Notes: generated by a model not told the origin, from the sequence alone. A stretch of 64,000 bases of DNA from an uncultured Desulfurococcales archaeon (GCA_964611985.1 CAZTBM010000005.1:12403-76402); one strand, 5' to 3'. Positions 1-64,000 are shown, counted from the first letter of the stretch. Made by a program: numbers and translations.

Positions 1-338
1 CCAGGTCTAATGTCGCTTGGTATCTTGAAGTATGCATGCCATGATTTAAATGTCGAGTTATAGCTTACCTTTACAAACTCTAGCGTTGCATCGGCAAAAT
101 CATTGTAGATGAATGCTTCGAAACCAGATAGTTTAGCTGTTTTATCTAATGCTATCCTAACCTCGAGTAACCCACCCTGTAGTACAGGTTCTGGTATACT
201 TGGTAAGGGATATTTTACTACTTTAGCAAAATATGTTATCTTACCTTGAGTTATTGGCAGACTAGTTATTAATGCAGCGGATAATACTATAATGATAATT
301 AACGATAGTGTAATGTGGGCTTTCTTATTCAAGCTCAT
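1..338 (-). CDS. hypothetical secreted or membrane-anchored protein, N-terminal part only (gene runs off the window start)
   Basis: Minus-strand frame is open from the ATG at 336-338 to position 1 with no stops. It begins MSLNKKAHITLSLIIIIVLSAALITSL, a basic n-region followed by a hydrophobic core. It is absent from the ORF track because it is truncated. Confidence 0.4.
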   Translation of the reverse strand, partial: MSLNKKAHITLSLIIIIVLSAALITSLPITQGKITYFAKVVKYPLPSIPEPVLQGGLLEVRIALDKTAKLSGFEAFIYNDFADATLEFVKVSYNSTFKSWHAYFKIPSDIRP

Positions 339-423
339 AACAACACCTAAGTTTACACTTTTATTCTGGAATACAATTACTAAGAGGTATTAGAAAAACT
401 TATTCTATTATGAATAGACTATG

Positions 424-1530
424 TTAGACCCTGAGCTCTCTGCTATAGGCTACTTCACCTGCCTCTCTCAAAGGTAAGATTATAGTATTTATGTATGGTA
501 TGTAAACTGTGATCTTCTCTCCACGCTTAAGTACTAAGTCAGAGCTTACATTAGCTAGAATTGCTGTTTTCCCAATCTTTATTCTAAGCTCTGTGTAAGG
601 GCCAGTGAATGAAACCCAGTCTATTATACCATTAAATTCATTGGATGGCTTATTTAGTTTTTCTATGTAAAAATCTTCAGGCCTTAATATTATCGCAACT
701 TCTTCGTCTATTTTAACCTTTATATCACGAGCTGGGATGACTCCAGTGATTTTGTGATCCCCATGTAGTACTGTAACCATATCCTCTTTAATTGAGTGTA
801 CGATTCCCTTAAGAATAGTACATCGACCTAAGAATGAGGCAACGAAGAGGTTTTGTGGACGTCTGTAAACTTCCCGAGGCTCACCTACTTGCATTATTCT
901 ACCTTGATTCATTACTGCTATCCTATCAGATATGACCATAGCCTCTTCTTGGTCATGTGTTACATATATTGCTGTTATACCAAGCTTCTTTTGCAGTCTT
1001 TTGATTTCTTCTCTCATTTCAATTCTAAGTTTAGCATCAAGATTACTTAGTGGCTCATCTAATAGTAGGACTCTCGGCTCTATTACTAGTGCTCTTGCTA
1101 AGGCTACACGTTGCTGTTGACCACCACTAAGCTGAGTAGGATATCGATTTTCTAATCCTCTAAGTTTGACTAGTTCAAGTACTTCTAGCACCTTTCTCCT
1201 AATCTCCTCTTTAGGTACTCTCCGTATCTTTAACCCATACGCTATGTTGTCAAATACTGTCATGTGAGGCCATAGTGCATAGTTCTGAAAAACCATTCCA
1301 GTATTTCTCTTATATGGTGGCAGTTCAGTTACATTCTCATCATCAAAATATATTTCACCTTCATCCGGATATTCTAAACCAGCAATAATCCTTAAGGTAG
1401 TTGTTTTTCCACACCCACTAGGTCCAAGAAATGTAAAGAACTCTCCATGCTCAATCTTTAGTGTTATCCTGTCTGCTGCTATTACTTCGCCAAACCTTTT
1501 TGTTATATTTTTTAATGTCACGGTTACCAT
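424..1530 (-). CDS. ABC transporter ATP-binding protein (PotA/MalK/FbpC-like importer ATPase with C-terminal regulatory/OB domain)
   Basis: Walker A GPSGCGKTT, ABC signature LSGGQQQRVALARAL, Walker B LLLDEPLS and H-loop YVTHDQ. It lies 3 nt downstream of the permease gene. Confidence 0.9.
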   Translation of the reverse strand: MVTVTLKNITKRFGEVIAADRITLKIEHGEFFTFLGPSGCGKTTTLRIIAGLEYPDEGEIYFDDENVTELPPYKRNTGMVFQNYALWPHMTVFDNIAYGLKIRRVPKEEIRRKVLEVLELVKLRGLENRYPTQLSGGQQQRVALARALVIEPRVLLLDEPLSNLDAKLRIEMREEIKRLQKKLGITAIYVTHDQEEAMVISDRIAVMNQGRIMQVGEPREVYRRPQNLFVASFLGRCTILKGIVHSIKEDMVTVLHGDHKITGVIPARDIKVKIDEEVAIILRPEDFYIEKLNKPSNEFNGIIDWVSFTGPYTELRIKIGKTAILANVSSDLVLKRGEKITVYIPYINTIILPLREAGEVAYSRELRV

Positions 1531-1533
1531 GGT

Positions 1534-3420
1534 TTAGACACCTAGGAAGGCTACTCTCTGTTTAAGTATATAGTTTGAAACTGTAATAGCTATTATCTGT
1601 AATGTCATGAGGAGTACTCCTAGAGCAGCAGCTATGCTTACTGTTCCTACAGCTGCACTAGCATAGATGAGCTGGCTCATCTCGAAAGTTATTGGTCCTT
1701 GAGCTGGGTTAAGGTTACTAAGAGTTATGCTTGTGCTGACTTCACTCATAGAGTAAACGAAAGATAATATTGCTCCGCCAATTATATTAGCTGAAATTAA
1801 AGGTAGAACTATTCTAAAGAATGTTACTGTGCGGCTAGCTCCTAGGTTAAGTGATGCCTCTTCTAAACTTACATGCGTTTGCTGTAAACCGGCGAAAACT
1901 GCTCTAACTGTGAATGGAAGTCTACGAACAGTATAAGTAAATATGAGTAGAAGGCCTGGGTTAATGAAGGGATCAAGCGGCGTTTCAGAGAACACTACGC
2001 TAAAGAATACAAGATAGCCTACGGCAACAATTATTCCAGGAACTGCTATAGGTATTGTTGATAGGGCATCAAGAAAATCTCTTCCAGGTATGCGTCTACG
2101 TGCAACAACATATGCCGCGCTTGTACCTACAAGCACGATTAATAGTACTGCCGACCCAGCATACATCATACTATTCATTATTGATCTAAGAACTTCAGAT
2201 TTAGAAATTAACGAGTACAAGTATTCAGTTGTAAACTTTGTTGGATAAGGTAATCCACTAATGCCCCAATCAGTAAAAGCTAGTAAGACTACACCTATTT
2301 GAGGGTATGCTGAGATTATAACTAATGGTATAAGGAAAGCATAGATCGCTATGAGTCCTTTAATTTTTGGTCTTCTTACTCTAGGACTCCATCTTCCACC
2401 TTTACTTAACATGGCATATTGCTTTAGAGTTACATACTTCTTTATTCCAAGAAATGCTGTTGCCGCTAGTAGCAATAATATGACTGCCAAAGCATACGTA
2501 GTTGGGTGTACCTGTCCTAATTGTGACGCTTTACGAAATTCATCATAGATCTTAAATGATATAAGCTTAGTATAAAGTCCTTCTCCGAAGGCCCCACTTA
2601 AACCTATAGGTGCCCCAAGATCCTCCATACTAAATATGAAGACTATTGTAGCGCCAGCCATAAGCCCAGGGAGTGCTAGAGGTAGTGTTACTGTTCTGAA
2701 TAGTTTAAACCCTTTGGCACCAAGGTTTTCGGCTTGCTCCTCTAATGAGGGATCAATATTGATAATAGCTGATAAAGTGTTTAAATAAACTATAGGGAAA
2801 TAGCTTAATGTTTGTATAAGTATTACAGCTGGTAAACCGGAAATTATTATCCTATATGGAATTATATGTAATGTATCAAAAAATATATAGTTTAATAGAC
2901 CATAGGGTCCAAGCACTCTACCTAACACATACGCGTTAACAAATGGTGTAGCAAGCATAGGAATAAGCAATACCACTCTAAATAACATTTTACCTGGAAA
3001 ATCATATCTTGCCATAATGAATGCTGCTACAAGCCCTAATATAGATGTGAATATCGTGACAACTACCGCGACGAATATAGTATTAAGTATATATCCGAAA
3101 TCAGGTCCCTCAACTCCTATAGCTAATATTCTTTCAGTTACTAGTACTCTTGACCCGTTAGGTAAGATTCTGAATTTATATCTCTCCTCTACCTTAATCC
3201 AAGTGCCTTTAGGAGGTATCTTTATCATTTCTTTATCAGATGCTATATCTTCAAAATGTTTAAACGTAAAAGAGCCTTCATGAATAAACGCGCTTACGAG
3301 CATTGAGAATATAGGTACGAGTAAGAAAAAAATCAGAATGGAAAATGCTATTATGACTTGTATTATAGTTAGTCTATCAAATTCTCTTCTTAGCAGTTTT
3401 ATTCGCTGCGCTAATTGCAT
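1534..3420 (-). CDS. ABC transporter permease, fused double-domain type (FbpB/ThiP-like, about 12 TM)
   Basis: 628 aa and highly hydrophobic, with two repeated permease halves. It sits in an operon between the binding protein and the ATPase. Confidence 0.85.
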   Translation of the reverse strand: MQLAQRIKLLRREFDRLTIIQVIIAFSILIFFLLVPIFSMLVSAFIHEGSFTFKHFEDIASDKEMIKIPPKGTWIKVEERYKFRILPNGSRVLVTERILAIGVEGPDFGYILNTIFVAVVVTIFTSILGLVAAFIMARYDFPGKMLFRVVLLIPMLATPFVNAYVLGRVLGPYGLLNYIFFDTLHIIPYRIIISGLPAVILIQTLSYFPIVYLNTLSAIINIDPSLEEQAENLGAKGFKLFRTVTLPLALPGLMAGATIVFIFSMEDLGAPIGLSGAFGEGLYTKLISFKIYDEFRKASQLGQVHPTTYALAVILLLLAATAFLGIKKYVTLKQYAMLSKGGRWSPRVRRPKIKGLIAIYAFLIPLVIISAYPQIGVVLLAFTDWGISGLPYPTKFTTEYLYSLISKSEVLRSIMNSMMYAGSAVLLIVLVGTSAAYVVARRRIPGRDFLDALSTIPIAVPGIIVAVGYLVFFSVVFSETPLDPFINPGLLLIFTYTVRRLPFTVRAVFAGLQQTHVSLEEASLNLGASRTVTFFRIVLPLISANIIGGAILSFVYSMSEVSTSITLSNLNPAQGPITFEMSQLIYASAAVGTVSIAAALGVLLMTLQIIAITVSNYILKQRVAFLGV

Positions 3421-3435
3421 TTTTCATAGCCTCTT

Positions 3436-5196
3436 TTAGCTGCCTAGTAGTTCTTTGAGCTTACTTTCTACAGCTAAGTATCTCTCTTCTGCAGCTTTTC
3501 TCCACGCCTTAACTAAGTCCATTCTATAATAGGCATCCTTTATTATTAGTGGGTTAATTTTCTGTGCAAATTCCTGTGTGAATGTTGCCTCCTTCCCAGT
3601 CTTTGGATCAATGAATTTAAGCTTTGACGGATTACCTAACTCGTCAATTAGCTCTTTGAAGGTTTTAGCGTTTATTTTACCCTTGAGCCTAGCTATCGCT
3701 AGCTCTTTCCAGACCTTCTGTAATGTATCATGTGGTAATGTTATTGCCGCATGGAAGAACCATCTTAAGGCCTCTTCATATGATAATGCTAATTCATCAC
3801 TAAACTCTATTGTTGATGCTTTTAATGTACTCTTATATGCTTCATAAAGATCTGATCTCTTTTTGCCTTCGGGGGTCTCAAATACTTTAGCATTTACTGG
3901 CATACGATTAATGTTTTCATCGAGCCATATCTTTTGTCCTTCGACGCTTAGAACCCAAGCTATGAATGCTTGTGCCGCTTCTGGATGTTTGCTTGTAGTG
4001 AGCAGTGCTATTGGATCACCATTAACTATTGTTCCATCCTTCGGCAGGATGTACTTACATATTCCTGGATTCTGTATTTGAGCTGTGTAGCCATAGAAGT
4101 CTATTGTTATACCTACACCGATATCTCCTCTTATAACAGCGTCTCTCACAAGCCCTGACTGATCGTATATTCTTGAGTTAGCACCCATTAGCGTTATTAT
4201 CTTCCATCCTTCATTCCATCCATAAGCTTGTACAATGATTTCATACATTCTAGTATTACTTGTACTTCTTGTTGCATCTGCGACGCCCACACTTGGAGCA
4301 GGGAGCGTTATCGCATAAGTTTCGTTAGCTAGACTTATCCATGAATCTGGCATTGGCAGACCCATTTTCTCAAGGTACTTCTTATTTATTGTAAAGCCGA
4401 AGGACGCTATTGCAGCTGCAACCCAGACTATTTTACCTTCTTTATTTAACCTCTTCATTGATGAGCCTGCAATATTGTCTGGTATTTCTTTAATGACTTT
4501 CATAACCTCATCACTTGATAGCGGGGCTAAAAGGCCCTCCATATTCAACATATCAAAGAGTGTTGGACCCCCACCCCAGGCTACGTCGATTTCCTTACCA
4601 GGCTTCTTTGCGCTAAGCTTGATTAAGTCTATCCACTGGCTTGGGTCTACAGGTAACCATCTGATATCAACAATTCTGTATTTCTTTGCTAATTCACTTT
4701 TAAGAAAGGCCCCTTTAGCTCTATCCAATATATCATAGCCATGTCTAGTTATCACTCTTAATACTACTTCCTCTGTAGGCGTAGGAGTAGGTGACGTAGT
4801 TGTTGTGGTTGCGGTAGTTGTCACCGTAGTTGTCGGTGTTGTAGTTGTAGTAGTGGCTGTTGTTGTCGTAGTTGTTACTGTTGTGGGGGTCGTTACAGTT
4901 GTTGTAGCAGGAGTCGTAGTTTTTGTTGGTGTAGTAGCTGTAGTAGTCTCAGTTACTGTTGTGGTAGTTATTTCTGTTGGTGTTGTTGTCGTAATTGTTG
5001 TAGTAGTTGTTGTGATCGTGGTAGGTGTATATGTGGTTGTAGGTGATGTTACTGTTGTGGTTGTTGTGGTTGGTGTTGTCTCTACCGGTTTGGGCTTGAA
5101 TACATACTGTGAGACAGCGAATATAGAGGCTACTATTACTACAAGTATGACTATTCCGATTATCATTCTAGAGCTAACAGCTTTATACGCGACCAT
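3436..5196 (-). CDS. ABC transporter substrate-binding protein with N-terminal membrane anchor and ~100-aa Thr/Pro-rich stalk
   Basis: N-terminal TM segment IIGIVILVVIVASIFAV is followed by a poly-Thr linker (aa 40-141) and then a periplasmic-binding-protein-like domain. It is the first gene of the ABC operon. Confidence 0.8.
   Translation of the reverse strand: MVAYKAVSSRMIIGIVILVVIVASIFAVSQYVFKPKPVETTPTTTTTTVTSPTTTYTPTTITTTTTTITTTTPTEITTTTVTETTTATTPTKTTTPATTTVTTPTTVTTTTTTATTTTTTPTTTVTTTATTTTTSPTPTPTEEVVLRVITRHGYDILDRAKGAFLKSELAKKYRIVDIRWLPVDPSQWIDLIKLSAKKPGKEIDVAWGGGPTLFDMLNMEGLLAPLSSDEVMKVIKEIPDNIAGSSMKRLNKEGKIVWVAAAIASFGFTINKKYLEKMGLPMPDSWISLANETYAITLPAPSVGVADATRSTSNTRMYEIIVQAYGWNEGWKIITLMGANSRIYDQSGLVRDAVIRGDIGVGITIDFYGYTAQIQNPGICKYILPKDGTIVNGDPIALLTTSKHPEAAQAFIAWVLSVEGQKIWLDENINRMPVNAKVFETPEGKKRSDLYEAYKSTLKASTIEFSDELALSYEEALRWFFHAAITLPHDTLQKVWKELAIARLKGKINAKTFKELIDELGNPSKLKFIDPKTGKEATFTQEFAQKINPLIIKDAYYRMDLVKAWRKAAEERYLAVESKLKELLGS
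4774..5079 (-). repeat. low-complexity Thr/Pro-rich coding tract (probable O-glycosylated stalk)
   Basis: About 100 consecutive codons are dominated by ACN (Thr) with scattered Pro, Val and Ile. On the plus strand this reads as GTN-rich poly-Val. Confidence 0.85.
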
Positions 5197-5283
5197 AAAA
5201 GATCACTCCCTAAGCTTCAACTATAAACTCTAAGACATGTAATATTTAACCTTACTTATTGAGTTATCTGAGAATTTTAGTGA

Positions 5284-6144
5284 TTAAGGATAAACACCGT
5301 ATGTTTCAATAATGTTATCAATGTTTATTCTTTCCAGGTACTCTCTACTAACAATTTTTTGATTTAGAAGTTCCAGTTCGTGTTCCACCATAACCCAAGG
5401 GTAAATTACTACTCCCGGCCTTCTAGGGTCATCTAAATGATCACTTTCAACCATGAATACTGGTGGTATCATGTCAAGTTTAGTTAGTACGCTAAAAGTT
5501 CCAGGAACCGTAGTACTGAACCCTAAATGTATAGCTTCTTCAAGCAATGTTGGATCGGTAACATGGTGTAGTATTATTTTTCTCCTATCCTTGAGTCCTA
5601 TCATTTTACATATCCTGTGGATATAGTTAGCTGTTACTATTCCTCCGTTCTCCATATGTAAATGTACTATGAAATCATAGTCTTTAGCTGCATCTAGGGC
5701 TTTCATTAAGAGCATTTCAGATACTGCAATCCGCTCAGGCGAAGTCTTGTAATGTTGTCTTCCAACTTCACCTATACCGTCAATTAAGCCCTCTTTACAC
5801 ATATCTATGAGTGCATCTAAGACTCTATCTAATAGGTTATAAGCTTCATCTAGTCTATAATTATATTTGTCAATTAATTTGTCTATATCAGCAGGATGAA
5901 CACCAGCAAAACACTTACATTTTATACCCAATTCCTTAGCAGTCTTACACTCTTTGATTATAATTCTTGCAGAAACCAAATAATGTTCATATGTAGGATC
6001 TAGCCCGTAATGCCACGGAGCAAGAGAGACTAAGGCCATAAACCAACCATTTACTTCTTTAAATTTAGGTACTATACTTCTTACACCTAGCCCCCTAACA
6101 GGATTGGTATGTGTATGCGCGTCTGAAAATAAAAGTTTAGTCAT
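5284..6144 (-). CDS. TatD-family metal-dependent hydrolase
   Basis: Motifs occur in TatD order: SDAHTHTNP (HxH), GIGEVGRQH, FIVHLHMEN, IILHHVTD and VESDHLDDP. Confidence 0.7.
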   Translation of the reverse strand: MTKLLFSDAHTHTNPVRGLGVRSIVPKFKEVNGWFMALVSLAPWHYGLDPTYEHYLVSARIIIKECKTAKELGIKCKCFAGVHPADIDKLIDKYNYRLDEAYNLLDRVLDALIDMCKEGLIDGIGEVGRQHYKTSPERIAVSEMLLMKALDAAKDYDFIVHLHMENGGIVTANYIHRICKMIGLKDRRKIILHHVTDPTLLEEAIHLGFSTTVPGTFSVLTKLDMIPPVFMVESDHLDDPRRPGVVIYPWVMVEHELELLNQKIVSREYLERINIDNIIETYGVYP

Positions 6145-6401
6145 CCACCACTCACCCTGAAAAACTTTAGTCAGTGAAGGACCACTTCCTCATCCCCCGG
6201 CCTTTTCTTACTGTTTCCCCGGGGATTTTTACCTCGGTTGTGGTAGGGGCCTCATCACACTCTACATATTATTTTCTTATCGTTTTATAAATTTAATACT
6301 AGTTTATGCAGCGGGATATATACAGGTAGTGGTATACAATCAATATAGAAAATAATATATTCTCCTATCCATATTAATTCTTTCTTGAGGGAGAGTTCTC
6401 C

Positions 6402-8678
6402 ATGAAAGTAAATGCTAAGAAAATACTCTCAGTATTAATACTGTTAACGTTGGTACTAAGTGTAACAGTAAGCCTAAGCACAGCTATAGTGAAAGCTCAG
6501 AAACCTATTGTTGCTGTTTTTGCTAAAGGCCTTTTGGACCCCGATGCTGACCCTCTACTTAAGGCTATGAGAGGTAATATCACCGAGGTCGAGTGGAAAG
6601 TTTTCACGGACACTATAACCTTTGACGGCATTAAAGATGCTAAAATGCTCATATGGGTGCTTGTTGATACGGGGTTAAATGTAACAGATGAAGAACTAAA
6701 GGTAATCAAGGACTGGTTTAACCTCGGCGGTAGAACCCTATGGGTTTGTGGAGACAGTGATTATAAGGGTGGAGACTTTAAACGTATTCCACCAGCAAAC
6801 GCAATATTAGAGACTGTAGGCAGCGTTCTTAGAAATGAACATTGTGAGGCAGTAGACAGAGAGAGTAATATTGGTGGTAGACCATACAGAGTAGCCGCAA
6901 TAATTGACCCTGATCCTGAAGTAGACTTCTTAAAGGACGGTGTTGAGAAACCAGTACTATTCCATGGACCTGGAGCAGTGGTAGCCTACAAAGACGGTAA
7001 ATGGATAAAGTTAGAGAAAGAAAAAGTACCTAACGTATACAGAATTGCCTGGACCACTGAGAAAGGCGCCATAGCGGAATTCGTGAAACCACTACCTCAA
7101 ACACATGACATTGGTGAAGAAGGCAAGTTTGTATTGATGGCGGCAGAAGTATTCCCGAAGAAAGATAACCTCGTAATACTTAGTGCTGAAGCACCCTTTG
7201 ATCATTATCAGGGTATGTGGACACCAGAATACAAAGGAATAGCCCTTGATGGCCCAAGATTCATCAAGAACGTCATATTATGGGGTGTGGGATTACTAGG
7301 AGAGAGAATACCTAAGCCAAAGCCTTTAGTTGCAGTGTTCGCTAAAGGACTATTATCACCAACAGGTGATGCTCTACTTAACGCCATGATGGGTAATATC
7401 ACTAGCGTTAAGTGGAAAGTATTTACTGACACTATAACATTTAAGGACATAAAGGACGCTAAAATGTTAATAATGGTATTAGTTGATACAGGTCTGACCT
7501 ATACCGAGGATGAATTGAAAGCTATAAAGGAGTGGTTCGATCAAGGCGGTAGAACCCTATGGGTTTGTGGTGACTCAGACTATAAAGGCGGGGACTTCAA
7601 GAGAATACCACCAGCAAACTCAGTTCTAGAGACAGTCGGTAGTGTACTTAGAAACGAGCACTGTGAAGGTGTTGATAGAGAGAGTAATATTGGTGGTAGA
7701 CCATACAGAGTAGCCGCAATAATACAGCCAGACACTGAAGCATGGTTCCTAGCAATGGGTATTAAACGTCCAGTACTATTCCATGGACCCGGTGTTGTCG
7801 TAGCTTATAAGGATGGCAAATGGATTAAACTAGAGAAGGAGAGACCACCAAACGTCATTAGAATTGCCTGGACTACCGAGAAGGGTGCAATAGCAGAGTT
7901 TGTGAAACCACTACCAGAAGTGCATGATATAGGTGAGGAAGGAAAATTCGTATTAATGGCCGCCGAAATCATGCCAGAAAAGAAGAATATTGTAATACTT
8001 AGTGCTGAAGCACCCTTTGATCATTATCAGGGTATGTGGACACCAGAATACAAAGGAATACCTCTAAATGGACCTGAATTCGTTCAAAACATTATACTAT
8101 GGGGTGTAGGGTTACTAGGAGAAAGGATACCAACAGCAATAATACTAAAACAGGAAATAGCAAAATTACAAGCAAAAGAGGAAACCCTAAAGAAAGAGTT
8201 AGAGAAATTAACACATGACCTTAAGGCCAAAGAAGAAGAGGTAAAGAGCCTATCCGAGAAGCTCACAAAGGCCGAAGAAGAGATAAAGAACGTAAAGGCC
8301 GAGTTGGAGAAGACAAAGGGCGAATTAGCTAAGAGGACTAGTGAATTAGAAGCAAAAGCAGCTGAAGTCGAGAAGTTACGTTCAGAGCTAGATAAAGCTA
8401 AGAGCGAATTAAGTAAGAAAGCGGCTGAATTAGAGGCAGCTAAAGCAGAACTTGAGAAGACAAAGGCAGAACTCGAGAGCGTCAAGTCAGAGTTATCTTC
8501 AGTTAAATCAGAGCTTTCACAAGCTAAGAGTAGACTAGGTGACTATGAAAAGAAAGTCAAAAGCTTAGAGGAGGAAGTAGCCTCACTAAGCTCTCAAGTA
8601 CCATGGTACCTAACATTAGGCGTAATAATAGGCATCATCGTTGGAGTGCCTGTAGGAATCTTTATGAAGAAGAAATAA
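6402..8678 (+). CDS. cell-surface protein: signal peptide, two tandem ~273-aa alpha/beta domains, ~150-aa coiled-coil stalk, C-terminal TM anchor
   Basis: Signal-like N-terminus ILSVLILLTLVLSVTVSLSTAIVKA, a duplicated domain (see repeat feature), heptad-rich KAELEKTK/SELxxxKSEL region and terminal WYLTLGVIIGIIVGVPVGIFMKKK. Confidence 0.75.
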   Translation: MKVNAKKILSVLILLTLVLSVTVSLSTAIVKAQKPIVAVFAKGLLDPDADPLLKAMRGNITEVEWKVFTDTITFDGIKDAKMLIWVLVDTGLNVTDEELKVIKDWFNLGGRTLWVCGDSDYKGGDFKRIPPANAILETVGSVLRNEHCEAVDRESNIGGRPYRVAAIIDPDPEVDFLKDGVEKPVLFHGPGAVVAYKDGKWIKLEKEKVPNVYRIAWTTEKGAIAEFVKPLPQTHDIGEEGKFVLMAAEVFPKKDNLVILSAEAPFDHYQGMWTPEYKGIALDGPRFIKNVILWGVGLLGERIPKPKPLVAVFAKGLLSPTGDALLNAMMGNITSVKWKVFTDTITFKDIKDAKMLIMVLVDTGLTYTEDELKAIKEWFDQGGRTLWVCGDSDYKGGDFKRIPPANSVLETVGSVLRNEHCEGVDRESNIGGRPYRVAAIIQPDTEAWFLAMGIKRPVLFHGPGVVVAYKDGKWIKLEKERPPNVIRIAWTTEKGAIAEFVKPLPEVHDIGEEGKFVLMAAEIMPEKKNIVILSAEAPFDHYQGMWTPEYKGIPLNGPEFVQNIILWGVGLLGERIPTAIILKQEIAKLQAKEETLKKELEKLTHDLKAKEEEVKSLSEKLTKAEEEIKNVKAELEKTKGELAKRTSELEAKAAEVEKLRSELDKAKSELSKKAAELEAAKAELEKTKAELESVKSELSSVKSELSQAKSRLGDYEKKVKSLEEEVASLSSQVPWYLTLGVIIGIIVGVPVGIFMKKK
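6495..8132 (+). repeat. intragenic tandem duplication, 2 x 819 bp
   Basis: Unit 1 spans about 6495-7313 and unit 2 about 7314-8132. A 69-nt block is identical between them (7173-7241 = 7992-8060), and further long identical runs are offset by exactly 819 nt (for example near 6858 and 7678). Confidence 0.9.
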
Positions 8679-8715
8679 AGAGATACATGTAAAATTTTAT
8701 AATACTATTTTTCTT

Positions 8716-9087
8716 TTATTCTCTCTCTTCAGAACTTACAGCTTCTGCAGACTGGAATTTTATTGATCTTTCTCGTTTAAATACATCAATCTCTATTTCA
8801 TACTTATCAATTGTTACCTCAAAGTCCCCATCAACTTCTTTATAGTCAAATGATACAGTACCCCTAATCTTTATCAAGTAGTCTTCAGGTAAAGGTATGC
8901 TATATCCATTCTTAGCCAGTACTTCTAAAACCTTGTATGCTAGATGCTTTGTCAGTTTTCTACCAATTTTGTTTATCTTAGACTTTTCTTCTATAGGTAA
9001 CGTTGATTTTAAGGGCCCTGATAATCCTACGGTCACAGCATATACAGGGTCGTTTGCGGCTCTTGTTGTAAACCTAACCTCGACCAT
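8716..9087 (-). CDS. hypothetical protein
   Basis: 123-aa ORF with normal composition. No recognisable motif. Confidence 0.45.
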   Translation of the reverse strand: MVEVRFTTRAANDPVYAVTVGLSGPLKSTLPIEEKSKINKIGRKLTKHLAYKVLEVLAKNGYSIPLPEDYLIKIRGTVSFDYKEVDGDFEVTIDKYEIEIDVFKRERSIKFQSAEAVSSEERE

Positions 9088-9198
9088 TTATTTCCACCTA
9101 GGTTAGAAAATTTAGGCTAAGAGTATATTAACTTTAATGTAATGGGAGAACGCTATACTATTGATTAGATTAATTTAACTATATGATATCCTGAAATT

Positions 9199-9354
9199 CT
9201 AACTTTTTACCGTTATTGTTTTAATTGGCCTCCTAGTTATATGTTTACTCTTTTTCAATACTAATTTATAGCCACAAACGTAACATACGAATTTTCCATT
9301 AATCAGCTTTAGCGGGTTTTGGCAGACAGGACATATAAAATATGTATAGTTCAT
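9199..9354 (-). CDS. small 4-Cys zinc-ribbon protein, Rpo12/RpoP (Rpb12)-like
   Basis: 51-aa ORF below the track cutoff: MNYTYFICPVCQNPLKLINGKFVCYVCGYKLVLKKSKHITRRPIKTITVKS. CxxC...CxxCGYK[IL] followed by a basic tail matches the RNA polymerase subunit P pattern. Confidence 0.5.
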   Translation of the reverse strand: MNYTYFICPVCQNPLKLINGKFVCYVCGYKLVLKKSKHITRRPIKTITVKS

Positions 9355-9469
9355 TTCTGAGTTTAACCTCCAATATTTTATATTACTTTCTCGGGGTAAT
9401 ATATTTTTCTTAAATTACATATATATGCATGCTAGTAATTTTTCTTTATTTAACATCTTTTTGTTATCA

Positions 9470-10903
9470 TTACACCGATAATAGTGTTGTATGTGAGCTG
9501 TAGACTACAAAGGGCCCTGCTATATAATTATGGTATAAGGGAACGTAGAAGTCGTAGAGAGGACCATTATGCTCCTCCACTCTAATAGCAATGACTGGGT
9601 CCCACCTGAATGATAATAGATACAAGGCTTCGGTGAGTATTTCCCTTACTGATGTTAAGCTATAATATTTCGTGTATTTTTTATGTATTATCTTCTTTAA
9701 TTCATCCCTGGAGATAACGTAATATCCATTGATATATGATATTTTAGCTTCAGCCTCTATTAGCCCCTTGACACTGTTAGTTAAAGGTATGATATCGTCG
9801 AGGTCTCTTTTAGGAGACACTTGAACATCATAGTATATGTATTTGCCTATAGTGTTCAAAAAGTTCTTAATGTTTGTCTCTCCACGTATTCTTAGCTTTA
9901 CTTGTCCTGTCTCTTTATCCCTAGTTACATAGGGATATATACCCAGTCTTAACATTAATAGTTGGAGCTTATATGCAAGGTCGATATTGTTTAATGTTAG
10001 CTCTATGGAATCATTATTTACTCTTCCATTAGCATCATATATTCCGGAGATAAATGCTGCTATAACTGATGTTGGGCTTCGGGCTATAGCCTCAAGTATA
10101 ATACTATAGTGGTCTATTATGTGTTTAATTAGTATGTTGCCATACCTGCTAAGCCCTATAATCCATAAACGACTACTTTTATGTCTATAGACCTTACTCT
10201 TTATTTTGAACAGTCTTCTAATGTTACTAGCGTATCCCTTTGCAACATCCTTATTTCTACATAATATCTTTATTTCATCATCAATTAGTGTATGACTAAA
10301 CTTTATATAGGCGAGTGTTTGAGCTAGGTCTTCATTTAAAACACTTATGGTTTCTACATGCTTACTGTCACCATAGTGTTCGATAGCCTCTTCTACTCTC
10401 CTACGTTTTTTCCTCTTAAAAAGTAATGAGACAATAATTCTCAATTTGCTTTTTCTTTCACTTTCGTAAACTCTTTCAGGGAACCCGCCATCAAAGCTGT
10501 AATCATATGCACCAAGTGATACCGATACATGAGAAAGCGGAAATCCTATGTATTTTTTACTTCTAACATTTATTTTAAAGGGTACTGCTAGGAAATCACC
10601 TGTTTTTATTTGGTCAGCTCTCATAACCTTCAGTGAATTATCACTTAAAACTAATAATCTATGGTTTCGGGAGACTCTTATTTCACTATGCAACGTTCTT
10701 ATCGCTACAACTCTACTAGCTAATACCATAATTTTCTTGGTCGTTACAGGTGTAGGTGAGATGTATGAGAAATCGTAGGCAAGTAAATGTACATTTACAT
10801 CCTTAGCCTTTATTATACTACCATCAGGCAACATCATGTAAGTGTCTGGATGTACTCCGCTCTTGATATGCTCCCCTACTACACTATATGGTTGTCTAAG
10901 CAA
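9470..10903 (-). CDS. free-standing intein-like protein (Hint domain + LAGLIDADG endonuclease), splicing residues degenerate
   Basis: Intein blocks PDTYMMLPDGSIIKAKDV, VSRNHRLLVL, FISGIYDANGRV and LYDFYVPLYHNYIAGPFVVYSS. TTG start with an in-frame stop 7 codons upstream. There is no host gene. Confidence 0.75.
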   Translation of the reverse strand: MLRQPYSVVGEHIKSGVHPDTYMMLPDGSIIKAKDVNVHLLAYDFSYISPTPVTTKKIMVLASRVVAIRTLHSEIRVSRNHRLLVLSDNSLKVMRADQIKTGDFLAVPFKINVRSKKYIGFPLSHVSVSLGAYDYSFDGGFPERVYESERKSKLRIIVSLLFKRKKRRRVEEAIEHYGDSKHVETISVLNEDLAQTLAYIKFSHTLIDDEIKILCRNKDVAKGYASNIRRLFKIKSKVYRHKSSRLWIIGLSRYGNILIKHIIDHYSIILEAIARSPTSVIAAFISGIYDANGRVNNDSIELTLNNIDLAYKLQLLMLRLGIYPYVTRDKETGQVKLRIRGETNIKNFLNTIGKYIYYDVQVSPKRDLDDIIPLTNSVKGLIEAEAKISYINGYYVISRDELKKIIHKKYTKYYSLTSVREILTEALYLLSFRWDPVIAIRVEEHNGPLYDFYVPLYHNYIAGPFVVYSSHTTLLSV

Positions 10904-11101
10904 TAGCGATCCCTTAGAAAGCTTTTAAGCTATCCTCTCCTGTAATTCTTCATTTACTCAAGAAAGGTTTTTAAGAAAACAGGCTAAGTAATATCTCCTA
11001 GCTAAATTTCGGTTTACTTCTACTTATCGAGAAATCAGCACAAGAGGAATAATGAAATTGTAAGAGAGGAGAGAAATTACGGTTAAGAAATTTCTACAAA
11101 T

Positions 11102-11656
11102 TTACTTTCTTAAGCAACCTAAGTCGTCAAGTTTTTTATAGATCTTCCTTACAGCATCATATATCTCTTCTTCTCTCTTTGCTCCTGTGACAACCATTTT
11201 GCCAGAACTAAATATTAGTAAGACGACTTGTGGGTCATCCATTCGGTAAATTAGACCTGGGAACTGTTCAGGCTCGTACATTGAGTTTTCCAGCAAGAAA
11301 GCAGCCTTTTCAAGATTTACCTCTACGCCTAAATTAGCTGATGCAACAATGTTTTGTATTTGGACTTTCGGCCTACCAGTAATGATCATGTCATGTTTCC
11401 TTAAAATTTTGATTATCTTCTTAACAGCCTTAATTAGCTCATCAGTACTTTTTGCACCTGTTACAACCATCTTACCTGACTTGAAGATTAAAGCCGTAAC
11501 CTTGGGTTTGTCAAGTCTAAAGACCAATCCCGGAAATTGCTCAGGATTATATTCTACCCCTGGTATACTTCTCTCTATGGCATAAAGGTCAAGAGTTTGA
11601 TCAAGTGTCACTGTTGAAACTATATTCTCCACTTTTGCCGATAATCTCGGAGGCAT
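11102..11656 (-). CDS. tbp: TATA-box binding protein
   Basis: Two TBP repeats: NIVSTVTL...FPGLVFRL...[16 protein letters not shown] and NIVASANL...FPGLIYRM...[16 protein letters not shown]. Confidence 0.95.
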
Positions 11657-11755
11657 AACGCGATAACCCCTCGACTGATTTAAAAATGTTTATAAACCTT
11701 TATAAATTCTCCTAATATAAGACACGAAGAAATATTATGTAGAAACTTAATATCC

Positions 11756-12079
11756 TTAATTACTGAGAGACAGAATTACTAAAATATTATTGAGATTTAC
11801 AATAAGGTATGCAATTACAGTCGACAAACATATACCGTGGATAGCTTTTCTTACGCTACTTACTTTAAAATGAGACCAAGCAATATACGTAACAAGTGTA
11901 AAGAGAACATACCACATAATCTTTAACATTAACCCTAGAGGCTTGAGAACAATAGCAGACATAAGAGTATTACATTCAATAGCTCCAAGACTTAGGGCTA
12001 TATGTGTCGTTATTATGTCAAAAATCTGCATAATACCAAGTATAAGCAATATCATTATTAGTTTCAGTGAGGTGTCCAC
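11756..12079 (-). CDS. small integral membrane protein (DUF5658-like)
   Basis: 107 aa with 3-4 predicted TM helices. Confidence 0.45.
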   Translation of the reverse strand: MDTSLKLIMILLILGIMQIFDIITTHIALSLGAIECNTLMSAIVLKPLGLMLKIMWYVLFTLVTYIAWSHFKVSSVRKAIHGICLSTVIAYLIVNLNNILVILSLSN

Positions 12080-12104
12080 GTACTCTCCCTATACTGTATA
12101 GTGG

Positions 12105-12145
12105 AAATAAAATATAAAAACCTTTGCTTTTATGTAAAGCAAAGG
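12105..12145 (-). terminator. hairpin plus T-tract downstream of the regulator gene
   Basis: Perfect 10-bp stem CCTTTGCTTT/AAAGCAAAGG (12121-12130 / 12136-12145) with a 5-nt loop. On the minus strand it is followed by TTTTTATATTTTATTT. Confidence 0.45.
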
Positions 12146-12217
12146 TCAGGATACTCTTAATTCTATTCCTAACTTTGAACAAATATGGTAATTTAGTGTT
12201 GAGTGTTTTATAAAGAC

Positions 12218-13357
12218 TTATGATGAAAGATGTTTCTCATATAACTTTATAAGGTCTATTGGAGGCTTTAGGAATGCTCTATGTGTTTGAACACTTTCAG
12301 GTATTAGTGTTAGAACTTCATAGTCTCTTATTAACTCTTGTTGCATTAATGCCTCATGGAACCATAGAAACTTTATTTCTTCTTGTCTTGGTATGAACAC
12401 TGAGAATATGTATGTGCTCTTCCCCTTGATTCTGCATATTGATAGTATTGGTGCATGAATATACATCGTATTTACATACTTGTTTGCTTCTCTAGGTCCA
12501 TTAAAGCTTACTTTTAGTATCAAGTAATGTGATTTCTCGAGTGGTGTTGGCAGTATAAGAGGTGCCCAACCAACTATAACTTTTCTACCTTCGATATGCT
12601 TTAGATAATGATATCTTAATGTTTGATAGTTTATGTTGGCTACTTTGCCCATGTCAACATAGTCTATTAATGGATCCTTAAATATTAATTGCAACACTAA
12701 ATAATCTATATGATCCAGGGTCTCTTCTTCCGTAGCTAATCTAGGTAGTAGTATTGGTTCTTCTGACGCTTCAAGAACTTCATCGACCCATGACCCCCAA
12801 TTATAAACGTACTGTTGCATTTGAGGATTATAGTCTCTATCATTAACTATTGTTGTTATAATCTCTTCATCACAAACATTATAATCATATTCTTCTAGTA
12901 TGCCTTCATTTCTCATTTTTTCTAAGTATTCTATAGCAGGATTCTGATTGCCTTTAGGTGTTAGCATTTTTATCTGTATATTGTGTCCAGGTGTCAAGGT
13001 TATTCCGATGCTCCTAGTAAACTCCTTATTCAATTTTTTATATGCTTGTATAAGCTTACCTTTAGCTGGCTTGATATTAGCATAGAGTATTTCATAGCCT
13101 AATGCTTGAAGTCTGAGTGATGGCTCTATTCTTAAACCAATACGCATTAATCTTTGTAATCTATACGTTATTGTGCTTCTTGGTAACTTGGTAATTCTAC
13201 TTATTTGACTAATATTCCTTGGACCATATTTCCATATAGCCTTAAGTATTATAGCATTAGGTACATCAATTTCGGAGAGGAGAGCACTCATGACTCGTAA
13301 GTGGCTAGATGAGCTGAGTGCGTTAACATACTCTTTTAGACCTACATGTTTGTCCAT
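12218..13357 (-). CDS. transcriptional regulator with two winged-HTH modules
   Basis: N-terminal HTH ILKAIWKYGPRNISQISRITKLPRSTITYRLQRL and a second HTH around VANINYQTLRYHYLKHIEGRKVI. Confidence 0.6.
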   Translation of the reverse strand: MDKHVGLKEYVNALSSSSHLRVMSALLSEIDVPNAIILKAIWKYGPRNISQISRITKLPRSTITYRLQRLMRIGLRIEPSLRLQALGYEILYANIKPAKGKLIQAYKKLNKEFTRSIGITLTPGHNIQIKMLTPKGNQNPAIEYLEKMRNEGILEEYDYNVCDEEIITTIVNDRDYNPQMQQYVYNWGSWVDEVLEASEEPILLPRLATEEETLDHIDYLVLQLIFKDPLIDYVDMGKVANINYQTLRYHYLKHIEGRKVIVGWAPLILPTPLEKSHYLILKVSFNGPREANKYVNTMYIHAPILSICRIKGKSTYIFSVFIPRQEEIKFLWFHEALMQQELIRDYEVLTLIPESVQTHRAFLKPPIDLIKLYEKHLSS

Positions 13358-13597
13358 TTTTTCACCCTAAGATTTATTATGTTTTGATTGAACATTTGTC
13401 CAATATTTGATTCTCAAACTGGTAAATATATTGCACCCCCCATATCTAATAAGGGTTACCCTTGAGAGATAGCGCAATCAAGTATATTCTTGCTTTTTAA
13501 CGCAGTTATAATTATGAAGAGTGACTAAGATAAACATAAATACTATGCAAAGTAGAAAAAAATATAAACTCTTAAAACAAATAATTAAATTGGCGGA

Positions 13598-13906
13598 GCG
13601 GTAGGGCTAGAGGAGTAATAATACTACAATTATCTATGACCTTGCCGCCGCTAAGCATAAGGCGGCTAAGGAATCATACTTACCCAGATGTAAAAGCGAT
13701 AAACCTAAGACCTCACAACCATTATAAAGCCTATAATATTACACAAATGGTAGCTTCCTAGTAAATCTAAAGCACAACTAGAATATGCTAAAATGTCGTA
13801 TATTGCAATCCTTGACTGAAGGAACAGATTCATAGACAATAAATATGAATCTTAAGGATGTCGTGAAAGATGAGAAGATTAAATCAATGGCCCTAGCCCT
13901 ACCGCG
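13598..13906. repeat. GC-rich inverted repeat pair flanking ~283 bp of AT-rich non-coding DNA (MITE-like or long-range RNA helix)
   Basis: GCGGTAGGGCTAG (13598-13610) is the exact reverse complement of CTAGCCCTACCGC (13894-13906), extending to 15 of 16 positions. An internal GC hairpin GCCGCC/GGCGGC lies at 13644-13666. Confidence 0.4.
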
Positions 13907-15458
13907 ATGATGCCTCTTTCTTTTTACTTTCCCATATAACTCCGTATACTGTTTTTCCTTCCATTATTACTGCTTGAGGTTTTAGCTTGTTAAGCAGTTT
14001 TATTGGTACTTTGAATGGATCTTTATTGTATATCTGTATATCAGCTGGTGCACCTACACTAAGATATGGATATTCCTCTGATAGTGCAACTCTACCTCCA
14101 TAAGTGTAGAGCGTTAAGGCTTCATTTAAGGTCAGAGCTTCGTGGCTTCTATCCACTGTTGCCCGTATACTCAGCCAAGGATTAGCTGGTTCAACCGGGG
14201 CATCCGATGACCCTGCAAGTAGAAGACCACTTTCTATTAATGACTTAAAAGCGTAAGCGTATTTAACTCTTGGTCCTAATCTCTGCTCTATCCACCAGTC
14301 GCTCACTATGAAGTGAGGCTGTACAACGAGTGCTTTAGGCTTGTAGTTTCTTAACTCACTTATTATATCAGGGGGTGTTAGTGAGGCGTGTTCTATTCTT
14401 ACTTTACTTCTAATACTATTGTTAACTTTTTTGAGAGCTAATATCGTTTCTTCCATAGCTTTATCACCTATACAATGAATAGCTATATCAAGCCCTTTTC
14501 CAGCGACTCTCTTAAAGAGTTTTAAGATATTATCATGTGTTAAAAGAAGCTCACCTTTATTTAGTGGATCATCACTATAGGGCTCTCTTAGGGCAGCTGT
14601 TCTACCGCCAAAACTTCCGTCAACGAAGGTCTTTATACCCATAATTCTTAATTTGACATCACCTAACTTTGAAATTACACCAAGTTTAACTAGGTGACTC
14701 GTATAGTCTGAGTTGAAATAGAGCCTAACTTTAACCTTCAATTGGCTTCTTTGATTAAGTTTCTGCAATGCCCTAAACTCTCCATTCTCTACACACATTG
14801 AACTAACTAGACCTATACCGTAACTTAATAGTTCATTAAGCGTTTGGCTAAGTAACTTTAAGTAAAGATTGAACCTAGGCTTAGGTACGTATTTCAGGAT
14901 ATGGTCTAATGCTTGTTCACGTAAAATCCCGGTAATCTTACCGTCAACAACATCAACTAAAGGATACATGTCTCTTCCTTTACCAAGTAAACCACATAGC
15001 TCTAAAGCCTTAGTATTAGCTACTGCTATATGACCGCAAACTCTAATGAGGAGGACGGGTTTATGTGGAACAGCTTCGTCGATATCCCATCTCGTGGGCA
15101 TTCTTTTTTCAATAAATCTTTCTTGATCCCACCCTCTACCTAAGATCCAAGGAGTAACTGTCTGAGATGCTACTCTTCTTATCATCTCCTTTAATTCTTC
15201 TATTGAACGAGTATGTCTCAAGTCGAGCCATAAATGTGATAAAGTTAAGCTTGACAAATGAATATGAGCATCAACAAACGTCGGTAACACAACCTTACCA
15301 TTAAGGTCAATAATTCGAGAAGAGTTGCTTAGCTTTAACGCCTTCATATCGTCATCTCCTATATAGACTATTCTGCCACATTTAATCGCCATACTGGAGG
15401 CTACGGGGTTATCAGGGTTAAAGGTGTATATGACACCATTAACTAATGCTAGATTCAT
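13899..15458 (-). CDS. amidohydrolase-family metal-dependent hydrolase (Amidohydro_3-like)
   Basis: 519 aa. N-terminal beta-sandwich is followed by LPTFVDAHIHL (HxH metal motif), AIHCIGD, RIEHA and a C-terminal GSDAPVEP motif. Confidence 0.8.
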   Translation of the reverse strand: MNLALVNGVIYTFNPDNPVASSMAIKCGRIVYIGDDDMKALKLSNSSRIIDLNGKVVLPTFVDAHIHLSSLTLSHLWLDLRHTRSIEELKEMIRRVASQTVTPWILGRGWDQERFIEKRMPTRWDIDEAVPHKPVLLIRVCGHIAVANTKALELCGLLGKGRDMYPLVDVVDGKITGILREQALDHILKYVPKPRFNLYLKLLSQTLNELLSYGIGLVSSMCVENGEFRALQKLNQRSQLKVKVRLYFNSDYTSHLVKLGVISKLGDVKLRIMGIKTFVDGSFGGRTAALREPYSDDPLNKGELLLTHDNILKLFKRVAGKGLDIAIHCIGDKAMEETILALKKVNNSIRSKVRIEHASLTPPDIISELRNYKPKALVVQPHFIVSDWWIEQRLGPRVKYAYAFKSLIESGLLLAGSSDAPVEPANPWLSIRATVDRSHEALTLNEALTLYTYGGRVALSEEYPYLSVGAPADIQIYNKDPFKVPIKLLNKLKPQAVIMEGKTVYGVIWESKKKEASSR

Positions 15459-15480
15459 ACTATTCTTCCCTGAACTGAAT

Positions 15481-15924
15481 TTATCGTATTATAGTCGAGT
15501 CTATTGCATATTTTATAATTAAGAGTAAACCTATTACCACAAAAAAGATATTAATTAATGGATTATCGTATCTTACCCTAGTAACTCTAACCCTATTACT
15601 ATTTAAAGGATAGAATAGAGCAACACCTGCCTTAGTGAACATATCGGAGAATAAGTGTGAGACATACCCTATTATAAAGGACCAGATGTAATAAAGGTTG
15701 TATGAACCTATATATCTAAACAAAAATGCTAAAAGTATCGATAAAATAAATAACGAGAAGACATTATGTAACAACATTCTATGTTTATGTTTTAAATCAA
15801 AATCAGGAAAAATCGATCCCAGTAATGCAAACATACCACACCACATTAGTATTTCAGGGGGAGGATTACATAGATAAATAGCCGTTCCTAGACCAAAGAT
15901 TATGTGGACTACCTTTTTCACCAT
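15481..15924 (-). CDS. membrane-bound metal-dependent hydrolase, YdjM/DUF457-like
   Basis: Four TM segments with His-rich motifs VVHIIFG, HKHRMLLHNVFS and SHLFSDMFTKAGVALFYP. Confidence 0.6.
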   Translation of the reverse strand: MVKKVVHIIFGLGTAIYLCNPPPEILMWCGMFALLGSIFPDFDLKHKHRMLLHNVFSLFILSILLAFLFRYIGSYNLYYIWSFIIGYVSHLFSDMFTKAGVALFYPLNSNRVRVTRVRYDNPLINIFFVVIGLLLIIKYAIDSTIIR

Positions 15925-16200
15925 AAATTAGCCAATCCCCCACAGAAATAATATATTTTCTACTCTTCTAGATAAACTCTAAGTGGGATAAAAGTATAAT
16001 AAGAACAATAAAAATTAATAAACTACAAGTGTAAAACTACCCATATATGGGATGAAGAGACTTGCCCCCCGGAGATTTAATGACGAAATTACCGTGGTCA
16101 GACCAAGAAGGAGACAATTTTTATTTCCAACTACGAATATATTTCCAAAAATATATAGTAATAACAGGGGATAGGAGATCTAAGAGCATTAAGGTGTGTT

Positions 16201-16893
16201 ATGTTGACACCTGGTATTGTGAGGACTTACATCAAGGGCTTAGATGAAGCTCTTGGAGGTGGATTCCCCCGACCCGGAATAGTATTTATAGTAGGACATC
16301 CTGGTACAGGAAAAACCATATTATCAGCTCAATATTTAGCTAATAGAGCTCTAAGAGATGAGGAAAAAGGTTTCTACATTCTTATATCACAACCTCTCAA
16401 AACACTAGAATTAGAATTATTAAATCTAAAGATAGGATTCGATGAGGCTGTAAATAAAGGTTTAATAGAAATACTAGAGTTTTTACCACTTATTGAAAGT
16501 GAAAGCGTTAAAACATTAATAGAAGATGTAATACTACGTATTGAGCAAGGTAACTATACCAACATAGTTATCGATAGCGTGACAGCTCTAGTATCATTCT
16601 TCAGTCCTAGTGAAGTTAGAGCATTACTATCATACATACTGAAATATATGGTCGAAAAAAGTATGACATGCATCCTAATAGGCGAATTACCATTAATTGG
16701 ACAAGCGTATGCTCCAGCTGTTGAAGAATTCCTAGCCGACATGTTGATAAAAATGGAGTTTAAAGAAAAAGAAAATAGACTCGTAATAAGATTTACACCA
16801 ATTAAATCACGGAACACTTTAATTACTAGAAGGTACTATGAAGCAGTAATTGCCTCAGAAGGATTCATGCTGATCGGTGAAGCCTCATTGTAG
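16201..16893 (+). CDS. KaiC/RadA-like RecA-superfamily ATPase (single domain)
   Basis: GLDEALGGGFPRPGIVFIVGHPGTGKT (Walker A), IVIDSVTAL (Walker B-like) and TCILIGE. Confidence 0.75.
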   Translation: MLTPGIVRTYIKGLDEALGGGFPRPGIVFIVGHPGTGKTILSAQYLANRALRDEEKGFYILISQPLKTLELELLNLKIGFDEAVNKGLIEILEFLPLIESESVKTLIEDVILRIEQGNYTNIVIDSVTALVSFFSPSEVRALLSYILKYMVEKSMTCILIGELPLIGQAYAPAVEEFLADMLIKMEFKEKENRLVIRFTPIKSRNTLITRRYYEAVIASEGFMLIGEASL

Positions 16894-18316
16894 CCTGTTA
16901 ACATCAATACTTAGTAAGGTTTATTGTGTCATGTCTGTCTATACCGAGAAAAAATCATATCTTAAGGATACATTCTCACTACTACTATTATTATATACGG
17001 TTCTCGTCTCAATAATCTTAATACTATACTATGTACTTGGAGAAGTGAGAATCAAAAGCTTTATATCACTTGATATGCTTTATAGTAGATTCCTAGCCTT
17101 AGCAATAATAACTATAATTGCATTAACCTCTCTAAGCTTGATAATATTGTCTAAAGTTAAAGTACGACATGAATTCTCTTCAAGATTAATAGTCTATGGC
17201 ATACTACTTGCTGTCTTTGCACATGTAAATAGTATAATATCAGTGCTCTTTAGATACAATGAGATACTATCTCTCTTAACCATTACATTTCCTTTTATAT
17301 TCGGTTGTTTATGTGTACTCGTCGGATTCTCTTCATGGTTTGTTTTCCAATTAAATCTTAATGAGGCAGTGAGACATGTTGCCAAATCCTTTATTGTCGC
17401 TGTACCAGTATCCCTCTTGATAGCGCTTTTGGTATTTAACATTGGAGGGACACCTTACTTCGATTATGAAGTTGAAGAGTCAATGCTGCCTTACTGTTTC
17501 TCATTAATGCTGGTTTCTATTACATCTTTAATATTCCATTCCACTTTAAGAATAGTTGATAAATTTATACACTTTTTACGTATAGTCATTATTATGCTTT
17601 CGTTATGTTTCTTATTTGCATCAATAACAGATATACTCTCATACATATATCGTGATGTGTACATTTTTGAATATACAGCATCAACATTGTATATTGCCGG
17701 GTTCATATTATTTTCCTCTGTTTTACCTCTATCAATATTCTATATCATTGAGAGAAGACTGCCTGTTATCCGTAAGCTAAGTGTCACTACAAAAGGGCCA
17801 AAAATGTTAGATCATGGAAGATCCATTCTCTTGGAGTATATGCTCTCAGAGGCACATATAGATAAAGTTGCCTCTATTATTAGAAAACTTATTGAACCTT
17901 ATGATGTCATAGTTCTTGTATCTCACAAAGCTAGTCCAATATTAAGGAATTTACTTAACACAATAGGTAAAAGTAAGAAGTGCGTGACCGTTCTATATGA
18001 TTCAAGAACCATGTATCCTCGTGAGATAGCTAAAGACACTTATGCCTCAATGCTCGATCCAACTCACATAATAAGCATTATATCTAAGCTTAAAGATAAA
18101 TACTATGATAAAAACATTGCAATAGTCTATGATAATTTAACAGACAGTATAATAACATGCAATTTCAAAGCAACATACCTTATGGCTAAGGATATACTTT
18201 CATCCCTCAACTCAAGAGATACAGCAATTTTCCTCTTCGTTAAAGGGAGTCTTAATGAAAGGGATTATAACACTATAAAATCATTATTTGAGATTGTAAT
18301 ATCAGTATCTGCATAA
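16877..18316 (+). CDS. polytopic membrane protein with C-terminal P-loop-less KaiC-like (DUF835-like) cytoplasmic domain
   Basis: About 9 TM helices over aa 30-300, then a domain with KaiC-like strand order (GRSILLEY..., VIVLVSH, IAIVYDNLTDSI, TAIFLFV) but no GKT. It overlaps the upstream ATPase gene by 17 nt; the true start may be MSVYTEKK at 16931. Confidence 0.6.
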   Translation: MKPHCSLLTSILSKVYCVMSVYTEKKSYLKDTFSLLLLLYTVLVSIILILYYVLGEVRIKSFISLDMLYSRFLALAIITIIALTSLSLIILSKVKVRHEFSSRLIVYGILLAVFAHVNSIISVLFRYNEILSLLTITFPFIFGCLCVLVGFSSWFVFQLNLNEAVRHVAKSFIVAVPVSLLIALLVFNIGGTPYFDYEVEESMLPYCFSLMLVSITSLIFHSTLRIVDKFIHFLRIVIIMLSLCFLFASITDILSYIYRDVYIFEYTASTLYIAGFILFSSVLPLSIFYIIERRLPVIRKLSVTTKGPKMLDHGRSILLEYMLSEAHIDKVASIIRKLIEPYDVIVLVSHKASPILRNLLNTIGKSKKCVTVLYDSRTMYPREIAKDTYASMLDPTHIISIISKLKDKYYDKNIAIVYDNLTDSIITCNFKATYLMAKDILSSLNSRDTAIFLFVKGSLNERDYNTIKSLFEIVISVSA

Positions 18317-18338
18317 TAGCGATAATAGGGGACAGTAA

Positions 18339-19088
18339 TCAGCCTATTAATTCATGAATATCCTTTAATGGAGGAAGTTCTAGTGCAACTCCCTCCTCAC
18401 TTATGACATAAGGTATAGCTTCCTCCAGTATACCTAGGTCTCGGACTATTGGCGATAAGTAATTCTCTCTCATAATGGTTACACGTGTTCCTAAGGCATA
18501 AATACTTAGGGCTGGAATAATCACTAACTCCTGTCCCGTTTTTAATGGGACTTTAAGAAAACATGACAACTTTGTAACATGACCTAGTTCGTCCCGGATA
18601 CTTATACTAGGATGTTCGTGACCTATTATGATTATTTTTACATGTGATGTCGCCATAGGATAGTATTCATGTCCATGGATTAAGAGAATATCGTTTATGA
18701 GCATATATTCATAGAGTGGTATATCATATTTACTAAGTATCAATGATATGTAATTATCATGATTACCTCTTGTAATATATACTTCTAATCCTTTATCTCT
18801 CAAGAATTTAATGAACTCTGAAACTTCACTCCTCTCTTGATAAGTTAGTTTAGAAAAACAATGCTTCACATCACCATTAATTATGACTTTAGAAGCCCCA
18901 CTTAGATTAAGTAATTTTTCAACCTTTTTGATGAGCTTTTTAAGTTGCACTCTAGGTAAAAAGAGCCCATGTTCAGCACTTACTTCTTCAAAGCCCAAAT
19001 GTAAATCGGCAATAACCAGGGCATCAAAGTCTCTTAGATATAGAGCTGGTTCACCATAAACTATCTCTATTCCCGGATATAGTTCCAC
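18339..19088 (-). CDS. calcineurin-like metallophosphoesterase
   Basis: Ordered motifs DLHLG, GDVKH, GNHD and GHEH. Confidence 0.8.
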   Translation of the reverse strand: MELYPGIEIVYGEPALYLRDFDALVIADLHLGFEEVSAEHGLFLPRVQLKKLIKKVEKLLNLSGASKVIINGDVKHCFSKLTYQERSEVSEFIKFLRDKGLEVYITRGNHDNYISLILSKYDIPLYEYMLINDILLIHGHEYYPMATSHVKIIIIGHEHPSISIRDELGHVTKLSCFLKVPLKTGQELVIIPALSIYALGTRVTIMRENYLSPIVRDLGILEEAIPYVISEEGVALELPPLKDIHELIG

Positions 19089-19134
19089 AAACTAACACCG
19101 AGTATGATACAGTAGAAGAAATGAGGCTTAAATG

Positions 19135-19279
19135 TGGCGGGCCCGCCGGGATTTGAACCCGGGACCTACGGGTTTCCCCTGACCCACCCCTCCTGTAGGA
19201 GGGTGGGTTTCATTAAGAGCCTCGACCAACCGGCATGAGCCGGTTGTCCGTCGCTCTAACCAGGCTGAGCTACGGGCCC
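19135..19279 (-). tRNA. tRNA-Lys (anticodon CUU) with two introns and genomically encoded CCA
   Basis: Exons assemble to GGGCCCG TA GCTC AGCCTGGTTA GAGC G ACGGG CTCTTAA CCCGT AGGTC CCGGG TTCAAAT CCCGG CGGGCCC G CCA. Intron 1 (~27 nt, 19221-19247) lies in the anticodon stem (29/30 or 30/31) and intron 2 (40 nt, 19174-19213) at the canonical 37/38 site. Each intron contains a GC hairpin. Confidence 0.85.
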
Positions 19280-19307
19280 TCGTTATGTTAGATTTATGTG
19301 GGGGGTT

Positions 19308-20126
19308 TTAAGTGTTTCTTGTTTTAGCTTGTAATTGACTATGTATAAATTTTACTGTATCTATATCTACTTCTTCACTATAAAATCCATTCTTGCAACT
19401 GTACTCTAAAATTCCTACAGTTAAGTTACCTACTTTTATGTATTTTAGGTGATTCTGAGATGAAGGTATAACCATAATTAATGATTTCATAATATTTATC
19501 TCCCTAATTGTGCTCACCTCTTTTATCAGGTTGCGCACGGAATATATTAGAGCCTTACTCTTTGGTAAAAGAGCCAAGAAGCTTATGTTCATGTTTATTT
19601 CTTCTATTAATTTTAGAATTACGTGTAAAGGCATCCTTGTTGATACAGCTTTCCCCTTGATTACACCATTACAGGTCGTTATATGATATTCTGAAACATA
19701 ATACGTATTATATTCTTCTATTTTTTGATAACATTCCCTAACTTTTACTAGGTATCCTTTGGAATTATTACCATATTTAATTAGCATTCCTTTACCAATG
19801 ACCCTACCATTGTTATCGACTATGAACACTCTTTTGTTATGTAAATTTATATCTTTAAACCAGTTTATTACGGTATAAATGTCATTATAGTTTAATGATT
19901 CACATATTAATCCGCCAGCTTCGTCAACAGGCAATATTATGAAGATATCACCGTTTTTGTAAATCTCGCATACGAGAACTGGTATTCCACCATGTGTAAA
20001 GCGCTCTTCGAATGTAATACCATAATCTTCTTTTATAGTTTTTAAAAGACTAGTATAAATACCATCAATACACACAGATTTACAAAGGTTCATAAACTTA
20101 TGGTCTATCTGCATTATACTATACAC
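19308..20126 (-). CDS. hypothetical protein
   Basis: 272-aa ORF with no recognisable motif. Confidence 0.45.
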   Translation of the reverse strand: MYSIMQIDHKFMNLCKSVCIDGIYTSLLKTIKEDYGITFEERFTHGGIPVLVCEIYKNGDIFIILPVDEAGGLICESLNYNDIYTVINWFKDINLHNKRVFIVDNNGRVIGKGMLIKYGNNSKGYLVKVRECYQKIEEYNTYYVSEYHITTCNGVIKGKAVSTRMPLHVILKLIEEINMNISFLALLPKSKALIYSVRNLIKEVSTIREINIMKSLIMVIPSSQNHLKYIKVGNLTVGILEYSCKNGFYSEEVDIDTVKFIHSQLQAKTRNT

Positions 20127-20436
20127 CCTATAAAATTATAAATTTCGAGTGAATGAAATATATTACTGGATGATGAAGCCGACATAGGCGTTAACTATTG
20201 GGATGTCGAGGGGTCGATTGACTGACAATAATCTAATGCCAAGAGGGGAGGGAGATTAAGAAAATAATTTGCCCTTATTGTGGTTTTAGTGGTCAACCTA
20301 AAGACTATTGGCTTCTTTATGAAGGTGAAGTACTTATTGACCAATATAGTCTTGCTGTTGAAGGCTCAAGTAAGGGACTTGTACTTATTTGTCCACGGTG
20401 TAATAAAGCATTCACCATTGAGGAATAATATGTTAT

Positions 20437-20952
20437 CTAATGCTTCTCATCCCAATGGCTCACTCCTTTAATCATGTTAATTACATGATCTACCTCGGGT
20501 AAAAGTATTTCCTCGAGAGCCAACTCAACTGCCCCAGTGCTTCCAGGTACGACAACAATCAGAGCATTATGGTATATTCCAGCTATTGCTCGTGAGAGCC
20601 AAGTTCTTGAACCAATCTTCTGATATGAAAGCATGCGAAAGAGTTCTCCAAAACCCGGAATCTCTTTTTCAAAGAGGGGTTTAACAGCTTCAACAGTTAC
20701 ATCTCTAGGTCCTATACCAGATCCGCCAATTAATATGATAATTTTGCATCCTTTGTCTAAGGCTTTTCCTAAAGTATTTCTTATCTTCTTGATGTCGTTT
20801 GGTACAATTTCATAATATGATACTTTATATCCTTCTTTTTCAATTGTTTCTTTAGCTTTTAAACCACTAGCATCCTTGGCCAATCCTTTGAATATTCTGT
20901 CACTTACAACTATAACTCCAAAGACCACATATAACCCTCCAACGTGTTTCAC
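20437..20952 (-). CDS. moaB: molybdenum cofactor biosynthesis protein B (MoaB/MogA family)
   Basis: MoCF_biosynth pattern: VIVVSDR, IILIGGSGIGPRDVT and VVVPGSTGAVELALEE. Confidence 0.85.
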   Translation of the reverse strand: MKHVGGLYVVFGVIVVSDRIFKGLAKDASGLKAKETIEKEGYKVSYYEIVPNDIKKIRNTLGKALDKGCKIIILIGGSGIGPRDVTVEAVKPLFEKEIPGFGELFRMLSYQKIGSRTWLSRAIAGIYHNALIVVVPGSTGAVELALEEILLPEVDHVINMIKGVSHWDEKH

Positions 20953-20955
20953 TAC

Positions 20956-21372
20956 TTATTTATGATTGTTAATGCGCTTAACTTTTACTATTAGGCCTTC
21001 TCTCTTAACAATTATAACTTTGGCTCCTTTAGGTATTGCACTTTTTCCATCAACATTTTCTGCTTGCCATAGTACTCCATCTACTAAAATTAGCCCTCTA
21101 GGATTAAGTTCCTCGACAACCTCTCCTTCCTTACCAATAATCTCACAGTAACTTGATCTAATCAGAGCTTGATATGCACTGTAGAAGAGTAATATGAGAA
21201 TTAGAGAGCTTACAACTGCTACTACAAGTATTAGAATTAGCGGTAATCTAGCCAAAATTAATAATATGATTACGGCTATGGCAATCACTGCCTCATCTAA
21301 TATAGATAAAAGTGCTTTGTAAAAATTATCCTTTAACCGCTTTAACATTGACTTTCTACCTCTACTAACCAT
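20956..21372 (-). CDS. NfeD-like membrane protein (TM region + C-terminal OB-fold)
   Basis: Two to three N-terminal TM helices, then GKEGEVVEELNPRGLILVDGVLWQAENVDG...AKVIIVKREGLIVKV, typical of the NfeD C-terminus. Confidence 0.7.
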   Translation of the reverse strand: MVSRGRKSMLKRLKDNFYKALLSILDEAVIAIAVIILLILARLPLILILVVAVVSSLILILLFYSAYQALIRSSYCEIIGKEGEVVEELNPRGLILVDGVLWQAENVDGKSAIPKGAKVIIVKREGLIVKVKRINNHK

Positions 21373-21518
21373 ACTTTACAGCATATAGGGTAACACCACT
21401 TTACTTGGATATTGCTGTGTACAGCTCTTTTAATAGTCCCGGTATCTAAGAATAGTAGTAGAGCAATCGTATTTATTAATATAAAACAATTAAGATTAGA
21501 TAGGGAGAACAAACCAAG

Positions 21519-22793
21519 ATGGAGCAAGGAATGCACACATCACCAATAATCAATGATGTTAAGGTAATAACTAGGGAGATAAGTAAACTTAGAAATTATA
21601 ATGTAAGGTGGAATATACAAGCCCGTCTAGACGAGTTCCTAAACGTTAGAGGCGAGTATGATGTCGATGTAGAATTCTTAGGGACTAAGGTTATTAGTGA
21701 ATTGGAATTTCACAATCCGCCTCCAATAGTAGCTATAGATGGCAGCAATAGAAACATAGACACACCTTATGCTTTCACCACAATAGCGTCCGGTTCAATA
21801 GTATCAGAAAGATTAGGAGTATTGTTAGATTATCCAGCTGCATGGTTTAACTATCCAGTAAACACTAAAGAAATAAACATACCTTACATTGGTATTGCAC
21901 CTGATGCCGATAACGTAATATTAAATTTACCTCCATCAGCTACACAGTATAGTCCTGTAGGTAAAATCTATGACAGCAATTATAATAGACATCAAGTAAT
22001 AGACGAAATTAGGGTCAGGGTAGAAAATACGCTTCTAGGTCTCATACCCAAAATTGATGCAAAGACATTTATAGGTTTAAGACATAGGGTCGTCATTATT
22101 GATGGCCCATTATACCATATTCCTAGAGGACTCTTTGATCAAGCGGTTGAAGAATACTACATTAGAGCATGGAGAAAACTAGTTCAAGATAGAATAAGGA
22201 CACTTACGAAGTTAGATGCAAAAAGGATAGTTGCAATAGGCGTAGTAAAGCGAATTGAGAAATCAAAAATACTTACTAAATCACAGGAATTCAAGTATCA
22301 AGTTAAGAACATGATTAAAGTTAATATTTCAGGAGAAAACGACCTAGTAATAGTTGATAAACTGATAAGTGAAGCATTAGCAAATAATATAATCCATACA
22401 CCCTTGAAACCATTCTTAATAGGACCATTTAAAGTAAAAACAAGTATAGGGAGAGTATTAGGAGTAAAAAATGCACCATTGAAGATTATAGGTTATGTGC
22501 TCATACCATATCATCCTTACAGCCTTCTTAATCATAGAGTTTTAAGGGTTGAAATATCTGAAACCATGTACAAAATTTTCGATGACGTTATTTTCTCATG
22601 GATAGCTTATGATGCAATAAATTATTCTACAACCATTCCGTACTCTCTACACTTAGCCCATAGTAGATGTAATAAATGGTGTACTATGCTTTTCACATAT
22701 TATACAAGTTACTACTCAAATGCAGGCATACCTTTAACCTATGATACCAAATTACAATTCTTACAGGTGAGATCAGAGTATGAGCTCAAGTGA
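21519..22793 (+). CDS. nurA: NurA-like nuclease (RNase H-fold 5'-3' nuclease family)
   Basis: IVAIDGSNRN (catalytic Asp motif) and VVIIDGPLYHIP. It is translationally coupled (14-nt overlap) to a HerA-like ATPase. Confidence 0.65.
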   Translation: MEQGMHTSPIINDVKVITREISKLRNYNVRWNIQARLDEFLNVRGEYDVDVEFLGTKVISELEFHNPPPIVAIDGSNRNIDTPYAFTTIASGSIVSERLGVLLDYPAAWFNYPVNTKEINIPYIGIAPDADNVILNLPPSATQYSPVGKIYDSNYNRHQVIDEIRVRVENTLLGLIPKIDAKTFIGLRHRVVIIDGPLYHIPRGLFDQAVEEYYIRAWRKLVQDRIRTLTKLDAKRIVAIGVVKRIEKSKILTKSQEFKYQVKNMIKVNISGENDLVIVDKLISEALANNIIHTPLKPFLIGPFKVKTSIGRVLGVKNAPLKIIGYVLIPYHPYSLLNHRVLRVEISETMYKIFDDVIFSWIAYDAINYSTTIPYSLHLAHSRCNKWCTMLFTYYTSYYSNAGIPLTYDTKLQFLQVRSEYELK

Positions 22794-24801
22794 TATAGCG
22801 AAAGCCTATATCGAGGCTAAAGCTAGACTAGAGAAAGCACTTAAATCGGCATCAGAGTATGGTGAAATAGTAGGTTTTGTGTCAAGGTTTACACCATCAA
22901 GAGTTGATGAGTCCTCTCCATTAATTCAATTTGATGTTGATCCTTATCAATACTTCCTTAAATTTGATAGTATAGCCGCAACTGGTACCTACCTTGCTGT
23001 TATAGATGTGAAATCCGGCCATGTAATCAGCCTTAGAGTTAAGGGTGTTGAAAGAAGAGATATAATGGCTGAAATAGGAGTTCCAGATTCTTCGGGCTTA
23101 ACCCCTAAGCTTGATGCTTCAGGTTTAATAACTAGAGCTAGAGTAAAAGCAGAGCCTTTACTTGCGTGGAATCCTGAGACAGATGAAATTAAAGCCGCTA
23201 CATGTGTGATTGAACCTCAATCTCCTGTTATTAAACCTAAGCCTGAGGTATTAGAGAAGATTCTAGGACTACCATCTGAGGGTGTTGTCCTAGGCTCCTT
23301 AACTATGGCTGAGGAAGTTGTCGAAGGAGCTAAGGTAAGGTTGCCTCTTAAAGCTTTTTATCAACACATATTGGTCCTTGGGACTACAGGCTCAGGTAAA
23401 ACTACATTTATGAAGAATCTTATAGTTTCGCTTCTAAATATGAAAGAATACTCAATAAAACCTTTCAATATGAAACCTACGGTTATAGTTATTGATTCAA
23501 CAAGAGATTATGTGCACATGATGCTAGATAGACTCTGGGAAGAGACACCGAATATAAATTTAGAACATGAGACAAAACTTGCAAGAACAATTTATGGTGA
23601 TATTGAACCTCCCTCCAAGGTTACAGTAATAGTACCTGTCACCAAGATACTTATAGGAAAACTACATGAGTATAGCAAAAACAAAGGCATAACAATCAGA
23701 GATTCCATAACAGCTTTCGAAATGCTAGCGAGATACTATTTTGAAGTCACATATAGCAGAGTGATAACTGATATACTATTAGGCTCAATAGACGAAGTTG
23801 AGGTAAAGATTAGTGGATATCAACCTAGAAGAATTGCAACATTAAAAGTTAAGTATCAAGTTAGAGGAAGAAGTAGAGAAATAATAATAAACATATTACC
23901 TTATGCCTTTAGGTTTACAGAGGTTAAAGGAAGTGAACTTGCAGAACTTAATCCCTTCCTTACAAGCCAGGCTAGAGATCAGCTTCCACGAATAATACTA
24001 GCTTTTGAAAGACATAATATTAAAATTAATACTTTAAAGGATTTAATTGATCTACTTAGGGAGAGTGTCAGAGGAAAACGTGAGAGACGCGGCTTAGAAG
24101 AGAAATCACCTTTAAGTGACATAATATATCACGAACTAGGCATACATAAAGGTACAGTTGAGAATATTATTAGAAACCTTGGAGTCCTAGATGATAGCGG
24201 AATATTCGATGTTATCTTAGGGAATGAATACGTCTATGAACCCGACCTAAACTGGCTTCTAGAACAATCACCTGGAAACCTAATAATATTGGACTTAGAA
24301 TTCCTTAGAGAACATACACCAATAATGGCAGGTAACGTTGAAAGTATCGTAGCACTCAGAATGCTTCACAGAGCGTTTAAATGGAAGATGACCAAGTATG
24401 CCCAAAGGGAGCGTAGTCAACCAGTTATAGTCGTTGTCGATGAAGCTCACAGATTCTTTCCCGCAGTAGGTGGAGGTGAAGGTGAGTACGTTGTCCAAGT
24501 AGCTAATATGTTAGCCTCTATAGCTAGACTTGGTAGAGCTAGAGGATTAGGTATAATCTTTGCCACGCATTCACCAAAGGACGTTCACGATATTGTACTA
24601 CAATTAACGAATACGAAGGTTATTTTTAGAATGGATCCTGCATTAGTAGATAGACTTGACCTACCTAGTGAGTATAAGAGGTTCATAGTTAGAGTAAGTG
24701 ATAGAGTGGCTATTGTGAAATCACATATGCTAAGATTATCATATGTCACCATAAAAACGCCATTACCATTAGCAGGGCACTTTGACCTATCAGCTCTTTG
24801 A
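22780..24801 (+). CDS. herA: HerA/FtsK-superfamily hexameric ATPase-helicase, long form
   Basis: N-terminal HAS-barrel-like region, Walker A LGTTGSGKTT (aa ~200), Walker B VIVVVDEAHRF (aa ~550) and IIFATHSPKDV. Confidence 0.8.
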   Translation: MSSSDIAKAYIEAKARLEKALKSASEYGEIVGFVSRFTPSRVDESSPLIQFDVDPYQYFLKFDSIAATGTYLAVIDVKSGHVISLRVKGVERRDIMAEIGVPDSSGLTPKLDASGLITRARVKAEPLLAWNPETDEIKAATCVIEPQSPVIKPKPEVLEKILGLPSEGVVLGSLTMAEEVVEGAKVRLPLKAFYQHILVLGTTGSGKTTFMKNLIVSLLNMKEYSIKPFNMKPTVIVIDSTRDYVHMMLDRLWEETPNINLEHETKLARTIYGDIEPPSKVTVIVPVTKILIGKLHEYSKNKGITIRDSITAFEMLARYYFEVTYSRVITDILLGSIDEVEVKISGYQPRRIATLKVKYQVRGRSREIIINILPYAFRFTEVKGSELAELNPFLTSQARDQLPRIILAFERHNIKINTLKDLIDLLRESVRGKRERRGLEEKSPLSDIIYHELGIHKGTVENIIRNLGVLDDSGIFDVILGNEYVYEPDLNWLLEQSPGNLIILDLEFLREHTPIMAGNVESIVALRMLHRAFKWKMTKYAQRERSQPVIVVVDEAHRFFPAVGGGEGEYVVQVANMLASIARLGRARGLGIIFATHSPKDVHDIVLQLTNTKVIFRMDPALVDRLDLPSEYKRFIVRVSDRVAIVKSHMLRLSYVTIKTPLPLAGHFDLSAL

Positions 24802-24864
24802 TAGTAGAGTAGGATTTAAATTTAATAACCTATAAATGCTACCATAGACGAGAGTGATAAGAAA

Positions 24865-25020
24865 ATGATAGTCGTATGTCCCAAGTGTGGATTCAAGTTC
24901 GATGCATCTTACGCTAGAGCATATTCATGTAAGTCCTGTCCCGTACTATTAACTAGCCTGACATGCAACTATATTAAATGCCCTCGTTGCGGTTATGAAT
25001 TTAGAATATATCAGCCCTAA
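24865..25020 (+). CDS. small 8-Cys double zinc-ribbon protein
   Basis: 51-aa ORF below the track cutoff: MIVVCPKCGFKFDASYARAYSCKSCPVLLTSLTCNYIKCPRCGYEFRIYQP. It starts 64 nt downstream of herA on the same strand. Confidence 0.45.
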   Translation: MIVVCPKCGFKFDASYARAYSCKSCPVLLTSLTCNYIKCPRCGYEFRIYQP

Positions 25021-25064
25021 AGCGAGTCGTCATTGAGTCGGCTCCTGCCGGACTCATCATATTT
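25008..25064 (-). ncRNA. C/D box sRNA (2'-O-methylation guide)
   Basis: The minus strand reads ATGATGA(C)-GTCCGGCAGGAG(12)-CCGA(D')-CTCA-ATGACGA(C')-CTCGCTTTAGGG(12)-CTGA(D), the canonical archaeal box order with 12-nt guides. Confidence 0.7.
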
Positions 25065-25149
25065 ACATGTCCCGTCATATCTAATAGACCACATAGCTAG
25101 TTATATGATTTTTCATCTATGTTAAAGATTTATAACGGGATAGCCCCAC

Positions 25150-25866
25150 TCAAGCTCGTTTACTCTTACCTATATAGAATGATATTATCGATGCTAATAA
25201 GACTATCATACACATTAGTAAAAGTGATCTCTCTGACCATTCTTGAACTACAGTTACCGTCACCGTCTCCCTCTTATACTCCGTTATAGTTCTTATAATG
25301 TCTGTAACGATTACTCCATACGATTTCTGGGTTGAACCCCTGTCATAAACTTTAAAGTTGCCAACGTACATTTCTTTACCATCTACTATTATCCAGACAT
25401 CACAAACAACATTAGACTTATGAATACTATTTTTCAAGACTTCCCAAGCTGCTGAAGCAGGTTCTTTGAGGATCCATAGCAAATAGCTTGTATAAGCTGG
25501 CTTTCCGGGATTGCATTCAAGAGAGGCCCCAACATGAAACGTTGCATTATTATAAACTATCTTTCCACTACTTTTAATTTTGAATTTTAGACCTTGAGCT
25601 GACATATTTATATATCTTAATATTCCATCACATGTTTGCCACCGCGAATTCTTATAACACTCTATAGTATCTATCTTGACACCATATACTATTTTAAGAG
25701 AGCCAATAACCTCCTTTTGCTTATTTAAGATAGTTATTTCTGTTATTTGTTGTATATCCCCCTTATGAGCTAAAGTTCTGAGAGGGGCCAAAGCTGATAA
25801 TACCATCAGTAGAAGGAGTAACACGTATATGGAATATTGCTTTTTCTTATACCATCCTTTACTCAT
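25150..25866 (-). CDS. membrane-anchored extracellular protein (signal peptide + C-terminal TM), unknown function
   Basis: N-terminal YSIYVLLLLLMVLSALAPLRTLA, a ~170-aa Cys-containing ectodomain and C-terminal SLLLMCMIVLLASIISFYIGKSKRA. There is a 4-nt ATGA overlap with the upstream gene. Confidence 0.55.
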   Translation of the reverse strand: MSKGWYKKKQYSIYVLLLLLMVLSALAPLRTLAHKGDIQQITEITILNKQKEVIGSLKIVYGVKIDTIECYKNSRWQTCDGILRYINMSAQGLKFKIKSSGKIVYNNATFHVGASLECNPGKPAYTSYLLWILKEPASAAWEVLKNSIHKSNVVCDVWIIVDGKEMYVGNFKVYDRGSTQKSYGVIVTDIIRTITEYKRETVTVTVVQEWSERSLLLMCMIVLLASIISFYIGKSKRA

Positions 25867-26189
25867 TCTAGTTCACTACACCATCTTGGTCTACGACCAT
25901 TAAAGAAGTCTATTAAACATTGTATAGCTTTTTGTATAGGTAATTCACCTATAAGATCTTCATCATAATTTTTATCATAATATCTAACTTGGTAAATATC
26001 TTCAGAGAGCCTTGTAAATTCTAGAAATGAACCATCTTGATTGAGAAAACCCACCATTTGAGGTATTTCAACTGTTTCGGGCGATATTTCTAATTCGTCC
26101 ACCAAAATCATAGCATCCTCTAATGTTATTAACCCCTTTTCTTCAATTTCTGGTGAGTCTTCTTCTTGTATATACCATGTTATTCTCAT
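25863..26189 (-). CDS. small highly acidic cytoplasmic protein, unknown function
   Basis: 108 aa, rich in Asp/Glu. It is translationally coupled to the downstream membrane protein gene. Confidence 0.5.
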   Translation of the reverse strand: MRITWYIQEEDSPEIEEKGLITLEDAMILVDELEISPETVEIPQMVGFLNQDGSFLEFTRLSEDIYQVRYYDKNYDEDLIGELPIQKAIQCLIDFFNGRRPRWCSELE

Positions 26190-26221
26190 ACTACATTACA
26201 CCATTTTAAACCAATTATTTT

Positions 26222-26256
26222 AAGTCTAGAAGCACCTACCTTGTGCTTCTAGACTT
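26222..26256. promoter_or_regulatory. perfect 14-bp inverted repeat (candidate operator) in a divergent promoter region
   Basis: AAGTCTAGAAGCAC-ctacctt-GTGCTTCTAGACTT. It lies 33-67 nt upstream of the minus-strand gene start at 26189, next to a TATA-like TTAAAATAA on the minus strand, and about 140 nt upstream of the wHTH gene at 26394. Confidence 0.4.
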
Positions 26257-26393
26257 CTTCACCATAGGGTTTAGAATAACCCTACTCTGAGATCCTTGTA
26301 CGAATTTCAAAAAGAGGAAACAATATATTAAGTTTACTCACTCACAAGTGAATGTCAGTAAGTAATACTAAAATGATAGCCTAAGGGACATAT

Positions 26394-26816
26394 TTGGGAG
26401 GCTTAAAAATGAGATGGCCAAAGAAAAGAGAATTTATTATGTATTATCTAATTTTCAGAGTGTTTGGATGCAAAAAAGTCAATATCGGTAATATAATTGA
26501 TATCCTGAGCCCCTTCCTAAGTAGGAAAAACGCTTATCGTATTATTAAAAGATTAAAACAATTAGGCTTATTAAGACAGATCGATAAATTAACCTATGAG
26601 GTTGTCGATTTACAGGAATATTTAGACCGTGTAGCTGCCAGCTATATTACTCAAAGATTAATAAAGACAATTAAGTCAAGTGGTGCAAGTATAACAGTTA
26701 TGAAGAATGATGACAAGATAATAATTAAGGGTCCCAATGTCGATAAATTTAGTGTACTTACTTTAATACCATTTATGAAAGTTGATTTAATTAGAGATAA
26801 AGAGCTTATAGGTTAA
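26394..26816 (+). CDS. winged-helix DNA-binding protein
   Basis: IIDILSPFLSRKNAYRIIKRLKQLGLLRQID resembles a wHTH recognition helix plus wing. The likely true start is MRWPKK at 26409. Confidence 0.5.
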   Translation: MGGLKMRWPKKREFIMYYLIFRVFGCKKVNIGNIIDILSPFLSRKNAYRIIKRLKQLGLLRQIDKLTYEVVDLQEYLDRVAASYITQRLIKTIKSSGASITVMKNDDKIIIKGPNVDKFSVLTLIPFMKVDLIRDKELIG

Positions 26817-26849
26817 TTCCTCATAAATAACAAATCCTTTATATAAGCT

Positions 26850-27212
26850 ATGTACTACTCTATATTGCAGGGTTCTAGCATGTCTTTAGAGGGCGAGGAA
26901 AAGAAGAGAGTAGCAATATTCCAGGGTGAAGCTAAGGTAGGTGAGGTTATACCAGCCTTTGCTCAAATACAATTAAGACCTGAAGACTTCACTAGCCCAG
27001 TAAGCCTTCAAATGGCTCTTTCAAGAATCTATGAGGCTTTAATGAATGCTGTACAACGTGGGCCCGAAAAGAAGTACATTGCTGAAGTAAAGTTCAAGGA
27101 CGCTCTTGGTAATGTTATTGCTTTTGCCATAGATTTAGGGTCTTCCCCACCCCCATTTACTAAGAGGGAAGTAAAAGCTAGAATACTCGTTGAGATCTTT
27201 GAAGAAGAGTGA
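26850..27212 (+). CDS. hypothetical protein
   Basis: 120-aa ORF (probable start MSLEGEEKK). No motif recognised. Confidence 0.45.
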   Translation: MYYSILQGSSMSLEGEEKKRVAIFQGEAKVGEVIPAFAQIQLRPEDFTSPVSLQMALSRIYEALMNAVQRGPEKKYIAEVKFKDALGNVIAFAIDLGSSPPPFTKREVKARILVEIFEEE

Positions 27213-27325
27213 AAGTTTAATACTTTTTAATTTAGTTTCATACACTTTATTTCCTAGCTTAAATGGGTGTTCAGCAACCCTTTTAACTAGGTTTACACAA
27301 GCCTATAAGGCGTTTACTTTAACTT

Positions 27326-27739
27326 ATGTTTAGCCTACTAACCTTAATCCTAGGTGTTAGTGTGGCAAAGGGTAATAGCGAGAACAACGATGTATGCCCC
27401 TACTTTAAATATGGTCAATGTCTCTTGGTACCCGTACATTTGGCCTATGTGGTGGTTGATCTACATAGATGTAGAAGTGGCTGGCGTACATGTAAGTATT
27501 ACTTAAACATGGGTGGTGGAAAAATCACTGAAGAACGTATTCTTAGAGGTAATGGAACTCTAGAAGACTTCGTCCAGAAAGTTAGTCAAATTTCACTAAA
27601 TAGTAATAATGCTAAGAAGCGTAAGAGAAAATCGCTTGAAACCTTCATTAACGATAAGACTAAAACTGATAAAGATGAGAAAGCAAAATATATGAAGCTA
27701 AAGAAGCTTCTTGAATCGCTTACAACCACTAATGATTAA
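27326..27739 (+). CDS. hypothetical protein with Cys cluster and Lys-rich tail
   Basis: CPYFKYGQC...CRSGWRTCKYY followed by KKRKRK and a KTDKDEKAKYMKLKK tail. Confidence 0.4.
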   Translation: MFSLLTLILGVSVAKGNSENNDVCPYFKYGQCLLVPVHLAYVVVDLHRCRSGWRTCKYYLNMGGGKITEERILRGNGTLEDFVQKVSQISLNSNNAKKRKRKSLETFINDKTKTDKDEKAKYMKLKKLLESLTTTND

Positions 27740-27771
27740 TTCTTGATAATAAATCTAGAGAAAATAATAAC

Positions 27772-27984
27772 TTATATTATTGTATAGCTTACTTTCATCA
27801 TTGCCTCATCTATAGCTAGTAATGCTAAGGCATAAAGTTCCTTATGTGAGGGACTTCTATTATTAAGCTCTCGGAAGGATGCCACAATTTCCTTGAATAT
27901 TACTTTAACGAAGTCTATATTGAGTTTATTATACAGTTTTAGTGTTTGGAGCATTTGATATAAAATTTGGTATTCCGTGTCCAT
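27772..27984 (-). CDS. hypothetical small helical protein
   Basis: 70-aa ORF with no motif. Confidence 0.3.
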   Translation of the reverse strand: MDTEYQILYQMLQTLKLYNKLNIDFVKVIFKEIVASFRELNNRSPSHKELYALALLAIDEAMMKVSYTII

Positions 27985-28070
27985 ATAATCTATGCCTAGA
28001 GTTTTTGTTTAGGAAGAATTAGATTAATTTAAAGAAAAACTCTGATTGGTTGTTATTATTTTATTTTATT

Positions 28071-28361
28071 TTACTTTTTGAGTATTGTTATTTCGATTGT
28101 TGATACTCTTGATTGTCTTCCCTCTGGTCCTTGTACTGTTTGGCTGCCGATCTTGATCTCCTTTACCTCTATTTGTCCTGGTAGGAATCTGTTTCTTACT
28201 ATCTCTACTGTGTCTACTGCTTTGCTTATTGCTCTTCCTCTAGCCTTTACTACGATCTCGTTTACTCCCTGGTTTAGTAGAGTTAGAGTTGCTAATACGT
28301 AGTTCATTACGGGCTTCTTTCCAACTAATACTACATTGCTTGGGGCTGGAGCTTCTGCCAT
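28071..28361 (-). CDS. albA: chromatin protein Alba (Sso10b family)
   Basis: [51 protein letters not shown] is the Alba signature, and the 96-aa size fits. Confidence 0.9.
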
Positions 28362-28482
28362 TGCTAAAACCTCTAGGTTGTTGTCGTAGGCTCTTTTAGA
28401 TTATACTCAGATATAAAGTTTACCATAGAAACTCTTAGTGACTATTAATTCTCTAGTACACAATAGGTTATTTAGAGCATGT

Positions 28483-30738
28483 TTAGGCTATTGCTTCACC
28501 ATACGGTTTTTCCTCAATTTCGACTTTAATTCCCTTTAGTATCTCTTCCAGTATTCTTATCGCTCCTTTACGTGACAATAGTCTATTATTATTACCGCAG
28601 TATGGTGTATAAATACATCTGGGGCACCCATCTACACATGAGCATGAAGTTAGCATCTTATATGCTCTCTTTAGGGCTACCTCAAAATTGGAATATAGTA
28701 GTTTTGAAAGTCCACTTCCACCAGGGTTGCTATCATAAACTATTATGTGTCCCGAGGGGTAACTTAATCCTCCAAGATCACTTGGAGAGGCACCAATGAT
28801 AGTTTGAGCTGCCAGTATGATTGCATGTTCAAAAGCGTGATATGCCTTTATTGCATATTCTATGTTCCAATCTTCGATTTGAGGAAGCCTAAATGTCAAT
28901 GCTTTAGTCTTAAATGTGTACTTTATTGGTTTACTTAGTATACTCTCTCCTATGGTTTCATATGACCTATAATCTTTAACTATGAATCCGTATACTTCCT
29001 CTGTAATTTCTATGTCTGCATATTCTATATCCATACCGTATTCTGTACTTCTTCGACTAATCTTCTCAATGGCATTCACTTCTCCAGTGTATAGGGCTAC
29101 AGTATAGTATGGTATAGTATAGGGTAGCTTTTTTACTATGGCTCTTCTCTTATTAATGTCGAAATCTAAAGACTCGTAAAGTTCGCCACCTAAGAGATAT
29201 ATTGCATGTGGATGTAACTCTTTCATAGCCATTGGCATTTCGCGAAAACCTAAATATACTCCCCTATCATCAAATATTGATATTATTATACCGGCCCCTC
29301 TTAGACTGATATTTTCTCGAACAAATCTTATGGCCTCTCTTGTAGGTATGATATATTTCCCTCTACGAGTCAAATAACCTTCTCTTATGAGGTCCCCTGT
29401 GACCTTTTTTGTAAAATCGTCTAACTCCTCTATTCTAATCCATTTATCTCTACTCATACTTATGATTTGGATTCTTGCTACTTCTTCATTTCTTAGTTCT
29501 AACGCTACGTCATCTGGTTTCGAGTTAAAGAATTCAGTAGGATAATTCTCGTAGTAATAACTTATGGGATCTTCACCGAGTATTGTAAAGACATACGATT
29601 TTTGACCTCTTCTACCACATCTACCTATTCTTTGAAGATATCTGGAAAATGTTGGCGGTATATTAACGAGTATTACTGAATCTAAATCTCCTATGTCGAT
29701 ACCAAGTTCTAAGGTGGGTGTTGCCACTACAGCTTTAATAAGCCCTTTCTTGAAGTATTGTTCTACAGTGATCCTAAAGTCTATTCTTAAACCAGCTCTG
29801 TGAACTTCAAGAGGTACATTTCTCTCTGTAGCCATCCTCTTGAGTAATTCTACAGTCTTATGACTATCAGCAAATATTATTGTTTTCAGATTATGCTCAA
29901 GGAGAACTCTGAGTAGTTCTATTGCTTCAGCTAAGCGAGATCTATAAAGAGGCCTTAACATTACATGGTAAATTGGCCCTCTCTTTCCTTTATTTGAAGA
30001 AACTAATTCGACTTTTTCAGAGAATAATTTTGATGCATGTTCTATGGGATTGCCTATGGTTGCTGATGATCCTATGAGAATCGGCCTATCCCTTATTATT
30101 CTCTTTAACCTTCTGATAATGTATGCTACATGACAGCCGAAAACACCTTCATAGGTGTGTAACTCATCTAGAACAATAAACTTTACATTTTGGATAAGCT
30201 CCCTAAATTTACGGACTTCCTGTAATGCTATATGTATCATGTCAGGATTTGTTATTAGGATTTGCGGTGGTTTCTCATATATTCTCCTTCTCTCCTTTTG
30301 CGGTGTGTCACCATCATATATTGCACTGTAGAGGCCAAACATAGGTCCTATTAGTTTCTCTATTTTCCTATACTGGTCTCTTGCTAGAGCCTTTGTAGGA
30401 TAGATTATCAATGCAGTAGTACATGGAGGTTTACGAGTTAAGATGTAGTCAAGTATTGGTAATAGGAAAGCTTCTGTTTTACCTGCACCCGTACCTGCAG
30501 TTATAACTATTGATGACCCATCTTTGATTTTCTTTATTGCTTCAAATTGAAACTTGTATAGTCTCGATATTCCAAGCTTTTTGAGTCTATCCTTCAGCAC
30601 AGGATTTATATCCAATTCGTCGACTGGTGGTCCATACTCTGGTTCCATGGAGGGCTCGTAATGTATGTAGACTATTCTATGGGCTTCATCAGCTTTAATC
30701 TCTTCTATCACTTCATCTACTGGGGGTAACGTACTCAT
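28483..30738 (-). CDS. DEAD/DEAH-box helicase with C-terminal DUF1998 Cys-cluster domain (YprA/MrfA, COG1205-like)
   Basis: Motif I AGTGAGKTEAF, motif II VLDELH, SSAT, motif VI QRIGRCGRRG, and C-terminal CSCVDGCPRCIYTPYCGNNN. Confidence 0.85.
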   Translation of the reverse strand: MSTLPPVDEVIEEIKADEAHRIVYIHYEPSMEPEYGPPVDELDINPVLKDRLKKLGISRLYKFQFEAIKKIKDGSSIVITAGTGAGKTEAFLLPILDYILTRKPPCTTALIIYPTKALARDQYRKIEKLIGPMFGLYSAIYDGDTPQKERRRIYEKPPQILITNPDMIHIALQEVRKFRELIQNVKFIVLDELHTYEGVFGCHVAYIIRRLKRIIRDRPILIGSSATIGNPIEHASKLFSEKVELVSSNKGKRGPIYHVMLRPLYRSRLAEAIELLRVLLEHNLKTIIFADSHKTVELLKRMATERNVPLEVHRAGLRIDFRITVEQYFKKGLIKAVVATPTLELGIDIGDLDSVILVNIPPTFSRYLQRIGRCGRRGQKSYVFTILGEDPISYYYENYPTEFFNSKPDDVALELRNEEVARIQIISMSRDKWIRIEELDDFTKKVTGDLIREGYLTRRGKYIIPTREAIRFVRENISLRGAGIIISIFDDRGVYLGFREMPMAMKELHPHAIYLLGGELYESLDFDINKRRAIVKKLPYTIPYYTVALYTGEVNAIEKISRRSTEYGMDIEYADIEITEEVYGFIVKDYRSYETIGESILSKPIKYTFKTKALTFRLPQIEDWNIEYAIKAYHAFEHAIILAAQTIIGASPSDLGGLSYPSGHIIVYDSNPGGSGLSKLLYSNFEVALKRAYKMLTSCSCVDGCPRCIYTPYCGNNNRLLSRKGAIRILEEILKGIKVEIEEKPYGEAIA

Positions 30739-30756
30739 TAAGGGTTATTCCCCTAT

Positions 30757-30921
30757 TCATTCTTTTACTCCATGGTATACTAATGCTTTAGAGTGGGGTA
30801 AGTGAACGGCTTCTTCAACCCTAATACCTACTTTACTTAGAGTTACGTATATTCTCTCCTGCCAAACCCTATGCATTCCAGCAAACACCGATATTGTACC
30901 ACCATTCTTAAGTAGCCTAGC
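30757..30921 (-). pseudogene. C-terminal fragment of a disrupted class I SAM-dependent methyltransferase
   Basis: The frame reads ARLLKNGGTISVFAGMHRVWQERIYVTLSKVGIRVEEAVHLPHSKALVYHGVKE*. It continues the N-fragment that ends ...SFLAKLARVL at 32290. An in-frame TGA lies just upstream and there is no start codon. Confidence 0.65.
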
Positions 30922-30938
30922 GTAGCAGTTTCATTTTT

Positions 30939-30957
30939 CGTAAGCTTTAATAGACAT
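30939..30957. repeat. terminal inverted repeat, gene-distal (3') end of the element
   Basis: CGTAAGCTTTAATAGACAT on the plus strand. It overlaps the TnpB-like stop codon. Confidence 0.55.
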
Positions 30958-31975
30958 TTATGGATTTAAGTGCTCTATACGCCAGTATGTATGCTGATAC
31001 TGTATGTGTATCAAGCCTTAGTTTTCTGGCTATTAGCTCAGCATCTTGTGAAGAAAATGCAGGATTTACCTCGCAAAATTTCTTACCTCTCTTCGCTACC
31101 ATTACCTTAGCATGAGTAAGTAATTGTTTCTTAGAGAACTTACTCAACTTTCTATTAATATTTTTATTAGATGTCTTCTTTCTCTTTATCTTTCCTAATT
31201 TCTCAAATACGAAGTACTCGACATCATGGTAACATGCATAATCTATCAACTCTGATAGAGCTTTAAGTCTGATATCCTTAGCTTTCTCCTTAGGAAAGCC
31301 ATGTTGTGTAACTTCTGGGAAATGTTTAACTTTGAAATCCAATAGTTCTCCATTACTGTTAATTATAGCCATGTTTATTCTATCCGTATTTAAATCGAAG
31401 CCAGCAACATGCAGAGATTTTCCTTTTCTGCCAACCTTCTTACCTAGATATTTGGCGTATAGTTCAAGTGGAACATATACATGTATTTTATAATATTCTC
31501 CAATCTCGACTCCATAGCTTACATTCCTCCTAGATAGCTCTTTCAATAGCGGAATGTATCTTTTGCCAAATTTCGCTTTACATTCTATCCATTCATGTCT
31601 TCCATTTGCATGTGGTATCTTTATCTTAACAATAAAGTAATTATCCGAGGGAATTAACCTAATATTCCTGTTCCCCTTTTCAGCGGATTTTCCAACACTG
31701 AAAAGGAACTTTTTCCTTAATTTCAAATAGGGCTGGTTTTCCCACAGCTTAGCTCTTTGGTATGCTGAATGCCCATAGTGTGCGTTAGAGATAAAAGACG
31801 TTAATCTCTTCTCGATATCCTTCCAAGCTAATCCTTTCCTTGTTAAATAATGTGCCATTTTAACCGCATCTCTGAATAGCCTCATGGTATATAGTAATTT
31901 ACTCCTAGCTATATTATCCATAATCAGTAGTTTTCCATTTACTGCTAAGTACTCTTTCCGTGCTTTTCTAGCCAT
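30947..31975 (-). CDS. TnpB-like (IS200/IS605 OrfB family) RuvC-fold protein lacking the zinc-ribbon
   Basis: RuvC-I HVAGFDLNTD, RuvC-II YFVFEKLGKIK, then LSKFSKKQLL...KFCEVNPAFSSQ (TnpB pattern vdPayTSq). The CxxC...CxxC segment is replaced by AELIARKLRL before DTHTVSAYILAYRAL (RuvC-III-like). Confidence 0.7.
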   Translation of the reverse strand: MARKARKEYLAVNGKLLIMDNIARSKLLYTMRLFRDAVKMAHYLTRKGLAWKDIEKRLTSFISNAHYGHSAYQRAKLWENQPYLKLRKKFLFSVGKSAEKGNRNIRLIPSDNYFIVKIKIPHANGRHEWIECKAKFGKRYIPLLKELSRRNVSYGVEIGEYYKIHVYVPLELYAKYLGKKVGRKGKSLHVAGFDLNTDRINMAIINSNGELLDFKVKHFPEVTQHGFPKEKAKDIRLKALSELIDYACYHDVEYFVFEKLGKIKRKKTSNKNINRKLSKFSKKQLLTHAKVMVAKRGKKFCEVNPAFSSQDAELIARKLRLDTHTVSAYILAYRALKSINVY

Positions 31976-32097
31976 AATCTTATCGCCTCTTCAACGGCTT
32001 CTGCTAATGCCCCCTTCTTAACCCCTTTCACTTCCAAAACTTTTCTTCTAAATTCTATTGCTAGATCTTTATCGATTTTAACATGGATTATACTCAT
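31945..32097 (-). CDS. ribbon-helix-helix (CopG/Arc-like) DNA-binding protein
   Basis: MSIIHVKIDKDLAIEFRRKVLEVKGVKKGALAEAVEEAIRLWLEKHGKST shows a beta-strand, helix, Gly, helix pattern. The track ORF extends to 32133, but the internal ATG at 32097 is more plausible. Its 3' end overlaps the TnpB-like ORF. Confidence 0.55.
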   Translation of the reverse strand: MSIIHVKIDKDLAIEFRRKVLEVKGVKKGALAEAVEEAIRLWLEKHGKST

Positions 32098-32257
32098 ACA
32101 CTCAAACACCAAAATACTAATATAAGGCAACACTTATGAATTCTTCGGGTAAGCGAGACTGATGATGCATCGAGGTCAATGAGAATTAATGCACCCACAT
32201 TCGCCGAGGGAGGAAGACCTCCGTAGGAGGGTGTGGGGAAATTCAGGGGTAATGAAT

Positions 32258-32289
32258 ACTTACGTAGGTCTATTAATGTCTACGTAAGT
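32258..32289. repeat. hairpin at the gene-proximal end of the element
   Basis: Perfect 10-bp arms ACTTACGTAG (32258-32267) and CTACGTAAGT (32280-32289) separated by 12 nt, lying exactly at the junction with the methyltransferase sequence. Confidence 0.55.
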
Positions 32290-32841
32290 AAGAACCCTAG
32301 CTAGTTTGGCAAGAAAACTCTCACTATATAATCTCGGATTTTTATTAGGATTCGGACCCCCATCATGGATTATATGATCAAAAACGTCGGGTATCATATC
32401 AACTGCTTTAAGAGCATCAGCCCATGCAACTTTTACTACATTACTATTTAGCGCTTGCATATATTCCTTGATAGGGTTTGAGAATAAAGCTATAGCCAAC
32501 ATAGTTAATGACTTGTCCAATGATAAGTAAAGTGAGGGTGAAGTATTCTTTACTACAATGAAACATGTTCTACCTAAACCTGTACCTACCTCTAACACTT
32601 TTGGTTTAGACTTGACAACCTCAACCCATGATATAATTACCCCTGCAAAGTTCATTTCCAAAATGTTCAGCTCGCCACCTTTATAGCCTAAACCACCAGT
32701 TATTTCATCAATTATCCTTAACTTTTCACCATAGTCTATATGAGCTATATATTTTAGATAATACTGTCTAGCTTTGGCCCTAGTAATTTTATCAGCTGTA
32801 TTGTAATCTCCTTGTTGCAGGTACTTGTATATCTCGTTCAC
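32260..32841 (-). pseudogene. N-terminal fragment of a disrupted class I SAM-dependent methyltransferase
   Basis: Motif I LEVGTGLGRT and post-I/IV region FDHIIHDGGPNP...SFLAKLARVL. The frame then reads 9 element-derived codons (TYVDINRPT) to a stop. The expected LKxGG motif is missing here and is found in the fragment at 30757-30921. Confidence 0.7.
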
Positions 32842-32920
32842 AACACTTTTCCCAATGAAGAATTAGGAATGAGATTTTTATAAAGTGTAGACTTGACCAG
32901 TTAATTGTTTGTATTATTAA

Positions 32921-35900
32921 GTGCTAACACTTAATATTCTTAAACTTAAGGTTAATGCGTTATTGGTGTACAGTGACTTGATACCACACATAATATTGGG
33001 CTTTTGCCCTAATTGTAATGGTGATATTGAAGCATCAAGGTTAAGGTACGGATTACCCTGTAGTAAATGTTTACCACTGAGCAGAGAAGAGTATGAAAAA
33101 CTGATTAGTTTCGAGAGAGAGGAGAGACTAAATAAGGTACTTAATCTTTTACATAAGAATGGTAATGTAGGCAACTTGTGGAGATTATGGTTTATTGAGG
33201 AAGAATTAAAATCATTTAGTGAGTTCTTTGAAAAGGCGACTAAAAGAAGATTGTGGAGTATTCAGCGAACATGGGCTCGCAGATTATTCCTCGGTGAAAG
33301 CTTTGCAATAATTGCTCCGACTGGTGTGGGTAAAACCACGTTCCTCTCTGCATTTACTTTATATTATGCACTTAAAGGTAAAAAAGTCTACTTTATAGTG
33401 CCTACTAGAGTTCTTCTAAAACAGGTTTATGAGAAGATCTTAAGAATGCTAGAAAATGTTAACTGCCAGCTTAAGATAATAGCTTTAGGCATAAATAATA
33501 TAAATAAAGCTGAATTGGACATCTCAAAGTATGATGTAGTAATATCTTCTGCAACTTATTTATCTAGAAATTTCAAACTATTCACTAGTAGCAAATTTGA
33601 CCTGATAATAGTTGATGATGTCGATGCTCTTCTTAAAAACTCAAAAAATGTTGATAGAGTACTCTTATTACTAGGTTTTAATCAAGACGTGATAGACAAG
33701 GCATATAAACTCGTTATTGCGAAAATCAACCTATTTAAAGCATTGTCTGAAGGTAACAATGAGAATTATAAGAAGTATAAAGAGAAAGTTGAATCACTGA
33801 GAGTTGAAATAGATAAATTCCTTTCAGAGAATAATGTTGGCCAGTTGATAGTATCTAGTGCTACAGGTCGTAGTAGAGGATTAAAGGCTAAAGTATTTAA
33901 GGAGTTATTAGGCTTCGAAGCAGGTTGTGTAATGGAGTACTTAAGAAACGTAACAGACGTGTATGATGAAGCACATAGCCTTAATGAGATGATAGATAAA
34001 ACTATCAGATATGTTAAAATGTTTGGTAAAGGAGGATTAGTGTTTGTAGCACATGACTTAGGGCTTAAAGTCGCTTATATGATCAGAGATAGGCTTGCAG
34101 AGAATGGTGTTAAAGCAGAATTAGCGGCTTCAGGAAGAAGAGGCTACATTGAAAAGTTTAGTCATGGCGAAGTAGAGGTACTTGTAGGTGTCGCTTCATA
34201 CTATGGTGTTATTGTTAGAGGCTTAGACTTACCTCACATAGTTAGATATGCTATTTTCGTCGGTGTACCAAAGTTCAAGATAGACTTCACAAAAACTATA
34301 AGAAACCCCATTAAGCTATTCACAGTCATAAGCATACTCATAGACCTTGTTAATAATGATGGTGACAAAGCAAAACTTGTTGAATATTCAAATAAGCTAA
34401 AGAAACTACTATTCAAGTTAAGCTATAGCGAGATCAGACTAGTACATAAAGCGCTTGAAGGCAAAATAAATGTTGAAGGATACTTAAGGAAAGTTAAAGA
34501 GTTCCTCGAAGAAATAGGAAATTATGTAAATAAGCTTGTCAACACTTATGAGGTTAAAGAGAAGCTCGTTAGAAGCAATAGAATAACAGTTATAGATGAT
34601 AATGGCAAACTTTACGTTGTTGTACCTGATTACTTAACATATATTCAGGCAAGTGGTAGGACGTCACGATTATTCTCTAATGGTATGACCAAGGGCTTAG
34701 CTTTGACATTAGTTGACGATATGAGAGTTTATAATTTGTTACTTGAACAACTCTTACTCCACATAGACTCATTTAGTGCAAAACATGTGTCTGAAGTCAA
34801 CCTAGAAAAACTATTCAATGAGATAGATAGGGATAGAGAAATAGTAAAGGAAATGTTGATTAATGATACAGGAGTTAAAGTAAAAGATCCATTAAAGAGC
34901 GCTTTACTCATAGTGGAATCGCCTAACAAAGCCAGAACTATAGCTAGCTTCTTTGGTAAGCCTTCAAAAAGGAGATTTGGCAAGATAGTAGTTTACGAGG
35001 TTGTATTAGGCGATCCCATGTTAGGTACAGAGGACTACATGCTATCAATAGTTGCAACAAGAGGACATATACTTGACCTAACAACAGACAATAAAGGGTA
35101 CCATGGTGTACTACTAGAACCCGAAATAATGCCCATATACGAGACCATAAAGAGATGTCGATCCTGTGGATACCAATTCACTAAAGGAGACATTTGTCCA
35201 CGCTGTAAATCAAGTAATATCAGAGATTCTATTGAAATAGTACACCTACTAAGAAAGTTAGCCATGGAAGTAGATGTAGTGTTTATAGGTACAGACCCTG
35301 ATACTGAAGGAGAGAAGATAGCTTGGGATGTTTATGTGTCAATTCAACCTTATGCAAAGAACGTATATAGAGTGGAGTTTCATGAAATCACAAGAAATGC
35401 TATCGTATGCGCACTTACTAATCCTAGAATGATAGATGAGAAGCTTGTTGAGGCTCAGATTGTTCGTAGGGTTGAGGATCGTTGGATTGGTTTTGAGCTT
35501 TCATCTAGGTTGTGGAGGGTTTTCGGAAAACACTGGCTATCAGCAGGAAGAGTACAAACACCAGTACTAGGATGGATAATACAAAGACAGAAAGAATGGA
35601 AAGAAGGAAGAAGAGTTTTTGTTAAGTTAAATTACGAAAAGGGGATATCAGTTACATTAGCATTAGAGCCTAAATTAAGGGCGGTAAAGGAGGAATTACC
35701 CAAATTAAACAGAGCAAACATACTTCACATAGAGGATTATATTGAAGAGAAAAATCCGCCTCCACCATATACGACTGATAGTATATTATTCGATGCCTCT
35801 TGGAAATTAAGACTAGACGCAACTAAGGCCATGAAGATACTTCAAGAACTATTCGAAGCCGGATTAATAACTTATCATAGAACTGATAGTATTCATGTGT

Positions 35901-36715
35901 CAGGTAAAGGTTTCCAGATAGCTCAACAGTACTTAGCTTCACAGGGCTTACATCATCTTATTCAGAACAGGAGTTGGGGCCCTCATGGGACTCATGAGTG
36001 TATAAGACCCACGAGACCTATTGATGCGGAAACCTTGAGAAGAATGATTGTAGATGGAACCTTTAGAGTTCATGTTAGGCTATCTGAAATACATTTGAAG
36101 GTGTATGACTTGATCTTTACAAGGTTCATGGCAAGTCAAATGAAACAAGCAAAGGTGAAAAGAAGGAGGGTCATGCTTATGATAGGTGATAGAGTAGAGT
36201 CATTTGATGAAATAATTGATGTCTTAGAAGAAGGCTATACTCGCATATTAAGTGTTGACGTGAATAAGGAGTTGGAGAACCTGAGAGTTGGAGATATACT
36301 GAAACTGGTCGATTACACGGTATGGAAGGGCTCACTCTACCCGCTATATAAACAAGGTGACGTAGTAAAGTTGATGAAGGAGCGCGGTCTAGGTAGGCCG
36401 TCAACATACACAAAAATACTCGCATCATTATTACGACATGGATATCTATTTGAAACTAAGAGAAAATATCTCGTAGCCACGAAAATGGGCACTCTAGTAT
36501 ATGAATATTTAACAGCTAATTTTGACCAACTAGTTTCAGAGGAAAGAACAAGAATAGTTGAAGAAGTAATGAGGCTAATAGAAGAGGGCACCTTAAGCGC
36601 AAAACAAGTATTAAGAATGTTCCTAGAGGAGATCTCAAGCATAACAAGTGAAAAGCCGGAGAAAATAATAGACATAAGAGAAACCATATCTAAACTCTCA
36701 ATTACGGTTGCTTAG
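32921..36715 (+). CDS. rgy: reverse gyrase (helicase-like domain fused to type IA topoisomerase)
   Basis: N-terminal zinc finger CPNCNGDI...LPCSKC, helicase motif I APTGVGKTT and DDVD, a Toprim/topo IA part with IVESPNKARTI, a second zinc ribbon CRSCGY...CPRC, then TDPDTEGEKI and ITYHRTDS (catalytic Tyr). The true start is probably the TTG at 32978 (MIPHIILGFCPNC). Confidence 0.95.
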   Translation: MLTLNILKLKVNALLVYSDLIPHIILGFCPNCNGDIEASRLRYGLPCSKCLPLSREEYEKLISFEREERLNKVLNLLHKNGNVGNLWRLWFIEEELKSFSEFFEKATKRRLWSIQRTWARRLFLGESFAIIAPTGVGKTTFLSAFTLYYALKGKKVYFIVPTRVLLKQVYEKILRMLENVNCQLKIIALGINNINKAELDISKYDVVISSATYLSRNFKLFTSSKFDLIIVDDVDALLKNSKNVDRVLLLLGFNQDVIDKAYKLVIAKINLFKALSEGNNENYKKYKEKVESLRVEIDKFLSENNVGQLIVSSATGRSRGLKAKVFKELLGFEAGCVMEYLRNVTDVYDEAHSLNEMIDKTIRYVKMFGKGGLVFVAHDLGLKVAYMIRDRLAENGVKAELAASGRRGYIEKFSHGEVEVLVGVASYYGVIVRGLDLPHIVRYAIFVGVPKFKIDFTKTIRNPIKLFTVISILIDLVNNDGDKAKLVEYSNKLKKLLFKLSYSEIRLVHKALEGKINVEGYLRKVKEFLEEIGNYVNKLVNTYEVKEKLVRSNRITVIDDNGKLYVVVPDYLTYIQASGRTSRLFSNGMTKGLALTLVDDMRVYNLLLEQLLLHIDSFSAKHVSEVNLEKLFNEIDRDREIVKEMLINDTGVKVKDPLKSALLIVESPNKARTIASFFGKPSKRRFGKIVVYEVVLGDPMLGTEDYMLSIVATRGHILDLTTDNKGYHGVLLEPEIMPIYETIKRCRSCGYQFTKGDICPRCKSSNIRDSIEIVHLLRKLAMEVDVVFIGTDPDTEGEKIAWDVYVSIQPYAKNVYRVEFHEITRNAIVCALTNPRMIDEKLVEAQIVRRVEDRWIGFELSSRLWRVFGKHWLSAGRVQTPVLGWIIQRQKEWKEGRRVFVKLNYEKGISVTLALEPKLRAVKEELPKLNRANILHIEDYIEEKNPPPPYTTDSILFDASWKLRLDATKAMKILQELFEAGLITYHRTDSIHVSGKGFQIAQQYLASQGLHHLIQNRSWGPHGTHECIRPTRPIDAETLRRMIVDGTFRVHVRLSEIHLKVYDLIFTRFMASQMKQAKVKRRRVMLMIGDRVESFDEIIDVLEEGYTRILSVDVNKELENLRVGDILKLVDYTVWKGSLYPLYKQGDVVKLMKERGLGRPSTYTKILASLLRHGYLFETKRKYLVATKMGTLVYEYLTANFDQLVSEERTRIVEEVMRLIEEGTLSAKQVLRMFLEEISSITSEKPEKIIDIRETISKLSITVA

Positions 36716-36811
36716 ATCTAATATCCCAGTAAAGCGCAATGCCGCCAAGTTCCATGGTTATTAAGTCTAATACTAGATAGATTTATTTAGTTCATATTTT
36801 ACATTAAATCT

Positions 36812-36873
36812 CTGGTGATGTCCCCGGTTACATCTGAGACGATGAATATGATGAGGAGTTGCTCGACTGATTA
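36812..36873 (+). ncRNA. C/D box sRNA
   Basis: GTGATGT(C, 36815-21)-CCCCGGTTACAT(12)-CTGA(D')-GACGATGAAT-ATGATGA(C', 36848-54)-GGAGTTGCTCGA(12)-CTGA(D, 36867-70). It is intergenic, downstream of rgy. Confidence 0.6.
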
Positions 36874-37249
36874 AAAGTCATGTGACCAGTCAAAGCTAAT
36901 TCGCTATCATGGTTTTTTAATTGTAAGTGTTTCTATTCTTATTAGGCAGATAGAATTATAAACCCCCGTAATAATGTAACCCTTCCAGTGTTGGATAAAT
37001 GGGCTTTAAATATAATGGCTTAAGAATAGGGCGCTAGACTCGAGGTGAAATGTGTAGGTGATAGTATTATTTCTACTGCTAGTAGTCACTATATCACTCT
37101 GTTACATAATACTTGATATGGTAAGAGTCATACGGTTTATATTTAGGAAGACATTTAGGTAAACGGTATTACCTATAGAAATTAAAGTAAGATTTTACTA
37201 AACTTCTTACTAAATGTAGCAGAGATAAAGAACGGTGGAGGATTAACTT

Positions 37250-37753
37250 TTGCGGTCTGAACCATTAGTTCCATGGGTTCCAACACCAGAAGACATACTT
37301 GACGAAATAGCTGATCTATTAGAACTTGATGAAAAAAGTGTATTTATAGATCTGGGTGCTGGCGATGGTAGAGTGGCTATAGCGATAGCAAAAAGAGGAG
37401 TATTCAGTATTGCTTTAGAAATAGACTTAATAAACTGTATTATAGCTAGGGATCAAGCTAAAGTAAATAATGTTCTAGTAGATGTTGTTCGAGGAGATTT
37501 CAAAACATTCCCTCTTCATAGGATTAATAGAGTATTCATGTACCTTTATAAAAGTATACAAGATGAATTAAAAGAAAAACTAGCTAACGAACTTCCTGAT
37601 GGTACACGTATTGTAACCTTAGATTTCCCCATTCCAGGCTGGATTCCTGTAAAGGTAAGAAGGTGTAATACAAGCTCTGGGGTAATTAGGACACTATACT
37701 TATATATTAAAGGGGTTTCAGAAAAAGAGAGACAATGGTGGAGTATAAAATAA
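37250..37753 (+). CDS. small class I SAM-dependent methyltransferase
   Basis: Motif I VFIDLGAGDGRVAIAIA, 167 aa, TTG start. Confidence 0.7.
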   Translation: MRSEPLVPWVPTPEDILDEIADLLELDEKSVFIDLGAGDGRVAIAIAKRGVFSIALEIDLINCIIARDQAKVNNVLVDVVRGDFKTFPLHRINRVFMYLYKSIQDELKEKLANELPDGTRIVTLDFPIPGWIPVKVRRCNTSSGVIRTLYLYIKGVSEKERQWWSIK

Positions 37754-38778
37754 GGCTCCAGGGCAGACCATTAGTAAGAATAGGCTACGATCTTGATATA
37801 CCATTAGTTGGAGCAATATCCTTCGGTCTTATAGATAGAGGAACTAATATTATCCAAGTTAGGCCAGTAAGCTTCTGCGTACTAAATTGTATATTTTGCT
37901 CTACTGATGCAGGGCCTAAGTCGAAATGTAGACAAGCAGAATACATTGTAGACCTAGATATACTCATTGAATGGTTTAAAGTTTTAGTAAAGTATAAGGG
38001 AGGAAATATCGAAGCACATATAGATACTGTGGGAGACCCACTACTATATAATAAGATAGTCGACTTAGTTCATGAATTAAAAAGCACTAAGGGAGTAAGA
38101 GTAGTTAGTATGCAAAGTCATGCACCCACACTAACTGAAAAACTAGCTGATAAACTAAATGCCGCCGGTCTTGATAGACTAAATCTCAGTATAGATGCGC
38201 TAGACCTCAATCTAGCAAAATACCTTCAAGGCACTCAGTGGTATAACGTAAATAGAGTTATGGAGGTGACGGAATACATTGTTAAGAACACTAGAATAGA
38301 TGTACTTCTAGCTCCCGTTCTTCTACCGGGAATAAATGATCAGGAGTTACCAAAGATTATCGAATGGGGGTTAAGGATCGGCGTAGGCAAGAAGTGGCCT
38401 CCCTTTGGCATCCAAAAATACCTAAAACATAAGTATGGTAGGAAACCAAAAGGCATTAAGAGTATGAGTTGGAAAGAATTCTATAACTATCTAAGAAACC
38501 TAGAAAGAAAGTATAATGTGAAGCTTATAAACGATCTAAGCGATTTTGGAGTAGAACACAAACCTATGATACCCTTAAGGTTTAGAGTTAATGAAAGGGT
38601 TAGAGTAAAAGTTGTAGCACCTGGCTGGCTAAGAGGGGAGAAACTCTGCATACCATTAAGTAAAGGAGGAGATAGAGTTATAACACTCATAAATGCGGAT
38701 GATATACCACTTGGGGCTAAGGTTACAGCTAGAATAATAGCAAATAAGCACAATATTTATCTTGCAGAACCATTATAA
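37735..38778 (+). CDS. radical SAM protein
   Basis: CVLNCIFCS is a CxxxCxxC cluster near the N-terminus with a TIM-barrel-like remainder. It overlaps the methyltransferase gene by 19 nt. Confidence 0.8.
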   Translation: MVEYKIRLQGRPLVRIGYDLDIPLVGAISFGLIDRGTNIIQVRPVSFCVLNCIFCSTDAGPKSKCRQAEYIVDLDILIEWFKVLVKYKGGNIEAHIDTVGDPLLYNKIVDLVHELKSTKGVRVVSMQSHAPTLTEKLADKLNAAGLDRLNLSIDALDLNLAKYLQGTQWYNVNRVMEVTEYIVKNTRIDVLLAPVLLPGINDQELPKIIEWGLRIGVGKKWPPFGIQKYLKHKYGRKPKGIKSMSWKEFYNYLRNLERKYNVKLINDLSDFGVEHKPMIPLRFRVNERVRVKVVAPGWLRGEKLCIPLSKGGDRVITLINADDIPLGAKVTARIIANKHNIYLAEPL

Positions 38779-38826
38779 GGGAATGAAGAATACTATAATC
38801 GTGTCCTACTACTCTATTATACCTAG

Positions 38827-39135
38827 TTATATCATAGCTGCATCAGCAAAGTAATTATCTTCTCTATGAGGTCTAAGGAAGTTTAAAAGTGACTTCATAT
38901 CTAAGTCTGTTAACATGTTGAACTCTATAACATTGATACTACCTTTCTTATCCTTATCTTCGTATGTTCTAACGAATATATCATTGATAACTATAGTGTT
39001 TATATGTTCCGTTAATCTATTAGGCTCTATTTTAAGTTGTGGACTATACTCTATCCTAACATTAGGCTCTGTATGAACACTAATACTCATAACATTAACT
39101 ATATCATATCTGCTAACCTTAAAAGTAAGCCTCAT
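38827..39135 (-). CDS. hypothetical protein
   Basis: 102-aa ORF with no motif. Confidence 0.4.
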   Translation of the reverse strand: MRLTFKVSRYDIVNVMSISVHTEPNVRIEYSPQLKIEPNRLTEHINTIVINDIFVRTYEDKDKKGSINVIEFNMLTDLDMKSLLNFLRPHREDNYFADAAMI

Positions 39136-39274
39136 ACTCGCTCCCTAATAAGAATTTATATTATCGACATAGATACTTAAAGCTCAGTACTCAATAATAA
39201 TAAGTGAGTCATCTTTGAAAACATAATCATGAAAGTATGGAACATACTAAATTCATAGTCATGGAGGACTAAAT

Positions 39275-39721
39275 TTGACCATAATTGAAGGAACCGTTGT
39301 AATACTCGATCTTGACAGGTTTAGCGAGTTAACAAAATCTATGGGATGGGACGAATATAAACCAAACATTATAACTGGTACATTAACCCATTTAGTTGAA
39401 GATTTCGTAAGAAAATACAGTGCTGATATATTATATGGTCTAGATCACAAAAGAGGAACAGAGGAAGCGGTAATTGAAATACCATACGTAAAGCCGGAGG
39501 AAATAATAGATGATCTTAAAAGAATAAAGGCTGAAATAGAGAAGCTAGGAGCCTCTATAAGCATAGGAGTCGCTTATGGCCCTTTAGAACCTGTCAAAGT
39601 AAGATGTAGAAGAGATGCATATTCAGGTATAACTCGGAGAAAAGCCCTTAAAGCTCTTAGAGAGGCAAAGAGAAAAGGAGGTAATAAAATAGTCATTTTT
39701 GGGTTAGGTGTAGTAGGATGA
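39275..39721 (+). CDS. minimal GGDEF / Cas10-palm-like (nucleotide cyclase fold) protein
   Basis: 148 aa. VVILDLDRF matches the metal-binding DxD strand, GTEEAVIEIP (aa 61-70) sits where GGEEFxxxLP occurs, SISIGVA matches tvSiGva, and ALKALREAKRKGGNKIVIF matches ADxALYxAKxxGRNxv. TTG start with GGAGGA 8 nt upstream. Confidence 0.55.
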   Translation: MTIIEGTVVILDLDRFSELTKSMGWDEYKPNIITGTLTHLVEDFVRKYSADILYGLDHKRGTEEAVIEIPYVKPEEIIDDLKRIKAEIEKLGASISIGVAYGPLEPVKVRCRRDAYSGITRRKALKALREAKRKGGNKIVIFGLGVVG

Positions 39722-40368
39722 AACTGAAAGAACTTCTTAGTGAGATTACAAAGGCTAAGAGAGGTGTAAAGCCCGCCTATACTAAATACCATGTACTTAA
39801 ATGTTTATTATTAATATACAATGATGAACCGATTGGCAGAATTAAACTTTCAAAGGCTTTAAATCTTGGTGAAACATCTGTTAGGACGCTTCTTAGTAGA
39901 TTGAAGGAACTGGATATTATAAATATAGATAGAGTGGGAGGGGTCTATTTATCAGATCATGGCAGATCATTACTTAAAAAGGTAATGGATATTATACATG
40001 GCATTCAGAAAATTGATTCCATCTATATAGAAAAGATTATGCCACAGTATAAGTACGTGTATAGTTTGTCATTAAAAATCCCATTACGAAAACTTAATAT
40101 TAAGCTCACAAGCTTAAGAGACATAATTATAAGATCTGGAGCTGATGCAGCATTAATATTGATAGTAGAGAATGGTAAATTATGTTTACCATATGATGAT
40201 ACTGTTATATGTGAGGACTCGAATGAAGATCTAATGTTCTTAAGACAAGGTCTCAACATAGATGAAGCCAAAACCATATTATTAGCTTTATCCTCTAGAA
40301 GCGATAATCAAGCAGAAAAAGCTCTAATAGGGACTCTAATAGAGTTAATGGAAAATGACCTAATATAG
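39718..40368 (+). CDS. wHTH protein with uncharacterised C-terminal alpha/beta domain
   Basis: IGRIKLSKALNLGETSVRTLLSRLKELDII is wHTH-like. There is a 4-nt ATGA overlap with the upstream GGDEF-like gene. Confidence 0.5.
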   Translation: MKLKELLSEITKAKRGVKPAYTKYHVLKCLLLIYNDEPIGRIKLSKALNLGETSVRTLLSRLKELDIINIDRVGGVYLSDHGRSLLKKVMDIIHGIQKIDSIYIEKIMPQYKYVYSLSLKIPLRKLNIKLTSLRDIIIRSGADAALILIVENGKLCLPYDDTVICEDSNEDLMFLRQGLNIDEAKTILLALSSRSDNQAEKALIGTLIELMENDLI

Positions 40369-40384
40369 TGAGTGGTGCGCGATT

Positions 40385-41218
40385 ATGACTCGATATGCCA
40401 TTGAGTACATTAAAGTGGGGTATAGGGCAGATAACACACCCATATTTATTCCCATGCTACGTTTTATTAGTTCAGGTAAAGCTTCACCACTTATGATTTT
40501 ACCATTAAATTTACTTATTGTCCCAAAGGTCATATGGAGTGTAGTACATAAACTTAAAGCACAGGATATTAAACGTGATGTTCTACTTCTAATGCCCAGC
40601 CCTGAATATGATTTAGGCCATATAGATATTGAAGACTACATTGTTAGTAATAATAAAATATGGGGTAAAATAGCTGAGAAGGTTCCTGAACATACTATAT
40701 TATTAACGATTTCATCATCAGGTATTGGTTTACCTTTCATCAAATATATGAGAGTAAAGGGTGTCCTTGAGGAACATTTAAAGAATGCTAATATCCCAGT
40801 AATATGGGATGCTTGGCTTTTAGATAAATTACCTTATAATACGTTTAAGCACAAGGTTGATGATGTGTTAATTTTGAAGATACCAGAGGATTATGACAAA
40901 GCATTAGATTTACTGATACTCTTACTACAATTATTGAATGTTCTAGAGATCTCTGAGAAAAAGCCAGAATCTATAATAGCTAATTTAAAGTTAAAAGGAA
41001 ACAGGATACACAGAATATTCTATGATAAATCGGGCTTTGTAGTATATCATATTAAGGCAGGAGATTATGTAGAGAAAGGACAAACAATAGCAGACATTAA
41101 GGGTTTTTTCGGAGAGACCATAGGGCAAGTGAAAACACCTATTAATGGTTTGATAGTTTCATTAAAAACTTTTAGGATAATTAAGCCAGGTGACTTAATA
41201 GTAGAATTAGTCACATGA
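40385..41218 (+). CDS. succinylglutamate desuccinylase/aspartoacylase (AstE/AspA)-like protein, metal ligands apparently missing
   Basis: C-terminal hammerhead region KAGDYVEKGQTIADIKGFFGETIGQVKTPINGLIVSL...IKPGDLIVEL is typical of the family. The expected N-terminal HGxE site reads LNLL. Confidence 0.4.
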   Translation: MTRYAIEYIKVGYRADNTPIFIPMLRFISSGKASPLMILPLNLLIVPKVIWSVVHKLKAQDIKRDVLLLMPSPEYDLGHIDIEDYIVSNNKIWGKIAEKVPEHTILLTISSSGIGLPFIKYMRVKGVLEEHLKNANIPVIWDAWLLDKLPYNTFKHKVDDVLILKIPEDYDKALDLLILLLQLLNVLEISEKKPESIIANLKLKGNRIHRIFYDKSGFVVYHIKAGDYVEKGQTIADIKGFFGETIGQVKTPINGLIVSLKTFRIIKPGDLIVELVT

Positions 41219-41298
41219 AACTCTCTTTCAGTTTACTATATTTATAAAGAAAATATTTATATCATTGACATTTAACATCTCCTTAGTGGTGGTGTATA

Positions 41299-41946
41299 AT
41301 GGTTAACCTTGTTCTCTTAGGCCCCCCAGGTGTAGGTAAAGGAACTTATGCAAAAGAACTTAGTAAGAAACTAGGTATACCACATATCTCAACAGGTGAT
41401 ATATTTAGAGAAGAGGTAAAGAAACGTAGTCCCCTAGGACTTAAGGTAAAGGAGTATCTTGATAAAGGTTTGCTTGTACCAGACGAGATAGTTAATGAAG
41501 TTGTAAGACAACGACTAAGCAAAGAGGATTGCAAAAAGGGATTCATCCTAGACGGGTATCCTAGAACATTAGCTCAGGCTAAAGCATTAGATGCTATGAC
41601 TAAGATTGATGCTGCTCTATACTTTACTGCACCTAAAGAGGTTATTATAGAACGAGTTAGTGGTAGACGTATATGTCCAAAATGTGGAGCAATATACCAT
41701 ATTAAAAACATTCCACCAAAGAAACCAGGTATATGTGATGTTTGTGGAACACCATTAATTCAAAGAGAAGACGATAAACCTGAAGTTGTAGAAAAAAGAT
41801 TAAAAGTATATGAAGAAACTATGAAGCCCGTTATAGACTATTATCGTGAGAAAGGATTATTGATTGAAGTCGATGCTAGCGATCCCGTAGTCGAAAAGAT
41901 CGTAGAAAGAGCTATAGAGAAACTTAAAGAAAGATACCTTATATAA
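41299..41946 (+). CDS. adk: adenylate kinase, long form with 4-Cys zinc lid
   Basis: P-loop LLGPPGVGKGT, ISTGDIFR, GFILDGYPRT and lid CPKCGAIYH...CDVCG. Confidence 0.92.
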   Translation: MVNLVLLGPPGVGKGTYAKELSKKLGIPHISTGDIFREEVKKRSPLGLKVKEYLDKGLLVPDEIVNEVVRQRLSKEDCKKGFILDGYPRTLAQAKALDAMTKIDAALYFTAPKEVIIERVSGRRICPKCGAIYHIKNIPPKKPGICDVCGTPLIQREDDKPEVVEKRLKVYEETMKPVIDYYREKGLLIEVDASDPVVEKIVERAIEKLKERYLI

Positions 41947-41961
41947 CATAACTACTTTTAG

Positions 41962-42507
41962 TTAATCCTTTAATTTTGGTAATAGATAGATAACTCCATC
42001 ATCTGCTTCAATCCTTTCAATGTCTCCCTTGACATAATAGTAAGCTACAAGTAGACATATTAACGCGTCAATCTCATCTTTAGATAGCTTGTTAAGCACA
42101 TAGGGTTCAATTGTAAGATGAGTTGAGATAAGGGACATACCATTTTTATATCCTGATGTTTTAAGAGTGCTTCTGGGATGGGTTTCAATAACCTTTACGC
42201 CATTTTCATTAAGTTTGTCCTTTAATGCTATTGCTCTATCCACAAGAGGCTTCATAGTTCTCCATCCAGGAGGTAAAACATTAAGGCCTTTTCTCTTCAT
42301 TTCTAGGTCTACTTTTCGATACGTTCTTGCATGTGATAAAGGAGCATCTACAGCTACCACTTTCACATCATGTTTGAGAATAGTATCGAGAATTTCTTCA
42401 TCACTGTAAACTTTAGAAACCATAATAACTATATTATCTTTAGCTATAGCCAGTCCGGAAGGCCTATTTTCTTTAGCTGCTAAGTCCAATCCTGCAACAA
42501 ATACCAT
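41962..42507 (-). CDS. DUF429-like predicted RNase H-fold nuclease
   Basis: VAGLDLAAKENRPSGLA and VVAVDAPLS motifs, 181 aa. Confidence 0.5.
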   Translation of the reverse strand: MVFVAGLDLAAKENRPSGLAIAKDNIVIMVSKVYSDEEILDTILKHDVKVVAVDAPLSHARTYRKVDLEMKRKGLNVLPPGWRTMKPLVDRAIALKDKLNENGVKVIETHPRSTLKTSGYKNGMSLISTHLTIEPYVLNKLSKDEIDALICLLVAYYYVKGDIERIEADDGVIYLLPKLKD

Positions 42508-42540
42508 AGCTCTATGCTACCTTTTCTTTTAGGTTTCTAA

Positions 42541-42600
42541 GGGTCAGAGCTGGGTTCCACCACATAAGCTGCTTCGGACGGTGGCGTTCTCATCATATCC
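42541..42600 (-). ncRNA. C/D box sRNA (C' box degenerate)
   Basis: The minus strand reads ATGATGA(C, 42590-96)-GAACGCCACCGT(12)-CCGA(D')-AGCAGCT-TATGTGG(C'?)-TGGAACCCAGCT(12)-CTGA(D, 42544-47). It forms a GC-rich island in an AT-rich spacer. Confidence 0.5.
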
Positions 42601-42676
42601 TGGCTAAACTATTTGCAAATACATATTTATATATTTAAATTTCCTCTGATTACTATATGAGATAAAGGTGTAAATC

Positions 42677-43387
42677 TTGGGTATAATAGCTGAGGCACCT
42701 CTTATCCCTGTTGATATAATTGTTGACTCAAGAGAGGCTTCAAAACAGAAAGAAATAATTGAGGCACTTAGGAAAGCTGGAATAAGAGTTGCTATATCGG
42801 CTTTAAGTGTTGGAGACTATTATTTAATGGCTTGTGAAGATAAAAAACCTATTCTTGTCGAGAGAAAAAGCGTAATAGACTTTGCTAATAGCATAAGGGA
42901 TAATAGGGTCTGGGAGCAAGTAAAACTTCTTAAACAAGCTGAAGAAGAGGAAGAATTGAAGCCAGTAATACTCTTAGAGGGAAACTTGAATACCATAATC
43001 AGATTCACTAAATGGAATATAACAGTTATACTCAGAATAATAGATGAAATAACATTGAACTGGAAGATACCAATAATACCATCACCTAACAAGGAGGCAA
43101 CCACTAAATGGCTTATAGCTAAGGCTAAGGCGCTAGGTGAAACAAATAAGAAAAAACCTCCAAGATTAAGAGTAAAGAAAAAGCCTATGACTATAAATGA
43201 AAGAATACTGTATGTGGCTGAAGGATTAGTAGGACCAACACTTGCAAGAAAATTGCTTGAACATTTCAAGACATTAAAGAACGTAGCTAATGCATCTACA
43301 TTAGAGTTAATGAAAGTAGAGGGTATAGGAGAAAAAAGGGCAAGAGAAATATACATGATATTTAATACTCCTTGGAGGCCAAAGTAA
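42677..43387 (+). CDS. xpf: XPF/ERCC4-type structure-specific endonuclease, short crenarchaeal form (nuclease + HhH2)
   Basis: ERCC4 motifs IVDSRE, VGDYYL and VERKSVIDFANSI, with C-terminal HhH2 LVGPTLARKLLEHF...VEGIGEKRAREI. There is no helicase domain. TTG start. Confidence 0.85.
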   Translation: MGIIAEAPLIPVDIIVDSREASKQKEIIEALRKAGIRVAISALSVGDYYLMACEDKKPILVERKSVIDFANSIRDNRVWEQVKLLKQAEEEEELKPVILLEGNLNTIIRFTKWNITVILRIIDEITLNWKIPIIPSPNKEATTKWLIAKAKALGETNKKKPPRLRVKKKPMTINERILYVAEGLVGPTLARKLLEHFKTLKNVANASTLELMKVEGIGEKRAREIYMIFNTPWRPK

Positions 43388-43516
43388 TTGTTCTCTCATT
43401 ATCTTGTGTATGTATCCTAAGTAGGAGTTAATAATGAAATAAATTAAAATAGACAATATTAGATAATACTTTCTAGCTAAGCGAAGATTAATAGTGTTAT
43501 CGAGAGGGTAAGACTA

Positions 43517-44710
43517 ATGAAGTACTATATGGCGTCTGAGAAAGAAATTGATGAAGGAGAAGCTACAGATGTATATTTCGTTAGAACTAAAGAGATAGTA
43601 GAGAAGAAAGGATTAAGTCGCGTTAAGGTAAAAATGGAATTACATAGTTACAGTCTACCTAAAGGTTATGAATGGGCTGTTTTTGCAGGCCTTGAGGAAG
43701 CATTGAAACTACTTGAAGGTAAGCCTGTGGATGTATGGGCCATTCCTGAGGGCACCTTATTTAAACCGTATATGCCCATTATGAGAGTTGAAGGACCATA
43801 TAACGTAATAAGCATTTATGAAACTGCACTTCTAGGCATAATTCGGCATGCAACAAGTATTGCAACCAAAGCAGCTAGAATAAAAAGGTTGGCTGGGAAT
43901 AGGATAGTATTATTCTTTGGCTTAAGAGCTCTTCACCCAGCAATATATCCTATGGCTGATAGGGCTGCTTATTTAGGAGGATGCGATGGAGTTTCTGGCT
44001 GGCTTAGCAGAAAATATCTAGGCATAGAGCCTAAGGGCACAATGCCACATGCCCTCATAATAGTTTTTGGCGATCAGAAGGCAGCATGGAAGGCTTTTGA
44101 TGAAATAATGCCAGAGAATGTACCAAGAATAGCTCTCTGTGATACATTTTTCGATGAAAGATTAGAAGCCCTTATGGCAGCAGAGACATTAAAAGATAGA
44201 CTATTTGGAGTTAGATTTGACACTCCCAGTAGCCGTAGGGGTAATATGAGGAAAATAGCTCTGGAGGCAAAATGGACTTTAGAATTACATGGTTATAAGG
44301 ATGTTAAAATATTTATTAGTGGAGGAATAGGTGAAAAAGAGATATTAGAATTACGTGATATAGTTAACGGTTTTGGTGTGGGAACGTCAATAGCTTTTCC
44401 AAAATCTATCGATATTAGTATGGACATAGTAGAAATTGATAGAGGAGAAGGGTGGAAGCCTATAGCTAAGAGAGGTAAAATGCCAGGAGCTAAACAAGTA
44501 TATCGATGCCCAAACCATATAGATGAAGTCAGTATTAGGATATGGAATTCTGAACCTCCAATATGTAGTAAATGTGGATCCCTTATGAAGCCTTTAATGG
44601 AGAAATTTATCGAGGGAGGCAAGTTAATTAAGAAACTACCAGGTATTAATGACATCAGAGAATATGTTTTAAACCAGATATTTAAATTGCCTGAACCGCG
44701 ACCGGTATGA
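43517..44710 (+). CDS. nicotinate phosphoribosyltransferase (type II PRTase family)
   Basis: [12 protein letters not shown] at the N-terminus, [21 protein letters not shown] and ISGGIGE, plus a C-terminal 4-Cys element CPNH...CSKCG. Confidence 0.75.
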
Positions 44711-44740
44711 ATGAAATATTTTTGTAAACTTTCATTCTAT

Positions 44741-46768
44741 TCAAAGTCTCCATCTCTCTTTTCTGTATTCTAGGATTATCTTCTCCAGATCTAAAGGCTT
44801 TATATACTTCTGTTTCAATTCTTCCTTTACTTGTTTAGCGTATTCCTCTAGCTCAGGCTTGTAGAGGATAATATTATCTGAGACCTTAACTACGAGCTCA
44901 GCTATTTCATTTAAGTTGATGACTGGTATTAATATACTATTTAGCGTCTCTTTTGCCTCACTGCTTACATTACATGTAATTATAGCTAAGATGTTTCTCC
45001 TTTTAATTTCATCCAGTACCTCTTTTTGTATGAACGTTAAGTTTTCAATGAATAATATATCATTCTCACATATTTTACCGTACTCTTTCTCAGTATGGGA
45101 TATGCTGTTTAGTGTTAACGAAGATAAAGGTTTCATAAGCTTATATTCCCCTTTAGACAGACTAATTAGTGCTTTCTCAAGGCTCACAATCTTATTCTTA
45201 AGCTCTCGTAACTCTTCATCACGAATTTTAACTTCTCTTGTTAACTTGTTTACTTCTTCTGCAAGTAAGGCTACTTCACGTTTAGCTTTTACTTCGATGT
45301 TCATAGTTTTCTTTAACTCATTAAGCTCTAGCTCTAATTCCTCTACGCGTTCCATTAACTCCTTAATCTTAGATTTTAGTATAGCTCGTTCTTTTCTTAA
45401 TTCCTCTATTTTGCTTCTAGCCTTGAGTAACATTTCCTGTTGTAACTGTTGGTCCTTTGTTTCTTTCTGTACCTTTTGTTGCTGTATCATATGAGGGGTT
45501 TCCTTCTCTTTCAAATATTTAGCTATTTCTCTTTCAACTGCTTCAACTATGGTCATTCCCTTTATTATCTCGGCTTTAATTCTTTCAAGAGGTAAATTAA
45601 TACCAAACTTACCTACATAAGCCTCAACTTGTCTTAACTTGGATTCATACATTCTATAAGATTTTAATGCTGCCGCCAAAGCGTCTCTTTGGTGAGAATC
45701 TACTATTCTTATTTTAAGTCCTTTCTTTATTATGTATTCTTCAACTATCTCTTGTTTTTCACTCGTGCTTAATGATCTTGAGGGAACGAACAGTTTAGCA
45801 TTAACTGCTGAGGCTATTTTTGAAACGGCCTCAGGTGGAGGATTAACATCCGTGGCTATAATTAATGGTACCCCGTATTCACTTATTTTAGATATTATTT
45901 CTTCTCTGTCTAGCCCTTTACCGCTAGTTACTTCAACAATTTCACCATTGATGTCTATTATTGCTAGGCCTGTAATTATTCCAGGATCTATTCCAACAAT
46001 AAGGTATTTCCTTTTCGGATAGACTATTTTACCTCCATGAGGTAATGTTACTTTACTTTTGAGTACAGGTTTTATTAGAACTCTTATGTTCCTGCTTTTA
46101 ACAGGTTTTACTATACCGTAAAGTTTCTTTCTAGGCGCATATACTATGAAGACGCTACTATCAAGGCCGCTATCGCTTCTTCTAAATAATAGGTCATAAT
46201 CAAAACCGTGAGAATCCAATGCATCCTTTATTTTTCTTGTATATCTTAGTATTAGGCTCCTAATTCTCCTTTTGTATCTGTCTTGACTGGAACCTCCTGC
46301 ACTAGCAGTTCTCTTTCTTGAGACTATGATCTTAGTCTTTTCTTTGTATAATTTGATTCTATATCCTACCCCTTTATATGCAAGAAGGGCTATTAAGTAA
46401 GCTGACTCTAATGAGCTAAGTTTACCTCGAACTTTTATGTTCATCTTTTTTGCTACTTCACTTAAACTTTCAAATCCTTCGGGACCTAAGGTTACCTGTA
46501 CAATATTGATGTCAGGTGGTAATAAGCTCATTAGCTTGAGTATGCTTTTCTCATCCTTACCTAACTCGAATATGTTGTCTACACCGATGATTTTAGGCTT
46601 ATACTCCCAGCATAATCTTATAATCCTATGTAAGGGTATCTCCTCATACTCTTCTATCTTTTCACCATCACCTAAAACTACGAGAGAGTATAATGGCTGC
46701 CTTGTGGACTGAGGACTTGAACCTGGATTTATGTCAATTCCGAACACTATTGTCTTATATTTTTTCAA
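44741..46768 (-). CDS. DUF460-family protein (RNase H-like domains plus central coiled coil)
   Basis: VFGIDINPGS and IVGIDPGIITGLAIIDINGE are RuvC/YqgF-like starts. A long EELxELKxK coiled coil spans aa ~430-540. Confidence 0.55.
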   Translation of the reverse strand: MKKYKTIVFGIDINPGSSPQSTRQPLYSLVVLGDGEKIEEYEEIPLHRIIRLCWEYKPKIIGVDNIFELGKDEKSILKLMSLLPPDINIVQVTLGPEGFESLSEVAKKMNIKVRGKLSSLESAYLIALLAYKGVGYRIKLYKEKTKIIVSRKRTASAGGSSQDRYKRRIRSLILRYTRKIKDALDSHGFDYDLLFRRSDSGLDSSVFIVYAPRKKLYGIVKPVKSRNIRVLIKPVLKSKVTLPHGGKIVYPKRKYLIVGIDPGIITGLAIIDINGEIVEVTSGKGLDREEIISKISEYGVPLIIATDVNPPPEAVSKIASAVNAKLFVPSRSLSTSEKQEIVEEYIIKKGLKIRIVDSHQRDALAAALKSYRMYESKLRQVEAYVGKFGINLPLERIKAEIIKGMTIVEAVEREIAKYLKEKETPHMIQQQKVQKETKDQQLQQEMLLKARSKIEELRKERAILKSKIKELMERVEELELELNELKKTMNIEVKAKREVALLAEEVNKLTREVKIRDEELRELKNKIVSLEKALISLSKGEYKLMKPLSSLTLNSISHTEKEYGKICENDILFIENLTFIQKEVLDEIKRRNILAIITCNVSSEAKETLNSILIPVINLNEIAELVVKVSDNIILYKPELEEYAKQVKEELKQKYIKPLDLEKIILEYRKERWRL

Positions 46769-47651
46769 TCTTTCCCCTCACATAATCAAGCGCACGAGCT
46801 ACATCGACTCTTATATTATATCTTCTATAGAAGTATTTAACGATATATTCTACATCACGCTTGAGTAATGATTCCGCGCTAGGATGCGTTCTCTCAACGT
46901 ATTGGGGCCAATCTATTATTAATGGCTCTTCTTTTTCATCAATTATTTTTACTAGGATATTATACTCACTAAGATCCCCATGAACTATTTCCGCCTTTAA
47001 ATATGTCTTCCTTATATCGTCTAGTATAGTGTAAAGGAGGCCTTCTGGATCCCTAGTGTTCTTATATTTAACTAAAAGTATGCCTTCAATAAACTCTGTT
47101 ACAACAATGTGTCTATCTCTAGCTATAGGTTTAGGTACATGGACTTTAGCTTCGTAAGTTAAGTTCAGTGCTGTATATTCTCTTTCAGCAGCAATCTTAG
47201 ACTCTATAAGCCATGAAACATTTGGTTTATCAACAGTATACGTTCTCCATCGCCTAGTGTGTCTGAAGCTTATTCTACCTACCTTATGGAGTTTTATTGT
47301 TATTCTCAGCCCTGTCGGCGTAAGGGCTTCATAAACGTCAGATTCCTTTCCTACGCCAAGTTTAGGACCTAATGCTGATACTATATTCCTTCTAATTAAG
47401 CTTTTTAAAGCTAAACAATCATAACCTAATGGTGTAAGCATGTATCCTACATAGTCTCCTATTCTTCTTTTAATTAGTTTTAACCTATTTATTTTCATTA
47501 TGGAGTAAGATAGTTCGTTTGGTCTAAGCCTGCTATGTTTCTCAATAAATTCTAGAGGCACATACTCATACGTAGGCATACCTCTTTCAATAGCTTTTAA
47601 TACCCTAACGTCGTTATCTGTTAACTGTTTTACTATGTACGCTAGTTTCAT
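46755..47651 (-). CDS. rio2: RIO2-type serine/threonine protein kinase (N-terminal wHTH + RIO domain)
   Basis: LGPKLGVGKESDVYEA, IKLHKVGRISFR, IVHGDLSEYNILV and IIDWPQ. Confidence 0.85.
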   Translation of the reverse strand: MKLAYIVKQLTDNDVRVLKAIERGMPTYEYVPLEFIEKHSRLRPNELSYSIMKINRLKLIKRRIGDYVGYMLTPLGYDCLALKSLIRRNIVSALGPKLGVGKESDVYEALTPTGLRITIKLHKVGRISFRHTRRWRTYTVDKPNVSWLIESKIAAEREYTALNLTYEAKVHVPKPIARDRHIVVTEFIEGILLVKYKNTRDPEGLLYTILDDIRKTYLKAEIVHGDLSEYNILVKIIDEKEEPLIIDWPQYVERTHPSAESLLKRDVEYIVKYFYRRYNIRVDVARALDYVRGKIEKI

Positions 47652-47799
47652 AATTTAACTCAGCTCTCATGTTTTAGGTAAAAAGCATAGTATATAAGAA
47701 TTAGTATTTTTTATTTTGGTTCTCTAATTTTAATTTTATGTAAAAGTTAATATATTCCATTACATACTAAAATAGTTAGATTACGTATGGTGTCATATC

Positions 47800-48159
47800 A
47801 TGAGTCTACTAACTAAATTTAAAGAGAGATTAAGAGAAGAATTCAAGATCCCTGAAGCTCCGGGTATATACGTTTTTGAGGATACCCTCATAGCCAAAGG
47901 TGAAGAATATGTTAGGAGAGTGGCGTCAGCACTATCCTCTCAAACTAGACTTAAAATACTTAAGCATTTAAGATCTAAAGAGATAGATGTTGGCAAGATA
48001 GCTGAGTTAATAGATCAAAGTAAAGCTAATGCAAGTGCTCAAATAAGAATACTTGAGCAGGCTAAGCTAATAACAACAACATATAAGCCTGGATTAAGAG
48101 GGGTTAAGAAGCTATGTAAATCAAGTATTAAGTGTATAGTATTATTACTTGAAGACTAA
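47800..48159 (+). CDS. ArsR-family wHTH transcriptional regulator
   Basis: ALSSQTRLKILKHLRSKEIDVGKIAELIDQSKANASAQIRILEQAKLI. Confidence 0.6.
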   Translation: MSLLTKFKERLREEFKIPEAPGIYVFEDTLIAKGEEYVRRVASALSSQTRLKILKHLRSKEIDVGKIAELIDQSKANASAQIRILEQAKLITTTYKPGLRGVKKLCKSSIKCIVLLLED

Positions 48160-48178
48160 ACTGACAGCTGACAGCTTA

Positions 48179-49792
48179 CTATCTTAACCTCTCACTCGCT
48201 GCCTTCATAAATCCAAGGTATGGTGGCGACGGCTTCATAGGCCTAGATTTAAACTCCGGATGTGCTTGAGTTGCAAGATAGAACGGATGTTCGCAAGTGT
48301 TCAACTCTATGAACTCTACTCTACCTCCAACCTTACTAATACCCGAAATAATAAGACCATGCTCTTCAAGCATACTTATATATTGTGGGTTTACTTCATA
48401 CCTATGTCTGTGCCTTTCGTAGATTATTTTACTATTATAAAGCTTATACGCCATAGTGCCTTTCCTAAGTACTATTGCATAAGCACCTAGCCTCATAGTA
48501 CCTCCAAACTTTGTCACATGCTTTTGTTCTTCAAGAAGTGCTATGACCGGATGAGGAGTATGTGGATCTACTTCTGTTGTATGAGCACCTTTAAGACCAA
48601 GAACATTACGGGCATATTCTACTACAGCTAGTTGCATACCAAAGCATATACCAAGCATGGGTATTTTGTTTTCTCTTAGATACTGTATTGCCTTAATTTT
48701 GCCTTCGACACCACGTATGCCGAAACCTGGCAGTATCAGAGCACCATTAACATTAGATAGTACGTTTTCAACTTTAATTTTACCCTCTTCTATATATGTA
48801 GCCTCAACCCACTCAAAGTCTACTCTTACGTTTAATTCTGTTGCAGCATGTCTGAGTGCCTCAATTATGCTAATGTAGCTGTCTTTGAGTTTAGTATATT
48901 TTCCTACCATAGCTATTTTTACCTTTCTAGTGGAGGTCTTTACTCTTCTAACAAATTCAGCCCATTCACTGAGGTCGGGCTGTCTCTCCTGAAGTTTTAA
49001 TCTATGAATAATGTATTTTCCAAAACCCTGTTTTTCTAATATTAATGGCACTTCATATATGGTTTCAACATTGTAAGAGGTAAATACGGCATCTTCTGGT
49101 ACATTACCATAAAGTGCTATTTTATACTTAGCTTCAGGCTCAAGTGGGGTTCTACACCTAGCAACTATAGCGTCTGGCTGTATACCTATCCTACGAAGCT
49201 CTTGAACACTATGTTGTACAGGTTTAGTTTTTTGTTCGCCAGTAACTTCAAGTATGGGGACTAATGCTACATGAATAAACATTGTATTGTCGAATCCTTC
49301 TTCTATCCTCATTTGCCTTACTGCTTCAAGAAAAGGTAATCCCTCAATATCACCTACTGTTCCACCTATCTCAACAAGCGTTACATCTGCTTGGGATAGC
49401 TCAGCTACTTCTCTTATTCTTCTCTTTATCTCATCAGTTATATGGGGTATTATTTGAACACATTTCCCTAAATATTCTCCTCTTCTCTCTTTTTCAATAA
49501 CACTTTGGTATATTTGACCGGTTGTTATATTATGCTTTTTAGTCAATGTTATATCTAAAAATCTCTCATAATGACCTAAATCTAGGTCTGTTTCTCCACC
49601 ATCCTCTGTTACAAATACCTCTCCATGCATGTAAGGGTTCATAGTCCCAGCATCAACATTTAGATAAGGATCTATCTTAATTGCTGTCACATTGTATCCC
49701 CTAGCCTGAAGGAGCTTTGCTGCTGATGCTGTAACTATACCTTTACCTACACTAGAAAGCACTCCACCAGTAATGAAAATGAACTTCTTCAC
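48179..49792 (-). CDS. pyrG: CTP synthase
   Basis: [28 protein letters not shown], and a GATase domain with GICFGMQ and HRHRYEVN. Confidence 0.95.
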
Positions 49793-49881
49793 TAATTACC
49801 ACCCACACTAGTAGTCTTCAATAATACACTACTTAAAATTTTTAAGACCTAAAGAGTGTTGAGTAAGATGGAGAACGCCTT

Positions 49882-50574
49882 ATGACACGTGCAAGAATAC
49901 TTAAAAGGAGAAGGTATCTCCAAGTAGCACTAGATATACCTACTCTTGATGACGCATTGAGAATAGCTAAGGAAGCCTTTGATGGTGGAGCAGACATTAT
50001 AGAAGCTGGAACGCCATTGATAAAAAATGAGGGATTACGCGCAGTCAAAGTTTTAAGAAAGAGGTTTCCTGAAGCATTAATATTAGCTGACATGAAGACT
50101 ATGGACACGGGTTTCTTAGAAGTGGAACTGGCAGCTAAAGCAGGTGCCGATATAGTGACTGTGCTCGGAGTTGCAGATGACCAAACAATAATTGAAGCCG
50201 TGAATGCAGGTAGGAAATTTAATGTTTTTGTAGAAGTTGACTTAATATCCCATCCTAGCCCTGTCAAAAGGGCTATTGAGGTTAAGAAGCTAGGTGCAGA
50301 CATAGTATGTTTACATGTAGGAATAGATGTTCAAAGAAAGCTCAAAATGACTATCAAAGATATGTGTGGATTGGTAGCATTAGTAAAGAGAGAGATAGGT
50401 GAGTACTTAGCAGTGGCAGGAGGAATAAATGAGAACACGGCAAGAGATCTCACGCTTGCAGGTGCCGATATTATAGTTGTGGGCTCGGCTATAACGAAAT
50501 CAGGAAATCCGAGAAGCACTACTGCCAAAATTAAAGATAGTATCTTGAAGGCTCTAGAAGAGAGGTCAATGTAG
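49882..50574 (+). CDS. hps: 3-hexulose-6-phosphate synthase (OMP decarboxylase superfamily)
   Basis: LQVALDIPTLDDAL, IIEAGTPLIKNEG, LADMKTMDTG and GADIVTVLG. Confidence 0.8.
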   Translation: MTRARILKRRRYLQVALDIPTLDDALRIAKEAFDGGADIIEAGTPLIKNEGLRAVKVLRKRFPEALILADMKTMDTGFLEVELAAKAGADIVTVLGVADDQTIIEAVNAGRKFNVFVEVDLISHPSPVKRAIEVKKLGADIVCLHVGIDVQRKLKMTIKDMCGLVALVKREIGEYLAVAGGINENTARDLTLAGADIIVVGSAITKSGNPRSTTAKIKDSILKALEERSM

Positions 50575-50718
50575 CAATAGCTGCACTTAATACTACATGC
50601 TATACAAGCATATATAAGCTAGTATATATGAAACGATATGAGTATAATTGAGTAGATTCCTTTTTAAACCAAACGTTAATCTAAGAGTAAGTATAGCTGT
50701 GTAGAGTCAGAGTATTCA

Positions 50719-51303
50719 ATGACTACTTATCGTGTTACAAAGCTTATAAGGGTTGAGAGAATGGTTCTATTGACGATACTGCATATTATAGTATACGCTA
50801 TAGTAGGGTTGATACCAGTATTGTACAATTATTACTTTATAAAAGATAAAGTTAGAAAGCTTAGAAAGTTTTACCTAGATAAACTAAGAAAACATCAAGA
50901 ACAAGCTTGTAAGATACTCACTGAAGGCAGCGGAAGAGTAAATGAGGGTTCCACTTCACCACGTCAACATAGTGGAGGAACGTTTAAAACCGCAATTATC
51001 TCTCCTACTTATATTTACCGACAATCATCACAGATAGATAATAATGTTAAAGATAGTAAATCTATACAACCATATACCATAACATTAACAAGTCATGTAG
51101 CTTCTCCTCTTGGAACTACCGAGAAGGTAAACAATGCTTCAAGTCACTCTCCTCAGCAATATGTTGTTGTAATAATTATGGATAAGAATATGATAATGAA
51201 CACTCCGGTTATATCTAGTATAATATCGAATATACCTCAGGTACTGTTGCAGATGAATAAAGGACAACTAGGGTTTGTAGGATCCCATGAAAACAAGGCA
51301 TAA
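50719..51303 (+). CDS. hypothetical protein (one TM, low-complexity Ser/Thr/Gln region)
   Basis: ORF only, with weak coding signal. Confidence 0.3.
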   Translation: MTTYRVTKLIRVERMVLLTILHIIVYAIVGLIPVLYNYYFIKDKVRKLRKFYLDKLRKHQEQACKILTEGSGRVNEGSTSPRQHSGGTFKTAIISPTYIYRQSSQIDNNVKDSKSIQPYTITLTSHVASPLGTTEKVNNASSHSPQQYVVVIIMDKNMIMNTPVISSIISNIPQVLLQMNKGQLGFVGSHENKA

Positions 51304-52519
51304 CTTTATAAAATATATTGGACCAGGTTTTATATCAGCTGTAGCTGGGTTAGAAATAACAAATATTGGGAGCTTTTCTTACGTTGGATCTGTTTATGGC
51401 TTCAACATATTATGGGCTATAGTGTTTGCTGTAGTGGTTACGGCATTCTTTCAACAACTAGCAGTTGAAGCTGGCATATATAAGGGCCGAGGCATAATCA
51501 TTGAAGCCAAGGAAACTTTAGGCAGATCATTCACTATATTCATGCTCCTAACACTATATATTTCTAACATACTAACGGCGGTTTTGAACATTGCTGGTGC
51601 AGGTATGGCCATAGAGGCCTATACGGGTATGCCATGGTATATTATCAGTCTAGCCTTTATAACACTAATATACGGTTTTATAGCCAAGCGAAATCATAAA
51701 AGAGTAGAAAGAATATTGACTGTTCTAAGTATAGCTTTAGTGGTTTACATGCTATTAGCCCTAGAATACATAATTCGTAAGCCAGCAACGATATTAAATA
51801 TATTTGAGGGCGTGTTTATTCCTCATTTTGAATTAAATAAGGAGTACATATTAAACTTCCTCATGATACTTGGTGCAGCTGCTGCTCCCTATTCAATAAT
51901 ATTTAATGTTTCCTCAGTACTAGATAAGTCAGTCTATGAGATGCCGGAGGAGATAAGAGACATTCTTATTGGTCTTATATTTACTAGTCTAGCCAGTATA
52001 TCAATTGCATTAGTCTCTGTCTATCCAGCTTTAAAGGCTGAAACAATTCATGAAATAGTGTTAAGTCTTGTACGTGTTAAACCTCTTCATGCAATACTTT
52101 TCATTATTGGCTCTATTTCTTCAGCCCTTCTTTCAACGTTAGCAATAATATTATGTAACATTTATGTATTATACGAGTATAAAGGTCATCGTATCATATG
52201 GGAGGATGTTATATATGCTAAGAGATACAAGTCTCATGTAACAATATCAATTATAATTATAGTCTGTATAATGTTAGGTTTAGGTTTACTGTATAATTTG
52301 TCCTTAAATGTATACATGGTAATGTTGCGTTTAGCATCTTTGTCAACTAGCTTTGCCTCTTGGATCCCTTGTGTAATAGTTGTAGTTGCTTACTGGAGCA
52401 TAAGGGAATTAAGATCATCATTTATAAGGGTTATTTCTGCTATTCTTGCAGGGTTCTTGGCTATAGCTAATATTATTGGGTTTATGAGTGTAATAGGATT
52501 AAGTTTATTTCAACATTAG
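51287..52519 (+). CDS. Nramp/MntH-like divalent metal transporter
   Basis: GPGFISAVAGLEITNIGSFSYVGSVYGFNILWAIVF resembles the Nramp TM1 region. About 11 TM helices. Confidence 0.6.
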   Translation: MKTRHNFIKYIGPGFISAVAGLEITNIGSFSYVGSVYGFNILWAIVFAVVVTAFFQQLAVEAGIYKGRGIIIEAKETLGRSFTIFMLLTLYISNILTAVLNIAGAGMAIEAYTGMPWYIISLAFITLIYGFIAKRNHKRVERILTVLSIALVVYMLLALEYIIRKPATILNIFEGVFIPHFELNKEYILNFLMILGAAAAPYSIIFNVSSVLDKSVYEMPEEIRDILIGLIFTSLASISIALVSVYPALKAETIHEIVLSLVRVKPLHAILFIIGSISSALLSTLAIILCNIYVLYEYKGHRIIWEDVIYAKRYKSHVTISIIIIVCIMLGLGLLYNLSLNVYMVMLRLASLSTSFASWIPCVIVVVAYWSIRELRSSFIRVISAILAGFLAIANIIGFMSVIGLSLFQH

Positions 52520-53956
52520 CTCTTCATACTTTCTGACATACTCTACTGAATGCTTTAGATCAATGAATAAACTTCGAGCCTCTTTTACATCATCAACGTC
52601 GACTTCATCTTTACCCTTACTTTTTGCTATTTGTCTAGCAGGTTCCATGAGTTGTACAGCATATCTAAGGCTTGTTTCTGTACCTATCTTTGTTAATTCT
52701 TCTAAGGCTTCCTCTGTTAATTTGACGGCCTCGGCCTCTGCCCTAATTTTAAGTATCTCCTTAATCTCATCAGCTGTGTATGGTCTAGTAGGTATAATTA
52801 GCAGTCTATCGAGAAGATCCAATGGTACACCGTGTGGTGATTCTATGTCAGTCCCTCTGATTTTCGTTACACCTCTATTTGTTGCTAGTATAATTATTGG
52901 TGCAAGCTCACTTTCCATTGCTTTACTAAGGAAAGCAAAGGCCTCAATATCTAACATATGAACATCATCTATGAATAGTACACCTGGTATTATCTCTGCC
53001 TTGCCTTCATCAACTAATTTCTTGACTTCTCTATCAACTCTTTCTCTAACTTCACTTGATATTTCCTTCTCCATGGGTGCTCCAAATAGTAATGATATTA
53101 ATCCTCCCTGTCTAGCTAATGATACGTCAAGATGATGAAGCGAAACTACATGGATGAATTCTTTTTCTTTAAGGATAGGACCAGAGGGCATAGATACATA
53201 TATTTCAGTCTCAATATCATAATATTTTGCTTTACTTATCCCCTTAACTTTACCTACACGTGTAACTCTCCCTGTTTCACTATCAATCCAGATGACATCA
53301 CCTACTTTTACACCCTTTGATAGAAGTTCCATAGTTATGTCTGAGTCAACTGTAAAGGTTTTCTCTTCATCTCTAGTAGCTAACGTTATACGGGCACTAC
53401 TAGGTACTCTAGTATATGGGTTATATGGGTGCCTAGTGAACCTTACTTTTAAGTCTCTAACAACACCTTCGTATACTTTCCTTACTTCTTTGAGTTTAAC
53501 ACCAATAGCCCTTCTCATGGCTTGCATTAGAACTTCTGTTTTCTTCATTTCGGCAGAGAATATTTCAGAAGCAGACAGCATTACGAAAGGCGTATCTTCG
53601 CCAAGCTCTCTAGCAATAGCTATTGCTAGAGCTGTCTTACCTGTACCAGGTGGGCCTACTAGTAGTATGCCTCTACCAGCCATTTTACCTTCTTTAATCA
53701 TTTTAACTATAATACCAGCTGCCTCTCTAGCCTCGATCTGGCCCACCATGCCATCAGCAATAAACTTGGCTTTACCGTGCTCATCTAAGCCTAAACCAGT
53801 AATATGGCTATGGGCGCTAACCCTCTCGAATCTCCCACCTTTAACCTCCACTATTTCAGGCGTACATATCACCCCCTTGGCATAGGGAGTGACAGCTCTA
53901 TCATGATAGATGGGGTGTCGTAATTTAAGCTTAACCTTTAAGCTGTAATATAACAC
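52505..53956 (-). CDS. TIP49 / RuvB-like (RuvBL1/2 homologue) AAA+ ATPase
   Basis: SHSHITGLGLDE, GILLVGPPGTGKTALAIAIARELGEDTPF, a domain-II-like insertion, Walker B VLFIDDVHMLD, and ILATNRG. Confidence 0.85.
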   Translation of the reverse strand: MLYYSLKVKLKLRHPIYHDRAVTPYAKGVICTPEIVEVKGGRFERVSAHSHITGLGLDEHGKAKFIADGMVGQIEAREAAGIIVKMIKEGKMAGRGILLVGPPGTGKTALAIAIARELGEDTPFVMLSASEIFSAEMKKTEVLMQAMRRAIGVKLKEVRKVYEGVVRDLKVRFTRHPYNPYTRVPSSARITLATRDEEKTFTVDSDITMELLSKGVKVGDVIWIDSETGRVTRVGKVKGISKAKYYDIETEIYVSMPSGPILKEKEFIHVVSLHHLDVSLARQGGLISLLFGAPMEKEISSEVRERVDREVKKLVDEGKAEIIPGVLFIDDVHMLDIEAFAFLSKAMESELAPIIILATNRGVTKIRGTDIESPHGVPLDLLDRLLIIPTRPYTADEIKEILKIRAEAEAVKLTEEALEELTKIGTETSLRYAVQLMEPARQIAKSKGKDEVDVDDVKEARSLFIDLKHSVEYVRKYEELMLK

Positions 53957-53987
53957 TAAGGAAAAGGTGAAATAATATTTAAAAATA

Positions 53988-54545
53988 CTATAAACCTAGT
54001 TCTTCATGAACTTCCTGCAGAGCTTTAAGCGATATTTCTAAAAATCTTTCTAACGGTAAACCTATTCTCTCACATAATCTTATCTTGTCTCTGCGTACAC
54101 TTCTTGCAAAATCTTTTTGTTTAAACTTCTTCAATAGTGAACTAAGCTTAACTTCACTAAGCCTCTTATTTGGCATGACTAAAGCTGTTGCAACAATTAA
54201 TCCTGAAGCTTGATCCGCAGCCTTTAAGGCTAAGGCCAGTTTTGTATCACTTACAAATCCTGTTAACTCATTATGTGCTCTTATAGCCTCTAAGGCCTCT
54301 TTAGGTAGTTTATTCCTCAGTATGTTTTCAGTGCTTATTACACCATGCTTTTCCATGTCTCCTTTAGCAAGCTCGTAATCTATGTCGTGTAGTAAACCTG
54401 TTAAAGCCCATAGCTCTTCGTCTTCTCCAAGAGCTTTTGCTAAATTTCTCATAATAGCCTCCACAGCTATACAATGTTTAATGAGCTTCTCATTCTTTAA
54501 ATACTGCTTTAAAAGTATAAGAGCTTGACTCCGTGACATAGACAT
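53988..54545 (-). CDS. HD-domain (HDIG-type) phosphohydrolase
   Basis: KHCIAVEA and LLHDIDY motifs. Confidence 0.75.
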   Translation of the reverse strand: MSMSRSQALILLKQYLKNEKLIKHCIAVEAIMRNLAKALGEDEELWALTGLLHDIDYELAKGDMEKHGVISTENILRNKLPKEALEAIRAHNELTGFVSDTKLALALKAADQASGLIVATALVMPNKRLSEVKLSSLLKKFKQKDFARSVRRDKIRLCERIGLPLERFLEISLKALQEVHEELGL

Positions 54546-54686
54546 TGAAGAGACACCAGACCTTATAGTTTTAATGCCTATTTATAACACTAACTATACT
54601 TAAATGTTGTCAGTATGCCTTCAATTCTGAATGTTCATGAAAAGTATATAAGGAATAAGATTATAATGATTACCTGGAAATAGCAT

Positions 54687-55115
54687 ATGAAGCTCCAGGG
54701 AAAACTAGGACTTTCAGAGATTATTTCGGCCTTACTCTTAACCATGATTGCTTTAAGCATTTTCAGTATACTATACATATTCCTGAGTAGCTATTTCACT
54801 GAAAGAAAAAGCATCCTTCACTCAATATATAGCTCTAATATTGAACGCTTATTGGAAAGGGTTACAATAGCTTACGCTTTCTATAATGATAGTGGACTAT
54901 ACTTGTGTATTTACAATTATGGCTACGTTGACGCAAAAATTGTCTTACTCTTCATAAATGATACACTAGTAGATAATAGTCTAATAACGCCTTTAGAGTT
55001 ACCAGTAGACGAATTAACCATAGTTCATGTGGATGTATCCCTGAATCAAGGAGTATATTACATCAAAATTGTAAGTGAAAGAGGCAATAGTTATGAAACA
55101 TTTGTTAAGGTATAG
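54687..55115 (+). CDS. archaeal type IV pilin-like / FlaF-FlaG-like protein
   Basis: Class III signal-like N-terminus KLQGKLGLSEIISALLLTMIALSIF followed by a beta-rich ~100-aa domain. Confidence 0.55.
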   Translation: MKLQGKLGLSEIISALLLTMIALSIFSILYIFLSSYFTERKSILHSIYSSNIERLLERVTIAYAFYNDSGLYLCIYNYGYVDAKIVLLFINDTLVDNSLITPLELPVDELTIVHVDVSLNQGVYYIKIVSERGNSYETFVKV

Positions 55116-55554
55116 AGGTTATAAAAGAAAAGCACAGGCAAACCTAATGGTAGTGTTGCTTATTATCCTAGCTACTTCCCTCTTCATATCCATGATATAT
55201 GTTGCATACGAACTCACTTCATGGTATGAATCCGAAAAACAAAAAACTAGCCAGCTTGAAGTCGAAAGATTAGAAGAGAACATAATTATTGAGAAAATCG
55301 GACAAGGCATAGGCTCAATACATTTAAACATAACTAATGTTGGCTCAGTACCAGTTCTAATAAGATACGCTATTGTAGTTTATGTTAAAGGCTCAGAATT
55401 AGTTATGGCCTATGACGAGTTAAATGTATACATCAATGTAGGTGAGGAGCTATACAATGTTAAAGTGGATATACCACCTCCGACAAACATAAAATATATT
55501 ATGTTAGTGACAAGTAGGGGGAGAGTATTCATCAAGGTTATTAAAACGGTCTAA
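55075..55554 (+). CDS. archaeal type IV pilin-like / FlaF-FlaG-like protein
   Basis: KRKAQANLMVVLLIILATSLFISMIYV, then a beta-sandwich-like region (IHLNITNVGSVPVLIRY). The probable start is MKHLLRY at 55093. Confidence 0.55.
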   Translation: MKEAIVMKHLLRYRGYKRKAQANLMVVLLIILATSLFISMIYVAYELTSWYESEKQKTSQLEVERLEENIIIEKIGQGIGSIHLNITNVGSVPVLIRYAIVVYVKGSELVMAYDELNVYINVGEELYNVKVDIPPPTNIKYIMLVTSRGRVFIKVIKTV

Positions 55555-55574
55555 ACGGTGATGAGGTCACTATC

Positions 55575-58500
55575 ATGATTGCATCTTTCAAGAAGAAGTC
55601 TGCATCAGAGAAGGTGATTCGCAAGGGTATAAAACTTATTTCGTTAGGAATTACTAGTAGGCTCCGCAAAGTTGTTGAGGAAGGGGAGAAGCTATCCTCA
55701 TATAACATTGGTATATCAAGAGTTGATATTTATGAATATGAAGGTCGAGGATACTACATTATAAATGAGCCTTCATTAACGCAAGAAGAGATCAGTGCTT
55801 ACTACAGGATCATGGATGAATTGTATTTCTCACTTAAACCAATAGTAGAAGTCGACCCCTCTAAGGTTATTGATGAAGTATTTAAAGTTATAGGTAAAGT
55901 CTACAAGAATATCGATATAAACAAAATAAAATACTATGTTATTAGAGATACTTTAGGTTATGGTCCATTAGACGTAGTAATGAACGATCCTAAAATAGAG
56001 GACATTAGTGGTGAAGGGGTTAATAGGCCTATAAGAGTTTTCCATAGAGACTTCTCATACTTAGACTGGTTAATAACAAATATAATATTTGAAACTGAAG
56101 AGGACGCAGATAGAATAGCTTTACTACTTGCACATAAAGCTAGAAGACACGTATCAACAGCATTCCCCATAGCTGAAGGAACGCTTCCAGAGAAACACAG
56201 AATAGTCATAACATATGGTTTTGAGGTAACACCATTTGGCTCAGGATTTACGGTTAGAAAGTTTAGAGAAGAACCGTTATCAATAGCTCATCTAATAAAG
56301 TTTGGAACCATATCACCCCTAATGGCAGCATACTGGTGGATAATATTTGAAAACAAAGGCTCAGCCTTCATAGTCGGTGAAATGGCGTCAGGGAAGTCCG
56401 TTCATCCAAAGAGCGTTATTATGGCTCTTATTGATGGAGTTCCTAGAATCTTAACTATAGAGGAATTATGGAATCTAGTACAGGAAAAAGTAAAAACGAT
56501 AAATAAAGTTAATGAGATGGAATACATTGATTTAGAAGGCCTTGATATCAAGGTACTAGCACTTAATGGTCTTAATATTAGCTGGTATAAACCACGGTAT
56601 ATAATAAGACATAAAGCACCAGAAAAACTAGTCAAGATAAAACTCTATAGTGGTAGAAAGATTATCGTTACCGAAGATCACTCCCTATTAGCATTTAAGC
56701 CTAATGGGTCAATAGAGGTTATAAAGCCACAGAATCTAAGTAAAGAAATGTACTTGTTAGGAATAAAGAGACTAAGACTACCTACAATAGATAAACATCT
56801 ACTATTACAAGAAATCATAGAGTCATTAGGAAAACAAGGACTAATGTTCAAAATCAAAGGCTTAAAAAAGAAAATAGCATATCGTGAAATTTTAAAGATA
56901 CTAAATAGTGATGCAGTTAAAATATCAGACATTTATGTGACAAGTATAAATACAAAAACCCAGGTTCCATTAGAAGCATTATTCAAGCCTGAATTTGGCT
57001 ATCTACTAGGCCTATTCGTATCTAAAGGGTATGATGATGGACAAGAAGTTCACTTATATATAGAATTCCAAAGTAAGGAATTAAAAAGTAAGTTAGAGAA
57101 TATAACTAATTCACTTAAGTTAAAATATAATGAATATAAGTTAAAGACTTGCCTTAGAGTAAGTTTTCCACCAGTTATCTCCAAGGTAATAAGAGCATTT
57201 AACTGTGGTAAAAAAGCCTGTAATAAACGGATACCAAGTATAGCTTGGATCATGGATTATAAGTGGATTATACACTTAATTGCAGGAATAATAGATGGGG
57301 ATGGTTATGTATCTGAAAGGGGAATAGAGGTAACAATCTCTAGTGAAAACTTAGCTTATGACATGATGTACGCATTTACAATACTAGGGATATATCCCAC
57401 TCTAAGGGTAAAAGTCAACAATGAGACTAAGAAAAAGTATCATACCATATATGTTTCAACATACTGGATTGACGAGCTTAAAGAACTTTTACATATACTA
57501 TTAACAACGAAAAGATCTAAATTACTAAAGGGAGTGAAAGAAAGAGCAATATTCCACTCTGAAATAGACATAATTCCCAAGGAAAGCCTTTACGTATTGT
57601 CGAAGAAGGCACCAAGAGAAATACAAATGTGTCTTCGTGGTTTATACTATTCAAATGAAAATGCTAGTAGAAAGAATTTAATGAAATACTACAATATATT
57701 ACCTAAAGAAATTAAAGAGCTTGTTAATTCAGACTTGATATTTGAGAAGATAAAAGAAATAGAGATTGTAGAAAACGATAACAAGTATGTTTATGACATT
57801 GAGGTTCCAGGAATAGAGAATTTTGAGGTAAATACAATATTTGTACATAACACAACTTTGATGAACGCTCTATTATCACTATTACCTCCTAATGCTAAGA
57901 TAGTTACAATAGAGGATACACCTGAGTTAAGACTACCACATATTGGTTGGAAGCCTCTTGTAGCAAGACATACGTATACTCTAACAGGTAGTAAGGTTAC
58001 TGAAGTATCACTTTTTGATCTAGTAAAGTTAGCTCTAAGAGAAAGAGCAACAGTCATAGCCATAGGAGAGATTAGAGGAGAAGAAGCATACGTATTCATC
58101 CAAGCCATAGCCAGCGGCCACGGGGGTGTTTGTTTAAAACACGGTGAACCCATAATCATAAAGGAGAATGGAATAGTAAGAATAGTACCTATAGGAAAAT
58201 TGGTAGATAATATATTAAGTAATGGAAAGAAAATAGGAGATATTAAAGTTTTAACTTTTAATCCAATGAAAGGTTTAGAATGGAAGCATTTAAAGAGAGT
58301 GTATAGAGTAGAGGGTTTGAAAACTTGGGTTAAAATAAAAACAGTAGAAGGTAGAATATGTGAAGTCACCAGTGATCATATAATACCAGTTGTTGAAAAT
58401 AATAAAGTAAAGTTTAAGAAAGCAATAGAAATACGCAAAGGAGATACTATACTCTTAGCATCTAAGTTGCCTATGGAACCTAAGTACAATACATTAAACG

Positions 58501-59936
58501 CTATTGAATGTTTAGAGGAGGACGAAGACAAACTATACGTTGATGGAAGAACCACTATTAAGGAATTAGTTAAAGCATATGGTATAAGAAATGTAGCTAA
58601 ACTGCTTAGAGTGCCCGAACATTCTATTAAGGATTGGGCTATTAGATCCTATATGCCATATATTATCTATAAGAAGTTAAAAGACGCCAACAATAAGGTA
58701 ATGGTTAAATATGGTGCAAAGGGTAGAAATGCCATCCCATCAATCTTAGAATTAAATAGAGACTTAGGTTTTATTATAGGGTTATATCTTGCTGAGGGAA
58801 CAGTAAGTGGAGTTAAAGTAGTTTATAATCTAGGTAAAGACGAAGAAAAGCTAGCTAAAAGAGTTAAAGAAAATTTGGAAAGGATATTTAGCTTAAAGCC
58901 TAAAATTAAAAGGGATAAATCAGCAATAATAGTCTATGTTAATTCTAAGATACTTGCTAAGTTATTTAAGAAGCTATTTGGAAGTAGAGCAGAAGATAAA
59001 GATATACCAGATTTCCTCCTTAACACACCTAAGGGCTTTAGAGCTGGTATAATAGAGGGATATTGGCTTGGTGACGGCCACATAAGAAGACATGGTTCTA
59101 AAACATACATGGCAGTAGCTGAAACGGCCTCAAAGAGCTTAGCATACAAAGTACATTACCTCTTAAAAACGCTGGAAATAGATAGTTCTGTAAGAAGCAT
59201 AAAGAGGACAAGTACAAATAAGCTTTATAAAAGACCTCATTATATAATAAGGATACATGGTGGGAAGAGCTTAAGCAACTTTATCAGTATATTTGATTTA
59301 GAAAAACCTAGAACAGGCTTGACTAAAGCCGAGCTACTATCTGGGAGTAAAACTAAACCCCCTGATACTCTCTTAGATGTTGTAACCGAAGCCGAGATAT
59401 ACTCATCTACTGATCCTGCATATGATATTGAGATCGAAGGAAACCATACATTCGTTCATGGATGTTCTATGATAACACATAACTGCACATTTCATGGTGA
59501 TTCTCTTGAAAGTATGGTTATGAGGTTAACAACACCACCAATAAATGTTCCAATATCGTTCCTTCCACTCGTTAGCAACGTGATTATAACGAGGTATATT
59601 AGAATACCTGGTGAGAAGCCTATGAGGAGAGTTGTAAAGGTATATGAGATAACAGGGTTAAAGAGTGCTAGTGAACTAGAGTATAAAGTCATTTTCGAAT
59701 GGAACATTTTAGAAGATAAACACTATCCGGACACTCCAGAGGAGGTTGTTAAAAAGAGCGAGAAACTTCAACGAGTAGCAATGCTCTTAGGATGGACGGA
59801 GGATCTTCTTCTAGAAGAGTTAGAGCGTAGAAGAAAATTACTCGAGAAGCTAGTTGAAGAGAATAAACTATCATATAATGAAGTCACCTTAGCAATTCAA
59901 AATTATTATAAGGAGGTTTGGAAGCCATTGCAATAA
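55575..59936 (+). CDS. FlaI/ArlI-VirB11-type type II/IV secretion (pilus assembly) ATPase carrying two inteins
   Basis: Exteins (517 aa) assemble to IVGEMASGK|TTLMNALL (Walker A), ATVIAIGEIRGEEA (Walker B) and IASGHGGV|CTFHGDS (His box). The gene lies between pilin-like and FlaJ-like genes. Confidence 0.9.
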   Translation: MIASFKKKSASEKVIRKGIKLISLGITSRLRKVVEEGEKLSSYNIGISRVDIYEYEGRGYYIINEPSLTQEEISAYYRIMDELYFSLKPIVEVDPSKVIDEVFKVIGKVYKNIDINKIKYYVIRDTLGYGPLDVVMNDPKIEDISGEGVNRPIRVFHRDFSYLDWLITNIIFETEEDADRIALLLAHKARRHVSTAFPIAEGTLPEKHRIVITYGFEVTPFGSGFTVRKFREEPLSIAHLIKFGTISPLMAAYWWIIFENKGSAFIVGEMASGKSVHPKSVIMALIDGVPRILTIEELWNLVQEKVKTINKVNEMEYIDLEGLDIKVLALNGLNISWYKPRYIIRHKAPEKLVKIKLYSGRKIIVTEDHSLLAFKPNGSIEVIKPQNLSKEMYLLGIKRLRLPTIDKHLLLQEIIESLGKQGLMFKIKGLKKKIAYREILKILNSDAVKISDIYVTSINTKTQVPLEALFKPEFGYLLGLFVSKGYDDGQEVHLYIEFQSKELKSKLENITNSLKLKYNEYKLKTCLRVSFPPVISKVIRAFNCGKKACNKRIPSIAWIMDYKWIIHLIAGIIDGDGYVSERGIEVTISSENLAYDMMYAFTILGIYPTLRVKVNNETKKKYHTIYVSTYWIDELKELLHILLTTKRSKLLKGVKERAIFHSEIDIIPKESLYVLSKKAPREIQMCLRGLYYSNENASRKNLMKYYNILPKEIKELVNSDLIFEKIKEIEIVENDNKYVYDIEVPGIENFEVNTIFVHNTTLMNALLSLLPPNAKIVTIEDTPELRLPHIGWKPLVARHTYTLTGSKVTEVSLFDLVKLALRERATVIAIGEIRGEEAYVFIQAIASGHGGVCLKHGEPIIIKENGIVRIVPIGKLVDNILSNGKKIGDIKVLTFNPMKGLEWKHLKRVYRVEGLKTWVKIKTVEGRICEVTSDHIIPVVENNKVKFKKAIEIRKGDTILLASKLPMEPKYNTLNAIECLEEDEDKLYVDGRTTIKELVKAYGIRNVAKLLRVPEHSIKDWAIRSYMPYIIYKKLKDANNKVMVKYGAKGRNAIPSILELNRDLGFIIGLYLAEGTVSGVKVVYNLGKDEEKLAKRVKENLERIFSLKPKIKRDKSAIIVYVNSKILAKLFKKLFGSRAEDKDIPDFLLNTPKGFRAGIIEGYWLGDGHIRRHGSKTYMAVAETASKSLAYKVHYLLKTLEIDSSVRSIKRTSTNKLYKRPHYIIRIHGGKSLSNFISIFDLEKPRTGLTKAELLSGSKTKPPDTLLDVVTEAEIYSSTDPAYDIEIEGNHTFVHGCSMITHNCTFHGDSLESMVMRLTTPPINVPISFLPLVSNVIITRYIRIPGEKPMRRVVKVYEITGLKSASELEYKVIFEWNILEDKHYPDTPEEVVKKSEKLQRVAMLLGWTEDLLLEELERRRKLLEKLVEENKLSYNEVTLAIQNYYKEVWKPLQ
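56397..57851 (+). mobile_element. intein 1 (485 aa, Ser1, LAGLIDADG) inserted in the Walker A P-loop
   Basis: It starts SVHPKSVIMALIDG right after GK and ends NTIFVHN, followed by Thr+1. Endonuclease motifs LLGLFVSKGYDDG and LIAGIIDGDGYV. Confidence 0.85.
58131..59483 (+). mobile_element. intein 2 (451 aa, Cys1, LAGLIDADG) inserted in the His-box region
   Basis: It starts CLKHGEPIII and ends CSMITHN, followed by Cys+1. Endonuclease motifs IIGLYLAEGTV and IIEGYWLGDGHI. Confidence 0.85.
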
Positions 59937-61897
59937 CGTTTAGAATACGGCTAATTCTATTCCTAATTATTAGCTTCGTATTATCTCTATTTGAGGTAAT
60001 CTTTGCCCTAAGAATTAGGAATCTCTTGTTTATAATAGTCAGTCTTATTGGACTTGCATTATTCTTGCCTATACTTGCAACAATATTAGCCTTATGGGAG
60101 GAAATATGGATACAAGTAATTAAGAGCTTTAAAAAGGAAAGGCCGAGAAGAGAGCTTCCACCTTTAAATAGGATTTCATCAAGCATTACACTACGTAGAA
60201 TCAGTAATTTACCGGTATTTAGGAGTATCATAGGATTTTTAGCTAAAAGACTTAGAGAAGATGCATTAAAAGCAGGAGTATACACTCATATTGAGGCTTT
60301 ACTAGCTTTGATTCTACACATAACCTTAATAATGGTATTAACGACAATTACAAGTATACTAATATTAATCTACATACCATTAATACCATTAGTTCTAAAG
60401 AACATACTAACTCTCCTTTCATTCATACTCCCTATTGCTTCTCTAATTATGTTACTCTCCCCCTTCCTTTACGTTCAAATAAAAAAAGTAAATAGAGTTG
60501 GCGAAATAGAAGACGAACTACCATTCTTTACAGTTTATGCCTCAATAATTCAAGAGGTAGGTCTAAGTCTATATCAAGCCTTTGAAAGAATAATAAATAA
60601 GGGAATATTCAAGGTTCTAGAGGTTGAGGCAAAACACGTTATTAGATTATTTACCTTCTTCATTCATAGCCCTCTTGAGTCGCTAGATGAATATGCTAAT
60701 TTTAACCCTAATAGTACATTAAAGAATATGATTAAAGGGTATAGTAGTATACTTAAGAGCGGTGGTGAAGCATCAAAATACCTTGAGGAGTATAGTGAAA
60801 AACTACTAGAAAAGCATGTAAATAAATGGAAAAATTATGTTCAGACAATTACAACGTTTGGCGAGATAATTATAGCTATATTCACTTTATTTCCTACATT
60901 ATTTATTCTTGGTGCTATAGCCTTTAGCCAGCCATTAAGTAAACTTTTCATAATACTGTATACTGCTGTAGGAGTGCCAGCAATAACCATAATAATGTAC
61001 GCTTTAATAAATCAGTTTCAACCTAGAAGTAGGAACAACATGAGAGTTCCAGTCAAAGCGTTACTCATCGGTATAGTATTGTTTATAGGTACATATTATT
61101 TACTAAGTAATATACTGGTCTTAAAAGACCAGTTAACTATAATTGTTCTCTCATTAATATCATTCATAACTCCGGTAACAATAGCCTCAAGAATAATACT
61201 TTACGAGATTAAATCTATTGAGCATGCTCTACCTCAATTCCTACGTGACGTCACAGAATATATTAAGATAGGATATGATATCACTCAGGCTATTGAGAGA
61301 ATAGCTGAAACACGAAGCTATAATAGATTATTTGATAACATCGTTAGAACCATAAGTCGTTTACTAAAAATGAACGTACCTTTCCCTATTATCGCTGAGT
61401 CCATCGAAACAAGATGCTGGATGCTTAAGTACTCTCTTTTCATAATCTCAGAGCTTGCAACAGTAGGCGCTCTTACACCTAAACCTCTAGAAAGACTATG
61501 TCTCGCCATTGATAAGGCGTTACGCTCAAAGTATGAGGCAAGAGCATCCTTAACTACATACTCCTTCCTAGCATATTTTACACCATTATTTTTAGCTATT
61601 TTAGTATACTTCACATCAAATATAGTACTAGGTATAACAGGATTCGTTGGCGGAGTATCCTTTATTAATGTAAAATTGATTAAAGAAATAGTCTACTTAA
61701 CCAACATCTTAACTATAACTATAGCGGTAGCTCTAGGTATTTTACTGGCTAAACTTAAAGACCAATCACTGTCAAGTACCTTTCATTTACTTGTAATTCT
61801 TGCCCTAACCCTTTTAGCTTTAAAAGTACCAGAGATACTAACATTTCAGCTATTACCATTACCTAAATTTACACCTAGAAAGATAATAACCCCGTAA
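59918..61897 (+). CDS. FlaJ/ArlJ-TadC-like polytopic membrane platform protein
   Basis: 659 aa with multiple TM helices around two cytoplasmic T2SSF-like domains. It overlaps the ATPase gene by 19 nt. Confidence 0.75.
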   Translation: MEAIAITFRIRLILFLIISFVLSLFEVIFALRIRNLLFIIVSLIGLALFLPILATILALWEEIWIQVIKSFKKERPRRELPPLNRISSSITLRRISNLPVFRSIIGFLAKRLREDALKAGVYTHIEALLALILHITLIMVLTTITSILILIYIPLIPLVLKNILTLLSFILPIASLIMLLSPFLYVQIKKVNRVGEIEDELPFFTVYASIIQEVGLSLYQAFERIINKGIFKVLEVEAKHVIRLFTFFIHSPLESLDEYANFNPNSTLKNMIKGYSSILKSGGEASKYLEEYSEKLLEKHVNKWKNYVQTITTFGEIIIAIFTLFPTLFILGAIAFSQPLSKLFIILYTAVGVPAITIIMYALINQFQPRSRNNMRVPVKALLIGIVLFIGTYYLLSNILVLKDQLTIIVLSLISFITPVTIASRIILYEIKSIEHALPQFLRDVTEYIKIGYDITQAIERIAETRSYNRLFDNIVRTISRLLKMNVPFPIIAESIETRCWMLKYSLFIISELATVGALTPKPLERLCLAIDKALRSKYEARASLTTYSFLAYFTPLFLAILVYFTSNIVLGITGFVGGVSFINVKLIKEIVYLTNILTITIAVALGILLAKLKDQSLSSTFHLLVILALTLLALKVPEILTFQLLPLPKFTPRKIITP

Positions 61898-61925
61898 AAT
61901 AGAACTATACTAACTCACATTGTAA

Positions 61926-63374
61926 TCACTTTATTATCTTAACTTTACTTTCAAAATAACCTACTATACTATAGGATATTAGTGAAAATAATAAAACTAA
62001 AAGGCTACTTGGAATACCCAAGATGCTAACCTTTAACACTAATAGCACAAACGCTGTTATGAATCCCACAATTATGGTTGTTAGTGCACAATATTTTTCT
62101 CCAACTTCTGTTAGTACACCACCAATAAATAATATGGCAAAGGGTAAGAGCATTGTTGAAGATGCTACAGCTAGGTCTACTATAAAACCTGGTTTTATAT
62201 AAGCGAATAGCGCTGCAATGGAGCATATTACTATTAACACAAGCTTACCTATTGTTATCTCTTTTTTCGGATCTCCATTAATTAACTTATGGTATACATC
62301 TCTTGATATCATAGAGCTTAAGGTTAAAGCTATAGAATCTATTGTTGTAATCGCCGCCGCCAATATCGATACTCCTACTATGACTGATAGTACCATTGGT
62401 ATCTCTTGAACTGTTAGGAGTGTTGGAGTAACTAAATTCCAGTTACTTCTCTTGCTGATGTCAATTTTTGCAAATATTCCTATTTCGCTAGATCCTCGTA
62501 ACATTATACCTAGAATGGTTGTCAAAATAGTGTATAAGAGGCCGAAAATAGCAAAACCTAAGACCATACTCTTATAAGCCTTAAAGTTCTTTGGAATAAA
62601 CACTCTCTGAACAACTTGAGGGTTACTCATGGCGAAGAATATCCATGGTATAGTGTAAGCTATAAATACTGTAGGAGTCCAGAAACTATTGGGGAACTTT
62701 ACAACTTCATGATTTACTCTTACCAGATAATCTATAGTATTCCCTGACCAGATGTAAACCCAAACGACTATTGCTATTGCTGAGGAGAGCATTATTATAC
62801 CTTGGAAAGCGTCAGTCCAAGCAATACCTCTTAGTCCTCCTATTAAACTCCATATAATTGATAAGATTGTTGCAATTATCACCGCCACCATATAGGGTAT
62901 GGTGCCATTACTCGTTCTTTCTAAGATCAGAGAAGGACCTATTATTTGAATCGAGGCATATGGTATTAAGGCTACTAACATTATTATAGCGGCTATAGCA
63001 CCTACAATTTTGCCTTTGTAACGTTCTGAAAGGTACTCTGCTGGAGAGACATACCTCTTAATTCTACATTTACTCCATAGTAATGGTCCTATGAATGATA
63101 GTAGGATAAGTGTAGAAACAAGGTATGCTAACTCAAAGCCTAAAGCACCAATACCAGTAGCGTAAGCTAGCCCTACAAGTCCTATCATCATGAAAGCACT
63201 ATATGTTGTTGCAGCATATGTCAATGCAGATACGATACCACTAATGTTATGTGATGCTATAAAGTAATCTATAGGGTCACCCTTCTTTAAAAGCCTCCTA
63301 GAAGACACAACAATAGCAGTTCCTATAATTATGTACAAAGATAGTATAAGGTAAGGTAGTATCATTATCTCCAC
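61926..63374 (-). CDS. sodium:solute symporter family (SSF) transporter
   Basis: 482 aa and about 13 TM helices; the GGLRGIAWTDAFQGIIM motif is typical of SSF. The start is likely the ATG at 63365. Confidence 0.85.
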   Translation of the reverse strand: MEIMILPYLILSLYIIIGTAIVVSSRRLLKKGDPIDYFIASHNISGIVSALTYAATTYSAFMMIGLVGLAYATGIGALGFELAYLVSTLILLSFIGPLLWSKCRIKRYVSPAEYLSERYKGKIVGAIAAIIMLVALIPYASIQIIGPSLILERTSNGTIPYMVAVIIATILSIIWSLIGGLRGIAWTDAFQGIIMLSSAIAIVVWVYIWSGNTIDYLVRVNHEVVKFPNSFWTPTVFIAYTIPWIFFAMSNPQVVQRVFIPKNFKAYKSMVLGFAIFGLLYTILTTILGIMLRGSSEIGIFAKIDISKRSNWNLVTPTLLTVQEIPMVLSVIVGVSILAAAITTIDSIALTLSSMISRDVYHKLINGDPKKEITIGKLVLIVICSIAALFAYIKPGFIVDLAVASSTMLLPFAILFIGGVLTEVGEKYCALTTIIVGFITAFVLLVLKVSILGIPSSLLVLLFSLISYSIVGYFESKVKIIK

Positions 63375-63535
63375 TCACTTTCAAATTTTCTTAGAATTTT
63401 ATACGCCAATACCATCTGGACTACTGTTAGGATGCACCAATAAACATAAGGTAATAGAGGATAAGCTTGAATTATAAATGGAAGCATGTAAAATAACAAT
63501 AAGACCAGTATACTAGTTATAGCATAGATCTTCAC
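63365..63535 (-). CDS. small two-TM membrane protein upstream of the SSF transporter (DUF3311/YhdT-like position)
   Basis: 56-aa ORF below the track cutoff, from a GTG start: KIYAITSILVLLLFYMLPFIIQAYPLLPYVYWCILTVVQMVLAYKILRKFESEWR. Its stop overlaps the transporter start region. Confidence 0.4.
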   Translation of the reverse strand: MKIYAITSILVLLLFYMLPFIIQAYPLLPYVYWCILTVVQMVLAYKILRKFESEWR

Positions 63536-63695
63536 TATTTTCCACCGAACAAATGTTCGTTTATTAATGAAATAAAAACTTTACTATAATTAAGTGTACT
63601 ATTATCCACACTCTTGGCTTCAATCAGTAAATTATAATGTAGTAAGCGGTAACTTATTAAGCGAGGTACTATCTATATGATATACCTGAAGAGCA

Positions 63696-64000
63696 TTGCA
63701 AACGCTAGAAGAGTTATTACTAAAAATCCTTGAGAAAGCAGGCGAAGAGGGTATTCCACAATCTGAGTTGTCAAGAATCACAGGCTACTCACGTAGCTAT
63801 ATTACTGAGACCATAAAACGTTTAGAAGCTAAAGGTATAGTTAGAAGATTAAGAATAGGCAAAAGAAGCTATATAGTTAAATTATCTAGGTATATTAAAA
63901 TACCCAGAGTACAGTCTTATTTAAAACTCGGAATTTTAAGAGCAAGCGAGTACATATACTTACCTCTCTTCCGCAAATACCTAAGAGATGTAGGGCTAAA
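63696..64000 (+). CDS. wHTH (MarR/ArsR-like) protein, N-terminal part only (runs off the window end)
   Basis: Open frame from a TTG start: QTLEELLLKILEKAGEEGIPQSELSRITGYSRSYITETIKRLEAKGIVRR... Confidence 0.45.
   Translation, partial: MQTLEELLLKILEKAGEEGIPQSELSRITGYSRSYITETIKRLEAKGIVRRLRIGKRSYIVKLSRYIKIPRVQSYLKLGILRASEYIYLPLFRKYLRDVGL

Follow-up and report, generated by a model that had tools for sequence, protein, structure and literature searches.

The first of three closely spaced genes at 39275-41218 of the window (the whole 64,000-nucleotide stretch of DNA from an uncultured Desulfurococcales archaeon that was analysed) encodes a member of a small archaeal family of stand-alone GGDEF-domain relatives. 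The reading that we favour, at somewhat better than even, is that this 148-aa protein is a housekeeping, NTP-using GGDEF-type palm enzyme that is recurrently paired with a phosphoesterase and may form a dinucleotide as set out below. The AF2 model of the gene 1 protein (pLDDT 94.7, pTM 0.90) has the nucleotidyl-cyclase/GGDEF palm, and the best 50 Foldseek matches bring up class III cyclases and GGDEF domains (E 2e-6 to 1.4e-4, TM up to 0.69), the GGDEF matches being DosC, 3ign, WspR, DgcZ and PleD-type domains at E 6e-6 to 1e-4 and TM 0.55-0.67. When 1.84 billion proteins were searched with the family profile, the canonical GGDEFs P0159 and P0162 were found over their full length (E=1e-5 and 8e-5), and in the profile alignment DLD corresponds to DLDHFK, GTEE to GGEE and AK..GGN to AK..GRN of canonical GGDEFs. 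Pfam GGDEF was matched by 17 of the 66 family members (best 3.4e-6) and Pfam GGDEF_GdpP by 15 (best 1.3e-7, the lowest E-value of any model). Judged by sequence comparison, canonical GGDEF domains are the nearest relatives of gene 1 outside its own family. The gene 1 protein itself lies below every curated GGDEF cut-off (E=0.016-0.027), with 14.9 bits for TIGR00254 (cut-off 37.4) and 15.2 bits for GGDEF_GdpP (cut-off 30). The family members are stand-alone proteins of 143-197 aa, except for one Toprim fusion. Gene 1 carries no sensor, receiver or dimerisation domain, the RxxD I-site is absent upstream of the hairpin, and the GGDEF model is matched from position 38 on, about 37 N-terminal model positions being absent. 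An earlier note, made from the DNA alone, had proposed a GGDEF/cyclase palm without a sensor domain, and both parts of this proposal are borne out, the first by the AF2 model, Foldseek and the family profile, the second by the stand-alone architecture. The top PDB profile matches for gene 1, designed TIM barrels, align to the basic C-terminal helix alone and were set aside as noise.

The motifs of the gene 1 protein are D12-L-D14, then G61-T-E-E-A, 47 residues past D14, then SISIGVA at 94-100, and the C-terminal helix ALKALREAKRKGGNKIVIF at 124-142. In a set of 29 representatives, one for each 50%-identity cluster, D12, D14, E63 and K132 are invariant, so that the acidic positions which the earlier note had seen as retained are also conserved among homologues, and E64 is invariant apart from a Q in the single Toprim fusion; these five residues are the predicted catalytic or NTP-binding residues. 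In GGDEF enzymes the C-terminal lysine helix holds the NTP phosphates, and K132 aligns with a Lys of AKKKGRN, the Arg of which is replaced by the invariant G136. The hairpin reads G-T-E-E-A and not GG[DE][DE]F, with T62 invariant in the family, and GG[DE]EF has lost both its second G and its F to other residues. The positions of the Asn in FKxxND and the Asp in GHxxGD, which we take from PleD to be the guanine-specifying residues, are variable in the family or occupied by T34/G35; a family-specific insertion, the invariant '(E)YxPN..T' loop, stands in their place and contributes the family-specific invariant residues P30-N31 and T34. Because neither the guanine-binding Asn and Asp nor the Arg of 'GRN' is retained, a diguanylate cyclase reaction should not be assumed. 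The gene 1 protein is probably active.

The family is not new: it was first noticed in 2005 and 2010 and has never been characterised, and we found no biochemistry for it in the literature. The two sequences MK0296 and APE1864 were given as 'truncated' GGDEF entries in one account (Galperin 2005; PMC1183210), and a later one described them as archaeal GGDEF relatives that were predicted to be active but unlikely to be signalling proteins (Anantharaman, Iyer and Aravind 2010; PMC2904730). MK0296 is Q8TYK1 of Methanopyrus kandleri and APE1864 is Q9YAS9 of Aeropyrum pernix. We infer that the gene 1 family is the MK0296/APE1864 family from the literature description, which it fits (archaeal, stand-alone, with a shortened palm, three acidic catalytic residues and no signalling domains), and from a family member in Aeropyrum sp. 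(locus L042, 50% identity). Another family member, P0147, which is GC-rich, lends this indirect support as well. Reviews regard GGDEF enzymes and c-di-GMP as absent from archaea (PMC10249747, PMC5847659), in agreement with what the earlier note had said of GGDEF signalling, and the gene 1 family is a conserved exception to this absence of GGDEF. The archaea in which c-di-GMP was looked for and not detected (PMC10249747) are not known carriers of the gene 1 family.

The local gene order was found as it had been described, including the three ORFs, the DLD, GTEE, SISIG and AKRKGGN motifs and the ATGA overlap. All three genes lie on the plus strand. Gene 1 (39275-39721) has a TTG start, and a GGAGG Shine-Dalgarno-like element, read directly from the sequence at 39263-39267 on the same strand, lies 8 nt upstream; the GGAGGA...TTG arrangement is also kept in the L008 locus, which is 78% identical. 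Gene 2 (39718-40368) encodes a 216-aa winged-helix DNA-binding protein of the PH0730-like/DUF4443 family. Its start overlaps the stop of gene 1 in an ATGA at 39718-39721 (plus strand), in support of the proposed translational coupling; in L008 too the two genes overlap, and in L009 a gap of 6 nt separates them. Gene 3, an ORF at 40385-41218, begins 16 nt downstream of gene 2, encodes a fast-evolving, lineage-specific protein of 277 aa, and is separated from the adenylate kinase gene by an A/T-rich spacer of 80 nt. The flanking genes in the window include those for reverse gyrase, adenylate kinase, XPF and NAPRTase. A radical SAM gene (37735-38778, plus strand, 347 aa) is the sole usual Desulfurococcales neighbour still beside gene 1 in the window, and in 11 other species a homologue is found no more than a few kb from the GGDEF-like gene; a RaSEA identity was considered, and the matches are only to a MoaA-like core, weak and far below the cut-off. 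The gene for the TATA-binding protein (TBP), elsewhere in Desulfurococcales usually an immediate neighbour of the family, sits 28 kb away at 11102-11656 on the minus strand (tblastn, 66% identity to the TBP cluster representative). The PdeM-like/SbcD_rel_arch metallophosphoesterase gene, elsewhere usually beside TBP and the GGDEF-like gene, is likewise displaced, to 18339-19088 on the minus strand (tblastn, 41% identity). Rfam gave zero matches anywhere in the window, and the promoter and terminator scan used bacterial models, which are uninformative for an archaeon.

Across archaea, neighbourhoods were counted at 95 loci, and the neighbours depend on the lineage: the wHTH and 277-aa genes accompany gene 1 in this small clade only, TBP and the PdeM-like gene in most Desulfurococcales, and PHP, sometimes with tgtA, in other archaea. 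In Desulfurococcales the TBP gene is adjacent in 39 of the 95 loci, placed in any of four relative orientations and with outer flanks that vary, and in L004 this neighbour matches Pfam TBP; the adjacency could be inherited synteny without functional meaning. The PdeM-like gene lies within two genes in 28 loci, and its cluster representative scores 128.5 bits for TIGR00024 (SbcD_rel_arch; cut-off 115.2). An assignment of this protein as a cyclic-nucleotide phosphodiesterase was not made, given the TIGR00024 match and a ligase-associated PdeM model below its cut-off. Outside Desulfurococcales, a small PHP phosphoesterase shares a tight operon with the gene, sometimes with tgtA ahead: PHP/PHP_C is directly downstream in L031, L070, L074, L076, L093 and L094, and in L095, L096 and L100 the gene is overlapped from upstream by a PHP-like ORF. 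L077 and L078 have genes for an HD_4 (RelA/SpoT-type) protein, a Pol-beta nucleotidyltransferase and a PHP protein flanking it. No gene 1 relative was found on IMG/VR viral contigs, and PADLOC, in a 2023 database that predates Panoptes, gave no match; gene 1 is a housekeeping rather than a defence gene. Several contexts (tgtA, the Toprim fusion, the ligase-associated kinship of the PdeM-like protein, and the proximity of DNA ligase, UDG or RadA) would suit a nucleic-acid-directed enzyme equally well.

Under the favoured reading, the gene 1 protein would bind NTP-Mg2+ and catalyse nucleotidyl transfer, with a base specificity that need not be GTP. The most likely mechanism would be that a homodimer joins two NTPs to give a dinucleotide, either linear or cyclic, which the recurrently linked phosphoesterase would then degrade. 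In this lineage the PH0730-type regulator would be co-expressed with gene 1 and may control it or respond to it. The principal competitor, which we regard as possible and give something over one chance in five, is that the palm adds nucleotides to nucleic-acid ends, in the manner of Thg1-type tRNA 5'-end repair or of an end-healing and extension pair, and that the PHP or PdeM-like protein trims or dephosphorylates the end. This would fit the position of tgtA (ArcTGT; TIGR00432, 547 bits) directly upstream of or overlapping the gene in L006, L031, L071 and L094, a PHP partner whose nearest models are RNase RNM and 3',5'-nucleoside bisphosphate phosphatase, the integrity of the Toprim domain in the one fusion, the kinship of the PdeM-like partner with a ligase-associated, endonuclease-related family, and neighbours that include DNA ligase, UDG, TIP49, RadA, Cdc6 and an RsmB-like methyltransferase. 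It would also fit the published view of the family as unlikely to signal, in a section that raised RNA nucleotidyltransferase activity for some GGDEF domains (PMC2904730). However, the nearest sequence relatives are GGDEF domains, down to the GGDEF-specific C-terminal phosphate-binding helix, none of the 66 members matches a Thg1 or polymerase model, and the 148-aa protein carries no extra nucleic-acid-binding domain. The contexts are also heterogeneous, with several neighbours on the opposite strand, and the isoelectric point, which spans 4.9-9.8 across the family, is uninformative as a clue to nucleic-acid binding.

A bolder proposal, which we consider rather unlikely, is that the family synthesises a so far undetected nucleotide messenger in hyperthermophilic archaea. 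In that case a minimal, constitutive cyclase would make a non-guanine or mixed-base di- or oligonucleotide, PHP or PdeM-like proteins would turn it over, and the transcriptional read-out would run through TBP in most Desulfurococcales or through the PH0730-type wHTH protein in this lineage. If true, GGDEF-type signalling would be on record in archaea for the first time. The model of the earlier note, in which the three genes form a dedicated nucleotide-signal module with a GGDEF-like producer, a wHTH-DUF4443 sensor and the 277-aa pseudoenzyme as effector, is in our judgement improbable, at around one chance in ten. The ATGA coupling and the 16-nt spacing put all three into a single transcription unit, and both L008 (78% identity) and L009 (68% identity) have the genes in the same order, although the third-gene match in L009 is marginal (E=0.007). 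Gene 2 would suit a sensor in being a one-component-type regulator with an uncharacterised small domain: the proposed architecture of an N-terminal wHTH and a small alpha/beta C-terminal domain holds, with PF22167 (PH0730-like_N) at 44.9 bits (cut-off 30.2) and PF14544 (DUF4443) at 45.4 bits (cut-off 27). PDB entry 2p8t, Pyrococcus horikoshii PH0730, is matched at E=3e-11 by sequence and is the top Foldseek match of the AF2 model (pLDDT 86) at E=8e-11. The C-terminal domain had been put forward as a possible ligand sensor, to be tested for CARF/SAVED-like folds, but neither fold is among the best 50 Foldseek matches of gene 2; besides matches driven by the wHTH, only AspRS aligns, over about 148 columns (TMq 0.37). 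PH0730 shares the wHTH and DUF4443 architecture at 26% identity but is itself uncharacterised, and no gene 1-family relative was found in Thermococcales, which carry PH0730.

The third protein was proposed as an AstE/AspA-like pseudoenzyme whose HGxE reads LNLL, and this lacks statistical support, since the AstE/AspA Pfam models are matched by none of the four gene 3 members. A biotinyl/lipoyl-like barrel-sandwich domain is weakly indicated at about residues 204-275, and the C-terminus weakly matches Pfam Biotin_lipoyl/RnfC_N (best 4e-4) and the succinylglutamate desuccinylases 8ein/8eip (E ~0.2-0.3, by phmmer and by a four-sequence profile against the PDB); TIGR02994 is also weak (E=0.067), the matched part being the C-terminal ~60-100 residues. 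Only 2 real homologues were found in 5.8 billion clusters, no effector or enzyme signature is present, and the protein evolves very fast, its identity being down to 42-44% while gene 1 retains 78%. The earlier note had named co-conservation of the three genes as its own test, and this fails in the survey across archaea: the wHTH gene adjoins gene 1 in no more than 3 of 95 loci, and at BLAST significance the third gene can be recognised in just two of those lineages, with a marginal match in the third. Because of the rarity of the wHTH adjacency, the want of any CARF or SAVED match and the few homologues of the third protein, the module reading is not upheld, and the local operon appears to be a lineage-specific arrangement and not a conserved producer-sensor-effector system.

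It is doubtful, at somewhat less than one chance in ten, that the protein is a GdpP-like regulator which binds or hydrolyses NTP, makes no oligonucleotide and acts by touching other proteins, such as TBP or the wHTH protein. In GdpP the degenerate GGDEF domain has weak ATPase activity, GGDEF_GdpP gave the best E-value of any model for the family, the family departs from GG[DE]EF and no longer has the guanine-binding residues, and the gene persistently lies beside genes for DNA-binding proteins. On the other hand, both metal-binding motifs and the lysine are invariant family-wide, which is more typical of an active transferase. A GTP cyclohydrolase III-like ring-opening enzyme of riboflavin/F420 or 7-deazaguanine metabolism, which had been offered as an alternative, is very improbable. 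GTP cyclohydrolase III has a related palm fold with a GGDN hairpin and handles GTP with two metal ions, four loci have tgtA next to the gene, and in nine CofE and a MobA-like gene are close by in convergent orientation. Nevertheless, none of the 66 members matches the GCH_III Pfam model (E<=0.1), no GTP cyclohydrolase III is among the best 50 Foldseek matches, gene 1 is about half the size (148 against ~250 aa), and the F420 genes are on the opposite strand. A queD/queE (7-deazaguanine) cluster, suspected close to the gene in Pyrodictiaceae, did not hold up, the candidates being a 124-aa ORF without a family match and a radical SAM protein that is not QueE. The mCpol/Cas10-like kinship that had been suggested, and with it an OptS-type minimal Cas10 polymerase in a Panoptes-like anti-virus system, is effectively refuted by context, for although mCpol enzymes are similar in size, are stand-alone palms without a sensor domain and make cyclic dinucleotides constitutively (PMC12657218), no S-2TMbeta, CARF, SAVED or HEPN partner occurs in the 95 loci, the flanking genes are housekeeping genes, PADLOC and the viral contigs gave nothing, the GGDEF-type motif that gene 1 retains is nearly absent from OptS mCpol (PMC12657218), no OptS, mCpol or Panoptes entry is among the best 50 Foldseek matches, where Cas10 (6o7b) ranks 50th, and Cas10 palm2 is matched weakly by one of 66 members, the two GGDEF models by 17 and 15.

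For the housekeeping palm enzyme paired with a phosphoesterase, this work adds to the earlier accounts that the catalytic residues are invariant across the whole known diversity of the family, and that the reproducible partners are a phosphoesterase, drawn from two unrelated superfamilies, and TBP. The value of the specific finding is modest, the three-gene signalling module being a local arrangement and not a system. A thermostable protein of 148 residues should be easy to express.

Among known systems, gene 1 resembles the MK0296/APE1864 proteins in being an archaeal, stand-alone 'truncated' palm of ~150 aa that keeps the acidic residues and occurs in hyperthermophiles including Aeropyrum, and no known feature sets it apart from them; neither an operon with the wHTH-DUF4443 gene nor adjacency to TBP nor a link with PHP is mentioned in those sections of the 2005 and 2010 accounts that treat the two proteins. 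With the bacterial GGDEF diguanylate cyclases (PF00990; DosC 4zve, 3ign, PleD) it shares the palm, and the DxD, hairpin and AK..G.N helix align over the full length, at 22-25% identity in the Foldseek alignments, but it falls below the Pfam and TIGRFAM cut-offs, has neither the I-site nor the guanine Asn/Asp nor a sensor or receiver domain, and shows GG changed to GT and F to A. Class III cyclases (M. avium Ma1120, Rv1900c) give the best Foldseek E (2e-6) at TM 0.6-0.69, yet identity is 12-18%, Guanylate_cyc Pfam is matched by none of the 66 members, and the motif pattern of gene 1 (DxDxF, the EE of the hairpin and the C-terminal Lys helix) is that of GGDEF and not of these cyclases. GTP cyclohydrolase III (ArfA) is about twice the size, has no sequence-level match and is not among the top structural matches. 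The mCpol/OptS proteins are likewise minimal stand-alone palms of similar size, and OptS, which has no sensor, makes a cyclic dinucleotide constitutively, whereas gene 1 is GGDEF-like and not Cas10-like, retains the acidic hairpin, lacks a membrane or CARF/SAVED effector and lies in a housekeeping context.

The 148-aa protein encoded by gene 1 (39275-39721, + strand, TTG start) is a real GGDEF-related palm, because its homologues settle what sub-threshold single-sequence matches did not. On its own, gene 1 matches GGDEF models over the full length but below threshold (TIGR00254, E=0.016; SiaD, E=0.0027; Pfam GGDEF_GdpP, E=0.027; PDB 3ign, E=0.16), and its motifs D12-L-D14, G61-T-E-E-A, SISIGVA and ALKALREAKRKGGNKIVIF lie at the spacing given in the earlier note. 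A database search found homologues in 123 clusters of archaeal proteins of 140-180 aa, and in the alignment of 66 of these clusters D12, L13, D14, P30, N31, G55, G61, T62, E63, E64, K132 and G136 are invariant. Among 29 representatives, taken singly from each 50%-identity cluster, invariance still holds for D12, D14, N31, T34, G55, G61, T62, E63 and K132; E64 is altered once, to Q, in a Toprim fusion. For the AlphaFold2 model from the 66-member alignment (pLDDT 94.7, pTM 0.90), the leading Foldseek matches in the PDB were all class III cyclases or GGDEF domains (E 2e-6 to 1e-4, TM <=0.69), with higher identity for GGDEF domains (22-25%) and with Cas10 at rank 50. Exhaustive searching of 1.84 billion representatives with the family profile yielded 46 clusters in all, including two canonical bacterial GGDEF proteins (E=1e-5 and 8e-5), and the profile alignments pair DLD with DLDHFK, GTEE with GGEE and AKRkGGN with AKkkGRN of canonical GGDEF domains. 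When the 66 members were scanned with Pfam, 17 matched GGDEF (best E 3.4e-6), 15 matched GGDEF_GdpP (best E 1.3e-7) and one matched Cas10 palm2 weakly (E 0.051); none matched GCH_III, Guanylate_cyc or Thg1. The GGDEF/cyclase palm fold that had been assigned by eye is right, and the family is a small one of minimal stand-alone palms with invariant catalytic residues, archaeal save for the two canonical bacterial proteins that the profile also detects.

Researchers had noted such proteins before. The 2005 census (Galperin, PMC1183210) treats MK0296 of Methanopyrus kandleri [Q8TYK1] and Aeropyrum pernix APE1864 [Q9YAS9] as "truncated sequences" and leaves them out of its diguanylate cyclase count, and Anantharaman et al. 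2010 (PMC2904730) predict that archaeal GGDEF relatives are active because the three acidic residues are kept, and call them "unlikely to be signaling proteins". Reviews still call GGDEF and c-di-GMP absent from archaea (PMC10249747, PMC5847659). The gene 1 family is probably of the MK0296/APE1864 kind, since it agrees with the published description and has a member in an Aeropyrum sp. (locus L042). Though on record, the family is uncharacterised: our literature search found no experimental paper on it.

In the ORF listing, gene 1 is followed on the same strand by gene 2 (216 aa, 39718-40368, +) and gene 3 (277 aa, 40385-41218, +). Read directly, the DNA has GGAGG 8 nt 5' of the TTG start, an ATGA at 39718-39721 in which the gene 1 stop overlaps the gene 2 start, a 16-nt spacer between genes 2 and 3, and an A/T-rich 80-nt spacer between gene 3 and the adenylate kinase gene. 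The co-directional ORFs, the GGAGG, the overlap and the short spacers make a single three-gene transcription unit plausible. The window has a G+C content of ~35%, carries reverse gyrase (32921-36715), and its nearest relatives are Desulfurococcales MAGs; nothing in the whole 64 kb reached the Rfam gathering score, so no tRNA, rRNA or riboswitch was detected. About 75-100 nt 5' of gene 1 lies a 27-nt block, ATACTTAAAGCTCAGTACTCAATAATA (39176-39202), which is near-identical in L008 and partly retained in L009, the two related loci discussed below. A 9-nt inverted repeat (39159-39167 / 39191-39199) has one arm in this block, which might act as a promoter or operator. A putative 102-aa gene (38827-39135, -) between the radical SAM gene and gene 1 has no family match, and its conservation was seen in L008 only.

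The earlier note had proposed a unit of a producer (gene 1), a sensor (gene 2) and an effector (gene 3). We clustered the neighbouring ORFs of all 95 loci with a family member, drawn from 62 GTDB species, 26 metagenome contigs and individual look-ups, and co-conservation, the note's own refuting condition, failed: the wHTH-DUF4443 gene adjoins the family gene in three lineages only, namely the window species, L008 (78% gene 1 identity) and L009 (68%). The 277-aa protein occurs in the window species and L008, and a 260-aa ORF at its position in L009 matches it marginally (E=0.007). The whole protein database holds two real homologues of the 277-aa protein and five of the wHTH protein. Gene 2 is indeed a wHTH protein coupled to gene 1, with PH0730-like_N and DUF4443 above Pfam cut-offs and a match to PDB 2p8t (E=3e-11). 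With its AF2 model (pLDDT 86), Foldseek placed 2p8t first (E=8e-11), and most other matches were wHTH regulators such as BirA, Rio2, RbkR, CggR and IclR, the exception being AspRS (~148 alignment columns, TMq 0.37); the suggested CARF/SAVED-like fold found no entry in the top 50. The gene 2 family includes PH0730 of Pyrococcus, and the database search returned no Thermococcales sequence among the GGDEF-like family matches. Gene 3 had been read as an AstE/AspA-like pseudoenzyme with LNLL at the HGxE metal site, but none of its four members matched AstE/AspA models; only a barrel-sandwich domain of biotinyl/lipoyl type at the C-terminus gave a signal (Pfam best E=4e-4), and the matches to TIGR02994 (E=0.067, C-terminal end only) and 8ein (E ~0.3) are weak. 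The original observation was largely correct, with the right fold assignment; the conserved operon and the gene 3 pseudoenzyme found no support.

The more constant neighbour in the Desulfurococcales in the broad sense is the gene for the TATA-binding protein (TBP), which immediately adjoins the family gene in 39 of the 95 loci (L004 and others among L011-L069), spanning Desulfurococcaceae, Acidilobaceae and related MAGs. In a first set of 38 TBP loci the gaps were 39-263 bp, except for 5 kb in L064; TBP lay upstream in the same direction in 19 of them, was divergent in 15 and convergent in 3, and lay downstream on the same strand in 1. Among the outer flanks, as judged by eye and length, are an HtpX-like peptidase, a membrane protein, a radical SAM protein, a TIP49-like ATPase and a TldD-like protein; because these flanks differ between clades, TBP and the GGDEF-like gene form the constant core. 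Within two genes of the family gene, 28 loci have a PdeM-like/SbcD_rel_arch metallophosphoesterase (TIGR00024, 128.5 bits); in three loci without TBP at that position it directly adjoins the family gene. In the window, the TBP gene (11102-11656, -) and the PdeM-like gene (18339-19088, -) are 20-28 kb from gene 1, and the radical SAM gene (37735-38778) is the sole usual neighbour still close to it. The TBP link is broken in this lineage. That radical SAM gene encodes a 347-aa protein with a MoaA-like core, every match being far below cut-off, and its start is overlapped by 19 nt by a 167-aa methyltransferase gene (37250-37753) with a weak sub-cut-off match to an archaeal protein-lysine methyltransferase model. 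The pair also occurs in L018, L024 and L037, and in 11 other species no more than a few kb separate the radical SAM gene from the PdeM-like/TBP/GGDEF-like block.

Outside the Desulfurococcales, a small (~200-aa) PHP+PHP_C phosphoesterase recurs as the partner; the NCBIfam models closest to it are those for CehA/McbA, 3',5'-nucleoside bisphosphate phosphatase and RNase RNM. It lies directly 3' of the family gene (overlapping it or no more than ~50 nt away) as a tight two-gene unit in six loci (L031:6438-7034, L070:5644-6237, L074:2823-3455, L076:823-1410, L093:476-1072, L094:1128-1566) and at a distance of two genes in L077 and L078; in a third clade a weaker PHP-like ORF overlaps the family gene from upstream (L095:2331-2981, L096:3363-4013, L100:3387-4013). 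In four loci tgtA (archaeosine tRNA-guanine transglycosylase, ArcTGT, 547 bits) is directly 5' of or overlaps the family gene (L006:3382-5004, L031:4397-6016, L071:1-386, L094:2-706). Pyrodictiaceae have a shorter TGT-like ORF ~2.2 kb away on the other strand, without family match, and a 2-hydroxyacid dehydrogenase two genes 5' of the family gene. One member (P0154, L070:4782-5660) is a fusion: its N-terminal Toprim domain is intact, with the E and DxD motifs retained, and its hairpin reads GTEQ, the second Glu being Gln; a PF1765-like gene lies 5' of the fusion, and the PHP gene overlaps its end. In L077 (472-3019) and L078, a RelA/SpoT-type HD_4 hydrolase-domain protein and a Pol-beta-type nucleotidyltransferase flank the family gene, which looks like a nucleotide metabolism or signalling neighbourhood. 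Nine metagenome loci (L079-L098, cluster c16, e.g. L082:2817-3503) have, divergently upstream, a 228-aa ORF without Pfam match, by eye an N-terminal wHTH with a PD-(D/E)xK-like C-terminus, and CofE and a MobA-like NTP transferase convergently downstream. In a GC-rich archaeal MAG (L072:3436-5432) an ATGA-type overlap joins the family gene to the end of a gene for a SerA-like phosphoglycerate dehydrogenase that has an ACT domain. No relative was found among 2.9 million viral contigs, and PADLOC found no defence system. The family context is housekeeping, with lineage-specific partners.

Because the linked phosphoesterase comes from two different superfamilies, we suggest that it is the breaking half of a make-and-break pair in which the family protein joins nucleotides. 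Neighbouring DNA-binding proteins (TBP, PH0730-type wHTH, other wHTH ORFs) would be candidates for the read-out, which is the weakest step of this proposal. Ranked second, with contexts that fit almost as well, is an RNA or DNA end-directed transferase, as suspected by Aravind's group (PMC2904730); the contexts in question are tgtA, the Toprim fusion, the RNase-AM-like PHP partner and the ligase-associated-type phosphoesterase partner. Context and profile searches effectively exclude both an mCpol-defence role and a GTP cyclohydrolase III. The TBP and PHP linkages offer new, concrete leads on the family, and its enzymology should be simple to test.

Relative to canonical GGDEF domains, gene 1 lacks the first ~37 model positions and the RxxD I-site, has GT in place of GG and A in place of F, and has Gly at the Arg of GRN. 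In place of the diguanylate cyclase segment that bears the guanine-binding Asn and Asp, the family has a loop of its own in which P30-N31 and T34 are invariant. Because the catalytic residues are invariant but the guanine-binding segment is replaced, gene 1 is likely to be catalytically competent, yet GTP specificity and a c-di-GMP product are not implied. The protein probably uses its acidic residues and lysine helix to bind NTP-Mg2+ in the manner of GGDEF domains, with a different or relaxed base specificity, and would most simply act as a homodimer joining two NTPs, on the model of other isolated GGDEF and mCpol palms.
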